From an uncultured Chlamydiae bacterium (lineage in GTDB: Bacteria; Chlamydiota; Chlamydiia; Chlamydiales; SM23-39): a DNA stretch of 64,000 nt. Below the pieces are notes generated by a model that saw only the letters and a list, made by a program, of their open reading frames with translations, did not search any database and was not told the origin of the DNA. Numbering within the stretch: position 1 is the first letter of the stretch; each line of letters opens with the position of its first letter. The stretch is from contig CAWHDP010000002.1 in assembly GCA_963828125.1 (NCBI GenBank), positions 1,280,001 to 1,344,000 of the forward strand, read 5' to 3'. This document shows positions 1 through 64,000 of the stretch, piece after piece. The translations under genes and the position numbers were made by a program.

Positions 1-3000
1 TACATCAAGATGAGTAACGAAGTCCCGTCGACTGATATAATTATCAGCTTTGTAACATAACCATTTTGGAATAATGACAGAGGGAGCAATCGCTAAGGCA
101 ATAATTCTTTGTCGAACTGATTCTGGAGACGTCAACAGTGCATTTTTAAGATGGTCAGCCCCTCCACTGTGGCAAATTTCGAGAAACTTTGCATGTGGTC
201 CGTGGGTAGCGATTAGATGATTCCATTTGTTTTTTAAAAATTGAACTGGTGGCGCATGGAATCCAATATGTCCTAATGCGCATTCTAAGATATCAACGGG
301 TATTGAATTTGTCCTATTGTAGATGCCATAAATTTTGGTTCCTTGAGCATATTGACTCAATTGTCCGGCACTTCCTAAAAATTGGTCTTGTGTATTGTTA
401 ATTCCATTGATAAAACCGATCGCACCGTTAGGCAGATCAAAAGAACCAACTTGAAATGGGCTTGAGCGTGTAAACCCGTTATTTGCACAGTAGGAGGAAA
501 GAGTATTGCAGCTCTGAATCGTTTGATTAAGGCCAAAAGGCTGAAAAGCTCCAATTACGATAGGCTTTGTAGTCTGATACGCATGTGATGCAAACCGCCC
601 ATCTGGATCGATATAGTTAATAGGGTCGCCATTAGCATAAACATAAAGGTCCAAGCACATTGGGTAAGACACAGGATCTGGACTTAAAAATCTACCACTG
701 CCAGAATCGTAATATCTCTCTCCCATCCAGATCAAACCGGTCGGATCTTGGGCTTTACTATGCCAATTTAGAGACTGGGCATAGGAGATAAGATCAGATA
801 AAATAGAAGGGGGTGTTCCTTGAGGCCCATATGTTGAGGGAAATTCTTCACTATGAATAGTCCCTTGCCGAGAAACCACTCCTGCGAGTTGCCCTAAGCT
901 ATTATGCATTAAGATAACAGAAGCACCTGTCTCATCGGTAATAGCCTCGCATGAATCAGGTCCATAGACTTTCCAAAAAGTTTTATTCCCAAACTGAATA
1001 CCGATCTCTTGAAATTCCTCTTCAGGGTCATAAAAAGAGGTCGTTGTAATGGTAGAACTCCATCCCTCCTTATAATGCGTTTGTAAGCGTCTTCCTAGTG
1101 CATCATAGGAAGCTTCCCAGGTAAAAGATGGGTCTGTGACTTTGAAAAGTCTTCCCCATGGGTCCCATTCAAACTGCTTTTGATTATGAGAGATGACTTG
1201 CCCCATCGGATTATAGTCAGTCAAAAAAGAAGTTTTATCGACGATCGAAGTGAGGATTTTGCCGAAATCATCTAATCCATCTTGCGGAACGTACCAATTG
1301 GGGGCAGACGTACGAACACCTGTCCTCATGGATCCGAAGTCAAAGTCGTACTTTTCTGGCCCTGTAGATTTTAAGTAGCCACGAGAATTGTAGGTGAATC
1401 GCTGCTGCCTATTGGGAGCTGAATAGGTATGAAGTTTCCCGGAAGGATCCCACCCTAACAACTCTTGATAGGATCCATCTGGTAGTCGAGTAAGAACGCT
1501 TTCAGGAAGTCCTGAAGCATTATAATCGATAGTTGTTGTGCTCAGTTGATTGTTTTTGCTTTTCAAAGCCCCACTCAGATCGTAGGTATAAAACAGGTCA
1601 ACGTTTTGCGTTAAAACCTGAACTATCCGATTGTTCTGATAGACAAAATCCCTTTGGTGATTTCCTATCTGTAAAGAGCGGCTAGAAGGAGTCCACTTTT
1701 GGCGAGTCTGTTGAATGAGATTGGAGTTGAGATAAATAGACTCTAAAGACAGATTGCCATCGGCATCGTATGACCTCTCCACTAATGAGTGTTCACTATT
1801 TGATCCATACACCCAGCTAGATAGCCCAGAATTACCATCTCTAATTTGTTCAGCTGTGGCAAGGAGTCCGCGTGGGTCATAAGTATAGACACGACGCCCT
1901 CCATCGACAACATCTTGTGCCACTCTACCGTAGGGATCGTAGAGATATGTGTGAATACGCCGCATGGGATCCATAGCTTCTTTTAGATAGCCATTTTCAT
2001 AGGTGAAGGTCCAATGACTAGACGATCCCCCTCCCGCTTGCAGCTCTTCCGATCGCTTTTTTCGCATGAAGTCATAAGAAGCCTTCCAGATGTTCCCATT
2101 AGGAAGTCGATACTCAATCAAATTAGAATCAAGGTCATAGTCGAACTCGACGATGCTGCCGCCTGGTAATTCTTTTTGTATCAGGCGACCTAGCCCATCA
2201 AATTCTTGACGAATTATCCTTCCATCCCCATCAACGGAAGTAATGCAGTTGCCACAAGCATCATACTCATATGTAGCTGTGATATTCCCCTTCTTAACTT
2301 TAATAGGAAGACCAAGAGCATTTCTCCAGGTAGTGGTTATTGTTTCTCCTTGAACCAGATCCTCTCGATCGTCTTCAGCATCAAAATGGGAGCTAGAGTT
2401 CGCGATAAGAGCGCCTTGAGGATCTGTAATCTCTGATTTTACAGCGCATCCTCCCTCGTAGTAAGTGGTTACCGTCTCCCCATTGGGCTTATTGCAGATG
2501 ACTATATTGTCTTGGTAGCTCCATAGGGTTTGCTTACCGCTAGGAGCAGTCTCCGTCTTAATTCGATTTAGGCTGTCGTAGGTTTTTTCTGATGTAAAGC
2601 CCGCTGAATCAGTGAAGCGTATCAAGTTGCCGCGAGCATCGAATTCTCTAATTTCGCTATGTTTTGTTTTTAGATGGGTTCGTATAACACGATGATTTGC
2701 ATCATCATATTTGATTTCCCATGCAACATCGTTTTTGATTTCTAAAATAGGGCGGCCGAAGAAATCATAAACGGTCGAATCTTTGGTTTCATCTGGATAA
2801 ATCTCCACTTTCAACAAGCCATTTGTCGTATAATGACGCGTCATTTGTGCTCCAGATGGAGAAACGATGGTTTCAATCAGACCGCCTGGTTCATAAGAGA
2901 AAAGGGTGGAATTCCCGGCTTTGGTTTCTGATTTGACTTTCCCTAGAGCATCATAGTCTCGATAGGTGCAGTAGCCTCTAGGATCTGTTTCTTCAATGAG

Positions 3001-6000
3001 ATATCCGCGAGAGTCGTACTCATAAAGACTGTATGCAACAGAGCGGCTGGGCGAGAGTGATTGCCTTGTAGCCTTGATGAGTCCTGAAGCGTGATAGTCG
3101 AAATATACAACATTTTCAGAATTAGCTGTTTGTTTCCAGATAGGGGCGCTATTAAGATCGTAGCCGATATAGCTTGCAGATAGAAGGCTTCCAGAGGGAG
3201 AAAATACTTTGGACTCAGTCTGATTACCCATGAGGTCATAATCATTCTTTTGAGTGCCCTCAGCAGATGTGATTTCTATGCATTGTCCTTGAGGATTATA
3301 AGCATAAGTGGTGATCACATCCGGGTCTTCTGTTCCTGTTTCTTGAGTTTTTTGACGAGGAAACCCTCTATTGTTATATTCCCAAAGAGTAATAGCTCCA
3401 GAATGATCTTCTTTTTCAACTTGGCCTAGAGAGTTGTATTCCCAATCGACATAGGAGAGCAAGCTATTTTTGCTATATTTCTCGATTCTCTTAGGCAGAT
3501 AAGGAAAAGTTGAATCGTAGGTCGTGATTGTCTTTTGTCCGCAAACCTCTTCTTCAATACAGAGATTTAGGTCATTGTAAGAGAGCTTTTTGGCAATAAT
3601 TTGCTCGCCACTTCCGGTTAGGTCCTCTCCTTTAAGGCCAATTACTTCGGGGTTGCCTCGGCTGTCATATAAGTAATGCGTTGTTAGCCCTCGTTTGTCC
3701 CTCGTTGACTTTAGACTTCTTACTGCACCACCTTTTTGGTTCCATTCGACAACTTGCTCAGTTTCTGGATCAAACCAAGAATCCTTATCTACAAACCAAG
3801 ATTGAACGGTACAATAGCCAAGAGGATCTGTGACTTTGTAGATTTGCTTTTCGAAAATCTTATAAGTCGTTTTCCCTCCAGCTGCATCCGTGACCGTTGT
3901 TATTCCATCCGCATAGTCGAAAGTCGCGGTTGTGATTATTTCTTGTTGGGGTCCCATCGGGGATCTTTGTTCTTTGACCCTTCCTTCATCGTCATAGATG
4001 TTTTCTAAGACTTTGCCATGAGGTTTAGTTTCTCGAATGACACGATGAACTCGATCATATTCATAGGTAATAACTGCAGTATTAGGAATGGTAACTTTGA
4101 CGAGATCACCTTGCGAATTATAGTCATAGGAGATTCGTCTTCCATCTTTTGCATAAATCTCTGAAACATTTCCCTCATGATTGTAGTGCAATCCACAGAA
4201 GTCCCCATTCGAGTTCTCAATCCGGGAAAGGCGTTCATTCTCATAGAAGAGTGTGAGAATATTCCCTTTAGCATTCACCCATTTTTTAAGGAGACCGCTT
4301 TCAAAAAATCTTTTCGACCCATCTGTCCCATAAAGAACATCATTTTCAATATAGGAATGGAAAGGATTAGCGCTGCTACCTATTCCTTTTTCACTAAAAT
4401 TGGAAAGATCTGGATTATCGTCTGGGAAAACTTCCCAGCGAGATGTTTGTCGATTATAGCTGTAGATGATAACTGTCCCATCTAGTTCAGCTGCAAATCG
4501 TTTCCCATCCTGCTCAATAAGAAAAGGATTTAAGCTTAACTTCCAGCCACATCCAAGAGTTCCGATCAGAGGATTTTGACTGTTATAATTGCGGCGTATT
4601 TGTATGGGGAAAGATCCAGGAAGGGTAAGATCAATCTCATCGATATAAAATGCTCCAGTCACGACATCGACAGGATCCCCCACCTTATTCCAAAAAGACT
4701 TGTGCTCTAGCCTTACATCTGAGCTCCATTGATTTGTTCCTGGCAGTGATTGAGTGATAGCGGGTTGCGTATAAGTCGGGGTATAAGGAGAGGTAATTTC
4801 TGAGGGAAGTTGAAGGGCATAGCTATTTGTGTAGCTGTTTCCAGTTGGGATAAGTTGCCATTCTCTAATCGCATAAGGTGTAAAATAGCTGGGAGGCAGA
4901 GGAGATCCTAATCCACCATGGAATATGAGATTGTTACTAGAGATGAGGGCATATTGCATGTAAGGGCATAAGATTAATGCTCCCATTTCTTTGTAAGAAC
5001 CATCTTGACTCAGCGTTAGTCCCGGGGTCATATAGGCATAAGACCAGGCGCTCAATGGATTGCTCGGGTCGAGCAGATCCTTAAGAACATTCCATTGTCC
5101 TAGAGAGGCTTCTTTTACATCTCTGAGATTTAAATCTTTAAGATGAGAGAAATAAAGGCTTTGAGCAGCTTCAGGCGTTTTATCTGCAGCTTCAAAGCTG
5201 GTTGCAGTGAAACTTAAGAACCCCTCTCCCTCTAATCCCTTTTTTTGCTGTTGCTGATGAGCAAGTTGCAAAAGCTTGACTGTAGAAATAGCGTATTGGT
5301 CTTTAAATACTTCACGTAAGATTTGATGTTCATTCGAAGAGGAATCCACAGTGACAAGAGTTTCGCATTGCATCCTAGCCGTATAGCACTCTTGATGCCA
5401 TACCGATGGGTGAGAAATTGTAGGGAGCCCTGCATGAAACCAAAACATATCCACTTGAGGCATACTCAAATCTTCATCGCTTCTAAAAGCGCCCTTTGAA
5501 AGATCTGGAGAAAGTTTTGAGAGTCCAAAGGCGAATACAGTAGTAGGATTAACCTTATGCAAATTTGCCAAGATTTTCTCTGCGCGGCTGCATTTTTCAA
5601 AATAGGAAGCTCCCACAAAGGAAAGAAGAGCTGGTAGGCGTTTTTTTTCATCTTTTTCTGCAGAGAATTGATCGTAAAACTGAGAGGTCATTTTTGGACT
5701 TGCTCCACCAAAATGAGAGCAAAGTGCCGCCGTTGTTCCTTTGGATACAGAGAAAGATTGCCCAAGTTTAAAGACCTGGGTACCAAGCACGACTTCGCAA
5801 AGTATTTTGACATCAACCAGATGATCAGATTCATCCAGCTCCAATGGAGTTAGGATGTTCTCCCCTGCAATTTGAAGATGCATCAGAAGATGGTTCTTCT
5901 CACGTGGAGAAAAACGGATGGAAGAAGGACCGCAGCTCAGGCGGGCTAAAGGAAGGGTACATGAGAGAAATTTTTGAGGATTTTGACGGGAGTAAACTTC

Positions 6001-8319
6001 AATTTTAGTCAGAGCAAAGAGGCCAGGAATCCCACTTAAGGAATTGAAAATCTGAGCCTGATCTTGAATAGAAGGGTGGGGGAAGTCCTGCCATGATGAA
6101 AATTGCTTTTTAAGCTGTGTGCGATGAATGCCAACATTGTTTAAGGAAAGCCCCTGTTTCCTTAGCTCTTCTTCGATAAAGCGAACAAAAAGAATACCTG
6201 CTGTATCGTCCCCATCAGGACCGATATGCTTTAAAATTTGTTCGTCTCCTTTTAGATAACGTAAGATCCAGCGGTTGGCACTCGCGTACTCTTCAGGCAT
6301 AAAATGGTATAAATCATGCCCCTCATCTATCTGAATTTCTTTCATCCATGGAAAAAGAGAAATCCACTCTTTCCCATCGAAAAATACAACCCAAGGGTAT
6401 TTCAATAAGGCTTCTTTTTGGTCTTCCGGAAGCTTAGTAAAGAGCATCTTTTCAACAAAATCTTTGGGAAGTGAGCAGGAATCTCCCATAGCATAGACTG
6501 CTTGGTAACCTGCTTTACGTAAAAGGTAAACGAGCAGTTGACATTGTTCCCAAGGCGAACCTTGCTTCTCGAGATAGGTCATGGAGGCATTTCTGTGGAT
6601 GCTGGGGGCCTGAAATACCCCATTTTCTTGATGTAAATAGAGATCGACAAGGGCAATCTCATTCTGGACGTAACCAGCAAGAGCTAAAGGATCTTTTTTG
6701 AGCTCTTCTACCAGTTTGTCAAGAATGGGGAATTCAATTGTGTCGAAGTAAGAGAGCTGTGCTCCTCCATCTTTTAAAGACACGTTCATACTAGGCAACG
6801 GAGATTGATCAATTGGCTGATTAGGCGTTGTCAGTGCTGGTTTACGCAATGTCTCTAATTGCCATGGAGGAGGTGTTGAAAAATGGCATTTATAGAGGGA
6901 AGTTTCTTGGGTCAAGGAAATCGAGAACTGGTAACGTGGATCAGTGCTTTTTTGTGCTACGATCATGGAGAATTTATTTACCGGGTCACAAGCAAAACTG
7001 AGACGTAAATCAAGGCCAAATTCTGATTTTAGCTTGGTTTCAGGAGTAAATAGCATCCCGTTTTTAAGATAGCTTTCCCAACCTTGGATATTTCCAAATG
7101 GAAGGGAGATTTTTTCAACATGAATGATTTGTCCATTTTCATAGACCTTGATGAAAAGTTCGGGAACTGCAGAATCACTTTGAACTAGAAAACGATAAAA
7201 CTGTTCTATGTAAAGAACGAAATCTCCTTCTTTTTTGCCTATTTGACCATCTAAAGGAACCATACGAAGAAGAGACGTGTTTTGTAAGTTTTCAGAGAGA
7301 AATGAATCTGGATTTAAGAGAAAATCGTTTTTGAAAAACAGTTCTTTTCTCTCCTTCTCTCTAGCCTTAAACTCCTCGGGAGAGAGCAGTGGGGTGCTAT
7401 CCGTCAAACGGCTAGTATCGGCTTCTTTTTCAAATACAGAGATAGCAGCTTTTAGCAGTTCTATCTCTCCTTTAAAAACCTCAGCTTCTTCGCCTATACT
7501 ACTCTCCATGAGCTGCTCCAATATAGGAACAGCTTGTTTTTGTAGTTCATAGCAACCGCGCTTTAATCCTTTTTCTATAAAAAATTTACCATCTTCTTTG
7601 AGAGTCTCTACTTGCCCTTTAAGAGTAATTTTTTGAGTTACGACAGAAGCGGGCCAATCAGCAGCTTCTTTTTTATATTTCTCAGCGAGTCCCTGGTAAT
7701 TTTCTACGACTTCTTTTAACGTTCCTTGGTTTTTGGCTTGAGAAGGATAAGGGGCAATCAAGACAAAAGCTTCTCGAGCAATCGAAGTTGCCTCTTCATA
7801 AAGCTTTGATACTTCATTTAGAACTGTAATGACCTCATCAACATTGTTCAAACGGCGTTGACAAGCTCGATCTTTAGTATTTGCCTGAGTCGCTTTTTCT
7901 ACGCTTCTTTGATAGACAATATTAGCTTTATCAGAAGCAAGGTTGCCTTCGATTTGTTGAATGACAGGTTGGATTGCATTGATTTCAGCATTAAGGTTAT
8001 TTTTATCCTGCTCACATACAGATTTCAGTTGGATACGCCAAGGTTCCTTCCTCTTTGATTTAGATTTTCCCGCAATATCATTTAAAATGGTGTCGCAATA
8101 AGCAATAGCTCGCCTACAACACTCCACGGACTCCTTAAGAAGCTGCACCATTCTTTCCACGTCATTAGAACCAAGCCTTTTGTATTGTTCAATCAACTCA
8201 TTATGCCGTTTCCATTCGGGAGCAACTTGGTTATGGATATTGGTGCATTTCTCTTGATCAATCCCATAAATCAGGACCGGAACCAAGAAGAGAAGTAAGA
8301 AGAAGCGTTGCCATTTCAT
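1..8319 (-). CDS. Giant Rhs/YD-repeat polymorphic toxin-like protein (>2770 aa, 3' end outside window): signal peptide, helical region, degenerate transglutaminase-like domain, DUF6531-like domain, YD repeats, Rhs core, alpha/beta-hydrolase-like (DUF687-like) C-terminal domain
   Basis: ATG at 8319 gives MKWQRFFLLLFLVPVLIYG. The same frame gives GSPWEQCQLLVYLLRKAGY (~6500-6560), GDPVDVVTGAFYIDEIDL (~4620-4685), GERYYDSGSGRFLSPDP...DPINYIDPDGR (~595-725) and ICHSGGADH (~150-185). Its absence from the ORF track fits a frame with no stop inside the window. Confidence 0.9.
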   Translation of the reverse strand, partial: MKWQRFFLLLFLVPVLIYGIDQEKCTNIHNQVAPEWKRHNELIEQYKRLGSNDVERMVQLLKESVECCRRAIAYCDTILNDIAGKSKSKRKEPWRIQLKSVCEQDKNNLNAEINAIQPVIQQIEGNLASDKANIVYQRSVEKATQANTKDRACQRRLNNVDEVITVLNEVSKLYEEATSIAREAFVLIAPYPSQAKNQGTLKEVVENYQGLAEKYKKEAADWPASVVTQKITLKGQVETLKEDGKFFIEKGLKRGCYELQKQAVPILEQLMESSIGEEAEVFKGEIELLKAAISVFEKEADTSRLTDSTPLLSPEEFKAREKERKELFFKNDFLLNPDSFLSENLQNTSLLRMVPLDGQIGKKEGDFVLYIEQFYRFLVQSDSAVPELFIKVYENGQIIHVEKISLPFGNIQGWESYLKNGMLFTPETKLKSEFGLDLRLSFACDPVNKFSMIVAQKSTDPRYQFSISLTQETSLYKCHFSTPPPWQLETLRKPALTTPNQPIDQSPLPSMNVSLKDGGAQLSYFDTIEFPILDKLVEELKKDPLALAGYVQNEIALVDLYLHQENGVFQAPSIHRNASMTYLEKQGSPWEQCQLLVYLLRKAGYQAVYAMGDSCSLPKDFVEKMLFTKLPEDQKEALLKYPWVVFFDGKEWISLFPWMKEIQIDEGHDLYHFMPEEYASANRWILRYLKGDEQILKHIGPDGDDTAGILFVRFIEEELRKQGLSLNNVGIHRTQLKKQFSSWQDFPHPSIQDQAQIFNSLSGIPGLFALTKIEVYSRQNPQKFLSCTLPLARLSCGPSSIRFSPREKNHLLMHLQIAGENILTPLELDESDHLVDVKILCEVVLGTQVFKLGQSFSVSKGTTAALCSHFGGASPKMTSQFYDQFSAEKDEKKRLPALLSFVGASYFEKCSRAEKILANLHKVNPTTVFAFGLSKLSPDLSKGAFRSDEDLSMPQVDMFWFHAGLPTISHPSVWHQECYTARMQCETLVTVDSSSNEHQILREVFKDQYAISTVKLLQLAHQQQQKKGLEGEGFLSFTATSFEAADKTPEAAQSLYFSHLKDLNLRDVKEASLGQWNVLKDLLDPSNPLSAWSYAYMTPGLTLSQDGSYKEMGALILCPYMQYALISSNNLIFHGGLGSPLPPSYFTPYAIREWQLIPTGNSYTNSYALQLPSEITSPYTPTYTQPAITQSLPGTNQWSSDVRLEHKSFWNKVGDPVDVVTGAFYIDEIDLTLPGSFPIQIRRNYNSQNPLIGTLGCGWKLSLNPFLIEQDGKRFAAELDGTVIIYSYNRQTSRWEVFPDDNPDLSNFSEKGIGSSANPFHSYIENDVLYGTDGSKRFFESGLLKKWVNAKGNILTLFYENERLSRIENSNGDFCGLHYNHEGNVSEIYAKDGRRISYDYNSQGDLVKVTIPNTAVITYEYDRVHRVIRETKPHGKVLENIYDDEGRVKEQRSPMGPQQEIITTATFDYADGITTVTDAAGGKTTYKIFEKQIYKVTDPLGYCTVQSWFVDKDSWFDPETEQVVEWNQKGGAVRSLKSTRDKRGLTTHYLYDSRGNPEVIGLKGEDLTGSGEQIIAKKLSYNDLNLCIEEEVCGQKTITTYDSTFPYLPKRIEKYSKNSLLSYVDWEYNSLGQVEKEDHSGAITLWEYNNRGFPRQKTQETGTEDPDVITTYAYNPQGQCIEITSAEGTQKNDYDLMGNQTESKVFSPSGSLLSASYIGYDLNSAPIWKQTANSENVVYFDYHASGLIKATRQSLSPSRSVAYSLYEYDSRGYLIEETDPRGYCTYRDYDALGKVKSETKAGNSTLFSYEPGGLIETIVSPSGAQMTRHYTTNGLLKVEIYPDETKDSTVYDFFGRPILEIKNDVAWEIKYDDANHRVIRTHLKTKHSEIREFDARGNLIRFTDSAGFTSEKTYDSLNRIKTETAPSGKQTLWSYQDNIVICNKPNGETVTTYYEGGCAVKSEITDPQGALIANSSSHFDAEDDREDLVQGETITTTWRNALGLPIKVKKGNITATYEYDACGNCITSVDGDGRIIRQEFDGLGRLIQKELPGGSIVEFDYDLDSNLIEYRLPNGNIWKASYDFMRKKRSEELQAGGGSSSHWTFTYENGYLKEAMDPMRRIHTYLYDPYGRVAQDVVDGGRRVYTYDPRGLLATAEQIRDGNSGLSSWVYGSNSEHSLVERSYDADGNLSLESIYLNSNLIQQTRQKWTPSSRSLQIGNHQRDFVYQNNRIVQVLTQNVDLFYTYDLSGALKSKNNQLSTTTIDYNASGLPESVLTRLPDGSYQELLGWDPSGKLHTYSAPNRQQRFTYNSRGYLKSTGPEKYDFDFGSMRTGVRTSAPNWYVPQDGLDDFGKILTSIVDKTSFLTDYNPMGQVISHNQKQFEWDPWGRLFKVTDPSFTWEASYDALGRRLQTHYKEGWSSTITTTSFYDPEEEFQEIGIQFGNKTFWKVYGPDSCEAITDETGASVILMHNSLGQLAGVVSRQGTIHSEEFPSTYGPQGTPPSILSDLISYAQSLNWHSKAQDPTGLIWMGERYYDSGSGRFLSPDPVSYPMCLDLYVYANGDPINYIDPDGRFASHAYQTTKPIVIGAFQPFGLNQTIQSCNTLSSYCANNGFTRSSPFQVGSFDLPNGAIGFINGINNTQDQFLGSAGQLSQYAQGTKIYGIYNRTNSIPVDILECALGHIGFHAPPVQFLKNKWNHLIATHGPHAKFLEICHSGGADHLKNALLTSPESVRQRIIALAIAPSVIIPKWLCYKADNYISRRDFVTHLDV

Positions 8320-8347
8320 GTAAATTCGTTTTGTCTATGATGTAAGG

Positions 8348-9067
8348 CTAAAAATAGTGTTTTGAAATCTCAGCAATTTTCTCAAATGGAACAATGCTCG
8401 GCTGCCATCTATATCCAAATTTCCAGGCATTTTGAGCATTCCTATAATAAAAAATCTCATAATAATCAGGAGGCGAGGTTTGACTTCCTGCAAATAGAAG
8501 TTTAATGCAATCTAGCTTCTCCTCTTGCTCCAGTTCTTTCGGATAGTTAGGATTCCTGAATATAGAATGACTGTCAAATAGCACCGTCCCATCATTATAG
8601 ATAATTTTGCTGATCTTTTCTCCATCTTCACAAAAAAAGAGCATAAACGCACCTTGGCTATTAGAGAGCCTTCGGAGCCTATTATTTTCATCGTATTCGA
8701 AATGGATATTACTTAAAGAATTCACGAAAGCATTTGAATCCATTTCCTCATCTGCGTCTTCATTAACATCATTCACTATATAAACATCTGATAAACGAGA
8801 TCTCAAAGAATCATAACGATACGAGATTTTTGTTTGGGATACGATGATTGTTGGAACCCCTTCTCCATAGAAGCTAAAGACGTAATTAGAAGGGGATCTA
8901 TCGGGGACTCCATTCAAATATATTTCAGTTTGAGTTCCTTTAGGTACGATTATACTACTTCCACTAGCTAGAAGATGGGTCGTCCATGCTATGACAAAGC
9001 AGCCGCCAATAAAAAAACTACGAGAATACGATAGTGTCATAGAAAACTCCCTAAATTGTGTAGGCAT
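8348..9067 (-). CDS. Hypothetical, probably secreted protein directly upstream of the Rhs gene
   Basis: 239-aa ORF with hydrophobic N-terminus and one YD-like stretch (FEYDENNRLRRL); ends 28 bp before the Rhs start. Confidence 0.65.
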   Translation of the reverse strand: MPTQFREFSMTLSYSRSFFIGGCFVIAWTTHLLASGSSIIVPKGTQTEIYLNGVPDRSPSNYVFSFYGEGVPTIIVSQTKISYRYDSLRSRLSDVYIVNDVNEDADEEMDSNAFVNSLSNIHFEYDENNRLRRLSNSQGAFMLFFCEDGEKISKIIYNDGTVLFDSHSIFRNPNYPKELEQEEKLDCIKLLFAGSQTSPPDYYEIFYYRNAQNAWKFGYRWQPSIVPFEKIAEISKHYF

Positions 9068-9177
9068 TCCTTAATCTTTTAAGGAGTGGATGATACTGAA
9101 ATTTGTCTTTCCCGATGAAGAAAAAATGAACGTCTCTATAATTTTGGAGATTTCAAAGTCTGCCATCGCAACAATTT

Positions 9178-9197
9178 CCGTGGACCATTTGTGGACT
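9178..9197 (+). promoter_or_regulatory. Putative integrase arm-type sites (CCGTGGACCA-TTT-GTGGACT)
   Basis: Same motif, and similar distance to a tRNA-derived core, as at 44578-44600. Confidence 0.55.
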
Positions 9198-9306
9198 ACT
9201 GGCATACAAAAAAGTGCGATAAATGACGATAGTTCGCGGTAGCTGGAAAGGGGTGCTTTCCGCTATGATTTCGGGGAGTTAGCTGCTGGGAAGTGGCGTG
9301 GGTGCT

Positions 9307-9353
9307 GCGGACTCATAACCCGTCGGTCCCTGGTTCAAGTCCAGGTTGCCCCA
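9307..9353 (+). pseudogene. 3' fragment of a tRNA with CAT anticodon (Met/Ile2), acting as an att core
   Basis: GCGGA-CTCATAA-CCCGT anticodon arm, CCTGG-TTCAAGT-CCAGG T-arm and TTGCCCCA end; no D-arm or matching 5' acceptor strand upstream. Confidence 0.8.
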
Positions 9354-9540
9354 AACTTTTAAAGGCGTGATTTACAAAGCTTTATGTGTCCTATCAGAGT
9401 GTGCCCAAACAGCGATTGTCGCTGGCGCGACACACTCCAGACACAGTGAGGCCCTATCACCCACAGCACTCCACAACAATAGCCTCTCGGCGATTGCCAT
9501 CGTTGCTCACTTTTTAACCCTAAAAAGTGGAGATTAAACA

Positions 9541-10623
9541 ATGGCAAGCATCAAAAAACGCAAGACCAAGAAAGGCATTAGCTACCAAGCTCAAATCAGA
9601 AACAATGATGGGCACCCCCCTGACTCAAAAAACTTCCCTACCATGCAAGAAGCTAAAGATTGGGCTAAGAATGAAGAGGCCCGTCGCCGTCAAGAGACAT
9701 ACTTTCCTGAACAAGCCAAAAAGAAACATACCCTAGCCGAACTCATCGATCTTTACCTCGAAGAGATTCTTCCCTCCAAACCAAAGAACGCAAAAGACAC
9801 CAGGCGCCATCTCGCTTGGTGGAAAGACCAAATCGGTCAGTATGCGCTCAACCTCATTTCCTACGACCTAATCGACAAGTGCCGAAAAAAATTGGCTCAA
9901 GGAACCACAATAAAGGGAACTCAGCGCAACCCCGCCACCGTTAACCGATACATGGCCGCCATATCGGTTGTCTTCACCTACGGATTTAAGCAACGAGGCT
10001 GGCTCAAAGAAAACCCCCTTCTCCGCTTCAGCAAGCTCCGAGAATCAAGGGGGCGCGAGAGGATTCCAACCCCTGAAGAATGCATCAGACTCTTCGAATC
10101 CTGTAAGCGAAGCAAAAACAAGAACCTCTATCATCTCGTCATTCTCGCCATGACGACAGGAATGCGGCAAGGAGAAATCCTCGATCTCACTTGGGATTGT
10201 GTCGACCTTGAGAACAATTCTCTCCATCTAAAAGACACCAAAAATGGCCTTGCCCGCTCCGTCCCCCTTGTCGACCAAACCGCCAGCTTCTTCCGCCAAC
10301 TCCAGATCATCAAACTGCCACACCAGACCCTCGTTTTCCCCGGAAGAATCCGATTCAAAAAAACGTCCATCCGGAAAGCCTGGGACGAAGCTTGTAGACG
10401 GGCCAGCATTACCAACCTCCGCTTCCACGACTTTCGTCACTTCTTCTGTACCATTGCCGCCCAAGTGGCAACAAACACAACTCAACTTGCCGTTGCAACA
10501 GGACACCAATCAATGCAAATGCTGCGCCGCTACACTCACCAAGATGCAAACCATACCCGCTCCCTCTCCGAAAGCGTAGTGACCAAACTCTTTAAGACAG
10601 GAACCTCAAATGAGAACGAATAA
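9541..10623 (+). CDS. Tyrosine recombinase / site-specific integrase
   Basis: TGMRQGE, TKNG, HDFRH, TGH and RRY motifs; directly after the tRNA fragment. Confidence 0.95.
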   Translation: MASIKKRKTKKGISYQAQIRNNDGHPPDSKNFPTMQEAKDWAKNEEARRRQETYFPEQAKKKHTLAELIDLYLEEILPSKPKNAKDTRRHLAWWKDQIGQYALNLISYDLIDKCRKKLAQGTTIKGTQRNPATVNRYMAAISVVFTYGFKQRGWLKENPLLRFSKLRESRGRERIPTPEECIRLFESCKRSKNKNLYHLVILAMTTGMRQGEILDLTWDCVDLENNSLHLKDTKNGLARSVPLVDQTASFFRQLQIIKLPHQTLVFPGRIRFKKTSIRKAWDEACRRASITNLRFHDFRHFFCTIAAQVATNTTQLAVATGHQSMQMLRRYTHQDANHTRSLSESVVTKLFKTGTSNENE

Positions 10624-11251
10624 GTATATGGAATTGGCTGCCTGTTTCGCCCGAATTATTTGCAATGAGGCAGAAGAAAACCGCCTCCCAATGAATAGCT
10701 TGGCACTGCTTTGCCCTGCCGAAGAAAATCTCAAATACTCACCCGAACGTGTAACCTTTCGAGATCGACTTACGCAGCAGCAAAAAGACTGGCGTGAAGA
10801 ACAGATTATTATCCAAAATCTAGGACAGTTAGCATTGCCACTTTTTATTCCCATCGTTAAAGAATATGGAGAGTTGATTAACCCTACCCAAAAATTTCCA
10901 CAATATCCAGAAGATTTTCCCGCTATTGCTAAAGCAAAGTTCACACCAACTTTTAGTGATACAGTCGCGCAGGCTTATGAAAATTTTCTACAGATTCGAG
11001 TATCTAGGAAGTACCGAAATTACCAAGATTTGCTTCCCAAATGGCATCAGCAACTTGAAAATATTATCTTTAAAGATTCCGGTTGGTGTGATTCTAAGAG
11101 AAATTATTTAAAGATGACATGGAAAAAAGCATTGTTCAGAAAGCCTTACCCTAGACAAAGGGCGCTGAAAGGGAGGCATCCAGCCGGACACGCCATTAGT
11201 TTGGTCGAAGCTTTCCGATTCATTCACTATTTCTCCAAGAAATTTATGGTT
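10610..11251 (+). pseudogene. Hypothetical gene coupled to the integrase, truncated by IS1634
   Basis: Overlaps the integrase stop; the last ~22 codons of the track ORF (PTFRTLSAV...) are read from the IS1634 end. Confidence 0.7.
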
Positions 11252-13042
11252 CCCACATTCCGCACCCTCTCAGCTGTTAGCATAGATTTTTTCAAATTGA
11301 GGACCAAGAATGGCTAAGACATGGCTCCGAACGGGATTCATGTTCAGAATGATTTCCTCTATTTTGCCTCCTATTGTCCGAATTAAAAGGTGCACTCCCT
11401 CAAAAAGCTGAAAGATCCAGCGCATTGTGGGGGTTCGTGTTGCTTTTCCCAATTGATTCGGTACGCAAGCTTTAGCTCGTTCTAGACTCTGCCGTAAATA
11501 CCGTTGTGCAATCGTGTAGACTAGCAAACAGAGGCACATCACCATAGCAAGAGCAATAATTTTTTTCTCACTTTTCAAATATACAGCCGGCGTCATGAAG
11601 GCAGGCTCTTTTAAAAAGCGAAAACCCCGTTCCACCGATTGTTGGCCTTTGTAATTTTGTAAAAGTTCTTTGCTTGTTAGAAGAGCTTCATCTAATTCGT
11701 TGGTTGCAATAATGAATCTCCCTTTTGTTTTAAGAATGTGATCGATTTTATTTGGATCTTCTTTAAGCTGTGTTTTGACGCGGTAGTGATGAGTCACTAG
11801 CGCCCCTGCTTTAGGTCTGCCCTTTCCTCGGTGTGTTTTTTTAGATGTGATTTCTATTTCATTCAGGCAGTGATATTTGAGTTTTTTACTCCAGCGTAGT
11901 ACAGCCTCTTTCGCATCATTTTCACAATCAAAGTCGGTTCGCAGCCATCGATTCAGTTCACGCTTTTGCTCTTCATTCTCTTTTTGAACTTGTCTTCTAA
12001 GTGTTTTTTCTTCGCGTATGTATGCTTGTTCAGAATAAACAAGCAACCATCGTTGCTTGACTGCCCCGTATTCGCTCTTAAACTCCTTTCCTTGATATCC
12101 GAGTTCTAAATTTTCTAACGGACCGGTGTATTGGACGATTTGTTTTGCCTCCACCAGCGTCTCTGGAACTCTTGTAACCCATTTTATCGATGATGACAAA
12201 TCTCCAATTGTTGCCTTGGTGTACAATGCGCTGTCGGCCACAAAGTAGAGATTCTCGCCAGCTTGAATTTGTCCTCGTAATTCCTTCAATCGTTCTCGGA
12301 ACAGCTCTTTGTCTGATGTGTTACCGGCCACTGTTTTTGCTAAAAGAGGCACGTCTCCATCCTGGCTCGACATCAGATAAATCATAAATTGTTTTAAGTC
12401 AGGACGATGATCTTTTGAATATCCAAATGTGACCAATCCTATTCCTTCATTGGTATCGTATTCCCCATGCACCTGCATACTTGTAGAATCTAAGTGTCGA
12501 AATTTTTGAGATACTCCAAAACGCAGAGCAGCTTGAGAGGCTATAGATGCAAATAGAGGATCGCATCCGGAAGCAAAAAGCTGGTTCAATGTCCTTCTCA
12601 ATCGATCGTCATTGATCGCATCCTCGCAATCTTTTAATAGAAAGCGATTTACTGGCCGTGAAGAGAAAAATTGTGCTTCGAGATATAGGGGTCTGGAGGT
12701 AAACCCAAGCCCATTGATCACCATCAATTTAACGCATTCGCCGTGAGAAATTTTCATGCTTGGATCCGGTGGAAGTATCTTATCGATCATTTCCACTATC
12801 CCAATTTCATCACAAATTTGAGATACAATGCCCAGATGGTCTAAATTTTTACTGCGATAAGTGTTGTCCATGACGCCTCCCGTCTAAAAAGACATTTGAT
12901 TTTACAGGAGACGCAAAAAAATATTTACTAAAATATATTGATCGATCTACTCTGGCTTGCTTACCTCATTGCTTTCTCTGATCGGACCAAAAAAAATCCT
13001 AAAGTTGGTTTGCACCCTGCGGAGCAGGGTGCGGAATGTGGG
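11252..13042 (-). mobile_element. IS1634-family element, full length
   Basis: 17-bp terminal IR CCCACATTCCGCACCCT at 11252 and 13026-13042; no target duplication visible. Confidence 0.9.
11270..12871 (-). CDS. IS1634-family transposase
   Basis: HLDSTS, GYSKDHRPDLKQ, VADSALY and YKGQQSVERGFRFLK motifs. Confidence 0.93.
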   Translation of the reverse strand: MDNTYRSKNLDHLGIVSQICDEIGIVEMIDKILPPDPSMKISHGECVKLMVINGLGFTSRPLYLEAQFFSSRPVNRFLLKDCEDAINDDRLRRTLNQLFASGCDPLFASIASQAALRFGVSQKFRHLDSTSMQVHGEYDTNEGIGLVTFGYSKDHRPDLKQFMIYLMSSQDGDVPLLAKTVAGNTSDKELFRERLKELRGQIQAGENLYFVADSALYTKATIGDLSSSIKWVTRVPETLVEAKQIVQYTGPLENLELGYQGKEFKSEYGAVKQRWLLVYSEQAYIREEKTLRRQVQKENEEQKRELNRWLRTDFDCENDAKEAVLRWSKKLKYHCLNEIEITSKKTHRGKGRPKAGALVTHHYRVKTQLKEDPNKIDHILKTKGRFIIATNELDEALLTSKELLQNYKGQQSVERGFRFLKEPAFMTPAVYLKSEKKIIALAMVMCLCLLVYTIAQRYLRQSLERAKACVPNQLGKATRTPTMRWIFQLFEGVHLLIRTIGGKIEEIILNMNPVRSHVLAILGPQFEKIYANS

Positions 13043-14029
13043 CTATAAGAAATCACGGCTATTTTCTGCCCATTTCTTTGTCCACTCTTTAAGATGCGCT
13101 ACTTTTTCTAAGGAATCTTTGTGAAAAGTTCCCAAAGTTTCATGGGATTCAATCCAAAAGAAGAGCCTTAAAGTGGCAAAGTTTATAAAATGAGGAATTA
13201 AAAGAGCTTCCTGTTCACTGAAAGGACGAACTTTGCGGTATCCTATCAATAGGTGAGAAAGCCATTCAGTTTCTTCCGCATTAAAATTGACACGATTAAA
13301 TCTGCCAGCCATGGAAAAAATCACAATTGCAAGATCAAAAGCATACCAGTGGTAGCAACTGTCGTCGAAGTCGATGATACCAATCGTGTCATCCTCTCCA
13401 ACAAACATGTTAAGAGCCCCGAGATCGGCATGAACCAGACCGTAATTGCTAGAGGTTTGAGGAAGCGATTCCATCCAGGAAATGGCCTTTTTCAATCGAA
13501 AAAAAAGCGCCTGTTGTTTTGAAATTTTTGCCGCTGCGAGAGCATGCCTTAAGCCCCTTTCTTGAAACCAGTCTTCTCTTTTTCCTTCTAAATGAGAACC
13601 CTCATAGGTTTCACTTGCTTTGTGCATTTTGCCGATCAAAGAGCCAAGGGTTTCTAAAAATTGAGGGCTTGTCACAATTTGTTCTTGGGGATGCTCTCCC
13701 TTGATTTCAGAGAAAACAACTGCTTCGTAGTGTTGATTTCCATCAGTGAGAGAGACCACTTTATTGCCCTCTATGTCGGGAAGTATTTTAGGGACCTTGA
13801 GTCCAGACTTTGCAAGATGTTCGATCCAGTGAATTTCTGCCAAGATTTCTGGTCTCATCCTTCTTAGCGGAGTCGTAAGCCTTAGGTAGGCCCTTCCAGA
13901 GGGGGAATTGCAGGAGAAGACAATGTTTTCCATCTTACGAACAAAGACGACATCGCGTAGACTCCACTTCTTTGAGAGAGAGTCTAGAGCAGGCTGACTG
14001 GGAAATTGTTCTGCGGGGGTGTGCATCAT
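13043..14029 (-). CDS. APH/homoserine-kinase-type phosphotransferase
   Basis: HADLGALN and IIDFDD motifs; likely start MMHTP at 14029, right after the SDR stop. Confidence 0.85.
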
Positions 14030-14030
14030 T

Positions 14031-14837
14031 TTATATCTCATTTTTCGCAGGAGGAGCGCCTGCTCCTGCAAGGATGCCGCCATCTATGGTCAACTCAATT
14101 CCTGTGATATACCTTGATTCATCTGCAGCGAGGAAAAGAGCAGCATTGGCCACATCTTCTGGCGTTCCCATTTTTTGCATGGGGATGTCTTTTGTTAGCA
14201 TAGCCATCATCTGTTCTCTCTGAGACCCCAATCCCAACATCGGATCCCACATAGGTGTAAGAATCACTGCTGGGTGAATGGAGTTGCACCGAATATTGTA
14301 CCCTTGCTGACAACAGTAAAGAGCGACTGTTTTTGTGTGATTGCGGATGGCAGCTTTGCTTGCAGCATAGGCAGCAGCACCCGGGATCCCCACGATGCCA
14401 GAACGAGAAGAGATGTTGATAATAGAGGCACTCTTGCTCCTCTTCATAGTTGAAATAGCGTATTTGCAGCCCAAGAAAGTGCCATCAGAGTTGACTGCAT
14501 GTACCTCTCGCCAACTTTTGAGAGAGGCGTGTTCAGGATCTTGTGGACCGAATTCCTGTTGAAACCCAGTGATCCCTGCATTGTTCACAAGGATATCGAG
14601 TTTTCCAAATTGTTGTAGGATCTTCTTCATTACTTGTTGCCAATCTGCCTCTTCTCGAACATCGAGGTGAAGATAGAGAGCGGTTTTTGCAAGGTTTTGT
14701 GCAACGATTTTGCCCTTAGCATCATTGATGTCCGCAACGATGACATGAACTCCTTCTTGAGCAAATAGAATAGCGATCCCTTCTCCGATGCCTTGTGCTC
14801 CGCCTGTGATAAGGGCCACTTTATCTTTTATTCGCAC
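14031..14837 (-). CDS. Short-chain dehydrogenase/reductase
   Basis: [17 protein letters not shown]. Confidence 0.95.
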
Positions 14838-15868
14838 AGTTCGTCCTTCTGGAGAAGTTCTCGATTTAACATGACCTTTTGTACGGCATCGCGCAGTTCG
14901 ATTTCTTCTTGAGCGGATTCTTCTTGCCGACGTCGCTCTTCAAATTTTGCATATTCAGAAACTGCGAGCTCTTTTGCCATTTCTGCGGCTATGGATCCAG
15001 CATGAGTCAAAATTTTTTCATCGTTGACTTGGAGGAAAGCATCTAATTTCGACTTCCAATCGGCCATATACATGACTTTTTTGTGGCGAGCCTGTCGTTC
15101 CGCAAAATCTAAATATTGGCTGACAAGAAGGTCCAGGTCCTTGATCTCTTCCTGCTGCAGATAGTTTTTAGCGATCTCTACATCTCGTTTCACTAGTGCT
15201 TTGCCTCGATTTGCACCTTCCCAGGTTGTCAATCCCATGTTGGGTTTTAATGCATTAACCCTTGCATGGATGATTTCAGCCGCTGTCAATCCAGTTACGG
15301 CATACAGCAGTTTATTTTGCACCGTCTTAAAAAATTCTTGAGTCATAGAATGTTGCGGATCATAATCAGCGCTCAAGACATAAATATCCCGGATTTTTTG
15401 ATAAAATCGTTTTTCTGAAGCGCGAATCGCACGGATGCGATCTAAGAGTTCGTCAAAATAATCCACAGCTCCAGGCTTGCCCAACCGCTCGTCATCCAGA
15501 GTGAAACCTTTTATTATATACTCGTTGAGACGTTCAGTTGCCCATTGTCGGAATTGGGTGCCTCGATGAGAATTTACCCGATACCCAACTGCTATAATAG
15601 CCTCTAATCGATAGACTTGCGTTTTATATCTCTTGCCATCCGCGGCAGTTAGTAAGGATTCCTTAATAACTGAATTTGGATCGATTTCTTTTTCTGTGAA
15701 AATATTTTTTAAATGTATATTGATGTTTTGCGGAGTCGTCTGAAACAGTTCTGCCATTAATTTCTGGCTAAGCCAAACGGTTCCATTCTCGAGGCGCACT
15801 TCAATGCGTTGGCGTCCATCTTCTGTCTGGTAAAGTAGTAGAGAGCTATCTGCAGTAGTGACGTTCAT
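14828..15868 (-). CDS. RhuM-family protein
   Basis: VWLSQKLMAELF, IIAVGYRVNS, FRQWAT, KGFTLDDERL, IRASEKRFY. Confidence 0.9.
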   Translation of the reverse strand: MNVTTADSSLLLYQTEDGRQRIEVRLENGTVWLSQKLMAELFQTTPQNINIHLKNIFTEKEIDPNSVIKESLLTAADGKRYKTQVYRLEAIIAVGYRVNSHRGTQFRQWATERLNEYIIKGFTLDDERLGKPGAVDYFDELLDRIRAIRASEKRFYQKIRDIYVLSADYDPQHSMTQEFFKTVQNKLLYAVTGLTAAEIIHARVNALKPNMGLTTWEGANRGKALVKRDVEIAKNYLQQEEIKDLDLLVSQYLDFAERQARHKKVMYMADWKSKLDAFLQVNDEKILTHAGSIAAEMAKELAVSEYAKFEERRRQEESAQEEIELRDAVQKVMLNRELLQKDELCE

Positions 15869-15883
15869 ATTTTTCCTTTGATA

Positions 15884-16540
15884 TCAGCCTTCATATCCGC
15901 AGACACCAGCTCTGGGAGAGTTTACCAGGGACATCAGCATATAAGTATCTCCTTCATCAACTGCGCAAGAATGATCTTCACTGCAGCTGCCACACGTTGT
16001 TTCCCCACACATTGAGCAGATGAGTTCAGGAGGTTTTTTACAGGAAGTACAAGAAAAAGAGGGAGGGTCGTTTCTCATGAGAAGCGTGATTTTCTTTTGA
16101 GGACATGTAGGGAGTTTTTCTATTACTTCGAGTTCAAGGTCTGTTGATGACCCCATGTCATAGACGTATCCAAATTCCAAACCTGGAGACAAGAATTTGC
16201 TTATTGGATCTTTCATGCAATGGCTCACTCTGCCCGATTCTGTACGAGAGAAATAGCGCCGACCACCAATTGTGAATTCGCTTAAATGACCGCAGCATTC
16301 CAGCCAGATATCGCGCAAGAATTGATCTAGCTGGCCTAGGGAGGCGTCTTTAGGAAGAGCGATGAACATCCAATAGAGATTAGGCTGACCTGCTCCTGAA
16401 ACGCGAACCAGATATCCATCCGTTGTTGCTTGGGAAGGAGAAGGTGACGACGCGATGCACTCAAGCAAATGAGTATTCGCCTTAGTTGGGTTAAAGATCT
16501 CACCACATTTGGTGCATTTGCCCTTAGTTCTGATTTTCAT
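15884..16540 (-). CDS. pRiA4b ORF-3-like, Cys-rich zinc-binding protein
   Basis: LDQFLRDIWLECCGHLSEF, YVYDMGSST, VNSPRAGVCGY; probable start MKIRTKG. Confidence 0.75.
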   Translation of the reverse strand: MKIRTKGKCTKCGEIFNPTKANTHLLECIASSPSPSQATTDGYLVRVSGAGQPNLYWMFIALPKDASLGQLDQFLRDIWLECCGHLSEFTIGGRRYFSRTESGRVSHCMKDPISKFLSPGLEFGYVYDMGSSTDLELEVIEKLPTCPQKKITLLMRNDPPSFSCTSCKKPPELICSMCGETTCGSCSEDHSCAVDEGDTYMLMSLVNSPRAGVCGYEG

Positions 16541-16697
16541 GTTTTTCGCTTCTTTATGCGGTTGGAAACAAGCTGTCTCCAATCATTTTTTTTGATAAAT
16601 CTTACTCTCTATGAAAGTGCAAAGTCAATGGGTTGCAGAGTGAAGCTGCACATTTTTTCAGGGTCCACTCGTAGAAATAGGTTTTTCTTGCTAGACT

Positions 16698-16713
16698 TAC
16701 TACGATTGTAGTA
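16698..16713. promoter_or_regulatory. BlaI/MecI/CopY-type operator palindrome TACTAC-GATT-GTAGTA
   Basis: Perfect 6-bp arms 25 bp upstream of the BlaI-family gene. Confidence 0.7.
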
Positions 16714-16738
16714 GATTGGTCGTTTTTAGAGGAATCGT

Positions 16739-17116
16739 ATGGGAAAACGGATCTTTGGAGAGCTGGAGCTTGCCATCCTCAATACCTTTCAAAAAGATGG
16801 ATCTGTACGCACGGTCCGGGATGTGCTGCAGGTTTTGGGCAAGGAAGACAAGTATACGACGATCATGACCGTCATGAACCGCTTGGTTGCCAAGGGCGAA
16901 CTGCACAGGGAGCGGGAAGGGCAGTCCTACCGCTACAGTCTTCAGGCAAAAAAAGAACGGTATAGTCTCTTTGAAAAATGGCGAAAAAAGATTTTTGGTG
17001 GCAAGTCAGCGCTCATGATTAGCTATCTCCTTGAAGCGGGGGAAGATATTACTGAAGAGGAATTGCTCCAGATTCAGGAGCTGATTGATCAGGCAAAACA
17101 AAGAGGCAAATCGTGA
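16739..17116 (+). CDS. BlaI/MecI/CopY-family repressor
   Basis: FGELELAIL, YTTIMTVMNRLVAKG winged-helix signature. Confidence 0.92.
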   Translation: MGKRIFGELELAILNTFQKDGSVRTVRDVLQVLGKEDKYTTIMTVMNRLVAKGELHREREGQSYRYSLQAKKERYSLFEKWRKKIFGGKSALMISYLLEAGEDITEEELLQIQELIDQAKQRGKS

Positions 17117-17181
17117 TGGGATCGCAGCTCTATTGAATCTATGCCTTTAATATTGTCGTGAATAGCACCCTTGCATTTTTC
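17113..17181 (+). pseudogene. 5' remnant of the BlaI partner gene (probably BlaR1/M56-like)
   Basis: GTGA overlap with the BlaI stop; MGSQLY*IYAFNIVVNSTLAFF is cut by an IS end at 17182; family inferred from context only. Confidence 0.45.
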
Positions 17182-18352
17182 GGGCGCATTCCCATTTTCT
17201 GGGTAGCCACCTGACGGTCTATGCTGCATAGGGCAGGCCTCCCTCATAAGCCATCTTTTTTAACAGATTCCAGCGCCCGCTCTTGTAATACGCTCGCAGC
17301 AACAACACTTCTTCTGCGGTATCTTCTTTCCAGAAGATGCAGGGGCTTTTCAGCCTCAGATTGATCACTCGCCGCACCGCACTTTCGATTGCCCCGCTCC
17401 CTATCGGCATCTTGAGAGCTGCAACTTCCTTGTAGCAGAGCCGTTTTCGGTTATTGACGAAGTACATCAGCTCTCGCTGGAGGAGTTGACTCTTTGATCC
17501 CTTTACGTTCGGCAAAAACTCTTGTGCTGCTGGGTAGTACGATTTGCTCATGTCCATAGCGATTGCTTTTAACTTTGGTGCGTGCTTTGCCAGTTTCTTG
17601 AAAAAGGGAGCTACCGCCTCTATAGTTCTACCCTCTACAGCGTGAATAATGCTCCCCGACCGTAGATCTGTGAAAACGGTCATGTATTCATGCCCTTTCC
17701 GTATGCTGAATTCATCGACGGTAATGTATTCCAAATCTTCTAGAGGAATTGTTTTATAGAGAGCAGTCAATTTCTCTTTGTGGATCCTCTTCACGACATT
17801 CCAGCTAATTTTTAGAAATCGAGAGACATCCAAGAGAGTGCTAAAATGCAAAAGATCCAGCACGTGTGCGATCATGGAGCGCACCATTCGGAATTTGCCT
17901 TTCATAAAAGGCAATCGAGGCCACCATTTATGGCCACATTGAGGACATGCTACTCGATGTAGCAGCACGTTTAGAAAACAGGGCTTGCCGCCAAACGGCA
18001 CCATTTTAAACTGCCGCTTTTTTTGTCCCTTGAAGATTGTGCGCGTACAGCCACATTTGCATTGAGATGGATCGACCATTATAGCGTGGATCGTAATCGC
18101 CCCCGCTTCAAATTTGGTAGATTGGTATTGAACTCCGCTGATTCCGTATGCATGATACAAGAGAGAAGTAGACATAGAAGAAGCCTCCCGTGAGGGTGTT
18201 TGTTCAAGCTCCTTTTATATGTCTGCTTCTTTTCTTTCTACCCACCAGTCAAGACCTTTTAGAAATCACAACGCGCTGAATAATCAATACTTATAAAAAT
18301 CTAAGGACTTAATGCCTTTCCCCTCTACAGGTACTCATTTGTCGGATGAACC
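17182..18352 (-). mobile_element. Chimeric IS: ISL3 left part fused to an ISKra4/ISLre2-like right part (ORF 17219-18175)
   Basis: ISL3-type end GGTTCATCCGACAAAT at 18352; ISL3 motifs (zinc finger, VDEFSIRKGHEY, AMDMS) then PIGSGAIESAVRRVINLRLK; second end GGGCGCATTCCC at 17182. Confidence 0.8.
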
Positions 18353-19066
18353 AAAATTCTGAACACCCTGATTTGGATATTGACGACGGGGGCCCGCTGG
18401 TGTGATGTGCCAGTCGGTGATCAATGGGCTTCCAGAGCCTGCGCTCATAAATACTTGGGAGAGTGGAAAAAAAACGGAATTTTAGAACGCATTCTTACTG
18501 CATTAGAGGGGGTTTGCGTCGAATGGAAAATGGTTGATTTAACTCGATTGGCGATCGATGGATTTTTCTCTCCCGGGAAAGGAGGTGGAGAAAAAGTAGA
18601 CTATGGATACAAGGGGAAGGGAATGACTACTCATCTCCTTGTTGACGGTCTTGGGCAACCTCTTAAGGCTACGAGTACGGGGGCCTCTGGCGACGAACGC
18701 AAGGAAGTGATTCCGCTGTTAAAAAAAATCAGCGGATGGTTAAAACCAATTATTTCCCAAGGGATAACGCCAATCGTAGAGGCCGATAAGGGGTATGATG
18801 CAGAGGAATTGCGGCTGCAAATTCTAGCCATGAAGGTGTTTCCATACATTCCGTATCGACGCCTGGGGCGACATAAGTCGGAGGGTCAACTAAAAGTGTT
18901 GGAAAAATATCGATGGAAGGTCGAGCGGGGCATTTCGTGGTTGCAGAGGAAGTATCGACGATTGGTCGTACGGTGGGAGAGAAGGATGAAATATTGGGAA
19001 GGTTTTCTAGGGATGGGTATTTTGCTCTACTGGATACGAGAACTCATTAAATGGGGAGTTTGTGGA
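18353..19066 (+). pseudogene. IS5-family transposase, 5'-truncated by ISL3
   Basis: ADKGYD and RWKVERGISWL motifs; starts mid-gene relative to the copy at 24895. Confidence 0.85.
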
Positions 19067-19196
19067 GAAGGGACAAGAACAGTTGCTATGCTCATTTCTA
19101 AATAAGCGCCCCCCAAGGGACCTCTCCCCTTGAAAAGGGCGAACACTCCGGTTAAAAGATGTTTTAACTAGAAACAAACCAACCGGAGGTCCGCTT

Positions 19197-20297
19197 ATGA
19201 GGAACTATACAAACAAAACTGTTTATTTGGGAATGGACGTGCATAAAAAAACTTACGCCGTGACTGCAATTTGTGATGGTCAGGTCGTGAAGAAAGACAC
19301 CTTAAAAGCAGACCCTGCCATTTTGGTAGCTTACTGCAAAAAATATTTTATTGGAGCCAAAATCGAGAGCGCTTATGAAGCTGGGTTTTGCGGCTTTTAT
19401 TTACATCGATGTTTAAAAGCGCAGGGCATTACAAATATAGTGGTAGACGCAGCTGGAATGGAGGTTGCTGTCGGAGATCGAGTAAAAACAGATAAACGAG
19501 ACTCTCTGAAATTAGCCACTCATCTTTCAGTCGGAAGGTTGCGTGGAATACGCGTTCCTTCGGTCGAGCGCGAGGACTATAGGGCTGTAACACGACTACG
19601 AGAAACCTTTACTCGGCAACGATCACGTTTTGCTTGCCAGTTAAAATCATTGCTTTTTCAACACGGCTTGATTCGCGCTGATGACAAGAAAAAAATCTCC
19701 GAAAAGTGGGCAAAAGTTCTCGAGACAATGCCACTATCTGCAGGGCTAAAATTTGCTATTGCAAATTATCTCGCCCAATGGCGCCAAATGACCGCAAAAA
19801 TCAAGGAAATAAATCGGGAACTGGCTGTTCAAGCACAGAAAGATGGGGCTATAGAGGCGATTTACAGGAGCGTTCCAGGAATAGGAGAGGTGTCCGCTCG
19901 AGTTTTGGCCAATGAGCTTGAAGACACTTTACAATTTAGCAATGAGAAAACACTCTTTAGCTATACGGGACTTACTCCGAGCGAATACTCATCTGGCGAA
20001 CACGTTCGCCAAGGCCATATTACTCGGCACGGGAAACCTATTTTGCGAAAAATATTGGTACAGACAGCTTGGAAAGCGATTGGCATAGACTCTTCTCTCG
20101 AAGAAATTTTTCTGAGGCTTTCAACCAGAATTGGAAAGAAAAGGGCGATTATAGGCATAGCAAGGCGATTGATTGGTCGCATCCACGCTTGTTTTAGAAC
20201 GGGCGAATTGTATCGTATCCCATCAACTAAAAATGGAAAAGCAGAAGAGAAAAGCGTGGCTGTCCAAGAATCTCAGCTGGCTAACGTGACTCCGTAA
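19197..20297 (+). CDS. IS110-family (DEDD) recombinase/transposase
   Basis: GMDVHK, YEAG, KTDKRDS, SVPGIG, GLTPSEYSSG. Confidence 0.95.
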   Translation: MRNYTNKTVYLGMDVHKKTYAVTAICDGQVVKKDTLKADPAILVAYCKKYFIGAKIESAYEAGFCGFYLHRCLKAQGITNIVVDAAGMEVAVGDRVKTDKRDSLKLATHLSVGRLRGIRVPSVEREDYRAVTRLRETFTRQRSRFACQLKSLLFQHGLIRADDKKKISEKWAKVLETMPLSAGLKFAIANYLAQWRQMTAKIKEINRELAVQAQKDGAIEAIYRSVPGIGEVSARVLANELEDTLQFSNEKTLFSYTGLTPSEYSSGEHVRQGHITRHGKPILRKILVQTAWKAIGIDSSLEEIFLRLSTRIGKKRAIIGIARRLIGRIHACFRTGELYRIPSTKNGKAEEKSVAVQESQLANVTP

Positions 20298-20439
20298 ATT
20301 GCGAAGAGCAATTTACTCCGCTTTGCTCTCGAGGAAAAAAATGTAATTGAACTCTTGCCAACGAGAGACTAAAAAGTTAAACAAGGTAGTACAGACAAAA
20401 TAGTAAATTAAGGCAATGTCCGTAAAGCCGATTTGATGA

Positions 20440-20580
20440 AGTTTGGGGTGACCTTGTGCAATATCCTTGTGGCCATGCAAATGGACCACGCAGAACAGTT
20501 CAGGGCGCCCCGTTTTTTAATGTTCGAATAAACAACTTGGGCGCGCACTTACGGGTGTGACCTCGAATAGCAGGTTGGTC
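20440..20580 (+). ncRNA. Predicted IS110 bridge/seek RNA (target loop 20445-20511, donor loop ~20525-20580); ends approximate
   Basis: Two stem/internal-loop/hairpin units whose loop strands match the target (ATATCCT, AGAACAG) and donor (AACAACT, ATAGCAG) junction sequences. Confidence 0.8.
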
Positions 20581-20677
20581 TTAAATTTTTTTTAAAGGCC
20601 GAAATAACGAACAGCATCAAACGGTCGAGTAGGACAAAACAACTGGAGAAGTCTTATGACTTGACGAAATGACATAG

Positions 20678-20798
20678 CAGGATATGCATGATCGCAAGCG
20701 GCATGATGCAAAGGATAATTTAATATTTTTGGGATGCAGGGCTTCCCTGCATCCTGTGCATCATGCCTGATCTTGTGCATCCTGTTTTTTGTTTGCCC
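20678..20798. repeat. REP-like palindromic element built from CAGGATGCA-like units; IS110 target (left tip at ~19070-19082)
   Basis: Restored left arm ACAAGAACAGGATATGCATG...GGCATGATGCAAAGGAT is the imperfect reverse complement of ATCCTGTGCATCATGCC...TGCATCCTGTTTTTTGT. Confidence 0.6.
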
Positions 20799-21092
20799 AA
20801 AAATGATCATTGTTAAGATTTGAATAAGCATACAGAGATAGGTTCATGAACACAAATCCGTCCTCAATTTCAACTCGCACAATATCATTTAAAATCTTCT
20901 GCAAAGCGCTGATTTCGTTGCTGAGTCGTTGGATCGTGAAGTCTATGTCCTTTGTTTCTCTGCCGATGTCCACATACCGAGCCAATAGAGTCCCTCCTTT
21001 CAAGACAAAATGCGAGTGGTAGGGCGATCGGAATAGGCGTACAAGAAATCTTTCTGTGATGACGTTTTGCCAGACTTCAGCAGGAGTTATGC

Positions 21093-22392
21093 CAGGGCGA
21101 TTTAACTAAAATTTTTTGATACGCCTGAACAGAAAAATCTTACCAATATTCCTTTCAGATATCCGCTACCGAAAGTCGCTGCTCGTCTCACAGAGGCAAG
21201 CCCTCTATCCGGATCTGCAACTGCAGCCATATTCATAGCTAAGCGACGAAACAACCCCAAATTTTCTGCGCTATTTCCTCTGTCCATCAACACATCATCC
21301 TCTCTAAAGATCACATCAGCTACCCAATGGCAATTGTTTTCTACGTGCCAATGCTGCCTGGTCCACTTAGCAAAATGCTTGGCAGATGCTCGACGACTCG
21401 AAATATACAGCCGTCTTAACGTCTCGCTTGCGGTTGATCCGGTTTTTTGCCTTGTGGATCGTACTTCGACCAGGCAGACCAAGTTCTTCCATCTGTCAAC
21501 ATTAGGCAGCCAATCCAAGTCCTCTACGACTCGTACTTCTCGAATATCGATTCGACCATGACCTTTTTCGACTTCCTGGTAAAATGAATGTGAGATTTCC
21601 TCCCATTCGGCTGCATGTGCCTGATCGAAAAAATTTTCCAACTCAGCGCAAAGAGTGGGCTGGTTTTCTTTAACAGCCAACAGATAATCTGCTTTTGCAT
21701 CAACGATTTTTGCTGCTGATTCAGGTACGGTAAAATGAGCATCGCCCGAAATAATCGCACCTTCTACATCCACCTGCTCCAAAATAATTGGCAGTGTGCT
21801 CTTCTCGACCGTTTTATCGGGGACTTTTTCTGCGGCAAGACATAGACGATCTTCTGCAGCGAACAACTCTACTACATGGGTAATGCGGCCCAAAAAATTA
21901 GCCCCCCTCAGTCTTTTGCCGTCGATCGCCAACAGTTGATCGCGCAATGAACTAGGAATTTTACTGAACCATTTTTGTAAATAGCTCTTGAGAGCGTTCG
22001 GGGGTGTTTTGACTAAAAACCACCAAAGCGATCCATGGGAAGGAGCTGAAACCGGTTCTCCTAGTAGCGAGGCAAACCATTCCTCTTGTAGATGGGCATA
22101 TTCGGCAATTTCCTCGATAGTATTGCACCCGCAAAAGAACCCGCAGAGAATCACAAGGGATAGGTACCAAACGGGGTACAAGACTCGTTTTTGGTTGCGT
22201 CGATAATCAGGGAAATCGAAAAACGACCCCTTGACAGTCTCTGCAAATATATGCGCGTCGAATTCCTTACTGGCTTCTAGGATTTTGGCATCAATCGGTT
22301 TACGTCGTGACATAGGACCTCCTTAAATATGAGGTATTTACTATGCCATGTTACCAGATCTGTTATCAAAAAATTTTAGTTAAATCGCCCTG
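21093..22392 (-). mobile_element. ISAs1-family element
   Basis: 29-bp perfect IR CAGGGCGATTTAACTAAAATTTTTTGATA; 9-bp target duplication GAGTTATGC at 21084-92 and 22393-401. Confidence 0.95.
21102..22313 (-). CDS. ISAs1-family transposase
   Basis: AIDGKRLRG, AVKENQPTL, EKGHGRID, RQHWHVEN, DVIFRED. Confidence 0.95.
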   Translation of the reverse strand: MSRRKPIDAKILEASKEFDAHIFAETVKGSFFDFPDYRRNQKRVLYPVWYLSLVILCGFFCGCNTIEEIAEYAHLQEEWFASLLGEPVSAPSHGSLWWFLVKTPPNALKSYLQKWFSKIPSSLRDQLLAIDGKRLRGANFLGRITHVVELFAAEDRLCLAAEKVPDKTVEKSTLPIILEQVDVEGAIISGDAHFTVPESAAKIVDAKADYLLAVKENQPTLCAELENFFDQAHAAEWEEISHSFYQEVEKGHGRIDIREVRVVEDLDWLPNVDRWKNLVCLVEVRSTRQKTGSTASETLRRLYISSRRASAKHFAKWTRQHWHVENNCHWVADVIFREDDVLMDRGNSAENLGLFRRLAMNMAAVADPDRGLASVRRAATFGSGYLKGILVRFFCSGVSKNFS

Positions 22393-22458
22393 GAGTTATG
22401 CTTCTTTCCTTAGCAATGAGTTGCAGTCGTTTTTTAAATGATTGTTCTAATGCAGGTG

Positions 22459-24410
22459 TCGGCCATTTTCATAACTTCATCATTCGCCACCCCATCGGTG
22501 GTGATCAAGCCGCTTGATTTTCCGGCGCTTTTTGCACCTGCGTCTGTGCCCGCTTGCGCGGCCTGACCGGCAAGTCGATAGTACTCAGCAGCCACTCGAA
22601 CACATTTCGTTGCTTTTTTCCAAAAAATCTCTCCGCAGCGGTGCCGCCGTCCTTTCGTGAGGTAAAAAAATTGTGCAACACGGTGAGGGCTAGCAATTTG
22701 TTGGCACTCAGTTTGTGGAGTGCGTGATGTTTCAGTGATAAGACCCCGTTCCTCCCTTCGACACACGAGCTTGACCTTTGGAATAGAGCAGCGCATTGCC
22801 TGGCCTTTTTGCCCCAAACCGCTTGCTCGCGGGGAGTAAGGTTAGCCCAGGGACCATCCCTTTGGCGGACCACTAAACGCGAGATGCTTTGAATCATCAC
22901 GACCTTTTGGCTTTTGTCTGTGCATCGCTTCAAAACCATCTGGAGATACTCTATAGCGACAAGGCACTCGAACGCCTGACGGCCCTGCTCGTCTAATGCG
23001 AGTCCCTGCATGACCTGGAGTAAACATCGGAAAAAAAACGCCAGAGTTTGTACCATTGATTTAGTCGCGCCTTTGGCTTTCCCGAGCTTTTTCCTTTGGC
23101 CATCTGTACTGTCGATCCGTTCGGATACTGTCTCAAGGATCTCGTGAACCTCTACTAATTCCTTCCGCAGCTGTTCAGGAGATCGGGTGGTGCCCGTGCT
23201 GAGATCGTAAGGATGGTAGCAGGTAGTAATGGCTCTTCTGGCATCCCTCACGATCTGGTAATCTTGTTTAGCCTCCTCTAAGACTTTCCGACATTCTTGC
23301 TCATGGCTGTCTTCCTCGAGCAATTGTTTGCCGATCTTTGCAACTTGCGGAGTGGGGTTGTCGAGCGAAGAGCCCGTTGTCTGCACGACCTCTGTGAGTT
23401 TTTTGAACCTCTCTTGTTTCATTGCCGTGGAGTCGCTGAGAGCTTTTTCAGCATGCTGCACTCTTCGGGCTAGCACACTTGTTAGCCCTCTTGTGATATC
23501 TTGCTGAACGTGGAATAAATCCGATGCCTTACTCGCGCCTAAGAGCTCTTGGGCATACTTTATAATACCGCCTGCTTCATCGCCCGTAACCTGCACGATT
23601 TTTACATTCAGCCCATTGGTGGCTGCTTGCGACACTCTCATCCAGGTCGCTGCATCTCGCTTATCCTCCTGTTGCTCTGCGAGGATAAAACCAGAATCTG
23701 GTTCCATCAGAATAAGAGTCATGTTCTCCATGATGAAGTTCTCATCAACAGCAGCGGTCATCTCCTTCAAAGACATGCCCTCGGCCATGCGAACGCGCTC
23801 CTGTTTGCCGAACTCAATCAATTGCTGGTTAATCTGAGCGGACACACCGTGCAATGCGCCAATGGATGATCCGACGAATGCACTGAGTTTGCTCAGTTCC
23901 AGGAACTTCTGTAGGGACGGCAGCCCACAACCACCTGTTGCGTGGAATACAAGATAGGCCCCTACCAATATGCCGTGTAAATGGGCCAGCCCTTCGGGAA
24001 ACTCGTAGAAGAGAACCACTTTGGGGTCTACACTGTCCTTGGGTTGATTGACCCTTCTGACCCAAGCTTGGACCGCGGGCCTTGATACGCCGTATTCCTC
24101 CGCGACTTCTCTCTGGGTTCTTTTTTTCTCAATGACTTTCCGGGTGGCTTCCGCCTGCTTGGCCCGATCAATGACGCGATATATTCTTGTATTTTTTGGC
24201 TCGACCGAAGATGCTGTTTCCATAGCTCGTTTTTTGCAACCCTTTAGCTTCAACAACCAAAGAATTTGCTATAAACGAGCTATTTTTTGAAAGAACCCTC
24301 CATCAGGCCGCGCAAGCGGGTGCAGACGTGGGTGCAAAAAACATCGGGAAATCAAGCGGCTTGATCACCACCGATGGGGTGGCGAATGATGAAGTTATGA
24401 AAATGGCCGA
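22459..24410 (-). mobile_element. IS-like element with ~108-bp terminal inverted repeats encoding a DUF6399-type protein
   Basis: 22459-22567 is the reverse complement of 24302-24410, with the outer ~62 bp perfect; the element cuts an IS5 copy on its right. Confidence 0.85.
22505..24223 (-). CDS. Putative DDE-like transposase (HTH + DUF6399-like)
   Basis: N-terminal HTH (TQREVAEEYGVSRPAVQAW); VDENF, TGDEA, DLFHVQ, FQRSSSCVEGRNG. Confidence 0.75.
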   Translation of the reverse strand: METASSVEPKNTRIYRVIDRAKQAEATRKVIEKKRTQREVAEEYGVSRPAVQAWVRRVNQPKDSVDPKVVLFYEFPEGLAHLHGILVGAYLVFHATGGCGLPSLQKFLELSKLSAFVGSSIGALHGVSAQINQQLIEFGKQERVRMAEGMSLKEMTAAVDENFIMENMTLILMEPDSGFILAEQQEDKRDAATWMRVSQAATNGLNVKIVQVTGDEAGGIIKYAQELLGASKASDLFHVQQDITRGLTSVLARRVQHAEKALSDSTAMKQERFKKLTEVVQTTGSSLDNPTPQVAKIGKQLLEEDSHEQECRKVLEEAKQDYQIVRDARRAITTCYHPYDLSTGTTRSPEQLRKELVEVHEILETVSERIDSTDGQRKKLGKAKGATKSMVQTLAFFFRCLLQVMQGLALDEQGRQAFECLVAIEYLQMVLKRCTDKSQKVVMIQSISRLVVRQRDGPWANLTPREQAVWGKKARQCAALFQRSSSCVEGRNGVLSLKHHALHKLSANKLLALTVLHNFFTSRKDGGTAAERFFGKKQRNVFEWLLSTIDLPVRPRKRAQTQVQKAPENQAA

Positions 24411-24895
24411 TTTTTTTTTAACAGCGGAATCACTTCCTTGCGTTCGTCGCCAGAGGCCCCCGTACTCGTAGCCTTAAGAGGTTGCCCAAGACCGTCAACA
24501 AGGAGATGAGTAGTCATTCCCTTCCCCTTGTATCCATAGTCTACTTTTTCTCCACCTCCTTTCCCGGGAGAGAAAAATCCATCGATCGCCAATCGAGTTA
24601 AATCAACCATTTTCCATTCGACGCAAACCCCCTCTAATGCAGTAAGAATGCGTTCTAAAATTCCGTTTTTTTTCCACTCTCCCAAGTATTTATGAGCGCA
24701 GGCTCTGGAAGCCCATTGATCACCGACTGGCACATCACACCAGCGGGCCCCCGTCGTCAATATCCAAATCAGGGTGTTCAGAATTTTTCTTGGATGAAGC
24801 GGTTGCTTACCTCTGAAAGTAATCCCCCATTTATAGGGTATGAATGGCTCTACAACAGCCCATTCTTGATCGTTCAGTCCTATAAATTTACCCAT
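24411..24895 (-). pseudogene. IS5-family transposase, 3'-truncated; inverted copy of the 18353 element
   Basis: 24411-24788 matches the reverse complement of ~18353-18730. Confidence 0.88.
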
Positions 24896-24964
24896 AGCCC
24901 ACCTCCTGTAAAGTAAGTGGACATGATGTCATATAAAGATTTTATGTTCTATCTAAAGATATGC

Positions 24965-26280
24965 TCATTCTTTCGTATTCGAAATTAATTGATCTAGGAG
25001 ATGAGGCAACTTAAACCCTTTATTTTTCAAATAGACCAGGCATTCGATAGGGGAAGCGACCACCGTCCCTTTACTTTCTTTGGCTGATTTTATCTTATCG
25101 GCACTTACTGCGGATTTTAAAAAGGTATAGGCTTTGGACGTATCGAATATTGCGCCAATGCCATGCAAAACATTGTCGCTTAAATTTTCCCCACGCGCGA
25201 CTCGACTAATCTGAAATAGGTTGAGTGCATCCAATGAAAGGATAGATTCATATTCAGATTGAGAGATCTCAACATTCGATAAGGCTTCTTTAATTAGATG
25301 CCGACTCCTCCTTTGATGATCGGAAAGAAGGCTATGGGCGTATCCCATCAGCGGAATGGTGAGAGGTTCTCCATTCTTGGTGGTACGGAGTCGAATGACG
25401 CCCTCTGCAAAATTCACGTCTCCCCATTTGAGGTTTATTATTTTACCGGCACGCATCCCCGTGGAAAGGGCGAGAACCACAATCAGTAGAAGAACCGGAC
25501 ACTTGCTTTTCTTGACCTCCTCAAGAAGCGCTGTCTGCTCCTCGCGGGAGAGATAACGCTGTCTTGCATTTGAGAGGGAAGGCTTGGTGATCTTGAAGAC
25601 GGGGTTCTCAGGAATCCACTCCCACTCTTTCCAGGCGACGGATAGGAGGTGGGAGAGGGAGGCGATGTAGCGGATCACTGTGCCGGGCGCGCGCTTGGTC
25701 TTTTTGGCGGACTCTTCAGTTTCTAGAATCGAAATAGTCGCTTTGATGAGGGAAGGGCGAATGAGAGCCAGCGAAGAAGCCCCGAGATGTTGATTCCACC
25801 AGTCAAGGTGATGTTTTCGGTTTCGGGCATCATTTCCTTTTTTTGGAAGTTCCTCCTTGTAGTATCGAGCCACGGCCTCTGCAAAGGTTTTTTTAGATGC
25901 AAGGGCATTAGGAAGATAGATCCCAAGGTCAACGTTGCGCTGTTGTTCATTGAGCCACTTTTTAGCCATTTTGGCATCAACAAAGGTCTGAATGAGGTCG
26001 GGGCAGCCAGTTCAACGGAATCGGGCTCGGAATGTAATCACTTTTTTGGAGCTAATGCGAATGTCTATGCCTGGGGGCAGATTTTTTTAAGTGCTTCTAA
26101 CTGCTTCATTGTGATGACCCTATTTTTTAGTGTAAAAATTGGGTCAGCTGCTGTTGCAGTGGTGGAGCTTCCTGCGACTTCCTGTTGTTTGCTGGGCTCA
26201 TTTGGTCCAGGATTGGTCCACGGCGGTAGAATCGCCAAGAGGCCTGGATCTGGAGGACCTAATGAGTCGTCTTCGGGCAT
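24965..26280 (-). pseudogene. Element 3 integrase pseudogene (paralog of 60943-62220), fused to an unrelated C-terminus
   Basis: 1-nt deletion near 26080 and an in-frame TGA near 26012; homology ends at ~25280, before HxxR/H/Y. Confidence 0.9.
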
Positions 26281-26310
26281 ACCTCACAAAACGGGGTTGT
26301 TTTTGATGGT

Positions 26311-26356
26311 TGCCTGAAGCCGGAATCGAACCGACGACCTTCGCATTACGAATGCG
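26311..26356 (-). repeat. tRNA-Thr 3' fragment (att core between elements 2 and 3)
   Basis: 46 bp identical to 62251-62296. Confidence 0.95.
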
Positions 26357-26516
26357 TCTCTACTCAATATACTACCCCATCTTGCGATATCTAACGATAA
26401 GAGAACCAGCTTGATAAGCCCAAGCAATCTATCGTAAGATCGGGTCATATATTGCCAGATATTGTCTCCCATTGCAACTTTTTTGCAACTCAGTCGATAT
26501 GTTTCATGAACATTGA

Positions 26517-28007
26517 TTATTGTAGTTGGATTTCTTTTGGAAACAGGTTGTCTAGGATGGCTTGATTAGGAATGCGTTGATTGAGATCATAAAAATGAGG
26601 GCAGCAAGCATCTTCAATAATCGGAAGGTCGTATCCAAAGTAATGATTCAGAATAGTTCTAACTGTATTAATAGGAGTCATCTGATCGGGGAGAGGATGA
26701 TTGAAATCTGGGAGGTGAAGAGCTTGTAGATTAGAAAAGCGCCAAGCAATCTCTTTAAGGGGCAAGGTTGGTTTTCCTTTTGGACTGCACCCAATAGGGA
26801 ATTTTCCATGATCGGAAAGAATGAGGATAAGAGGATCTTCGAAAGAGTGCTCTAAAATGTGATTGATTGTTTTTATGACTTCTTTTGATATGAACTTTGC
26901 TTGCCCAAGATAAAAACGGTGTTGGGAGTCTTTTTCCGCTAAAATCACTTCTTGTTCCGAAAGTGTACTCCCATCTTCAGTAAATGCAATAGGTCTGTGA
27001 GGACACATAATGTGAGCAAAAGCTACTTTTTTGCCTGGCTTTTCCGAAATCAGCTTTAATTGCTCTAACTGGTTAAGCACGTGATTTCGATGAGAGTTTC
27101 GTTGATATGTTCGGTAGGTGTCTTTCCAAGGTGTAATTTGAAAAAGCGTTTGGATCAATCCATAAGACTTTGTTCTAAATAAGAAATCAGAAATAAGGTT
27201 CTGAGCAGGATTACCCATCCAATATATGGATGGAATGTGGTGAATGGAATAGCCTTCTCTCTTAAGAATCTGAAACAATTTGTTTTGCTCAATGAGAAAC
27301 TGTGCTACTCCTGTAAACACATTTTTCGATAGCTGAGTGTTGTGATAGTCAAAATTCAAGATCGAGGCGATAGAGGTGATTGTCCAGGGGTAATTAGAAG
27401 TCGAAGAAGAGACAACATGGAATTGTTTTTTTCTTAAAGAGTCAAAGAAATAATCATTGTTAAAATGATAGTAATCTTTGAACGCCTGTTCGGAGATGAA
27501 CTCATCTAAAATGATTATGTAAATATCCTTTGAGCAAGTACTTGAATGTAATTTTTGCGGTAAAGGAGTCGCTTCTTGTTGAGCTATTTCTGTTTGAATG
27601 GTTTTTTTTATGTGGCCGATTTCAAACAAGTTGTAAGAAATAACAACAAACAAGGGAATACTAAGGCCACAAGATAAGGCGGACTTCAACTTTAAGGGGA
27701 TTGGAAGCCTTAAGGACAAAAGGGCACTCAATGCGCAAAAAGACCAAATCAGGAGTTTTGAAACAGAAGAGAGTTCTGCCGATAAGATCAGAGAAAGGCA
27801 AAGGATGCTTATCGATATAGAGACTTTTTCCTTATCCTTTATCCATCTCAAAGCTATGTAAGATAGCACCGAAATGGCAATTGCCAAAAACAATGACACA
27901 ATAAGAAAATCAAAGAAAAAAATTTCGCCTGGATTATTCCGAAAGAGAACCATAAGAGGTGCGATCGCAATGAGATAGGGTTGAATGAGGCGAAATATTT
28001 TTTTCAT
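26517..28007 (-). CDS. Membrane-anchored sulfatase/alkaline-phosphatase-superfamily protein (NoeB-like)
   Basis: Several N-terminal TM helices; IYIIILDE, SNYPWT, HIMCPH, LSDHG. Confidence 0.8.
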   Translation of the reverse strand: MKKIFRLIQPYLIAIAPLMVLFRNNPGEIFFFDFLIVSLFLAIAISVLSYIALRWIKDKEKVSISISILCLSLILSAELSSVSKLLIWSFCALSALLSLRLPIPLKLKSALSCGLSIPLFVVISYNLFEIGHIKKTIQTEIAQQEATPLPQKLHSSTCSKDIYIIILDEFISEQAFKDYYHFNNDYFFDSLRKKQFHVVSSSTSNYPWTITSIASILNFDYHNTQLSKNVFTGVAQFLIEQNKLFQILKREGYSIHHIPSIYWMGNPAQNLISDFLFRTKSYGLIQTLFQITPWKDTYRTYQRNSHRNHVLNQLEQLKLISEKPGKKVAFAHIMCPHRPIAFTEDGSTLSEQEVILAEKDSQHRFYLGQAKFISKEVIKTINHILEHSFEDPLILILSDHGKFPIGCSPKGKPTLPLKEIAWRFSNLQALHLPDFNHPLPDQMTPINTVRTILNHYFGYDLPIIEDACCPHFYDLNQRIPNQAILDNLFPKEIQLQ

Positions 28008-28140
28008 TTTCTAAACAACGATCTTACCTTGCCAAAAAGCCCTCGAATATAACCCCGGACTAAATAAATACCACTTAATAGCCCTGCGATTAACACTTGA
28101 AATAGGACACTTCCTGAACCTGGATCGATATATGCTATAA

Positions 28141-29487
28141 TTAATGACATGGTGCCTCCTTGATTGTTTCCATGAGGAACAAAACTCTTCCTGAATCTGT
28201 AATTTGGTTTCTTTGTTTTATTTTAAAGTAATTAGAGAATTCTTTTTTGAACGCGTCCTCGTTGTATGTATCGCTATTCATTCTGTTTCCTGGGTTCATT
28301 TGGATGATTTTTTTGTCGTTTGAAGGGATGAACTCAACAACCAGATGATGACAGATTTTAGAAAAATACTCAGCGATACGTATAAAAGGAATTCCTCCAG
28401 AGATTCGCAGATGATGGACAAGAGCGAGGGCCATGAGGAGGTCGGCAGGGCCTCTTTCAGCCAAGCTTTTTCTTTCGCTTTCTCCCCAACCGAATGATGG
28501 GGTAGGCGCAGACAAGTCCATTAAAAGAGGTAGAACTGAAGTTTTCTTATTCAAAAGGCGATCTATGCAAACAGGGTCGCCGTCTAACGATATAACCTCT
28601 TTTGCAAATTCTCTAGCTATCTGACTAAAATGCCCCTCATTAGCGCCTAGATCCCATACAATTTCAGGTTTAGCCAAAGATAAGTACTCCTTAATGATGA
28701 GCTCTTTGTGGTGAAAAGCCTGAGTTGAATAGCTGTTGTCGTCTTGATAATCTTGCCACACTGTTTTCGGGAATTTCCATTTGATCCCGTTTACGGCAGA
28801 TTTCAAGCTTGAAGTTAGAGCTTGAGTCGCAGTTTTAGATTGTCTAACGATCTCTGTTGGGCTCTTGTGATTTGTTTTATTTTGGAATTTACTGTGGAGT
28901 AAAAGATGAATCAAAAGAGAAGGTCGAAGCAGTCGCCCAAGAGGTAAAAGTCTGACAATCAAATCAAGAGGGGGGCCATCAATATGTGCAAGTGAAAGAT
29001 TTTTAAGTCTCCAATCAACATAGGCTTGCACTGCTAACGGGCCTAAAAAATGTTGGCAAAATTGCCTGTAGGCGATCCAGGGAATTGAATCCGTTTTAAT
29101 TTCCAGTGAGAGGGTGTCGATTAAAACAGCCCTGCCCTGGTAAAATTGCATATTGTATGCGCTGGCATCTTTCAAATGCATGCCATATTCAGCAGCAATC
29201 GTCTGGACCTCCAAGGTCACAAGCGCAGCATCTTTAAGTTGCGAAAAACTCCACTCGTGAGGATAGCTAATAAAAGGGATTCTTTCGGGTTTCAAAACCA
29301 AAGGATTGTTACTAACTTCTACGTGTGGAATTAATAGCTGCTTTTCAACTAATTTTGCATACAATCCAGAACTCATGAGTTGCTGATAATGAGTTAAGTA
29401 CGATTCGTTGACTAATCGAAAAACCTCACCATTTTCGTAGAAAACAGATCCAGACGGATCGCGGAAAGAGCCTTTTTCAATTTGCAT
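28141..29487 (-). CDS. NoeA-like protein (kinase-like N-terminus + SAM methyltransferase)
   Basis: GSFRDPSG, SYPHEWSFSQLKDAA, LKDASAYN, WDLGANEG, LALVHHL. Confidence 0.8.
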   Translation of the reverse strand: MQIEKGSFRDPSGSVFYENGEVFRLVNESYLTHYQQLMSSGLYAKLVEKQLLIPHVEVSNNPLVLKPERIPFISYPHEWSFSQLKDAALVTLEVQTIAAEYGMHLKDASAYNMQFYQGRAVLIDTLSLEIKTDSIPWIAYRQFCQHFLGPLAVQAYVDWRLKNLSLAHIDGPPLDLIVRLLPLGRLLRPSLLIHLLLHSKFQNKTNHKSPTEIVRQSKTATQALTSSLKSAVNGIKWKFPKTVWQDYQDDNSYSTQAFHHKELIIKEYLSLAKPEIVWDLGANEGHFSQIAREFAKEVISLDGDPVCIDRLLNKKTSVLPLLMDLSAPTPSFGWGESERKSLAERGPADLLMALALVHHLRISGGIPFIRIAEYFSKICHHLVVEFIPSNDKKIIQMNPGNRMNSDTYNEDAFKKEFSNYFKIKQRNQITDSGRVLFLMETIKEAPCH

Positions 29488-30973
29488 GATCCATCTCTTC
29501 AAGAATTTGTCTTTTTAATTTTGCAGCTGACTCTTTGGGGGTTCCAAATTGATTGAAGTGAATGAGATTCATTTTCTCTCGAAATGAATCTTGATTAAAG
29601 AATCTCTCTTGGGCTATCCGGTTTACTTTTTCTCTTGTTTTCGCAACTTCTGGATTATGTCGAAGCTCTAAGCCTTGTTGAGCATCTCCTTCAATTAGAA
29701 CCTTTATTCCTTTCAGACGGCTTACCGCATCAATTCCGTAAGCTGAAGCATTCATTAGAGGATATCTACTAGGATCAGTGAGATTTGCTAATCGATACCC
29801 ATAGTAGGTTTCTTGTTGGTTCATCCAGACAAAAAACTCTCCTTGATCCTTGCGTTTAATAAACTCATCCACTGAGAGATATTCAAAGTAACGTGGATCG
29901 TCATCATTGCGAGGTTCTCGAGTCACTGTGAATCTTGGGATGTAAAAAAGATCGGAAGATCCATCCAGCAGATGAATCAAAGTCGTTTTTCCTACGCCAC
30001 TTAACCCAAAGAAAAAGATAGGGTAGGTTTCTTGATCCAGATGTATAGAGGTCTTATCTTTGATCGATAAAACTTCTTTGGCTATTAGATCGGGGGCCAA
30101 GCAAGCGTTGCAAGGATTGTCATCAACTCGATCAATCGGAAGATCCCTTTTGACGTACATGTGATCGTACATCTCTAGAGCCACATCTATTAGACATAAT
30201 TTCATATGGGTATAGAAGGCATCTAATTCTGATGCTTTTAACGGACGTATGTCGTTGTAAGCAGAGACAAAGGACCGGACAGTATCTTTCTTGAGTTTGC
30301 CTTCTTGATTGAAGCCATAAAAGAGATGGCAGCGGGTTAAATCTGTCAGTAAAATATCATTTCGTAGGTGATCGAAATCGAGAAGCGTTAAATTGTTTTC
30401 CTCGTCTACAAGGAGGTTTGTATAAGAGAAATCGCCATGGATAAGGCCTCTAGGAAGGCTGTCTCTATATGAAAGATCTAAAGATGCAAATAATTTCTTT
30501 AGTTCTTCGCAATATTCCCAATCTTTGCAGCTCTCGAATAAGCGGTTATAGTCTTTTAGAGGAGCCAGAGGGATTTCTGTTGCCTCAATCAGGTGTAGCT
30601 TGGCCATCAATCTAGCTGCTGCTGGTAAATTGCCGTCATCGATGTGATGGCCGTTTACATATGAGAGGACGGATATTACTTTCGATCCGACTTGAGTTGG
30701 TGGGATGATCGATTCTGGTACCCTGATTCCTGCTTCGCGAACAAGTTGGAGCAAGGATTCAGCACGCTCTAGCTCTTCAATTGTCTTTCTATTGAAAATC
30801 TTTAAAATATGTGGGTCAGAAGTGGAAGAGTTAATCACGTAAACTTCATTCGCAACACCAGCTGACATTAAAGTAGCAGTCGCTGGGCTTGCCAAATTAG
30901 ACGGAAAGCAGGTATTTACGTCGGAGAATCCGAGAGAGGTGATACAAGTTAAAAGAAAGATTATATGGCGCAT
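29477..30973 (-). CDS. Signal-peptide-bearing fusion of an APH-type phosphotransferase and a guanylate-kinase-like P-loop domain
   Basis: HGDFSYTN and LLDFD, then GLSGVGKTT, TREPR, YYGY. Confidence 0.85.
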   Translation of the reverse strand: MRHIIFLLTCITSLGFSDVNTCFPSNLASPATATLMSAGVANEVYVINSSTSDPHILKIFNRKTIEELERAESLLQLVREAGIRVPESIIPPTQVGSKVISVLSYVNGHHIDDGNLPAAARLMAKLHLIEATEIPLAPLKDYNRLFESCKDWEYCEELKKLFASLDLSYRDSLPRGLIHGDFSYTNLLVDEENNLTLLDFDHLRNDILLTDLTRCHLFYGFNQEGKLKKDTVRSFVSAYNDIRPLKASELDAFYTHMKLCLIDVALEMYDHMYVKRDLPIDRVDDNPCNACLAPDLIAKEVLSIKDKTSIHLDQETYPIFFFGLSGVGKTTLIHLLDGSSDLFYIPRFTVTREPRNDDDPRYFEYLSVDEFIKRKDQGEFFVWMNQQETYYGYRLANLTDPSRYPLMNASAYGIDAVSRLKGIKVLIEGDAQQGLELRHNPEVAKTREKVNRIAQERFFNQDSFREKMNLIHFNQFGTPKESAAKLKRQILEEMDHAN

Positions 30974-31395
30974 AAAACTACTTTAGAAAGAGGGAGATGG
31001 GTTAGTTCAGATTTTTCGATCCAGGCACATCCCGCAACGTCTTCCTCGGCAATATTTTCTTGAAATTGAGATGAATCGAATTGGGTTGCTTTATAGATAA
31101 GGCACGTATGATGTAGGGAAATAGCTTCTTCACCATCCTTGTATTCGACAACGAAGGCCTGATTGGTATGTGGAACCACATCAATAAGTTCAATGCCGGT
31201 CTCTTCTATTACCTCTCTTTGGAGGGTTTGAAAAATTGTTTCCCCGTGAGCAGGTCTGCCTCCTGGAAGATCCCACATTCCTCGATAAGGGCCTCTGGAC
31301 TTTTTAACGAGGAGAATGCGTTGCCCTTTTTCAATGATCGCATAGATGCCAAGATGGAATTTCGTGGTTTTAGCTTCAGTCGAGAGATTTTTCAT
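30961..31395 (-). CDS. NUDIX hydrolase
   Basis: GGRPAHGETIFQTLQREVIEETG Nudix box. Confidence 0.92.
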   Translation of the reverse strand: MKNLSTEAKTTKFHLGIYAIIEKGQRILLVKKSRGPYRGMWDLPGGRPAHGETIFQTLQREVIEETGIELIDVVPHTNQAFVVEYKDGEEAISLHHTCLIYKATQFDSSQFQENIAEEDVAGCAWIEKSELTHLPLSKVVLCAI

Positions 31396-31498
31396 TTTTT
31401 TGTCCTGTCTAAGGGGTCAATATTATTCCCTCGGGAGATTAGGGTAAATGGTAAATAATTATTCAGACAATGAAGAATTCTGAGTGAAATTCTCGTTT

Positions 31499-32602
31499 TC
31501 AGTTCTTTGTCTTCCTAGAGCGCTTCTTCTTTTCAGGAAGGAAGCTGAGTTCAGCTTCAATTTCTTCAACTGTAGGCAGACTTGACTTGAGATCTTTCGG
31601 AAGTTTTTCAACCAACTTCACTTCAAATTCTGCCACTCCAATCGGCCGATTGAAGTTTCTCAAAACATATTCAACATAAACATTGTCTTTCGTCTTGCAA
31701 AAGATGAGCCCCAACGTTGGTTTATCGCCTTCACTTCGCAGTTGGTCATCGACCGCCGAAAGATAGGCGCTCATTTGCCCGGCATCGCGGCTATCGAACT
31801 CTCCAGCCTTAAGTTCAACGACTATGTAGCATTTCAATTTTAGGTGATAAAATAGCAAATCGATGTACAGATCCTTTTCGCCCGCCTTGATAGGATATTG
31901 CTGCCCAACAAATGCAAAGCCTTGTCCCAATTCGATCAGGCATTTCTGGATGTTATGGACAAGCCCCTCTTCCAATTCTTTTTCCAAATGTTCCTTGTGT
32001 AGAGTCAGGAAGTCGAAGATATAGGGATCTTTCGTGGTTTGCTGTGCCAAATCTGATTGAAGGGCTGGCAAAACTGCCTTGAAGTTTGTGATCGCCTTAC
32101 CTTCTCTGCGATAGAGATCATTTTCAATCCAGATTGTGAGCATGCTCCTGCTCCAACCATGCTCTATTGCCTTAGAAGCATACCAAAGACGTTCGTCGTG
32201 ATTCTTTATTTTTTGAAGGAGAAGGATGTTATGACCCCATGGAATCAAGAAAATAGGCAGAGATTCCAATTGTCGCACAGCTTGTGCGACTTTTTCATAG
32301 GCAATGAAAAAGGCCTTCATTCTAAAGATATTAGCCCTAGAAAACCCCTCTACGCCTGGGAACTCATTTTGGAGGTCTTTAGCTACCCTTTCTAAAACCT
32401 TGCTACCCCATCCCTCTCGATTTTGTTTTTCAATTATTTCCTTGCCAATCTCCCAATACAGTTTGATCAGTTCGCTGTTGACGGCGACTGCCGCCTTGAT
32501 CTGGGCAGACCGTATTTTGGATTTCAAGGAGGTGATGAATTTCACATAATCAGCCGCAGATACTTCGGCTTTTTTAGTGGCAGTAGGGATTTTTTTAGCC
32601 AT
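31499..32602 (-). CDS. YhcG/DUF1016 PD-(D/E)XK nuclease-like protein
   Basis: LYWEIGK, KDPYIFDFL, YIDLLFYH, VVELK, LPTVEEIE; start MAKKIP. Confidence 0.93.
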   Translation of the reverse strand: MAKKIPTATKKAEVSAADYVKFITSLKSKIRSAQIKAAVAVNSELIKLYWEIGKEIIEKQNREGWGSKVLERVAKDLQNEFPGVEGFSRANIFRMKAFFIAYEKVAQAVRQLESLPIFLIPWGHNILLLQKIKNHDERLWYASKAIEHGWSRSMLTIWIENDLYRREGKAITNFKAVLPALQSDLAQQTTKDPYIFDFLTLHKEHLEKELEEGLVHNIQKCLIELGQGFAFVGQQYPIKAGEKDLYIDLLFYHLKLKCYIVVELKAGEFDSRDAGQMSAYLSAVDDQLRSEGDKPTLGLIFCKTKDNVYVEYVLRNFNRPIGVAEFEVKLVEKLPKDLKSSLPTVEEIEAELSFLPEKKKRSRKTKN

Positions 32603-32786
32603 TGGAAGCCCAAATTTCTTTCTCGAATAATAGTCGGATCCCTTCACAGAGAAGGGCTGATTTGTCGGTTTTTCGACGCTCCCTGAGTCTTTTAATGAAC
32701 AGTTCGTTTAGAAGGGTCTCCTCCTCCTCGGTCATATAAACGGTGGTCTTCGCCTTTTTGGGCGTTTCGGTGTCTTTCGCTGACAT
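32595..32786 (-). CDS. Small ribbon-helix-helix-like regulator coupled to YhcG
   Basis: KTTVYMTEEE...KSALLCEGIRLL; overlaps the YhcG start. Confidence 0.6.
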   Translation of the reverse strand: MSAKDTETPKKAKTTVYMTEEEETLLNELFIKRLRERRKTDKSALLCEGIRLLFEKEIWASNG

Positions 32787-32922
32787 AATCGTCCCTAAAA
32801 AATAGTGTTGACTATGATGCCAACCTCTTCAAAAAAAGTCAAACTTTCGTGCCGATTTAATGGTTTGATGCTTTGAAGGCCATATGGTATCCTTAATCAG
32901 GAATTTTTAAGGAGAATTTTGA

Positions 32923-34026
32923 ATGCTCATTTTGAAAATTGAAGAAATAAATCCCATTTCATCCAGTTCATCAGCTATGCCACCCCCCGCGATAGCTTCT
33001 CAGTCAGCAATCACAATAAGTGGCTCTTATCGAGCAGGCCAACGAAGATTGAGAACAGAAACGGCTGGTACTTGCGCATCCCAAACTATTTCAGATGAAC
33101 TTGTGAATGTCATAGTTAAATATGGAAATAATCCGGACGGGATCCCTGCACTACTATACGCTGCGAAAGTCGGGGATTTAAAAGCCGTTGAGCTGTTGGT
33201 TCAGCATGGAGCAGACCCGTATACTAGAGATCATGAAAAGAATACAGCTCTGCATTTTGCACTGCTGTCTAAAAATCTTCAGGTTGTCAGATTTTTTTTA
33301 GAAAAGGGTCTTGATCCCAATGCCAGTAATAATTGGCTGCCAATTTGGTACGAATCGATAAAGTTTGATGATGTAGAATCGTTTAAGCTGCTGGTCGAAT
33401 ACGGACTTAAAATTAACACAGATTCTGATCTAAACAAAAATCCAGCATTGGCTGCTGTGCAATGTGGAAGCCTGAATCTATTAAAATTCATTCTTGTGAA
33501 TGGCGGGAATTTGCCTCACACAGGGATGTTTAATGGACAAGATCCAATTTTATGGTCGATTACCTCGAGATATGAAGGCAAGGGCAAAGAAAAAATCGAG
33601 TGCTTGAAGTGGCTTGTTTCCACTGGCATCTTAAATTTGAAAAACACTGATGAGTTTGACATTGCTAATTCCTATCCAGAGTTTGTTGAATATTTGCTCG
33701 ACAACAACCATATAAGTATCAATCAAAGATTTCATGGGATAAACCAATACCCCATAGTCTATGGTGCTTTTCATAACCCAGCAATTCTTCGACTCGTTAT
33801 AAAAAGAGGCGCGGATGTAAACGCAAAAGATGCATACGGAAACACACAATTGCATATTGCAGCAACAGTTTCCGGCCCTGACCAAAATTATTTGGAGTCT
33901 ATTAAAATCCTACTTGAAAATGGGGCCAATCCCAATCTCAAAGATGGTATGGGTAGAACTCCTTTATCAAGAGCACAAGACCCAAGGGTGAAAAAGTTAT
34001 TGACCGAGTATGGAGCAAAGATCTGA
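32923..34026 (+). CDS. Ankyrin-repeat protein (candidate host-directed effector)
   Basis: Repeated ALHFA...LLEKGLDPN, GADVNAKDAYGNTQLH, GANPNLKDGMGRTPL; Ser-rich N-terminus. Confidence 0.92.
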   Translation: MLILKIEEINPISSSSSAMPPPAIASQSAITISGSYRAGQRRLRTETAGTCASQTISDELVNVIVKYGNNPDGIPALLYAAKVGDLKAVELLVQHGADPYTRDHEKNTALHFALLSKNLQVVRFFLEKGLDPNASNNWLPIWYESIKFDDVESFKLLVEYGLKINTDSDLNKNPALAAVQCGSLNLLKFILVNGGNLPHTGMFNGQDPILWSITSRYEGKGKEKIECLKWLVSTGILNLKNTDEFDIANSYPEFVEYLLDNNHISINQRFHGINQYPIVYGAFHNPAILRLVIKRGADVNAKDAYGNTQLHIAATVSGPDQNYLESIKILLENGANPNLKDGMGRTPLSRAQDPRVKKLLTEYGAKI

Positions 34027-34079
34027 AAAACACAAAGGGCAAGCAGGGGGATCACGCGCGCGCATTAAGGCGCCGGAAA

Positions 34080-34313
34080 CTATTGAACTTTCCGCCCGAT
34101 CTCCCTGCTAAGACCTTTCATTTCATTCAAAAAGGCCCGTTCCATTTTCCGTTCACTTTTTGCCCTTAAAGTCATTCTTCCATGCTTCTCACGCTTAAAA
34201 AACACCCCTCCGTGCATCCGGCAACGTCCATTTTTCATGCCAGGTTGGGCACACGGAGCCCCGCCTTTTGTTCTACATTTGGCCCCACATGGCCTTATTC
34301 CGAAGACCGGCAT
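34080..34313 (-). CDS. HGGxSTG-domain-like small zinc protein
   Basis: CGAKCRTKGGAPC...NGRCRMHGG. Confidence 0.8.
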   Translation of the reverse strand: MPVFGIRPCGAKCRTKGGAPCAQPGMKNGRCRMHGGVFFKREKHGRMTLRAKSERKMERAFLNEMKGLSREIGRKVQ

Positions 34314-34783
34314 TAGTGGCCTCCTTTCGGCAATACTGTTTGCATCAAAGCATTCCCTTGCCCGTTATAGCTGTAGTTCACGACGATGTTTTGGGTAGCT
34401 CCCGTTTGTTTCTTAATGAGCATCTGCATAGCCTCACTGCTAAAGCGGAGCAGATTCAGACCGATCCTCTGATCATCAGGACAGCCCTCGGAGAGCTTTT
34501 TCATCCCCAATAAGTGACCAACGACTATTTGGGAGGCGAATAGGGTCTCTAAAGAATCCATCGGTTTAATAGACCTAATGAGAGAAACAACCCCATCCAG
34601 TTCCGCTTTTGAAAAAGATTGCCTGCCATAGTCGCCCTGCCCATAAATAGCTCTTGCTGCCTCTACAACCAACGCTTTTGCGACCTTATCCGATTCAACA
34701 TGGAATGCCTCCATGATTGGAGCGATTGCCTTTGGCGCGTCGACCATAGGTGGGGGAATGGATGATTTTTCGTCCTTAGCCAT
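34313..34783 (-). CDS. Element hypothetical protein, paralog of 34985-35527
   Basis: IKPMDSLETLFASQ...GATQNIVVNY; likely start MAKDEK after the upstream stop. Confidence 0.7.
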   Translation of the reverse strand: MAKDEKSSIPPPMVDAPKAIAPIMEAFHVESDKVAKALVVEAARAIYGQGDYGRQSFSKAELDGVVSLIRSIKPMDSLETLFASQIVVGHLLGMKKLSEGCPDDQRIGLNLLRFSSEAMQMLIKKQTGATQNIVVNYSYNGQGNALMQTVLPKGGH

Positions 34784-34787
34784 GCCT

Positions 34788-34988
34788 TCAATACCAGTAG
34801 TACCCGACAGCACGGGCACGTTTTTTAATTTCATCTGTTTCCTCCTCGTGCGTTCGCATCGCTTCTTTAGCTTTTGGATCACCTTTTTTCATCTTCACAT
34901 AGAGCTTTATCCAAGCTCTCGCTCTCTTCTCCTGCAATTTTTCTAGCCCATCAAAGTCGTAGTAATCGATGTAGTCAGAATAGCTCAT
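34788..34988 (-). CDS. Small hypothetical protein
   Basis: ATGA-coupled within the operon. Confidence 0.6.
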   Translation of the reverse strand: MSYSDYIDYYDFDGLEKLQEKRARAWIKLYVKMKKGDPKAKEAMRTHEEETDEIKKRARAVGYYWY

Positions 34989-35527
34989 AAATTTTCGGCC
35001 TCGATAGTTGATGGTTCATCTTTTTTAATATTCTTTATATTAACGACCTGCCCCTGATTTACATTGTATTGAACACTGATTTGCTGCGCGCCTTTGCTGC
35101 GGTATTTTTGGAGCGTTTCAAGTGCCTTATGGCTAAATTCAAAGAGATCGATCTGGATAGTATGCCCTACCGATTCTTCGATGCCTCGGACGTAAGTGAT
35201 AGCAAACTGAGAGGCAAGAGCAGCCTCGATTGCATCAGCTGGTTGAAGTGTCTCGATGAGGTGCATGACCATTTCGACTTGATCTCCAGTCGCAACGACC
35301 TTTTTCCCAGCTCCCTTGTATTCTATTTCGTAATCGGTCGGGTCCTTCAATCCATAGGCGGCTTTGACAGAACCCTGCACGATTCTTCTGATGACATTCA
35401 GATTAACGGACGATTTTTCAGTTTTGACAGGATTGAAATCCAACGGGACTGGGTAGTAAATGTCTTCCGGAGCCCTTTTTTTCTTTTTAGTCGTCAAACG
35501 CTTCTTATTTTGTTTTGCATTATCCAT
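34985..35527 (-). CDS. Element hypothetical protein
   Basis: LQPADAIEAALASQ...KYRSKGAQQISVQYNVNQGQ. Confidence 0.72.
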   Translation of the reverse strand: MDNAKQNKKRLTTKKKKRAPEDIYYPVPLDFNPVKTEKSSVNLNVIRRIVQGSVKAAYGLKDPTDYEIEYKGAGKKVVATGDQVEMVMHLIETLQPADAIEAALASQFAITYVRGIEESVGHTIQIDLFEFSHKALETLQKYRSKGAQQISVQYNVNQGQVVNIKNIKKDEPSTIEAENL

Positions 35528-35645
35528 GAGCCCCTCTTAAAGCCTCTAAATTCATCGATTTTACATTGCCCCAACTGAAATGCCAACGAGACACGAAAAA
35601 GGATTGTAGGGTATTTAAGAGCCATAAATTTGAAAAACGCCATTA

Positions 35646-36650
35646 TCATCCTTTCCCTTCCCAATATCGGAGACCGCCTTCAAACCATTTTCTTAAGTCC
35701 AAACCATCGAGAATAAACGAATCCGCGGGAGATTTTCTCGTTTCTGCCGGCCACGCCCGAAGATTTGGGAATGCCGAGCGCCAATAGTCATATTGTTCCC
35801 TCCCTGCCTCATCGCAATCCAAGCTGTATAGAATTCTAGCTCTTTTTCGGAGCCATTCAAATGTCTCCAGATCAGGTTTCTTAGTTGCGCCTCCCAAAGC
35901 CACGCAAGTGCAAAATTCCCCGATTTCCTGAACAAGAAGCATTGCATCGAATTCACTCTCGACAACTAAGGCAACCTGATTGGCTCGAAAGCCGACGATA
36001 GACATTCGATTTGAACCGCCGGGAATCTGTTTGTATTTCCCGTAAGGATTTCCTTCTGCCCAATCGAGATCTCGAATCTTCAATTTAGAAATGCCGCCGT
36101 CAACCATATCAGCAATCACGGGGCCCCTTGGCAAGCAAAGTTTTTTCTGCGGCTCATCCAATCCCCATTCAGACCGATATTGAAAGCGCTTTTCGGGATT
36201 CCAGCCTATGCGATAGCGGTGAATAGTATCGGCGGTCAATCCATACTTTGACCTCAGAAAGACTGCTGCTTCACGGTCAATCAGAAGACGCCGATGAGAA
36301 GTTTCACAAAATTCTTCAGCCTTTTCTTGCCAAGAATGCGCAGGTAAAGGGGCTGCTTCAAGGTGGATCGGTTTAGAAGAAAAATTGTGAGCAGGGTAAG
36401 GCTCACCGACTCGCGCTACCGCCTCTTTAAAAGTCATGCCCAGGAAATCTCTGCAAAATTGAATTGAATCGCCCTGGATACTGCATCGACGACACCAGTA
36501 TCGACCTCCTCGGTCTTGATTGGGCCATATTCTGAACCGGTCATTTCCTCCATCGGGACATGCAGGACAACGAGAGCCATATTCTCCACCTTTCGTTGCC
36601 GCTACCTTTTTAGGATCCAATCCAACCTGCATAGCCAACTCAAGTAACAT
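35646..36650 (-). CDS. Zinc-binding + TOPRIM primase-like protein
   Basis: CPACPDGGNDRF...YWCRRC, VVESEFDA, SLDCDEAG; AAAGGA precedes ATG 36650. Confidence 0.88.
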   Translation of the reverse strand: MLLELAMQVGLDPKKVAATKGGEYGSRCPACPDGGNDRFRIWPNQDRGGRYWCRRCSIQGDSIQFCRDFLGMTFKEAVARVGEPYPAHNFSSKPIHLEAAPLPAHSWQEKAEEFCETSHRRLLIDREAAVFLRSKYGLTADTIHRYRIGWNPEKRFQYRSEWGLDEPQKKLCLPRGPVIADMVDGGISKLKIRDLDWAEGNPYGKYKQIPGGSNRMSIVGFRANQVALVVESEFDAMLLVQEIGEFCTCVALGGATKKPDLETFEWLRKRARILYSLDCDEAGREQYDYWRSAFPNLRAWPAETRKSPADSFILDGLDLRKWFEGGLRYWEGKG

Positions 36651-36680
36651 CACAATTCCTTTTCTGCATTTTTGGATTCC

Positions 36681-36891
36681 TTGCGACAATTGCGACACTG
36701 CGACAAAACCATCTCTTTCTATAGAAAAAAAACGAATCTTTTGATCTTGCGACAGCATAGCGACTAGCTGCGACAAATCTGGGAAGGGTAGCGCTCCTTG
36801 TCGCAGTCTGTCGCTCTTTTGTCGCGAGGACTTTTCGAAACCATTTATCCATGCAAAAACCTTCATTGTCGCAATGTCGCAATTGTCGCAA
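36681..36891. repeat. Iteron-like array (putative ori of element 2): six TGCGACA-like then six TGTCGCA-like repeats
   Basis: Triplets at 36681-706 and 36747-776 (direct), 36798-826 and 36866-891 (inverted). Confidence 0.8.
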
Positions 36892-36895
36892 ACCA

Positions 36896-38422
36896 TCAAA
36901 AAACACATTCCCACCAATTCTTTTTCTCTGGCACAGACTTCACATACTCATGTTGAAAGAGAATCTGGATCATCCTTTCCGCCATTTTTTTAGTCCGAAC
37001 AGCATTTGGACCATTCCTCATGATCTCGCGCGCATTGAACTGTTTGAGCTTTCTTTTTTGAAGAAATTCCAAAACACCCTGCGCCAGTTCCAACTCTTGG
37101 TCAACGAATGCAATGCCGTTAATCCGTAGAGCTTCATTGAGATACCACTGAGCGATCGTTACAGCTTTTTTCATCGTTTCCACTGAGATCTCTAGAGCCT
37201 GAAGGTCTTGAAAAGTTTCTAAAATCCCGGCAATACGGGCTGCGTGCTCCGCAATTTTCTTCGCAAAGGAATAGCAGGGCCTGTATCGGCCGGTGAGGCA
37301 AAGCTCCGACTCCACTGATTCGTAAAACTCTTTCCACACTTCTTTTGCCTCAGGAGAAAGGTGGATAGGTTGTGGAACGAGTTCATGTTCCGTACCCTGT
37401 TTCAGGGGCAGGCCACCCTCTACGTCTAGAATTTCATTACATCGGTTCCAAAAGGCCAATAAATGCTCGTCTTGATTTAGATCCGCTTTGTTATACGCTC
37501 CCGTATCTCCGGCAGCAGGGGGAAATGCAGTGAGAAAACGGGCCATGATCCCTTGCTCTCGCATTTCAGGATTAGAGATAAGCTTATTGAAAATGACTGG
37601 TTGCAACATCAGATGAGAAGCCAAACGGCGTCCAGCAAGTCGATACCTTTCTTCAGAGCGGATTCGCGTAATGACGTCTCCGTCCCAAAGCTTGGAGAGA
37701 ACAGCTATTGTCTTCAGAAGATTTTCCTTGTTCATCGAATAGCCCCCAATGAATCTCGCTCCCTCGTCAGAGAATAGGCCCAATGATGGGCGACCAAGAT
37801 AATAAAGACGTTGGAGACCCTCTATTGTCGGTTCATCGCAGATAACGATCGGTTCAAGAGGTCGCTGAGGTTCAATCAGAGCAGCCAACTCTTCATTGAT
37901 ATCATCTGGGCAAATCCGTAAAAGTTTTTTTCGTTTAGCAGTCCAAGCCTCATGATCATTTTTGTATCTCTCCATTTCAGCTTTAAATTCCGATTCCAGC
38001 ACCTCGCGCTGATATGCGTGGATCGATTTTAGCGCCTGCTTGTCCGCGGTACTTTTTCGATCTCCACTTGTAGCCACCGTCAAGAAAAACTCCGATAGTG
38101 GGTGGATCCTTCCATCAATGACCACGTCTCTGTGGCCCTGAACACAAAGAGACGCCGTAGATAAAAAAGAACCTCCGCAGATCGAGTCGGCGACCTTCGA
38201 TGAGTGAATGATGCTCTGAGCCGCTCTGTCCATGAACCTTCCTAGTGCCCAAATGGGAAAAGGTTCAGGAGGAGGGACCTCTCTTTGAAGAGGGAGAGGC
38301 TCAGTACTTTTCTGCTTTTCAGAATATTTTGCCTCTAAGGCTTCAGCTTGTCTCTGGGCATTGGAAAAATCCGGTTGTTTTTCCTCGATAGGAATGCTAT
38401 CGATTGATAAAATGTGTGGCAT
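36896..38422 (-). CDS. DUF3987/YfjI-family P-loop protein
   Basis: ATSGDRKST, EPTIEGL, FSDEG, LWDG, HLMLQP. Confidence 0.9.
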   Translation of the reverse strand: MPHILSIDSIPIEEKQPDFSNAQRQAEALEAKYSEKQKSTEPLPLQREVPPPEPFPIWALGRFMDRAAQSIIHSSKVADSICGGSFLSTASLCVQGHRDVVIDGRIHPLSEFFLTVATSGDRKSTADKQALKSIHAYQREVLESEFKAEMERYKNDHEAWTAKRKKLLRICPDDINEELAALIEPQRPLEPIVICDEPTIEGLQRLYYLGRPSLGLFSDEGARFIGGYSMNKENLLKTIAVLSKLWDGDVITRIRSEERYRLAGRRLASHLMLQPVIFNKLISNPEMREQGIMARFLTAFPPAAGDTGAYNKADLNQDEHLLAFWNRCNEILDVEGGLPLKQGTEHELVPQPIHLSPEAKEVWKEFYESVESELCLTGRYRPCYSFAKKIAEHAARIAGILETFQDLQALEISVETMKKAVTIAQWYLNEALRINGIAFVDQELELAQGVLEFLQKRKLKQFNAREIMRNGPNAVRTKKMAERMIQILFQHEYVKSVPEKKNWWECVF

Positions 38423-38521
38423 CTTGTAGTTCCTTGTCGTTAGCAGTCGCCGATGGTCAGATCAGCAACTGCTCTTATGAAATTTCATTATGTTGAGGGC
38501 TCTCTTTGAAGAGCCCTCCTG

Positions 38522-38770
38522 TTATTTTTTCTCTTGTGCGGCACCAGTCTCTGTCTGAGCTCGGATTTGCTTCAGAAACCCAGCTTCATCGATCAAAATT
38601 CGCCGTCCAATTTTGACAAAGACGTTGTTAAATCCATTCGTCTTCCGAAAAAAAGCAAGATGCCTAAGCCCTCCAACCGGAGGCCAAGGATGGTATTTGG
38701 GCCAATCTACAAGCGGTATAAACTTTGTTCCCTCCTGCACTTTGATCTGGTCATCGGGGCTATCTTTTAT
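38522..38770 (-). CDS. Xis/AlpA-like DNA-binding protein, 5' end possibly cut by IS1634
   Basis: WPPVGGLRHL...KIGRRILIDE, homologous to 59957-60178; frame open up to the IS boundary. Confidence 0.7.
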   Translation of the reverse strand: MKDSPDDQIKVQEGTKFIPLVDWPKYHPWPPVGGLRHLAFFRKTNGFNNVFVKIGRRILIDEAGFLKQIRAQTETGAAQEKK

Positions 38771-40208
38771 CCCACATTCCGCACCCTCTCAGCTGTTAGC
38801 ATAGATTTTTTCAAATTGAGGACCAAGAATGGCTAAGACATGGCTCCGAACGGGATTCATGTTCAGAATGATTTCCTCTATTTTGCCTCCTATTGTCCGA
38901 ATTAAAAGGTGCACTCCCTCAAAAAGCTGAAAGATCCAGCGCATTGTGGGGGTTCGTGTTGCTTTTCCCAATTGATTCGGTACGCAAGCTTTAGCTCGTT
39001 CTAGACTCTGCCGTAAATACCGTTGTGCAATCGTGTAGACTAGCAAACAGAGGCACATCACCATAGCAAGAGCAATAATTTTTTTCTCACTTTTCAAATA
39101 TACAGCCGGCGTCATGAAGGCAGGCTCTTTTAAAAAGCGAAAACCCCGTTCCACCGATTGTTGGCCTTTGTAATTTTGTAAAAGTTCTTTGCTTGTTAGA
39201 AGAGCTTCATCTAATTCGTTGGTTGCAATAATGAATCTCCCTTTTGTTTTAAGAATGTGATCGATTTTATTTGGATCTTCTTTAAGCTGTGTTTTGACGC
39301 GGTAGTGATGAGTCACTAGCGCCCCTGCTTTAGGTCTGCCCTTTCCTCGGTGTGTTTTTTTAGATGTGATTTCTATTTCATTCAGGCAGTGATATTTGAG
39401 TTTTTTACTCCAGCGTAGTACAGCCTCTTTCGCATCATTTTCACAATCAAAGTCGGTTCGCAGCCATCGATTCAGTTCACGCTTTTGCTCTTCATTCTCT
39501 TTTTGAACTTGTCTTCTAAGTGTTTTTTCTTCGCGTATGTATGCTTGTTCAGAATAAACAAGCAACCATCGTTGCTTGACTGCCCCGTATTCGCTCTTAA
39601 ACTCCTTTCCTTGATATCCGAGTTCTAAATTTTCTAACGGACCGGTGTATTGGACGATTTGTTTTGCCTCCACCAGCGTCTCTGGAACTCTTGTAACCCA
39701 TTTTATCGATGATGACAAATCTCCAATTGTTGCCTTGGTGTACAATGCGCTGTCGGCCACAAAGTAGAGATTCTCGCCAGCTTGAATTTGTCCTCGTAAT
39801 TCCTTCAATCGTTCTCGGAACAGCTCTTTGTCTGATGTGTTACCGGCCACTGTTTTTGCTAAAAGAGGCACGTCTCCATCCTGGCTCGACATCAGATAAA
39901 TCATAAATTGTTTTAAGTCAGGACGATGATCTTTTGAATATCCAAATGTGACCAATCCTATTCCTTCATTGGTATCGTATTCCCCATGCACCTGCATACT
40001 TGTAGAATCTAAGTGTCGAAATTTTTGAGATACTCCAAAACGCAGAGCAGCTTGAGAGGCTATAGATGCAAATAGAGGATCGCATCCGGAAGCAAAAAGC
40101 TGGTTCAATGTCCTTCTCAATCGATCGTCATTGATCGCATCCTCGCAATCTTTTAATAGAAAGCGATTTACTGGCCGTGAAGAGAAAAATTGTGCTTCGA
40201 GATATAGG
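38771..40208 (-). mobile_element. IS1634 second copy, 5'-truncated
   Basis: Matches 11252-12689 by eye. Confidence 0.92.
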
Positions 40209-40274
40209 TGTCAAGCGACACCAGAAAGTGACCCACCGGCGACATTGAAAAGTGACCCACCCCCAATCCTTTTC
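40209..40274 (+). mobile_element. IS21-family terminal remnant
   Basis: Starts with TG and has tandem GCGACA...AAAGTGACCCAC repeats. Confidence 0.7.
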
Positions 40275-41650
40275 GGTAGTGTAACATCGTTTCTGTAAAT
40301 TCAGACTAGGATTTTGGCCGGGTCGAAAAACCCTGGTGGAAAATGGTCTGAGATCCCATTCTTCTTTTCTAACTCGTTTCAAAAATTGAAAGGAAGGAAT
40401 GTTATGATCTCAGACCAGTTAAAGGATACCTTAGTGGACCAAATTGTGAAAGGACTCATTGGCCAAGGCATGGATGGGTTGAAGCCCGTCTTAGAGTTAC
40501 TGTTCAATGGAACGATGAAAATGGAAAGGGAACAGTTCCTCGGTGCTGGTTCCCATGAGAGAACAGAGGGCAGGAAGGGGTACGCCAATGGGTATAAGCC
40601 AAAAGAGTTGCAAACCAGGTTGGGAGCCCTGGATCTACAGATCCCTCAGGTAAGAGGCCTTGGGTTTTATCCCCAGAGTCTGGAGAAGGGCACTCGTTCA
40701 GAAAAAGCCCTAAAGTTGGCAATAGCCCAGATGTATTTAGAAGGGGTCTCGACTAGGAGGGTGCAGGATATTACCGAGAAGCTGTGCGGCCTCGAGATAA
40801 GTTCAACCCAGGTCTCGAGGCTGACTCAAGAGCTGGATGGGCAGTTTGAGCTGTTTAGGAATAGACCGATAGGAGAGGTGAGCTATCTGGTCATTGATGC
40901 AATCTACCTCAAGGTGCGGCACAATGGGTCTGTAATCGACATGGCGATCCTTCTGGGCTATGGAATTACTCCGGAAGGGAAACGAGAAATCCTAGGAGCC
41001 TCCGCGAGCCTCTCGGAGGCTGAGGTTCACTGGAGGGAGTTTTTTAAGCACCTTCAGTCTCGGGGGATGCGAGGACTCCGGTTAATCATTAGCGATGATC
41101 ATGCCGGAATGAAAAGTGCGAGGAAGGCAATGTTCCCATCAGTGCCATGGCAGAGATGTCAGTTCCACCTGGCGCAGAACGCCCAAAGCTATGCTCCTAA
41201 GAAATCGATGAGGGTAGAGATAGCAGAGGTAATGAGGGAGATTTTTAACAGTCCGACTGTTGAAATGGCGCAAGAGATGAAACGCCGGGCCATAGAGAGA
41301 TACCAGAAGCGTGCTCCTGAGTTTGCGAAATGGCTCGAGGAGAATGTCGATGAAGGGCTGACAGTTTATCAGTTTCCGAAGGAGCACTGGAAGCGGGTGA
41401 GGACCTCCAATGGTATGGAGCGGGTCAACAAGGAGATTAAGCGGCGGACGCGAGTGGCTGTCTTGTTCCCGAATCCGGAATCAGCGCTCCGGTTGGTGAC
41501 AGGTGTAGTGATCGAAATCCATGAGGAGTGGGTGACGGGCAAACAGTATTTAGATATGAGTCCACTGTTAAATCAGGGACCGAGAAATGAATAACCTCGA
41601 GGGAGAAAAGAGGAAAAAAATGGAATTTACAGAAAAGTTGTTGCTTTGCC
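40275..41650 (+). mobile_element. IS256-family element (transposase ~40404-41594)
   Basis: Imperfect IR ending TTTCTGTAAATTC; MYLEGVSTR, ISDDHAG, WQRCQFH, RTSNGMERVNKEIKRR. Confidence 0.93.
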
Positions 41651-42004
41651 GTCGTTCAAAATATCGGAGGAGTTTCTCAATATGCAGTGAATCAACTCGC
41701 CATGGGGAAAAAGCAAATTGATGCGCGGTTGCCTGATAATCCAGATGAACTATTGAACGATCCAAACTGGGAAGAAACCTCTCATCCAGAAGCTAAAGAA
41801 CATGGGCATAGAACTTTTGAAAACACAAAGACTGGAGAAACAATTCGACATGATGCTGCCAAACCAGGGACAACGGGACATAAAGCACAAGACCACTGGC
41901 ACCGGCATAATCCAGACTCAACAGGAGATATTGATAAATATTTAGATGCAAAAGGAAATCCTGTTCCTGATGGTCATCCAGATTCACATTTATACCCTAG
42001 GTAA
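41651..42004 (+). pseudogene. Orphan polymorphic-toxin C-terminal domain, 5' cut by IS256
   Basis: Frame open from the IS end; His-rich WEETSHP...GHRTF...DHWHRHNP...SHL; followed by a small acidic gene. Confidence 0.65.
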
Positions 42005-42016
42005 GGAGTTGATTAT

Positions 42017-42430
42017 ATGAATTTATCAAAATATAGCGGTTACTTTCACGATGGCAGCTTAATCAATTTCAAACATGGGGGAAATAAGATTGAAATTTCA
42101 ATGTTAAGCGCAGAAATAATCCCAGAACATATGATAGAAAACATGCCGCCTTTAAATAAAAATAGAATTACAGGAAAGCTGTATTTAGAAGGGGTAAAAG
42201 AAATCAAAATAAACAAGAAACCTTTTACTGGCATCTTAAAAAAAACGTATGACAGTGGTAGTGTTTTAGACTTTGAAGTTTCCGATCATAAAGTGTTTTT
42301 AGGCATCGAATGGACAGATTATCCCCCTAAGCCAAGAAAATCTGATTTTTCTGCAATCGAGATAGAAGCTGAAAAAATTCGTTGGGAGAATGTTCCAGAT
42401 CTTTCTGACGATTGTTGCAAAGATGATTAA
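42017..42430 (+). CDS. Putative immunity protein
   Basis: AAGGAG RBS, 12 bp after the toxin stop; YFHDG...IEAEKIRW. Confidence 0.65.
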   Translation: MNLSKYSGYFHDGSLINFKHGGNKIEISMLSAEIIPEHMIENMPPLNKNRITGKLYLEGVKEIKINKKPFTGILKKTYDSGSVLDFEVSDHKVFLGIEWTDYPPKPRKSDFSAIEIEAEKIRWENVPDLSDDCCKDD

Positions 42431-42614
42431 CTCGATGTTCTAGTTTTTGCAAAAAGTGCTTAACAGGGGCGCTAAAATAGGGCGCCTTTTCAAAATCGAA
42501 GTGCGAAAAGTAAATCCAAGGCCCATTCAACTGTGAAGTGCGAAAAGTAGATTCAAATTAAAAGTGATCAAATGATGGCGTTACTTTTGAATGACCATGT
42601 ATAACGCGTTCTTC

Positions 42615-42980
42615 CTACTTCTTTTTTCTAGACTTCTTCTTTTTTGGGGTCGGCATAACACTTAATTCGGCCTCAATTTCTTCTATTGTAGGCAGGCTTG
42701 ACTTGAGGTCTTTCGGAAGGTTTTCAACCAATTTCACTTCAAATTCTGCTACTCCAATCGGCCGATTGAAGTTCCTCAGAACATATTCAACAAAAATATT
42801 GTCTTTCGTCTTGCAAAAGATGGGCCCTAGCGTTGGTTTATCGCCTTCACTTCTAAGCTGATCATCTACCGCTGAAAGATAGGCGCTCATTTGCCCGGCA
42901 TCGCGGCTATCGAATTCCCCTGCCTTAAGCTCATATGTTGCGCACCACATAAAAGCTCAACGACTATGTAGCATTTCAAC
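42615..42980 (-). pseudogene. C-terminal fragment of a YhcG paralog
   Basis: Near-identical to ~31545-31837, with a small insertion at 42934. Confidence 0.88.
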
Positions 42981-43241
42981 TCTTCTCACTGAAGATTTGA
43001 GACGAAAGGTAGCACTTACTTGTCTGATGATATCTGAGTCGTAGGCTATTTTTTGAGCATCTATAGGTTTTCTATCCATAGGGCAGGTATTATTCAGTCG
43101 AGCCCAAGTTCCCAGGCAATCGGCATCAAAAATATGACCACACTCTAACCGTATTGGATAACTCAACGGTTTAGAACAAATTATACATGAAGGAATCTCA
43201 GTAAGAATCTTAGATATACTAGAACTAGCCATTTTCAACAC
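42957..43241 (-). CDS. Eukaryote-like RING-finger protein, probably 3'-truncated
   Basis: CIIC-x11-CGHIFDADC-x10-CPMD. Confidence 0.75.
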   Translation of the reverse strand: MLKMASSSISKILTEIPSCIICSKPLSYPIRLECGHIFDADCLGTWARLNNTCPMDRKPIDAQKIAYDSDIIRQVSATFRLKSSVRRVEMLHSR

Positions 43242-43532
43242 CTTATCGTTTTACAAAAGCATTTTATCAAAAATAAAATAAAATACAATCAAAAAATTAT
43301 TAACATAGTCATTTTTTATTCTCATCTTTAGAAAGTTTAGCCTCAATCTGTTCAATAGTCGGCAAACTAGATTTTAGATCATTTTTGGCTATTAGATCGG
43401 GGGTCAAGCAAACATTGCAAGGATGGCCATCAACTCGATTAATTGGAAGGCTCAGGAAGAAAAGCTGCTCCGTCCAATTGCCTTAACGCCACCCATTCTG
43501 AAATAGCCAAAGAAATGCATTAATAGTATATA

Positions 43533-44270
43533 TTAGTTCAAATAAAGACTCTGACTATCCCCTTGAATAACCATAATAGACCCATGGGGAATACTTCTTG
43601 TACCTTCTTCTTCAGAATAGTTCCCAAGATAAAAATTCAAGAGTTTGAAAAGCCCCCCATGAGTGACGATGACTATTCTTTCTCCTAAATGAGCCGCACA
43701 AATCTCTTTGATCACAGGCACCATTCTGCATGCCATGTCGACCTTGCTCTCTCCTCCTTCTCCGCAAGGAAAGAAAATCTCTTTTTCAGGAGGTAGGCTG
43801 TCATAGAATCGAAAATGGGATTCTTGGACATACTGCTCTTTTGTATATCCTTCAAATTTCCCGTGAAATTCACCTTTCAAACGCGAATCTCCATATAGGG
43901 GACAGTTCTCTAATTTGTCTTGTATGATATGAGCTGTTTCAAGAGCTTGTTGAAGAGTGGAAGAATAAATTGCAGAAACAGACTGGTCGAGGAGCAGTTC
44001 TCCAGTTTTTTGCGCCTCATTTCTACCTTTTTCATTAAGTGGAATATTATTCCACCCTTGCAACCGACTTATTTCCGTCCAATCTGTACTGCCTTGATTC
44101 ACAAGATAAATCGTACAGACTTCTTTATTGACAGAGATTTCTCGAATGCCGAGTTTTTCTTTCAATACATGAGGGCTAGTGTTAAAAAACTCAGCACTCT
44201 GCGGAAAGGCAAAGTCTCCTTCGTCTGCTTGGAGAGACCCGAACAGCAAGCAAAAAATTAATAAAATCAT
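43533..44270 (-). CDS. Secreted histidine-phosphatase (PGM) family protein with a degenerate RHG motif
   Basis: YLVNQG in place of RHG; PLNEKG, YSSTL, VTHGG; signal-like MILLIFCLLFGSLQA. Confidence 0.8.
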   Translation of the reverse strand: MILLIFCLLFGSLQADEGDFAFPQSAEFFNTSPHVLKEKLGIREISVNKEVCTIYLVNQGSTDWTEISRLQGWNNIPLNEKGRNEAQKTGELLLDQSVSAIYSSTLQQALETAHIIQDKLENCPLYGDSRLKGEFHGKFEGYTKEQYVQESHFRFYDSLPPEKEIFFPCGEGGESKVDMACRMVPVIKEICAAHLGERIVIVTHGGLFKLLNFYLGNYSEEEGTRSIPHGSIMVIQGDSQSLYLN

Positions 44271-44414
44271 CTTTATTCCGTCAGCATGCAACATAGGTTT
44301 TCTTAATTGGCATAGGCCTTCATGAGGCCCTATTTTGCCTGTAGTTGCAACTTTTTGCAACTTCGAGAAGAGGAAGGTAGGGCAGAACTTTCGACTAAAC
44401 GCCTGAAAAATCCA

Positions 44415-44458
44415 TTGCCTGAAGCCAGAATCGAACTGACGACCTTCGCATTACGAAT
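44415..44458 (-). repeat. tRNA-Thr 3' fragment (att core between elements 1 and 2)
   Basis: Matches 62250-62293 with two mismatches. Confidence 0.92.
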
Positions 44459-44684
44459 ATGCAGGTCGCGCCCCACACCACTGCATCCCGCAGCAGCTGA
44501 CAGCAGAGAAGTTTAAGCGATTCTTTCTTTTCGATCTACTGTGGTTTGCATTGGTTTGAGGCACTTTGCTGCCCCCATTTGGTCCACCGTTGGTCCACGG
44601 GACAAGTGATTAAGACAAATGAAAATCAGCAGGTTAAGGAGACTTCTTGCGGTTTCTAAAGGAGTTTGTTAGAATTAAGGCAAA

Positions 44685-44745
44685 TGGATTGGGGGTTACC
44701 CGGTCGGCGCTAGACCTCGGAGAGATCCGGGGTCTTTCGCTTTCA
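44685..44745 (-). ncRNA. Candidate DUF3800-associated structured RNA
   Basis: Directly 3' of DUF3800: AAAGCGAA-AGACCCCGGA-TCTC-TCCGAGGTCT-AGCGCCGACC-GGGTAACCC-CCAATCCA; no U-tract after the hairpins. Confidence 0.6.
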
Positions 44746-45537
44746 GGTCCTTGCAAAATCAAGAGCTTTTTGAAGATCAAATAACTTTATGACTTCACTG
44801 TTTTTTGGGAAAATTTTCAATCCCTTCTGCAAATAATTTGGGAATTTATAAAATTTTTGCTCGATGATTTTAAAGGCCAGATTTTCTTCCTGAGGCTTTA
44901 GCACACGTCGACCAATTGGATAGGCGATTAAATCCGCGAGCTGCAAACCTATGCTATTCGCTTTTTTGTCTCCAAAGATTAATTTTACAGGACACTGATC
45001 TTGCAATGGTTTATTTTTTTCGAGCATTCTAAGAAAGGCTTGGTCTAATTCCTTATTCTGATTGTCCATTCTTGACTCGATGACGACATGAGTAGTTCGT
45101 CCATTCTGATTCTTTTCTGCAAGAAATCGATAGAGTCGCTCTAGACAAAATTGCAGCCCAAGCTCGTATGGATTCGCGGGATTTACATATTGTTTCTGAA
45201 GCAACCGCTTGTCAATACCAGTAGCTATAATTGTGAATGGAGAATCCTTGATCGCTTGACTCAGAGTTGTCATGAACATTCCCCTCTGAGCCTGGCCTTG
45301 AAGAAAGCGAAAATCGTCAGCTTGAATTCTGATTTTTTTGCTATGAAGAACGGTCATGTCATGACCCCATGTGGCAAATTTGAATCCCTTTATATGCCTA
45401 ACTACGTCTGTAAGATATTCACGTTTAGAAAAAACGCAAAACGCGAGAACGAACACGGGATACTCTTTATCCTCTAAAGAAAGGTCGCCGCTTTCATCAG
45501 CATACACAATGTAATCACTATAATGATTTTCTCTCAC
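44743..45537 (-). CDS. DUF3800-family (RNase H-like) protein
   Basis: VYADESG, LHSKKIR, VIESR, GLQLADLIAYPIGR. Confidence 0.9.
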   Translation of the reverse strand: MRENHYSDYIVYADESGDLSLEDKEYPVFVLAFCVFSKREYLTDVVRHIKGFKFATWGHDMTVLHSKKIRIQADDFRFLQGQAQRGMFMTTLSQAIKDSPFTIIATGIDKRLLQKQYVNPANPYELGLQFCLERLYRFLAEKNQNGRTTHVVIESRMDNQNKELDQAFLRMLEKNKPLQDQCPVKLIFGDKKANSIGLQLADLIAYPIGRRVLKPQEENLAFKIIEQKFYKFPNYLQKGLKIFPKNSEVIKLFDLQKALDFART

Positions 45538-45701
45538 TCTATCACGCAGAAATGAGCCAGTATCTCATGCAGCAAAATTTTATTGCAATCGATTGATCGA
45601 AGGGCAGAGTACTGCTAATAAGACGAACTGGAAGCTTATCTCTCTATGGAAATGGGAATGCAATACTCAAGGGAGGGAGCAATGGGGAAAAAAAGAAATC
45701 C

Positions 45702-46745
45702 CTATGAACTTGCCGATTGGCGAATTACCTCTTGAACTGAGAAAAATTCAGTTTCTTCTAAAGTCGGAGAAAAAATCGTTACAGTTCCAGGACAGAAGTT
45801 CGTTTTAAATCCGCGCATCTCCATCTCTCTTAAATTTTCCGCCAGACATATCAATCTTCTTTCAATGTCCGCCCTCTTCTCTAAGGTGACGATGTGTACT
45901 GGTTGCTGACCCTTTCCAAGCAATGCAAAGTTGATAGAATCCGTATCAGCCATATCATCCCAGGTCCGCATTAAAATATCGTATTTCTCCTGATCCGGAT
46001 TTAAACTGTTAAGACACCCGCCAATTCTATTGATTTCTGAAAAAAGACCCAAAGCACTGCAATCGAACCCAAGTGAGCGAACTTCAAAATAGACTCGCGT
46101 TAACCGCCCCATTACCTCTGCCCACAGTTTTGCAGCCTGTAAGCGATCTTTCTTTTCTATTTTTTTGAGATCGATAAATGGATATCGGAACACGGTATCA
46201 AGGAAAATTGCTTTTGCGAAAGCCTTATAATGATCAGGATCTCTTATGTTTTTTGCCCATCTCTTAATCCTAGCAACAATCAAATGAGAATGCCGATGAT
46301 TTTGATGCTTTCTCAAAAAATGAATGGTCGCCTGTCGATATAACTTATTAGGTGGGAGATATTTCAATAGAAAATCTTTAACTCGTTTACCAACGTGATC
46401 GCAAAAAACATCAGACCGGATCTCCTGGTCAGAGACAAAATTTCTCCACTCGATTGGAATGATTTCAGAAATCTGCGCCCGCAATCTATGCTTGATTTGA
46501 CCAAGACCAATTAGCTCCAAAAATACCGCAGGAGTCCAAATCCATGTAAAATCAGTGTCTGCAAAGTTGGAGTGATGTCGATCCATCTGATCCAAGAATC
46601 GTTCCCAATTTTCAACCGCGACAGCTAACTGTTGCCCCTCTCCAACAAAAGCAATGGGAGACAAAATTGAAGTGTCAAAAAAGAAATTTTTTTTCAGCTT
46701 TATCTGGGTCGTATTGATCACAGTCTTTTCTAATGTGGATATCAT
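45702..46745 (-). CDS. Hypothetical protein with split PIN-like motifs, in the toxin position after AbiEi
   Basis: FFFDTS, WTPAVFLEL, DMADTDSI, IVTLE; ATGA overlap with AbiEi. Confidence 0.6.
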   Translation of the reverse strand: MISTLEKTVINTTQIKLKKNFFFDTSILSPIAFVGEGQQLAVAVENWERFLDQMDRHHSNFADTDFTWIWTPAVFLELIGLGQIKHRLRAQISEIIPIEWRNFVSDQEIRSDVFCDHVGKRVKDFLLKYLPPNKLYRQATIHFLRKHQNHRHSHLIVARIKRWAKNIRDPDHYKAFAKAIFLDTVFRYPFIDLKKIEKKDRLQAAKLWAEVMGRLTRVYFEVRSLGFDCSALGLFSEINRIGGCLNSLNPDQEKYDILMRTWDDMADTDSINFALLGKGQQPVHIVTLEKRADIERRLICLAENLREMEMRGFKTNFCPGTVTIFSPTLEETEFFSVQEVIRQSASS

Positions 46746-47338
46746 GTTGTTAAAGCCATAATGTATTTATTGATATTGATTCTTAATGCTTTGGCGTATC
46801 TTGAAAGCTTTGGCAGGTCAGCCTTCTTTTCGCCAGAGGGTTGTAAGTAGGCTTGAAGAGCCTTGATGGCAATTTCGTCGCTCAAATATCGAAATGAGTC
46901 AACAACAGTCCTCTCTCGATCAAAAATTTTTACCTCATATTTCCCCATCTTTACGGTTGTTAGTCCGAGGCTCATATTCCTCATTCGAACGATTCGAATA
47001 TGGGGGCGCTTCGGGCTCTTATCGGTGTTGGGAATGGCAATCCAATACTCCCTCATGATCTGATCGGTCAAATTATAATAGCAAAGGGCTGAGACGAGAC
47101 AAATAACCCCTCTGGGGATACTCGAGGCGGTTAGCACAAGCTCTTCAAAATCAAGGTTGACTCCGCTAGAAGCCTCGGCTACCCGATATAGCCCGCGCCC
47201 GACCCTTTCAATCAGCCCTTTCTGACAAAAATGCGCAAGCATTCTAGGGGGAATACCCCTAGAACGAGCCTCACTGGCCTTGAATATAGGCTCTTTGAGA
47301 AGAGGGTCAAGAAGATGCTGATACTTAGATCGTTTCAT
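46742..47338 (-). CDS. AbiEi-family antitoxin/regulator
   Basis: GLIERVGRGLY, GVICLVSALCYYNLT, ERTVVDSFRY. Confidence 0.9.
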   Translation of the reverse strand: MKRSKYQHLLDPLLKEPIFKASEARSRGIPPRMLAHFCQKGLIERVGRGLYRVAEASSGVNLDFEELVLTASSIPRGVICLVSALCYYNLTDQIMREYWIAIPNTDKSPKRPHIRIVRMRNMSLGLTTVKMGKYEVKIFDRERTVVDSFRYLSDEIAIKALQAYLQPSGEKKADLPKLSRYAKALRININKYIMALTT

Positions 47339-47346
47339 ATTTCTAT

Positions 47347-47393
47347 ATGTAACACAGGCACTCACTAAAAGTCAATGAGTGCTTATATTACAT
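47347..47393 (-). promoter_or_regulatory. AbiEi promoter/operator: 18-bp imperfect inverted repeat around a TTGACT -35
   Basis: ATGTAACACAGGCACTCA / TGAGTGCTTATATTACAT. Confidence 0.7.
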
Positions 47394-47576
47394 GAACTTC
47401 TGATGAAGGCGAAGGTTCGATCATCGTACAATTTTAAGATGACTCTAAACAATCCTTTATACCCATTATTTCTAAAATCAAAGCTTAGCTAAATCCAGAG
47501 AATTAAAAATATGTTTTAGTTTTAAATGATTTACTCATTTTGTTATTCTATAACGGAATTAACAGTTAGAAGTTTA

Positions 47577-50378
47577 ATGACTTACTTTCATACAAAATAT
47601 TGGGCGCATGCTTTAACTTTGAAAAAAGCATCAAGTAGTATTCAAAGTTTATCGCGTTCGATTGCAAGCGCAAAAGTAGATCTCAATCCGCATCAAGTTC
47701 ATGCTGCACTTTTTGCGCTTCAATCTCCATTTTCTCGTGGAGTCATTCTTGCTGATGAAGTTGGTCTTGGTAAAACAATTGAGGCAGGGCTTGTGATCGC
47801 CCAGAAATGGGCGGAGAAAAAAAGAAATATCCTTCTGATTGTTCCTGCATTTTTGAGAAAGCAATGGGAATTAGAACTTAAAGAAAAATTCTATCTTCCA
47901 GCTCGGATTTTGGATTCAAGAGGATTGGGAGCTAGCAATCCATTTGACGCTTCCGATGAAATTTTAATTTGTTCGTATCAATTCGCTGCTCAATACGCTA
48001 ACTCCCTACGAAAGAAATGGGACTTAGTCATCATCGATGAAGCCCACCGGATGCGGAATGTTTACAAGACCTCAAATAAGCAAGCCAAGGCCATTTCCGA
48101 TGCTCTCAGAGACAACTTCAAAGACGAAGGCTTTAAGATTGTTCTACTCACCGCAACCCCCCTCCAAAACAACCTAATGGAGTTATACGGACTGGTCAGT
48201 GTGATTGACCCCTATGCCTTCGGCGATGAGATGAGCTTTCGAGATCAATATGTGTCTAGGAATGAAGAAGAACGAAACAAAGAGCTGAAGAGAAGACTTC
48301 AACCACTTATTGTCCGCACTCTTCGAAAACAAGTCCAAGAATACATCCCTTTCACCAAGCGAAAGGCTATCACCCAGAACTTTACCCCCAACGACGACGA
48401 ACAGAGCCTTTATGAGGCCGTTTCCGCCTATTTGCAAAGAGACGATCTGGCAGCCCTTCCGAACAGCCAAAGACAACTCATCACCTTGATTTTAAGACGT
48501 ATTTTGGCCTCGTCTTCTTTTGCGATTACAGAGACCTTGAAAAAAATGATTGAGCGTCTGGAAACAGCAGGTCAGAAATCGCTCTACGAGGAGATGAGTC
48601 TTGAACAAATTGAAGCCTTAGATGAAGAACTGAAAGAAAGAATCCTATCGACCGCTCCAGATCAAGAAACAAGAGCTGAAAAAGAAAAAGTACGGCAAGA
48701 AGCCATTGAACTGAAATCCTATCTAGCTTTGGCTGAAAGAATTCAAAAGAACTCCAAAGGAGAAGCTCTTCTTGTCGCATTAGTGAAGGCTTTTAATCAG
48801 GCAGTTGAGTTAGGTGCCTCAAAAAAGGCCGTGATCTTTACCGAATCTACGCGTACTCAAGCCTATCTCTACAATCTCCTCAGCGAAAATGGGTATGCCG
48901 GAAAAGTGATCCGAATCAATGGATCGAACAATGATCCCGATTCTAAGGCCATCTATCAGGCTTGGCTAGAACAGCAAGACGAAAGTGGGCGACGATCTTC
49001 CAGCCGAGCAGTTGATATGAAAGCAGCTCTTGTCGCTGCTTTCCGCGACCAAGGAACCATTCTTCTTGCAACAGAAGCCGCAGCAGAGGGAGTCAATTTG
49101 CAATTCGCCTCTCTCGTGGTCAATTATGATCTTCCTTGGAACCCTCAAAGAATCGAACAACGGATCGGTCGCTGCCACCGCTATGGCCAAAAACATGACG
49201 TGGTCGTAGTGAATTTCGTAAACACTCGAAATGAAGCAGATAAACGGGTGTTTGAACTACTCAATGAAAAATTCAAGCTCTTCGACGGAGTTTTCGGAGC
49301 AAGCGATGAAGTTTTAGGAGCTATTGAATCCGGCGTTGATATTGAGTTGCGCATCCATCAGGTTTATCAGACTTGTCGAACCTCTGAGGAGATTCAACGG
49401 GCATTTGATCAATTACGTGAAGAGCTCGACGAGCAGATCCAAGCGAATCTTCAAAAAACCCGTCAAAATATCCTCGACCATTTCGATGAAGAAGTATCTT
49501 CACTCCTTAAAACGCGCCAGGCAGAAACTGAAAGTGCTCTTGGACAACGTGAGCGCTGGCTATTAAATCTTACCTGCCAAGAGTTAAATCAACCATCTTC
49601 CTCAGATCGTTCATTCGTACACGAAGGAATCCGATATTGTCCCGATTGGCGATTAGCTGAACAAAAAGGATGGACCTTCTTCCGTGAAGAAGATCCCTTA
49701 GCTGTTGACTTGATTCAACAAGCACTTCATCGCCCCCTTTCACCCGCCCGACTTATTTTTGATTACTCCTCTTATGATCAAAAACTTTCCCTCTTAGAAC
49801 CTCTTCAGGGACGCTCGGGTTGGATCGAATTGAACCGGATGGCAATCGATACATTTGAACGGGTTGAATCATTTATCTTTTGCGGTATCTCAGATGATGG
49901 GGAAATCATTGACCCAGAAACATGTGAGAAGCTCTTCTATTTGTCAGGACGCCTTGCTGAAAGAGCGCCCGATGAACCCGTCCCCTCATTCGTATCGCAA
50001 AGAGAAAAATTAAAAGAAGAGGCAATTTTAGAAGCCGAATCTCTGGCGGGTGGCGTCTACGACCAGGAAGTAGAAAAATTAGAGGAATGGTCTGATGATC
50101 TAAAAGAGGGCCTTGAGCGAGAAATCAATGATTTAAACAAACAAATCAAACAGGCCCGTAAAGGGGCCGCTTTATCTAAAACTCTCGCTGATAAACTGAC
50201 TCATCAAAGAAACATTCGAAATCTAGAAACACAGAAGGCTGAGAAACGACGAGCCCTCTTTGCTGAACAAGACCGCATCGATCTGCAACGAGATGAGCTA
50301 ATCTCTCGTCACGAGAAACGGCTTACCCCAAATGTTTCCATAGAACCCATTTTTACAATCCGCTGGAGCGTCGAGTAA
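47577..50378 (+). CDS. SNF2/RapA-like helicase
   Basis: LADEVGLGKT, DEAH, TATP, EGVNLQ, DLPWNP, QRIGRCHR. Confidence 0.93.
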   Translation: MTYFHTKYWAHALTLKKASSSIQSLSRSIASAKVDLNPHQVHAALFALQSPFSRGVILADEVGLGKTIEAGLVIAQKWAEKKRNILLIVPAFLRKQWELELKEKFYLPARILDSRGLGASNPFDASDEILICSYQFAAQYANSLRKKWDLVIIDEAHRMRNVYKTSNKQAKAISDALRDNFKDEGFKIVLLTATPLQNNLMELYGLVSVIDPYAFGDEMSFRDQYVSRNEEERNKELKRRLQPLIVRTLRKQVQEYIPFTKRKAITQNFTPNDDEQSLYEAVSAYLQRDDLAALPNSQRQLITLILRRILASSSFAITETLKKMIERLETAGQKSLYEEMSLEQIEALDEELKERILSTAPDQETRAEKEKVRQEAIELKSYLALAERIQKNSKGEALLVALVKAFNQAVELGASKKAVIFTESTRTQAYLYNLLSENGYAGKVIRINGSNNDPDSKAIYQAWLEQQDESGRRSSSRAVDMKAALVAAFRDQGTILLATEAAAEGVNLQFASLVVNYDLPWNPQRIEQRIGRCHRYGQKHDVVVVNFVNTRNEADKRVFELLNEKFKLFDGVFGASDEVLGAIESGVDIELRIHQVYQTCRTSEEIQRAFDQLREELDEQIQANLQKTRQNILDHFDEEVSSLLKTRQAETESALGQRERWLLNLTCQELNQPSSSDRSFVHEGIRYCPDWRLAEQKGWTFFREEDPLAVDLIQQALHRPLSPARLIFDYSSYDQKLSLLEPLQGRSGWIELNRMAIDTFERVESFIFCGISDDGEIIDPETCEKLFYLSGRLAERAPDEPVPSFVSQREKLKEEAILEAESLAGGVYDQEVEKLEEWSDDLKEGLEREINDLNKQIKQARKGAALSKTLADKLTHQRNIRNLETQKAEKRRALFAEQDRIDLQRDELISRHEKRLTPNVSIEPIFTIRWSVE

Positions 50379-51943
50379 TGAATCAACCACAACAATATAA
50401 ACTCGAATTGGTTTTTCCCGGGAAGAGAGAAAGACAAAGACCGGAACCCCGAATCCTAATCAAAAAAGAGGTGGTCAAGGGAAAGAAGAAAGGCCTCGAC
50501 GACAATTTGCTGATTCATGGAGACAATCTTCTTGGGTTGAAGGCTCTTGAGAGAGAATACACGGGCAAAATCCGTTGTATTTACATCGATCCACCCTACA
50601 ACACAAAAAGCTGTTTCACCCACTACGATGACAGTATGGAGCATTCGCTCTGGCTGAATATGATGAAAGAACGACTCATCATTCTCCAACGACTCCTGCG
50701 CAAAGATGGGACTATATGGATTTCGATAGATGATGATGAATGTCACTATTTGAAGGTGCTTTGCGATGAGATTTTTGGACGCAAAAATTTTGTGACCAAC
50801 ATTATCTGGCAGCATAGCTTACAACCAAAAGGCTACAAAAACATCTTCTCTGTTCATCACAATCACATATTGGTTTACAGAAAATCAAAAGATTTTAACC
50901 TAAAGCAATTTGAAAGGACTGACGCTCATAATAAAGCCTATTCCAATCCTGATAAAGATCCAAAAGGACTCTGGAGAAGTGGTGATGTTAGAAACAGTTT
51001 ATATAGACCGAATCTGATTTACGAAATTCGTTCACCCTCTGGAAAAATCATAAAACCCCCTTCCAATGGATGGAGATGGAGTAAAGAAACCATACAAGGA
51101 AAAATCAAGAGCGGCGAAGTCATATTTAGCGAAGATGAAACTCGAATAATAAGAAAAATTTATCTCAAAGACCAAGAAGGAAGATCTCCAGAAACAATTT
51201 GGTTTGCACAGGATGTTGGATCAACCAGAGAAGCCAATAAGGAAATCAAAAAAATATTCCAAAAAGACCCGTTCTGCACCCCCAAACCAGAGCGTCTGAT
51301 CCAACGTATTCTCTACCTTGCTACCGATCCTGGGGACATCGTCCTTGATTGTTTTGCTGGTTCGGGAACCACGGGCGCAGTCGCTCATAAGATGAAAAGG
51401 CGCTGGATCATGATTGAAATGGGTAAGCACGCCGAAACTCATATTCTTCCCCGTCTTAAAAAAGTGATTAATGGGGATGATCCTGGCGGAGTCACTATAC
51501 CAGTTGAGTGGGAAGAAGGAGGGGCATTTCGTTTTTGCAAATTAGCCCCCTCTCTGCTTGAGAAAAGCGTGCTAGGCCGTCCTGTTCTGAGCAAAAAATA
51601 TGATGAAGAGATGCTACAGGAAGCGATCTGCAAGCTCGAAGGATTCTCCTACGTTGTTCCTGCTGAAAGAGAATCCTGGTGGCATCACGGCTATTCTTCA
51701 GATCGGGATTTTATTTATGTGACCATCTCAACACTGTCTCGGGCCCAACTGGCTGCCTTGAGCGAAGAAGTTGGGTCCAGTCGGTCACTGTTGATCTTCT
51801 GTGGGGCATTCACTTGTGATACCAGTGATTTTGAAAATCTTACGGTAAAGAAAATCCCCAAAGCCATCTTAAGCAAACACGAATGGGACCAGGATGATTA
51901 CAGCCTGAAGCCAACGAATAAACGGAAAACTGCAAGAGTTTAA
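50378..51943 (+). CDS. mod: Type III RM methyltransferase (Mod)
   Basis: IHGDNL, YIDPPYN, TPKPE, FAGSGTT. Confidence 0.92.
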   Translation: MNQPQQYKLELVFPGKRERQRPEPRILIKKEVVKGKKKGLDDNLLIHGDNLLGLKALEREYTGKIRCIYIDPPYNTKSCFTHYDDSMEHSLWLNMMKERLIILQRLLRKDGTIWISIDDDECHYLKVLCDEIFGRKNFVTNIIWQHSLQPKGYKNIFSVHHNHILVYRKSKDFNLKQFERTDAHNKAYSNPDKDPKGLWRSGDVRNSLYRPNLIYEIRSPSGKIIKPPSNGWRWSKETIQGKIKSGEVIFSEDETRIIRKIYLKDQEGRSPETIWFAQDVGSTREANKEIKKIFQKDPFCTPKPERLIQRILYLATDPGDIVLDCFAGSGTTGAVAHKMKRRWIMIEMGKHAETHILPRLKKVINGDDPGGVTIPVEWEEGGAFRFCKLAPSLLEKSVLGRPVLSKKYDEEMLQEAICKLEGFSYVVPAERESWWHHGYSSDRDFIYVTISTLSRAQLAALSEEVGSSRSLLIFCGAFTCDTSDFENLTVKKIPKAILSKHEWDQDDYSLKPTNKRKTARV

Positions 51944-51946
51944 ACC

Positions 51947-54550
51947 ATGAATCCAACGATACGCCAAATTACTCAGAGAATGAGCCTTAGAAAGCCTCAG
52001 ATTGAAGCATTAGAAGTTCTAGCCGGAGCCGTTGAACTGTTGCCGATGGATCAAACGACCGATTTGAAGGAACGCCTTGCTAAATTGCAAAGCAAATATC
52101 CTCAGGTTTCCGATTTCGAGAGAGACTTCCCAAACTTAAGTTTTGCTCTAGCAACTGGTGTAGGTAAAACAAGGCTTATGGGAGCCATGATCGCTTATCT
52201 TGCTTCAGTTAAGAACTTGCGCGATTTTGTTCTTCTTGCTCCCAACAATACTATTTTGGAAAAACTCGTCCGAGAATTCTCTAATCCCAGTGATCCAAAA
52301 TATGTATTTCGAGGAATTAGTGAGTTTGCCAATCAACCGCCTACTATTGTGACTAATGAAAATTTCGATGAAGGATATGGCGTCAGAAATGAATGGGCCA
52401 ATCAGTCTGATCTATTCGGAGGTGAAGACGTTCACATTTACATTTTCAACATCTCAATGATCAACAGCGACAACAGACGGATGAAAAGTCCCCGAGAGAT
52501 GATCACTGGTGGAATTAGTTATTTTGAATATCTTTCACAAATTGAGAACCTTGTTGTTCTCATGGACGAAGCTCACAGATATCGCGCTCCAAATTCAGCA
52601 AAAGCAATTGGAGAGTTAAAGCCGATTTTGGGAATCGAAATGACTGCAACCCCACAAATTGAAGTCAGTGGTCGCACCATAATGTTTCAAAACATTCTTT
52701 ACGAATATCCCCTATCGGAAGCACTTAAAGATGGCTATGTTAAAGAACCTTGGGTCGCTGGCAGAGAGAATTTTAAAAACAGTCAATTAACAGATGAGGC
52801 TCTTGAGCGCCTCAAGATTGAAGATGGGTTGCGTATTCATGAGGGGACAAAGATCCACCTACAAAATTACTGCTACGAATCTGGCCGCTCTCTAGTCAAA
52901 CCTTTTATGCTGATTATCGCAGTAAATTTGGCCCACGCAAACCGATTAGAAAGTTTGGTCAAAAGCGATGACTTTTTCGAAGGACAGTACAAAAACAAGG
53001 TTCGTGTCGTCCATTCGGGAGTAAAACTTGAAGAGGAAGAAAGAATGGTGCGAGATCTCCTTGAGATCGAGTCATTCGAGAATCCTATCGAGATCGTCAT
53101 CCACGTCAACATGCTGAAAGAAGGTTGGGACGTCGTTAACCTCTATACAATCGTTCCCTTGCGTGCAGCTAACTCCAAAACATTGATTGAACAATCGCTG
53201 GGACGCGGTCTTAGGCTCCCGTTCGGTAAGCGCACAGGAAATACCGAAATCGACCGCCTCACAATTGTCTCGCACGATCGCTTCGACGAGATTGTATTGG
53301 AAGCACAGAAATCTGATTCCCTCATCAAAAAAGGATTCATGATTGGCCGGGATTTCCCCGAAGAAGGATTACAAAATATTGAAGTTAAACCAGCAATCAT
53401 GACTGAAGTCGAGTCTTATGGCGAAATCAAGAAGTTGATTGCGGAAAAGACATTTGAACAAATCGAGAAAATAGGCACCAGGGACCCCATCAAGATTGGT
53501 GAAGCTGTAATCGATAGTATTGGTGAACAAGCCCAGAGCGAAACAATTACTCAAACCGTAGCTGATGTCTTAAAGAGATATGAAGCCCTTTCCATCCGCA
53601 TCCCCAAAATTTATGTTGAGCCAGCTGTGGTCAAGGCGGGACGATATCGCCCATTTACTCTAGATCTAAAATATCTGAATCTGCAACCGATGGTTTCGGC
53701 CATTATAAAAAAGAATCTGGAGAGTGGCTATCAAGAACGAATGACAACCGTATCTCCTATTCAACTGGACGAGTCCCCAGTTGACTATTTGGCTAAGTCT
53801 CTTCTTGATTCTGATTCGATCTCCGAAAGTGAAGAAAATACTGACCTCGCTTTGAATTTATCAAACCAGGCTGTCCTACACCTACGTTCCTACCTAAAGT
53901 CTGAACGGGATGTAGAGACTGTACTCAGTCAACATGGGCCAGCAATAGCGCAGCAGATTTACTCTCAAATGAAAATCCATTACGAACCCCCAGTGCAGCG
54001 GTTCACCTCCTCATCCGGCCGAGATTTTACATTTTTGAAAAGCGTTCATCACGCTATGCCAAAAGGAGCTGTTGAAATCCTATTCAGTCAGACACCCGAA
54101 AATAAATCCTCACTCTCGCGATATCTCTTTACTGGATTCAAAAAATCCATCTACCCTTCAGTAAAATTTGATTCCGATAGTGAACGAATTTTTGCCTGCG
54201 TTCTTGAGCAAGATACAAGCGTTCTCAAATGGGTAAAGCCTCCTCGTAAATCAATCCGCCTCTACTATCTCCGAGACCTTCGATACGAACCAGATTTTAT
54301 CGTAGAGACTCAAGATGGACTCTTCATGTGCGAAGTAAAAAGTAGCGCTGAAATGGAAGATCCTATTGTCATCCAAAAAAAGGAGGCCGCGACTCATTGG
54401 TGTGCGTTAGCTACTCAACACGCTCAAGAGCATCAGGCCAAACCCTGGGCATATCTTTTGATACCCCACAATGAAGTGCGACTCACTACGTCATTTTCAA
54501 GTTTTATTGCCCAATTCAAAGTATTTGAACAAAAAACTGGGGTCGAATGA
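51947..54550 (+). CDS. res: Type III RM restriction subunit (Res)
   Basis: ATGVGKT, DEAH, EGWDV, GRGLRLP, C-terminal YEPDF...EVK. Confidence 0.92.
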   Translation: MNPTIRQITQRMSLRKPQIEALEVLAGAVELLPMDQTTDLKERLAKLQSKYPQVSDFERDFPNLSFALATGVGKTRLMGAMIAYLASVKNLRDFVLLAPNNTILEKLVREFSNPSDPKYVFRGISEFANQPPTIVTNENFDEGYGVRNEWANQSDLFGGEDVHIYIFNISMINSDNRRMKSPREMITGGISYFEYLSQIENLVVLMDEAHRYRAPNSAKAIGELKPILGIEMTATPQIEVSGRTIMFQNILYEYPLSEALKDGYVKEPWVAGRENFKNSQLTDEALERLKIEDGLRIHEGTKIHLQNYCYESGRSLVKPFMLIIAVNLAHANRLESLVKSDDFFEGQYKNKVRVVHSGVKLEEEERMVRDLLEIESFENPIEIVIHVNMLKEGWDVVNLYTIVPLRAANSKTLIEQSLGRGLRLPFGKRTGNTEIDRLTIVSHDRFDEIVLEAQKSDSLIKKGFMIGRDFPEEGLQNIEVKPAIMTEVESYGEIKKLIAEKTFEQIEKIGTRDPIKIGEAVIDSIGEQAQSETITQTVADVLKRYEALSIRIPKIYVEPAVVKAGRYRPFTLDLKYLNLQPMVSAIIKKNLESGYQERMTTVSPIQLDESPVDYLAKSLLDSDSISESEENTDLALNLSNQAVLHLRSYLKSERDVETVLSQHGPAIAQQIYSQMKIHYEPPVQRFTSSSGRDFTFLKSVHHAMPKGAVEILFSQTPENKSSLSRYLFTGFKKSIYPSVKFDSDSERIFACVLEQDTSVLKWVKPPRKSIRLYYLRDLRYEPDFIVETQDGLFMCEVKSSAEMEDPIVIQKKEAATHWCALATQHAQEHQAKPWAYLLIPHNEVRLTTSFSSFIAQFKVFEQKTGVE

Positions 54551-55389
54551 CCCATCCATTCACCATTAATCTTTTCCTGCCTGATGGCATTCCAGAGGGG
54601 CTAAAAATTATTGAGAAATCAAACTGGAGCGGCTGCGGCCTCTCTTTGCCACGCGCTTCATTTTCCAAACACAAACAACGCCTCGAATTCCAAAAACCTG
54701 GTATTTATTTCCTAATTGGAGATTTGGACGTCGAACCCAAAATGTATATTGGAGAAGGAGATCCTCTTTTAAATCGAATCCTCTCACATAGCCAAAATAA
54801 GAACTTTTGGGATCTTCTCATTGCTTTTACCTCTAAAGATCAAAATCTTAATAAATCAGCGATCCAATATTTAGAAGCTCATCTCATTCAGCTAGCTCAT
54901 AATACAGGCCGATTCTCAGTGATGAACGAAAAAAATCCAAGAGAACCCTCTCTTTCGGAAATGGATCGTGCTGTCTGCGATGGATATCTGAGAGAGTTGT
55001 TGCTTTGTTTGCCCCTACTCGGGATCAATCTAAGTAGAGAACCAGCGGGTTGCCATCCTGCCAACAAACTTTTTATTAGAGCAAAAAATTTAAATGCTTC
55101 TGGGTCAGAAAGTCCCGAAGGTTTTTTAGTGCACAAAGAATCACAAGCAACATTCATTGAAGCTCCTTCGATTCCTCCAGGCATTAAAGCTCTTCGAAGC
55201 ACCTTAATTGAAAGAGGCATTTTAACAAAGTTAGAAACAAATACTTTTAAATTCTCTCAAAATTATCTCTTCAGCTCTCCATCTACAGCCTCCTCCGTAA
55301 TCTTAGGAAGAAGTTCAAACGGCCGTCTTGAGTGGAGAAATGAAAAAGGTCGCTCTCTGGGAGAAATTGAGGACTCTAATGAAAACTAA
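54547..55389 (+). CDS. GIY-YIG nuclease + DUF4357
   Basis: PGIYFL...MYIGE, YLE, FSSPSTA...GRSSNGRLEW. Confidence 0.88.
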   Translation: MTHPFTINLFLPDGIPEGLKIIEKSNWSGCGLSLPRASFSKHKQRLEFQKPGIYFLIGDLDVEPKMYIGEGDPLLNRILSHSQNKNFWDLLIAFTSKDQNLNKSAIQYLEAHLIQLAHNTGRFSVMNEKNPREPSLSEMDRAVCDGYLRELLLCLPLLGINLSREPAGCHPANKLFIRAKNLNASGSESPEGFLVHKESQATFIEAPSIPPGIKALRSTLIERGILTKLETNTFKFSQNYLFSSPSTASSVILGRSSNGRLEWRNEKGRSLGEIEDSNEN

Positions 55390-56128
55390 GGTAACTTTCG
55401 ACCCTTCTTCGGAAAAATCATTCAAACTTAGTCGATCAAAAATTGATCTCTATTGCGAATGTCCCCGTTGTTTTTATCTCGACCGACGGCTTGGAGTTAC
55501 CCGTCCACCAGGATTTCCATTCAATCTCAATTCAGCCGTCGATCATCTTCTTAAAAAAGAGTTCGATTCATATCGGACTCAAGGCTTGCCTCATCCACTG
55601 ATGACACAAAATAATGTAGCTGCGATTCCCTTCACACATGAAAAAATAGATGAATGGCGGAATAACCGTAAAGGGATCACATTTTTACACAAGGCAACCA
55701 ATTTTCTCGTCTATGGAAGTATTGACGATCTCTGGCTCAGTCCCAGCGGTGAGCTGATCGTTGTAGATTATAAGGCGACCAGTAAAAAAGAAGAGGTCAC
55801 TCTCGACTCAGCCTGGCAAGATGGTTATAAACGCCAAATAGAGATCTATCAGTGGCTCTTTAGACAAAACGGATTCAACGTGTCCAATACAGGGTACTTC
55901 GTCTACTGCAATGGTAAAAAAGATAGAGAGCAGTTCGGAGCTAAATTAGACTTTGATATCTCGGTTCTACCCTATGTTGGAAACGATTCATGGATTGAAC
56001 CAAAATTGATCGAAATTCGTCAATCTCTTGACTCCAACGCTTTGGCAGAACCAAGCCCTGAATGTGATTATTGCAGTTATCGCGCAGCAGCAAGCAATCT
56101 TGAAGGCATTTCTAGACAATTGTCCTGA
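55379..56128 (+). CDS. PD-(D/E)XK nuclease (AddB/Cas4-like)
   Basis: LSRSKI...CPRCFY, GSIDD, VDYK, QIEIY, CDYC. Confidence 0.88.
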   Translation: MKTKVTFDPSSEKSFKLSRSKIDLYCECPRCFYLDRRLGVTRPPGFPFNLNSAVDHLLKKEFDSYRTQGLPHPLMTQNNVAAIPFTHEKIDEWRNNRKGITFLHKATNFLVYGSIDDLWLSPSGELIVVDYKATSKKEEVTLDSAWQDGYKRQIEIYQWLFRQNGFNVSNTGYFVYCNGKKDREQFGAKLDFDISVLPYVGNDSWIEPKLIEIRQSLDSNALAEPSPECDYCSYRAAASNLEGISRQLS

Positions 56129-56202
56129 TTCTATTTCACTTAGAAATATTCCCGTTTTTTAATATTATTTGTGGCTTAGACGAACGATCGGGGAAACTCC
56201 AT

Positions 56203-56640
56203 ATGCCTGAAAATACAGGTCGAATACAGGCAAAAGGCCAATTTCCGAAAGGAAAATCTGGAAATCCCAGAGGCAAGCCAAAAGGCGCCCGCCATAGGTC
56301 CAGTCTTATCGCCGAACAGCTATTCGCTGGTGAAATCCAAAACATCTGCAAAATAGTGATTGAGGAGGCCAAGGCTGGCGATATACAAGCGGCGAAAATG
56401 ATTCTAGACCGGCTTCTGCCACCAAGGAAGGACAACCTGATCCAAATCGATCTCCCCAAAATAGAAAGCAGCTCTGACATCCTGAAAGCTGTGGGATGCA
56501 TTACCGATGCGGTAGGGGCTGGTCAAATCTCCCCTTCTGAAGCTGAAGCGCTCGCCCGCATTATCGACATTCACACAAAAGCCCTAGAGTTGAATGAGTT
56601 CGAAAAACGGCTTGTCGCGCTGGAGGGGGGCAAGAAATGA
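56203..56640 (+). CDS. DUF5681-like protein
   Basis: GQFPKGKSGNPRGKPKG, GDIQAAKMILDR. Confidence 0.85.
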   Translation: MPENTGRIQAKGQFPKGKSGNPRGKPKGARHRSSLIAEQLFAGEIQNICKIVIEEAKAGDIQAAKMILDRLLPPRKDNLIQIDLPKIESSSDILKAVGCITDAVGAGQISPSEAEALARIIDIHTKALELNEFEKRLVALEGGKK

Positions 56641-56858
56641 AAGCTTCCAATAAAAAGCGCATAGAATCCCTAGAGAAGACAAAGACAGGATCTGTATCAG
56701 CATCTGTCGTCATATACGATCCTAGAGCTCCCTTCCATGTAAATTCACTCCATGGCACAGGTGTTTGCATTCTCATCCCCGATAATGGAAGAATGAAGTA
56801 CCACGCCATAGCACAAGCAGTTGAAAGTTCCTCGAAAGATCTAATGCCTGAGAAATGA
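56637..56858 (+). CDS. Small hypothetical protein
   Basis: ATGA-coupled to DUF5681; IPDNGR motif. Confidence 0.55.
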   Translation: MKASNKKRIESLEKTKTGSVSASVVIYDPRAPFHVNSLHGTGVCILIPDNGRMKYHAIAQAVESSSKDLMPEK

Positions 56859-56913
56859 TATGAACCTTCAAAAATATCCCAGAATTGAGTATACTTCAAT
56901 CGACTAAGGGTCA

Positions 56914-57420
56914 ATGACAAAAATTCGAATTTATCGTGATTCCGGCGCCGACATCTCTATCTTGAAGAGCATTGCTTCCCAGTGTGACTTTTACCAATTT
57001 CCCTATGATTCCCCGGATCGACCCAAGAAAAAACTTTTGCTCGCAATACCCTCTGAATGCCCATGGCAAGATTGGCATGTTCCTTGGGAAGAAAGTTCAG
57101 GAACATCCTGGGAAGGCATGATCGGAAGTACTCTCTATAGTGAAATTGAAGCGATTATAGGAGCGTCAAATCGCAGGGATGTCCTCCACTTCGATTCGGC
57201 GTATAAAACCGGATGCCATGTATTCCTTACCTCCGATAAGGGGGATATCTGGTCGAAAAGAGCCTCTCTTGAAAATCTGACAGGAATCAAAGTTTTTCTC
57301 ACCCCATTCGAATCCGAAGCAGCTCTCATGTACATCTCTACCCTCCTGAACGCCCCGCCGGTTGAAAAACCGCTTGATTCGGGGAAAGAATGCGCCAATC
57401 AGAATGACCCTCTACCTTGA
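56914..57420 (+). CDS. PIN-like domain protein
   Basis: IYRDS...DVLHFDSAYKTGCHVFLTSD. Confidence 0.6.
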   Translation: MTKIRIYRDSGADISILKSIASQCDFYQFPYDSPDRPKKKLLLAIPSECPWQDWHVPWEESSGTSWEGMIGSTLYSEIEAIIGASNRRDVLHFDSAYKTGCHVFLTSDKGDIWSKRASLENLTGIKVFLTPFESEAALMYISTLLNAPPVEKPLDSGKECANQNDPLP

Positions 57421-57505
57421 CGTTCTTGAATAGGAGATCGATGATTCTAGCGACCATTAAAAGCGCCTCTAGTGTCAGGCTCTTTTGAAAGTTTACTGCT
57501 CGCTC

Positions 57506-57570
57506 TTGCTAAAATTGCTGAGCCTGCTAAAGCCATTCATTTCCTTTAGCTATTTTAGCAAAATTAGCAC
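57506..57570. repeat. Iteron-like array of element 1: three TGCTAA-like and three inverted TTAGCA-like repeats
   Basis: 9-bp periodic repeats at 57506-32 and 57545-70, immediately after the replication gene stop. Confidence 0.65.
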
Positions 57571-57575
57571 CCCGA

Positions 57576-59936
57576 TCACGCCTCTGACTTCACGATTTTC
57601 CAAACTTCCTTGTATTTTTTCCCATCTATCTCCGCGCCTGGGCACGGGATTGCCCAACCGCTCTCTTCCAGGACTTTCAAAACTTTTCGCGCTTTTGCCG
57701 CCGCTCGAATTTCATTTGGGCCATATTGGTTAAGCACACTCAATGGAATGAGGTCTGTCCCTTTAGTTTCTTGCCGTCGCCAACACCATTCAAGAACTTT
57801 GCAAGCCGTCAAAGTATCTGGCGGAACTGATAAATATCCATGGAGGCGCAGCCTTTCGGTTAAATAATATTCCATGAGAAAGATGCCCCTCTCAACGTAC
57901 TCCACCCCAATTTCACAAGTATCGGGGTTTTCAATCATCGATAAGGTTACCGCAAGACGGCCTACATGTTCAGGGGCTTTACTGCCTAGATCCCGGATCA
58001 AGGCCAGTCGTTTTCCTTCCCCCAATTGCCCTTCAATCTCGTTGTAATAGCTCATCCAGGTCTTTTTCGCTTCCTCGCTTAACTGCAAGACAGGAGGAGT
58101 TAATTCTGTATGTCGCGGCGGTTCCCCTAAGGGCATTTCACGATCCATTAACAGTTTGATTCTCAGCCAATATTGCTGCATGGATTGGTCACGACTGAGA
58201 TCCTCCTCAACATAAAACCTAGTGCCTGCCGTAGATGCCGGAAAAGAGAACAGGCACCGGCTTAAAAACCCCTGACCAACCATCATCTGGTCGGAGATTA
58301 GATCAGCCAAAAAAACTTCTTGAATCATGAGATGCATGGATACTCTTTTACCAAATATAAGAGTGCTACCATCCCCGCTGCGCATTCTAGTAATCGCCTT
58401 TCCATCCCACAGTCCCGATAAGCCAGCAGTCGTTTTGCCATTGTTATCCTTACTCATGGAGTAACTCTTCAAGAACCGTCCCCCTTCATCGCTAAATAAA
58501 CCGACACTTGGCTGTCCTATCGTTAAATATTTGACCAACCCTTCATAGGTTGGCTCCTCAAATAGTATCATTGGATACAGTGGAGGAACAGGGGGTGGAT
58601 TATCGAATTTGGTTGCTTCCTCTTTCCCGCGAACTATGCCCTGTTCCCACTTCTTTTTTTTAGCCTCCCAAAACCTTTGATCTCTTAGATAATTCGCGTA
58701 ATTCTTCTGATACTCCTCATATAAAAGCTTTTGGTGCTCGTAAACGGGCTTGAGAGCTACCTTATCGGCAGCACTTTTCCGTTCTCCCGAATTAGCAATC
58801 GTCACAAAATGTTCGGATATTACAGATTGTCTGCCATCGATGATCAAATCTGCATGCGCTTGACAGGCAAAAGTTGCCGTTGCCAATACACTCTGACCAC
58901 ATACAGCATCGGGAGCTTGAATCACTCGCTGCATTGCTTTTGCCGCGGGACCGAGAATATCCCCCAAAGCTTCAAATGGAAATGGAATCGCGGATGGCAA
59001 TTCTCGGAAAAGAGGCGTCGGCTTCCCCAGCGGAGGATCATTCAACCCTAGAAATACCAACAGGTCTTTTGCCGTTTTACCATCGCAATGAGTGTGGAAA
59101 CATTTGAAACCATGTCCAGGATAGCCATTCGTGTTCGGTTCATAGTATTTTGTTCCATGGTCTTGAGCAGAATGGAGATCTCTCCAGGGGCAATGAATCG
59201 TCCAAGTTCCAAAAGGGCTCTTTTCCTTTTTGATGATAAGAGCTTTTTCATGCAAAGCTTTGAACACAGGATTGGAAAATGTAGGCGGCGGTTCCGACAA
59301 TTTCGGAGGCGGTGAGGGAACTTCAAAAGATTTTGCAAACTCCTCAAAAGAGAAAGGAGGCCCCTTCCTCTCTTGAATGATCTTTGTGGCGAAAGGCTCT
59401 TTCTTAAGATGCAAAAAACCTGGCAGCCGCATCGCTCTTGGAAGATCTTTCACAGCAGGGTCTCCTTTAAATCGAGCACTCAAAATCTCTTGCATCTCTG
59501 TAAATCGATCTAAGGGGACGCCCTCTACGATCCAGTAGGCATGATAACGACCGGAGCTTGACTCTATCACAACATGTGGCGGTAGCGGCGCCCCGAGGAT
59601 CGGTTCCAGCGGACTCCCGTCTAGATCCACAAAAAGGGCGCGGATCTTTACGATGTTTTCAGCTTTCCTTCCTTTTCCGTCAGTGAGATTCACAGTGACG
59701 GTTACCGCACTTCCGGTAGTGTTGACCTTTATTAAATGCTTCTGACATTCCGCGAACGTACCATGAATAGTATGAGGATAGATGCTCTGGCCATTTGACC
59801 CCTCTCCGAAAATCTGAAATGTGAAAGGGCTCTTTTGATCGTGTTCTGAGAGTATGTTTAGAAATTGCTCAGCGGTCTTCAGATCTATGAGTGAATGCTC
59901 ATCTTCAGGAAACATTTTAAAATCTTGCTTGTTCAT
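57576..59936 (-). CDS. RepB-type primase (AEP) fused to a DUF3987 P-loop domain
   Basis: LFVDLD, SSSGRYHAYW, MRLPG, CPW...H...C-H-H-C, SGERKS, SDEGG. Confidence 0.9.
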   Translation of the reverse strand: MNKQDFKMFPEDEHSLIDLKTAEQFLNILSEHDQKSPFTFQIFGEGSNGQSIYPHTIHGTFAECQKHLIKVNTTGSAVTVTVNLTDGKGRKAENIVKIRALFVDLDGSPLEPILGAPLPPHVVIESSSGRYHAYWIVEGVPLDRFTEMQEILSARFKGDPAVKDLPRAMRLPGFLHLKKEPFATKIIQERKGPPFSFEEFAKSFEVPSPPPKLSEPPPTFSNPVFKALHEKALIIKKEKSPFGTWTIHCPWRDLHSAQDHGTKYYEPNTNGYPGHGFKCFHTHCDGKTAKDLLVFLGLNDPPLGKPTPLFRELPSAIPFPFEALGDILGPAAKAMQRVIQAPDAVCGQSVLATATFACQAHADLIIDGRQSVISEHFVTIANSGERKSAADKVALKPVYEHQKLLYEEYQKNYANYLRDQRFWEAKKKKWEQGIVRGKEEATKFDNPPPVPPLYPMILFEEPTYEGLVKYLTIGQPSVGLFSDEGGRFLKSYSMSKDNNGKTTAGLSGLWDGKAITRMRSGDGSTLIFGKRVSMHLMIQEVFLADLISDQMMVGQGFLSRCLFSFPASTAGTRFYVEEDLSRDQSMQQYWLRIKLLMDREMPLGEPPRHTELTPPVLQLSEEAKKTWMSYYNEIEGQLGEGKRLALIRDLGSKAPEHVGRLAVTLSMIENPDTCEIGVEYVERGIFLMEYYLTERLRLHGYLSVPPDTLTACKVLEWCWRRQETKGTDLIPLSVLNQYGPNEIRAAAKARKVLKVLEESGWAIPCPGAEIDGKKYKEVWKIVKSEA

Positions 59937-59956
59937 CTACTACCTTCTGATTATGT

Positions 59957-60178
59957 TCATTTTCTCGAATCAGCGAGGGAGGGGCGGTTATCCCGCGCCC
60001 AATTAAAAAACTCCTCCTCATCTATGAGGACGCGCCCTGCGGCTTTGAAAAAAACTCGATCACACTTTTTCTTCCTCCTAAAAGCATAGAGGTGCCTAAG
60101 GCCTCCTAGGGAAGGCCAGACATGGTATTCATTCCATTTGGTAACGGGAATCAATCTAGATTTCTTTTCATCTGACAT
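59957..60178 (-). CDS. Xis/AlpA-like DNA-binding protein
   Basis: WPSLGGLRHL...GRVLIDEEEF; AAGGAG RBS. Confidence 0.75.
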   Translation of the reverse strand: MSDEKKSRLIPVTKWNEYHVWPSLGGLRHLYAFRRKKKCDRVFFKAAGRVLIDEEEFFNWARDNRPSLADSRK

Positions 60179-60286
60179 AAACGCTCCTTAATTTGCGTTA
60201 TGACAGAGATTAAAGAAGATCAAATGATTAAAGCCTATGCTCCCCAATCATGGAATTCCCACTGGTGGGGAGCAAATGAAGAGTTG

Positions 60287-60943
60287 CTAGCTTCTTTCTG
60301 TAGTTGAAAGAAGATTCACATCATCTGATGTTGGAAGAACCAGATTGAGCATTTTTTCTACTTCCGCTATCTGGTCGTCTGAGATTCTAGTATCATTCAA
60401 TACGATTCGTTCCTCGCTGAGCCATTTTCTCCTTGTTTTTTCCGATGGCAATTCGCAAGGAATCTGCGATAATTTCATGAGAGCCGTAATATCTTTGAGA
60501 CGAACCTTCGGACAAATATGTAAAGCAATTCTTGCGGCTGCTAAAAATGAAACTTTTGTTTCTCTCTCGCCTTTGTCCCTATATGACTCCTTAGGCCGAG
60601 GGACATTATCCGCACCAATCCCCGCAGCCTCCAGCAACGAGGGATTTATAGATATTGAAGGTTTTTTCATAGCCCATTTTAGCCATGCAATACAGGGTGC
60701 TCGATAACCGATCCAAGGTATTAAAGTTAATTCCCCTATCGAGCCGTCCACTTCTACAGAAGCAACTAGATCAAAAATGTGCTGGCCTTGTTTCGACTGA
60801 CGCAACTGATTACAACAAGACTCATTTCCTGCATTAGAGGGCGATACCCCCATAAAAATGCAAAATACCTCTGCCGTTGTCCACCAACCGCGCTCTAATA
60901 ATCCAGCAAAATCGTAGATTCCTTCCGTAGATAAAACTGTCAT
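60287..60943 (-). CDS. Hypothetical protein coupled to the integrase
   Basis: TAATG overlap with the integrase stop. Confidence 0.7.
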   Translation of the reverse strand: MTVLSTEGIYDFAGLLERGWWTTAEVFCIFMGVSPSNAGNESCCNQLRQSKQGQHIFDLVASVEVDGSIGELTLIPWIGYRAPCIAWLKWAMKKPSISINPSLLEAAGIGADNVPRPKESYRDKGERETKVSFLAAARIALHICPKVRLKDITALMKLSQIPCELPSEKTRRKWLSEERIVLNDTRISDDQIAEVEKMLNLVLPTSDDVNLLSTTERS

Positions 60944-62220
60944 TATTTCTCCCCAAAAAGTTCTCGGTCGAGGTCCTCGACCATTTTTGATTTACGTTCT
61001 GTTTGAATGTGGGTGTAGCGGGCAGTGCTGCGGGAATCTTTGTGTCCCAGCAGCGATCCAATTTCATAGAGATCTTTGCCCTGCTTTCGAAGGGTTGTTG
61101 CATTGGTATGTCTCAAATCATGAAAGTGAAAATCGCAAATGTTTGCCCGTCTGAGCGCAGCTTCCCATGCGCTTCGGATGTCATAGGGCTTCGAAGGATT
61201 ACTGGGAGCAGGAAACACTAAGGCTTCTTTGATTAGATGCCGCCCCCTCCTTTGATGATCGGAAAGAAGGCTACGGGCGTATCCCATCAGCGGAATGGTG
61301 AGAGGTTCTCCATTCTTGGTGGTACGGAGTCGAATGACGCCCTCTGCAAAATCCACGTCTCCCCATGTGAGGTTCTTTATTTTACCGGCACGCATCCCTG
61401 TGGAAAGGGCGAGGACCGCAATCGGTAGAAGCACCGGACACTTGCTTTTCTTGACCTCTTCAAGAAGCGCTGTCTGCTCCTCGCGGGAGAGATAACGCTG
61501 TCTTGCATTTGAGAGGGAAGGCTTGGCGATCTTGAAGACGGGGTTCTCAGGAATCCACTCCCACTCTTTCCAGGCGACGGATAGGAGGTGGGAGAGGGAG
61601 GCGATGTAGCGGATCACTGTGCCTGGCGCGCGCTTGGTCTTTTTGGCGGACTCTTCAGTTTCTAGAATCGAAATAGTCGCCTTGATGAGTGAGGGGCGAA
61701 TTAGAGCCAGCGAGGAAGCTCCAAGATGTTGATTCCACCAGTCGAGATGCTGTTTTCGGTTTCTGGCATCGTTCCCTTTCTTGGGCAGCTCTTCCTTGTA
61801 ATAGCGCGCGACGGCCTCCGCAAAGGTTTTTTTGGAAGCAAGGGCATTAGGAAGGTAGATCCCAAGATCAAGGTTTCGCTGTTGCTCGTTGAGCCAGCCT
61901 TTGGCTGCCTTGACATCAACGAATGTTTTCATGAGGTCGGGATAGCCCGTGCGCCTGAAACGGGCGCGGAATGTGATGATGTTCTTGGAGTTGATGCGAA
62001 TATCTATGCCTGGGGGCAGGCGCTTTTTGAGCGCTTCTAACTGCTTCATTGTGATGACCCTATTTTTTAGGTTAAAAATTGGGTCAGCTGCTGCTCTTGG
62101 GGTGGAACTTGTTGTAGGTTCCTGTGGCTTGCTGTGCTCATTTGGTCCAGGATTGGTCCACGGCAGTGGTTTTGCCGAAAAACTTGAATCTGGAGGACCT
62201 AATGGCTTGCCCTCGGACAT
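60943..62220 (-). CDS. Tyrosine integrase of element 1 (true start may be 62049)
   Basis: TGMR, TKNG, HDLRH, LLGH, RY; adjacent to tRNA-Thr. Confidence 0.95.
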   Translation of the reverse strand: MSEGKPLGPPDSSFSAKPLPWTNPGPNEHSKPQEPTTSSTPRAAADPIFNLKNRVITMKQLEALKKRLPPGIDIRINSKNIITFRARFRRTGYPDLMKTFVDVKAAKGWLNEQQRNLDLGIYLPNALASKKTFAEAVARYYKEELPKKGNDARNRKQHLDWWNQHLGASSLALIRPSLIKATISILETEESAKKTKRAPGTVIRYIASLSHLLSVAWKEWEWIPENPVFKIAKPSLSNARQRYLSREEQTALLEEVKKSKCPVLLPIAVLALSTGMRAGKIKNLTWGDVDFAEGVIRLRTTKNGEPLTIPLMGYARSLLSDHQRRGRHLIKEALVFPAPSNPSKPYDIRSAWEAALRRANICDFHFHDLRHTNATTLRKQGKDLYEIGSLLGHKDSRSTARYTHIQTERKSKMVEDLDRELFGEK

Positions 62221-62250
62221 ACCTCCTAAAACGGGTTAGGTTTTGATGGT

Positions 62251-62323
62251 TGCCTGAAGCCGGAATCGAACCGACGACCTTCGCATTACGAATGCGCTGC
62301 TCTACCAACTGAGCTATTCAGGC
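62251..62323 (-). tRNA. tRNA-Thr(CGT)
   Basis: Full cloverleaf GCCTGAATAGCTCAGTTGGTAGAGCAGCGCATTCGTAATGCGAAGGTCGTCGGTTCGATTCCGGCTTCAGGCA. Confidence 0.97.
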
Positions 62324-62386
62324 CAAAATGAATCGACAAGATTACTAGAGAAGCTATTTTTCCCTCAATAAGATATCATTGCCTCC

Positions 62387-63079
62387 ATGTATGAAGGGAA
62401 AACAATTGGCGCCGTATTGCTGATGGGAGGCCAGGGACTCCGTTTTGGAAGCGAGGTTCCTAAACAATTCCATCTCCTCGGCGAAACAATGATTTACTGC
62501 TATCCCCTCGACACTTTAATCCGCTCAGCTCTCTTTGACGAGATCGTCCTCGTCTGCCCTCCAAACCGGATGGATATTCCGGAAGATCACGTCGCCAAGG
62601 GCGGGGCCACCCGCCAAGAATCTTCCTATCTAGGTATTCTCGCCTTCAAGCAGCGCCCTGATATCGTCCTCATCCACGATGCAGTCCGCCCTTTCGTAAC
62701 TCTCAGAATCTTGAAAGATAATGTGGAGGGGGCCGTCCGTTGGGGCGCTGTCGATACCTGCATCCCTTCTGCCGACACCCTAGTCTATGCCCCATATCGA
62801 GAAAGGATCGAATCCATCCCAATCAGAGAACACTACCTGAGAGGTCAGACGCCGCAAACTTTTCGAATGGACTGGATCTTAGAAGCCCACGAAAGGGCGC
62901 TCGCTGACGGGATCAAAAATGCAAGCGATGATTGTTCCTTGGTCTTGAGATTGGGAAAACAGGTGCATATCGTAGCGGGGGACGAGACAAATATCAAAAT
63001 CACCTCAGAATTCGATCTCGCGATCGCTAAAAACCTGCTCAAAATCCAAGCGGCGCGAGAAAAAAACAAAAATCTTTGA
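62387..63079 (+). CDS. ispD: IspD/TarI-family cytidylyltransferase
   Basis: GGQGLRFG, PKQF, GGATRQES, IHDAVRP, QTPQTF, NIKIT. Confidence 0.85.
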   Translation: MYEGKTIGAVLLMGGQGLRFGSEVPKQFHLLGETMIYCYPLDTLIRSALFDEIVLVCPPNRMDIPEDHVAKGGATRQESSYLGILAFKQRPDIVLIHDAVRPFVTLRILKDNVEGAVRWGAVDTCIPSADTLVYAPYRERIESIPIREHYLRGQTPQTFRMDWILEAHERALADGIKNASDDCSLVLRLGKQVHIVAGDETNIKITSEFDLAIAKNLLKIQAAREKNKNL

Positions 63080-63149
63080 AGAAAAAATCTTAACCATGGC
63101 AATTTTCAAGAATTGCTGATACAATCCTGTCTGTTTTTGGAGAATTCGA

Positions 63150-64000
63150 ATGACCGCTGTTACCTCAGAATCAAGACAATTGCATAACAAAGCCCTCCTC
63201 GGCGTGCTGCTCATGCTCGGAGGCCTCGCCCTTTACGCCCTCTCAGACGCCTTCATCAAACAACTAATGGGTACCTACTCAGTCCCTCAAACTAGCTTTT
63301 TACGGGCTTTCACAAGACTCGTCCCCCTTTCAATCGCAGTCTTTATGCAGGGCGGAGTAAAGCGGATCTTCTCGACGCAGCATCCAACCCGCCACATCGC
63401 CAGGCTCGGAGTCAATCTAGCCTACACGTATTCATTCATGTACGCCTTCTCAATCGCCTCCCTCACAACCATCTATACTGTTAGCTACACTTCGTCTCTC
63501 TTCATGATCGTCTTGAGCGCACTCATCCTCAAAGAAACAGTGACCCAAGAAAAATGGGTCGCCGTCGCGATCGGTATGATCGGCGTCCTCATCGCTATGC
63601 GACCAGGGACAGCCGTTTTTGAAACAGCTGCAATCGTTGTCCTCTTCGGCACTTTCCTCGGCAGCCTCAATAAGATCCTCATGCGGCGCCTCGCTGCCAC
63701 AGAACACAGCTTGGCCATCGCTATCTACCCAAATGTCGCCATGATCCTGGTCACCTTCCCTTTCTTGATCCATACTTGGCAACCCCTCTCTCTTCACGAT
63801 TGGGGGTTTTTCGCTATCGTAGGGCTCATCACCGCAACCGGCCAGTACGCAATTGCTCAGTCTCTCCGGTTCGCACAAGGATCGACGCTCGCATCCATGG
63901 ACTATTCCACTTTCTTCTGGGTCGTCGCACTCGATTTTTTCTGGTGGGAAAAAACCCCAGATCTCTTCACCCTGACCGGCGCCGCCGTAATCGTGGGGAG
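63150..64000 (+). CDS. DMT/EamA-family transporter (3' end outside window)
   Basis: MTAVTSES...GVLLMLGGLALYALSDAFIK; hydrophobic helices; LILKE, GVLIAMRPG. Confidence 0.88.
   Translation, partial: MTAVTSESRQLHNKALLGVLLMLGGLALYALSDAFIKQLMGTYSVPQTSFLRAFTRLVPLSIAVFMQGGVKRIFSTQHPTRHIARLGVNLAYTYSFMYAFSIASLTTIYTVSYTSSLFMIVLSALILKETVTQEKWVAVAIGMIGVLIAMRPGTAVFETAAIVVLFGTFLGSLNKILMRRLAATEHSLAIAIYPNVAMILVTFPFLIHTWQPLSLHDWGFFAIVGLITATGQYAIAQSLRFAQGSTLASMDYSTFFWVVALDFFWWEKTPDLFTLTGAAVIVG

What the first reader, a model, noticed from the sequence alone, without database searches (positions are those of the whole stretch)
19070..20690. IS110 bridge RNA that can be decoded against its own insertion site
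Seen: the left junction is AGAAC-AG-TTGCT and the right is ATAGC-AG-GATAT. The empty target is therefore AGAACAGGATAT and the circle junction ATAGCAGTTGCT (core CT on the bottom strand). Downstream of the recombinase, stem GGGGTG..CCTTG/CAGGG.CGCCCC (20445-20511) encloses ATATCCT (20461-67) and AGAACAG (20492-98) around a GCAA-capped hairpin; both match the target 7/7. A second loop holds AACAACT (20531-37, 6/7) and ATAGCAG (20567-73, 7/7), matching the donor. Known: IS110 recombinases use bispecific bridge/seek RNAs. Inferred: an intact programmable RNA-guided recombinase with a 3' RNA, symmetric ~7+7 guides read opposite to the transposase direction, and a palindromic donor.
Basis: partly seen in the sequence, partly recalled or inferred. 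Interest (0 to 1): 0.88.

Follow-up and report, generated by a model that had tools for sequence, protein, structure and literature searches.

The report
IS1111-type jumping gene with bridge RNA
This is a small jumping gene whose tail encodes a two-loop guide RNA that spells out both its landing site and its own ends; the mechanism has been known since 2024, so it is a very well supported new example, not a new kind of system.

Summary
19081-20680 is an intact 1.6-kb IS110-family element, one of three copies in the genome. Downstream of its recombinase lies a two-loop RNA whose structure shows compensatory changes (24 of 32 pairs). Across 81 homologue clusters the target-loop guides track each element's own flanks: 4.1 and 4.2 of 5 non-core bases, against 1.5 and 2.1 when permuted (0 of 20,000). 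The 3' donor guide tracks the right end (60 of 66 exact). New here: the handshake base of the donor loop follows the target base next to the core (58 of 63). There are also bulged subterminal repeats at 7/3 offsets and a junction promoter. Corrections: a 3' RNA with 'reversed' guide order is the published IS1111 pattern (Siddiquee 2024). The palindromic donor is incidental, being absent in the TG-core subclade. The 'empty site' is a chimera of two repeat copies and occurs nowhere in the genome. No expression or activity data exist. The scan has reported this kind of element in several other genomes. Verdict: a new member, in an apparently uncatalogued clade, of a known kind.

The parts
19076..19080 (+). 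left target flank (5 nt), read by the 3' target-loop guide
   Evidence: family covariation
19081..19082 (+). left AG core (CT on the bottom strand)
   Evidence: three genomic copies diverge here
19083..19196 (+). short left non-coding end (114 nt), holding the donor half-site, a candidate -10 box (19087-19092) and the left subterminal repeat
19088..19098 (+). left subterminal inverted repeat, 7 nt from the end counting the core, with a 1-nt bulge against the right copy
   Evidence: 7 nt beyond ATG: 5.77 vs 4.27 permuted, 0 of 20,000, n=53
19197..20297 (+). IS110-family DEDD recombinase, 366 aa; D14, E61, D99, D102 and S266 intact
   Evidence: PF01548 + PF02371; NF033542 above cut-off; residues invariant in 11 of 11 aligned homologues; identical protein in 3 copies
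20298..20678 (+). long right non-coding end (381 nt)
   Evidence: family median 407 nt from the last aligned codon vs 111 nt on the left
20445..20511 (+). target-binding domain of the predicted bridge/seek RNA (outer stem, internal loop, inner GCAA-capped hairpin)
20461..20467 (+). 5' target guide, complementary to the top strand of core + right flank
   Evidence: 7/7 here; family 4.24 of 5 vs 2.07
20492..20498 (+). 3' target guide, identical to left flank + core (pairs with the bottom strand)
   Evidence: 7/7 here; family 4.10 of 5 vs 1.50; 49 of 68 sister-pair changes followed
20499..20500 (+). target-loop handshake dinucleotide; extends the match across the left junction to 9/9
   Evidence: nearly invariant on both sides, so consistent with pairing but not covariation
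20524..20578 (+). donor-binding domain (short outer stem, internal loop, inner hairpin)
   Evidence: weak in the single-sequence fold
20531..20537 (+). 5' donor guide, 6/7; the A-for-G mismatch at position 2 is common in the family (35 of 62)
20567..20573 (+). 3' donor guide, identical to right end + core
   Evidence: 60 of 66 clusters exact over 5 nt with ends found without the guide
20574..20575 (+). donor-loop handshake dinucleotide; the first base matches the first target base after the core
   Evidence: 58 of 63; 8 of 8 sister-pair changes
20661..20675 (+). candidate -35 box (20661-66) and right subterminal repeat (20666-75), 3 nt before the core
20679..20680 (+). right AG core
20681..20847 (+). 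right flank: palindromic REP-like repeat, present elsewhere in the genome without the element

Best explanation
An intact IS1111-type member of the IS110 family with a bispecific bridge (long seek) RNA in its right end. Steps: (1, inferred) the element circularises at its AG cores, joining the right-end -35 box to the left-end -10 box across 18 nt, and the new promoter transcribes the recombinase gene and the downstream RNA. (2, supported by covariation) the target loop pairs with both strands of a 12-bp target (5+2+5) and the donor loop with both strands of the circle junction, which lies between short subterminal repeats. (3, inferred from IS621 structures, supported by covariation of one handshake base) the RuvC-DEDD plus Tnp-serine recombinase exchanges strands at the core, and handshake bases pair with the partner DNA after the first exchange. 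Read on the bottom strand of the gene, the geometry is that of IS621 (CT core, left guide first). The reversed order is thus a flip of ends and target relative to the gene and RNA, not different chemistry. The natural target in this genome is mostly the end of a CAGGAT-type palindromic repeat.
For: Pfam/NCBIfam identity and intact catalytic residues. Three near-identical copies with identical ends. Two-domain fold with 24 of 32 pairs changed on both sides and 94.6% of cells paired. Target guides vs own flanks: 4.10 of 5 (n=60) and 4.24 of 5 (n=63) vs 1.50 and 2.07 permuted, 0 of 20,000; the IS621-sense order gives only 1.97 vs 1.72 and 1.38 vs 1.29. Sister pairs: 49 of 68 guide changes followed by both flanks, 1 reversed. 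Donor guide 60 of 66 exact with guide-free ends. Handshake base 58 of 63 vs 0.45 permuted, and matching the element's own donor in 0 of 61, as the IS621 rule predicts (PMC11208158). Junction -35/-10 spacing of 17-18 nt in 48 of 50.
Against: No expression or activity data. The single-sequence fold is only z=-1.96 and the donor domain is poorly formed alone (pair probabilities of 0.5 or less). The 5' donor guide mismatches at position 2 in 35 of 62 clusters, and two of its positions were fixed by my left-end pattern. The second handshake base shows little signal (17 of 63). 12 of 60 clusters match their left flank at 3 of 5 or fewer, and 10 of 63 their right flank. The protein is remote from both IS4321 (22.6%) and IS621 (E=2e-5), so group membership rests on DNA/RNA features.
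Confidence: 0.92

Rival explanations
1. seekRNA model: only the target domain (about 70 nt, 20445-20511) is the working guide, cut from the long transcript. The ends are read mainly by protein at the subterminal repeats, and the donor loop is accessory or used at only one step.
For: Siddiquee et al. found short 70-100-nt seekRNAs dominant and sufficient for ISEc11. In CazIS110-1 the target-loop-only RNA is 90% of transcripts. Here a run of T (20512-18) follows the target domain, the donor domain folds weakly alone, and the subterminal repeats covary.
Against: The 3' donor guide covaries with the right end (60 of 66), the donor-loop handshake base covaries with the target (58 of 63), and the donor hairpin has 8 of 10 pairs changed on both sides. 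The donor loop is therefore under selection to pair with both DNAs.
Confidence: 0.15
2. The matches act at the DNA level (short homology or protein-read repeats), or the loops merely copy neighbouring DNA, and no RNA guide is involved.
For: No transcript evidence here. A 113-bp tandem duplication between the donor-guide DNA and the right end in L019 shows that these short identities can recombine or misassemble as DNA.
Against: One guide is the complement and the other the identity of the flanks, overlapping at the core. Both sit in unpaired loops of a compensated fold, and 54 different 3' guides track 57 different flanks.
Confidence: 0.03
3. The family is real but this copy is a dead relic.
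For: The window's flanks are a chimeric pair, and the third copy is interrupted by another 2.6-kb mobile element.
Against: The ORF is intact and identical in all three copies, copy 2 is 99.9% identical over the element, and all guides match this element's junctions.
Confidence: 0.1

Closest known systems
IS1111-family elements with seekRNA (ISEc11, ISPa11, ISKpn4, ISPst6; Siddiquee et al. 2024, PMC11187229; abstract, passages, sections 6 and 14 read, supplements searched)
   Same: [quoted passage not shown]
   Different: Repeats here are about 9-10 bp with a 1-nt bulge, not 11-13 bp and near-perfect. The protein is only 22-26% identical to IS4321/ISShdy1. That paper describes target matches; here a full donor loop and a handshake base are also readable.
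IS621 / ISCro4 (IS622) bridge recombinases (Durrant et al. 2024, PMC11208160, passages; Hiraizumi et al. 2024, PMC11208158, passages; Perry et al. 2025, first part of 8)
   Same: Two internal loops, target loop 5' of donor loop, both strands read with overlap at a CT core, handshake dinucleotides 3' of the second guide, REP-like target.
   Different: RNA lies 3' of the gene; ends and target are read on the opposite strand; natural target guides are symmetric 7+7 rather than 8-9 plus 4-7; protein similarity is limited to the C-terminal domain (E about 2e-5).
ISEc45 / ISCARN28 group (ISfinder; both labelled IS1111 in Siddiquee's source data; ISCARN28 is one of six RNAs drawn in Durrant Fig. 6d, legend only seen)
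   Same: ISEc45 is the nearest named element among the plasmid hits I listed (30% identity, E=2e-32); similar N-terminal motifs; by eye a TTGAC..CAT right end and an ATG-starting left repeat.
   Different: The RNA profile built here does not hit the ISEc45 3' end. The clade studied (77 tree rows, SH-aLRT 98) lies apart from it on long branches.

Membership tests
IS110 family | [quoted passage not shown] | tested here: met
   S266 aligns with the serine of the IS621 ESG motif
IS110 family | Recombination around a short core present at both junctions, no variable target duplication | tested here: met
   AG at both ends of all three copies; AG in 46 and TG in 7 of 53 clusters (the end search required the same core at both ends)
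IS110 family | Circular intermediate | tested here: inconclusive
   No joint in contigs of 4 DNA runs; contigs drop rare forms
Bridge RNA | Conserved two-loop structure in a non-coding end | tested here: met
   on 30 hand-picked diverse sequences of 109; no Rfam match
Bridge RNA | Target-loop guides covary with both target strands and overlap at the core | tested here: met
Bridge RNA | Donor-loop guides match the circle junction | tested here: met
   3' guide; 5' guide 4.06 vs 3.69 of 5 with a common mismatch
Bridge RNA | Handshake guides pair with the non-cognate DNA | tested here: met
   donor-loop position 1: 58 of 63 and 8 of 8 sister changes; position 2 weak; target-loop handshake nearly invariant
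Bridge RNA | RNA is expressed, binds the recombinase and is reprogrammable | not testable with these tools
   needs bench work; no RNA holder was listed
IS1111 group | Long non-coding region downstream of the gene | tested here: met
   114 vs 381 nt; medians 111 vs 407
IS1111 group | Top-strand complement precedes bottom-strand match | tested here: met
   with the opposite order as control; rule
IS1111 group | Subterminal inverted repeats 7 and 3 nt from the ends (7-17 bp per Durrant; usually 11-13 bp, near-perfect per Siddiquee) | tested here: met
   offsets exact; 10 bp with one bulge in the window; covary across 53 clusters; shorter and less perfect than the usual case
IS1111 group | Transposase related over its full length to IS1111 and inside that clade | tested here: inconclusive
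   only four named references, on long branches, quick tree without bootstrap; nearest is ISEc45, labelled IS1111

The most novel reading that the evidence does not exclude
This is an uncatalogued, deep clade of IS1111-type recombinases (81 clusters, 54 natural 3' target guides) that keeps a simple IS621-like two-loop RNA with symmetric 7+7 target guides and a covarying handshake base. If so, the 'reversed order' of IS1111 seekRNAs is only a strand flip of one conserved bridge mechanism, which answers the doubt raised by Siddiquee et al. that the two families work differently. The clade would also supply a ready-made, naturally reprogrammed panel of compact recombinases with a 12-bp target.
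Probability: 0.4. Interest if true: 0.55.

Novelty: new member of a known kind. Interest (0 to 1): 0.36.

Why it matters
Bridge recombinases are sought as genome-editing tools, and solved structures exist only for IS621 and ISCro4 among the hits here. This clade offers an intact element with fully readable guides and dozens of natural retargetings. It gives comparative evidence that handshake pairing also operates in elements with the IS1111 layout, and a clean test of whether the two groups share one mechanism. It does not add a new kind of system.

Tried and rejected
Rfam scan of 18900-20900: no match to E=1. Exact empty target or exact circle junction in the genome: none. Sequencing runs: no RNA holder listed. 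Contigs of 4 DNA runs showed no circle or empty-site joint (contigs show presence, not absence). Viral contigs: 4 pattern matches, no relative. Promoter/terminator scan of the linear element: 4 and 2 sites against 2.8 and 1.7 expected, nothing informative. IS621-sense reading of the guides: rejected (the 5'-guide control is slightly above null, 241 of 20,000, but at 1.97 of 5). Donor palindrome as a requirement: rejected. The RNA profile did not detect the 3' ends of ISEc45, IS4321, ISRel9 or ISShdy1. My first extraction of the 5' target guide was one column off in several subclades, so I scored the better of two registers, for the null as well. My first donor outer stem was mis-registered by one base and was corrected. 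The careful tree did not finish; only the quick tree is used. No structure prediction or complex job was run.

Full report
Observation. The ORF 19197-20297 is a 366-aa IS110 recombinase: PF01548 and PF02371, and NF033542 at 207 bits against a cut-off of 140. D14, E61, D99, D102 and S266 are invariant in 11 of 11 aligned homologues. The genome holds three copies with identical protein. They diverge from one another exactly at the AG dinucleotides 19081-82 and 20679-80, which fixes a 1,600-bp element with a 114-nt left and a 381-nt right non-coding end. Both target 7-mers appear together in 2 of 20,000 Markov resamples of the 3' region.

Own insertion site. The three copies have the flank pairs AGAAC/GATAT (window), AGAAC/GCTAT and GGAAC/GATAT, so all six half-sites match the target guides at 6 or 7 of 7. 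The window's reconstructed 12-mer occurs nowhere in the genome; 11 sites carry one mismatch and an intact core. The window's left flank belongs to an IS5-linked allele that continues GATTT in four empty sites. Its right flank belongs to a different repeat, which is preceded by GGAAC in copy 3 and in two empty sites. Copy 2's right flank is a gene that has lost its start. The simplest reading (inference) is that flanks were exchanged by recombination between copies or by one-ended reactions; only copy 3 is a clean insertion. Contigs of run X1 (a possible source of this DNA) show the same two left and two right flank types. The right flank is a palindromic repeat. A motif from it occurs 16 times in the genome against 0-2 in five shuffles, and homologues in named Chlamydiota genomes often sit in similar CAGGAT repeats. 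This recalls REP targeting by IS621.

Homologues. Searches of species genomes, metagenomes, relatives and plasmids gave 143 loci. The closest named ones are Chlamydiota MAGs; cyanobacterial plasmids carry relatives at about 50%. Of the 143, 125 had at least 40% identity and enough downstream DNA, and 109 of these hit an iterated profile of the RNA. The 16 misses are mostly truncated contigs, fragments or the interrupted copy 3. The 109 fall into 81 clusters at 90% ORF identity. On 30 diverse sequences that I picked, RNAalifold returns the target domain and the donor hairpin. With a 3-bp donor outer stem added, 24 of 32 pairs change on both sides and 94.6% of cells pair. That structure came from the same alignment, so the slid control is favourable by construction. 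The non-core target-guide columns are the variable ones (consensus 30-60%), while the donor guides are 67-100% conserved.

Covariation. Ends were located with conserved end motifs and the donor guide, never with the target guides. One locus per cluster was used, the first by id with the flank present. The 3' target guide matches the left flank at 4.10 of 5 non-core bases (n=60 of 81; 48 at 4 or 5; null 1.50). The 5' guide matches the complement of the right flank at 4.24 (n=63 of 81; 53 at 4 or 5; better of two registers; null 2.07). No permutation of 20,000 reached either value. The match ends after 7 positions (39 then 16 of 59; 48 then 29 of 63). The opposite, IS621-sense order gives 1.97 vs 1.72 and 1.38 vs 1.29. 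Because kin share guides, I also compared 28 independent sister pairs: of 68 guide positions that differ, both flanks follow their own guide in 49 and the other guide in 1. With right ends found without the guide, the 3' donor guide is exact over 5 nt in 60 of 66 clusters (null 3.67, 0 of 20,000), across eight end types. The 5' donor guide is weaker, 4.06 vs 3.69, with A against donor G at position 2 in 35 of 62 clusters; two of its positions were fixed by my end pattern.

(a) Handshake guides. In IS621 the two bases after the second guide of each loop pair with the other DNA after top-strand exchange, and pairing with the own DNA blocks exchange (PMC11208158, passages). Here the first such base of the donor loop equals the first target base after the core in 58 of 63 clusters (null 0.45). 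It follows 8 of 8 sister changes and matches the element's own donor in 0 of 61. The second base carries little signal (17 of 63). The target-loop handshake (TT at 20499-500) extends the left-junction match to 9/9 but is nearly invariant. (b) Subterminal repeats begin 7 nt (core included) from the left and 3 nt from the right, the IS1111 offsets, usually with one bulged base. They covary between ends (5.77 vs 4.27, n=53). (c) Joining the ends places a TTGAC-type box 17-18 nt from TATG(C/A/T)T in 48 of 50 clusters where both boxes were found; this is a consensus match only.

What is not new. [quoted passage not shown] Durrant et al. predicted right-end bridge RNAs in 93% of IS1111 elements (PMC11208160, passages). 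The donor palindrome is complete in 27 of 46 AG-core clusters and absent (3 of 7 positions) in all 7 TG-core clusters, so it is incidental. The nearest named element among those I listed is ISEc45 at 30%, labelled IS1111. The quick tree holds the 77 clade rows together (SH-aLRT 98), apart from four named references on long branches, so exact group placement by protein is open. Searches for IS110 + bridge RNA + Chlamydia and for IS1111 + handshake listed no paper whose title or abstract concerns this clade or handshake covariation in IS1111 elements. I saw those papers as listings, except the ones cited here. I could not see Durrant's Extended Data Fig. 10c, parts of its supplementary tables (cut when stored), or the supplements of bioRxiv 10.64898/2026.10.21.760802, which models 32,190 bridge RNAs (passages and section 8). 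Any of these may already cover the clade. Also consulted: Perry et al. (part 1 of 8), Sun et al. (part 1 of 5), PMC13626964 and PMC13604230 (passages). Earlier notes of this scan report the same kind of element in other genomes; none matched this protein.

Mechanism. Shown by comparison: element ends, guide-target and guide-donor pairing potential, the fold, and one handshake base. Inferred from IS621/IS1111 work: circle formation, transcription from the junction promoter, a tetrameric complex and strand exchange at the core. Read on the bottom strand, the target is 5+CT+5 and the donor is 5+CT+3 between CAT and ATG, with the left guide first, as in IS621. The rival seekRNA reading, in which the target domain alone does most of the work, cannot be excluded for single steps, but the donor loop is clearly under selection. 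Verdict: a real, intact and very well supported bridge-RNA element of the IS1111 type; a new member of a known kind; interest 0.36.

Noticed in passing
L019:3044-3276: The last 113 bp of a homologous element are duplicated in tandem between the DNA that encodes the 3' donor guide and the true right end, both ATAGCAG. This could be self-recombination of the end with its own guide gene, slippage, or an assembly artefact.
   Followed up: partly
window 20681-20847 and 16 motif matches in G000: A family of CAGGAT-ended palindromic REP-like repeats. Many chlamydial homologues of the element are inserted in similar repeats. No mobilising enzyme was sought.
   Followed up: partly
window 17182-24968: A dense nest of mobile elements: an ISL3-type gene (17219-18175), an IS5-family ORF (18380-19105, with a reversed partial copy at 24395-24895), a DDE_Tnp_1 transposase (21102-22313) and a multi-copy DUF6399 element with terminal repeats (22458-24416).
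   Followed up: partly
window 18380-19105: The IS5-family ORF reads across the left junction, so the IS110 element supplies its last codons. Both apparent ends of that IS5 are followed by the same repeat, so its true boundary is unclear.
   Followed up: partly
G000:C1:416771-419400: Copy 3 of the element is interrupted in its right non-coding end, upstream of the RNA, by a 2.6-kb multi-copy mobile element.
   Followed up: partly
G000:C2:1526389-1527370: Copy 2 is joined to an N-terminally truncated gene with two 67%-identical paralogues. It resembles a DUF1016/YhcG-type nuclease (recalled, not tested).
   Followed up: no
window 20468-20490 and 20538-20565: The two loops share one scaffold motif (guide-TGTG...CACG-N-guide), which suggests that the RNA arose by duplication of one module.
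   Followed up: no
L096, L106, L108, L111, L112, L116, L126: A subclade whose guides and flanks spell an A-run, AG, G-run target.
   Followed up: no
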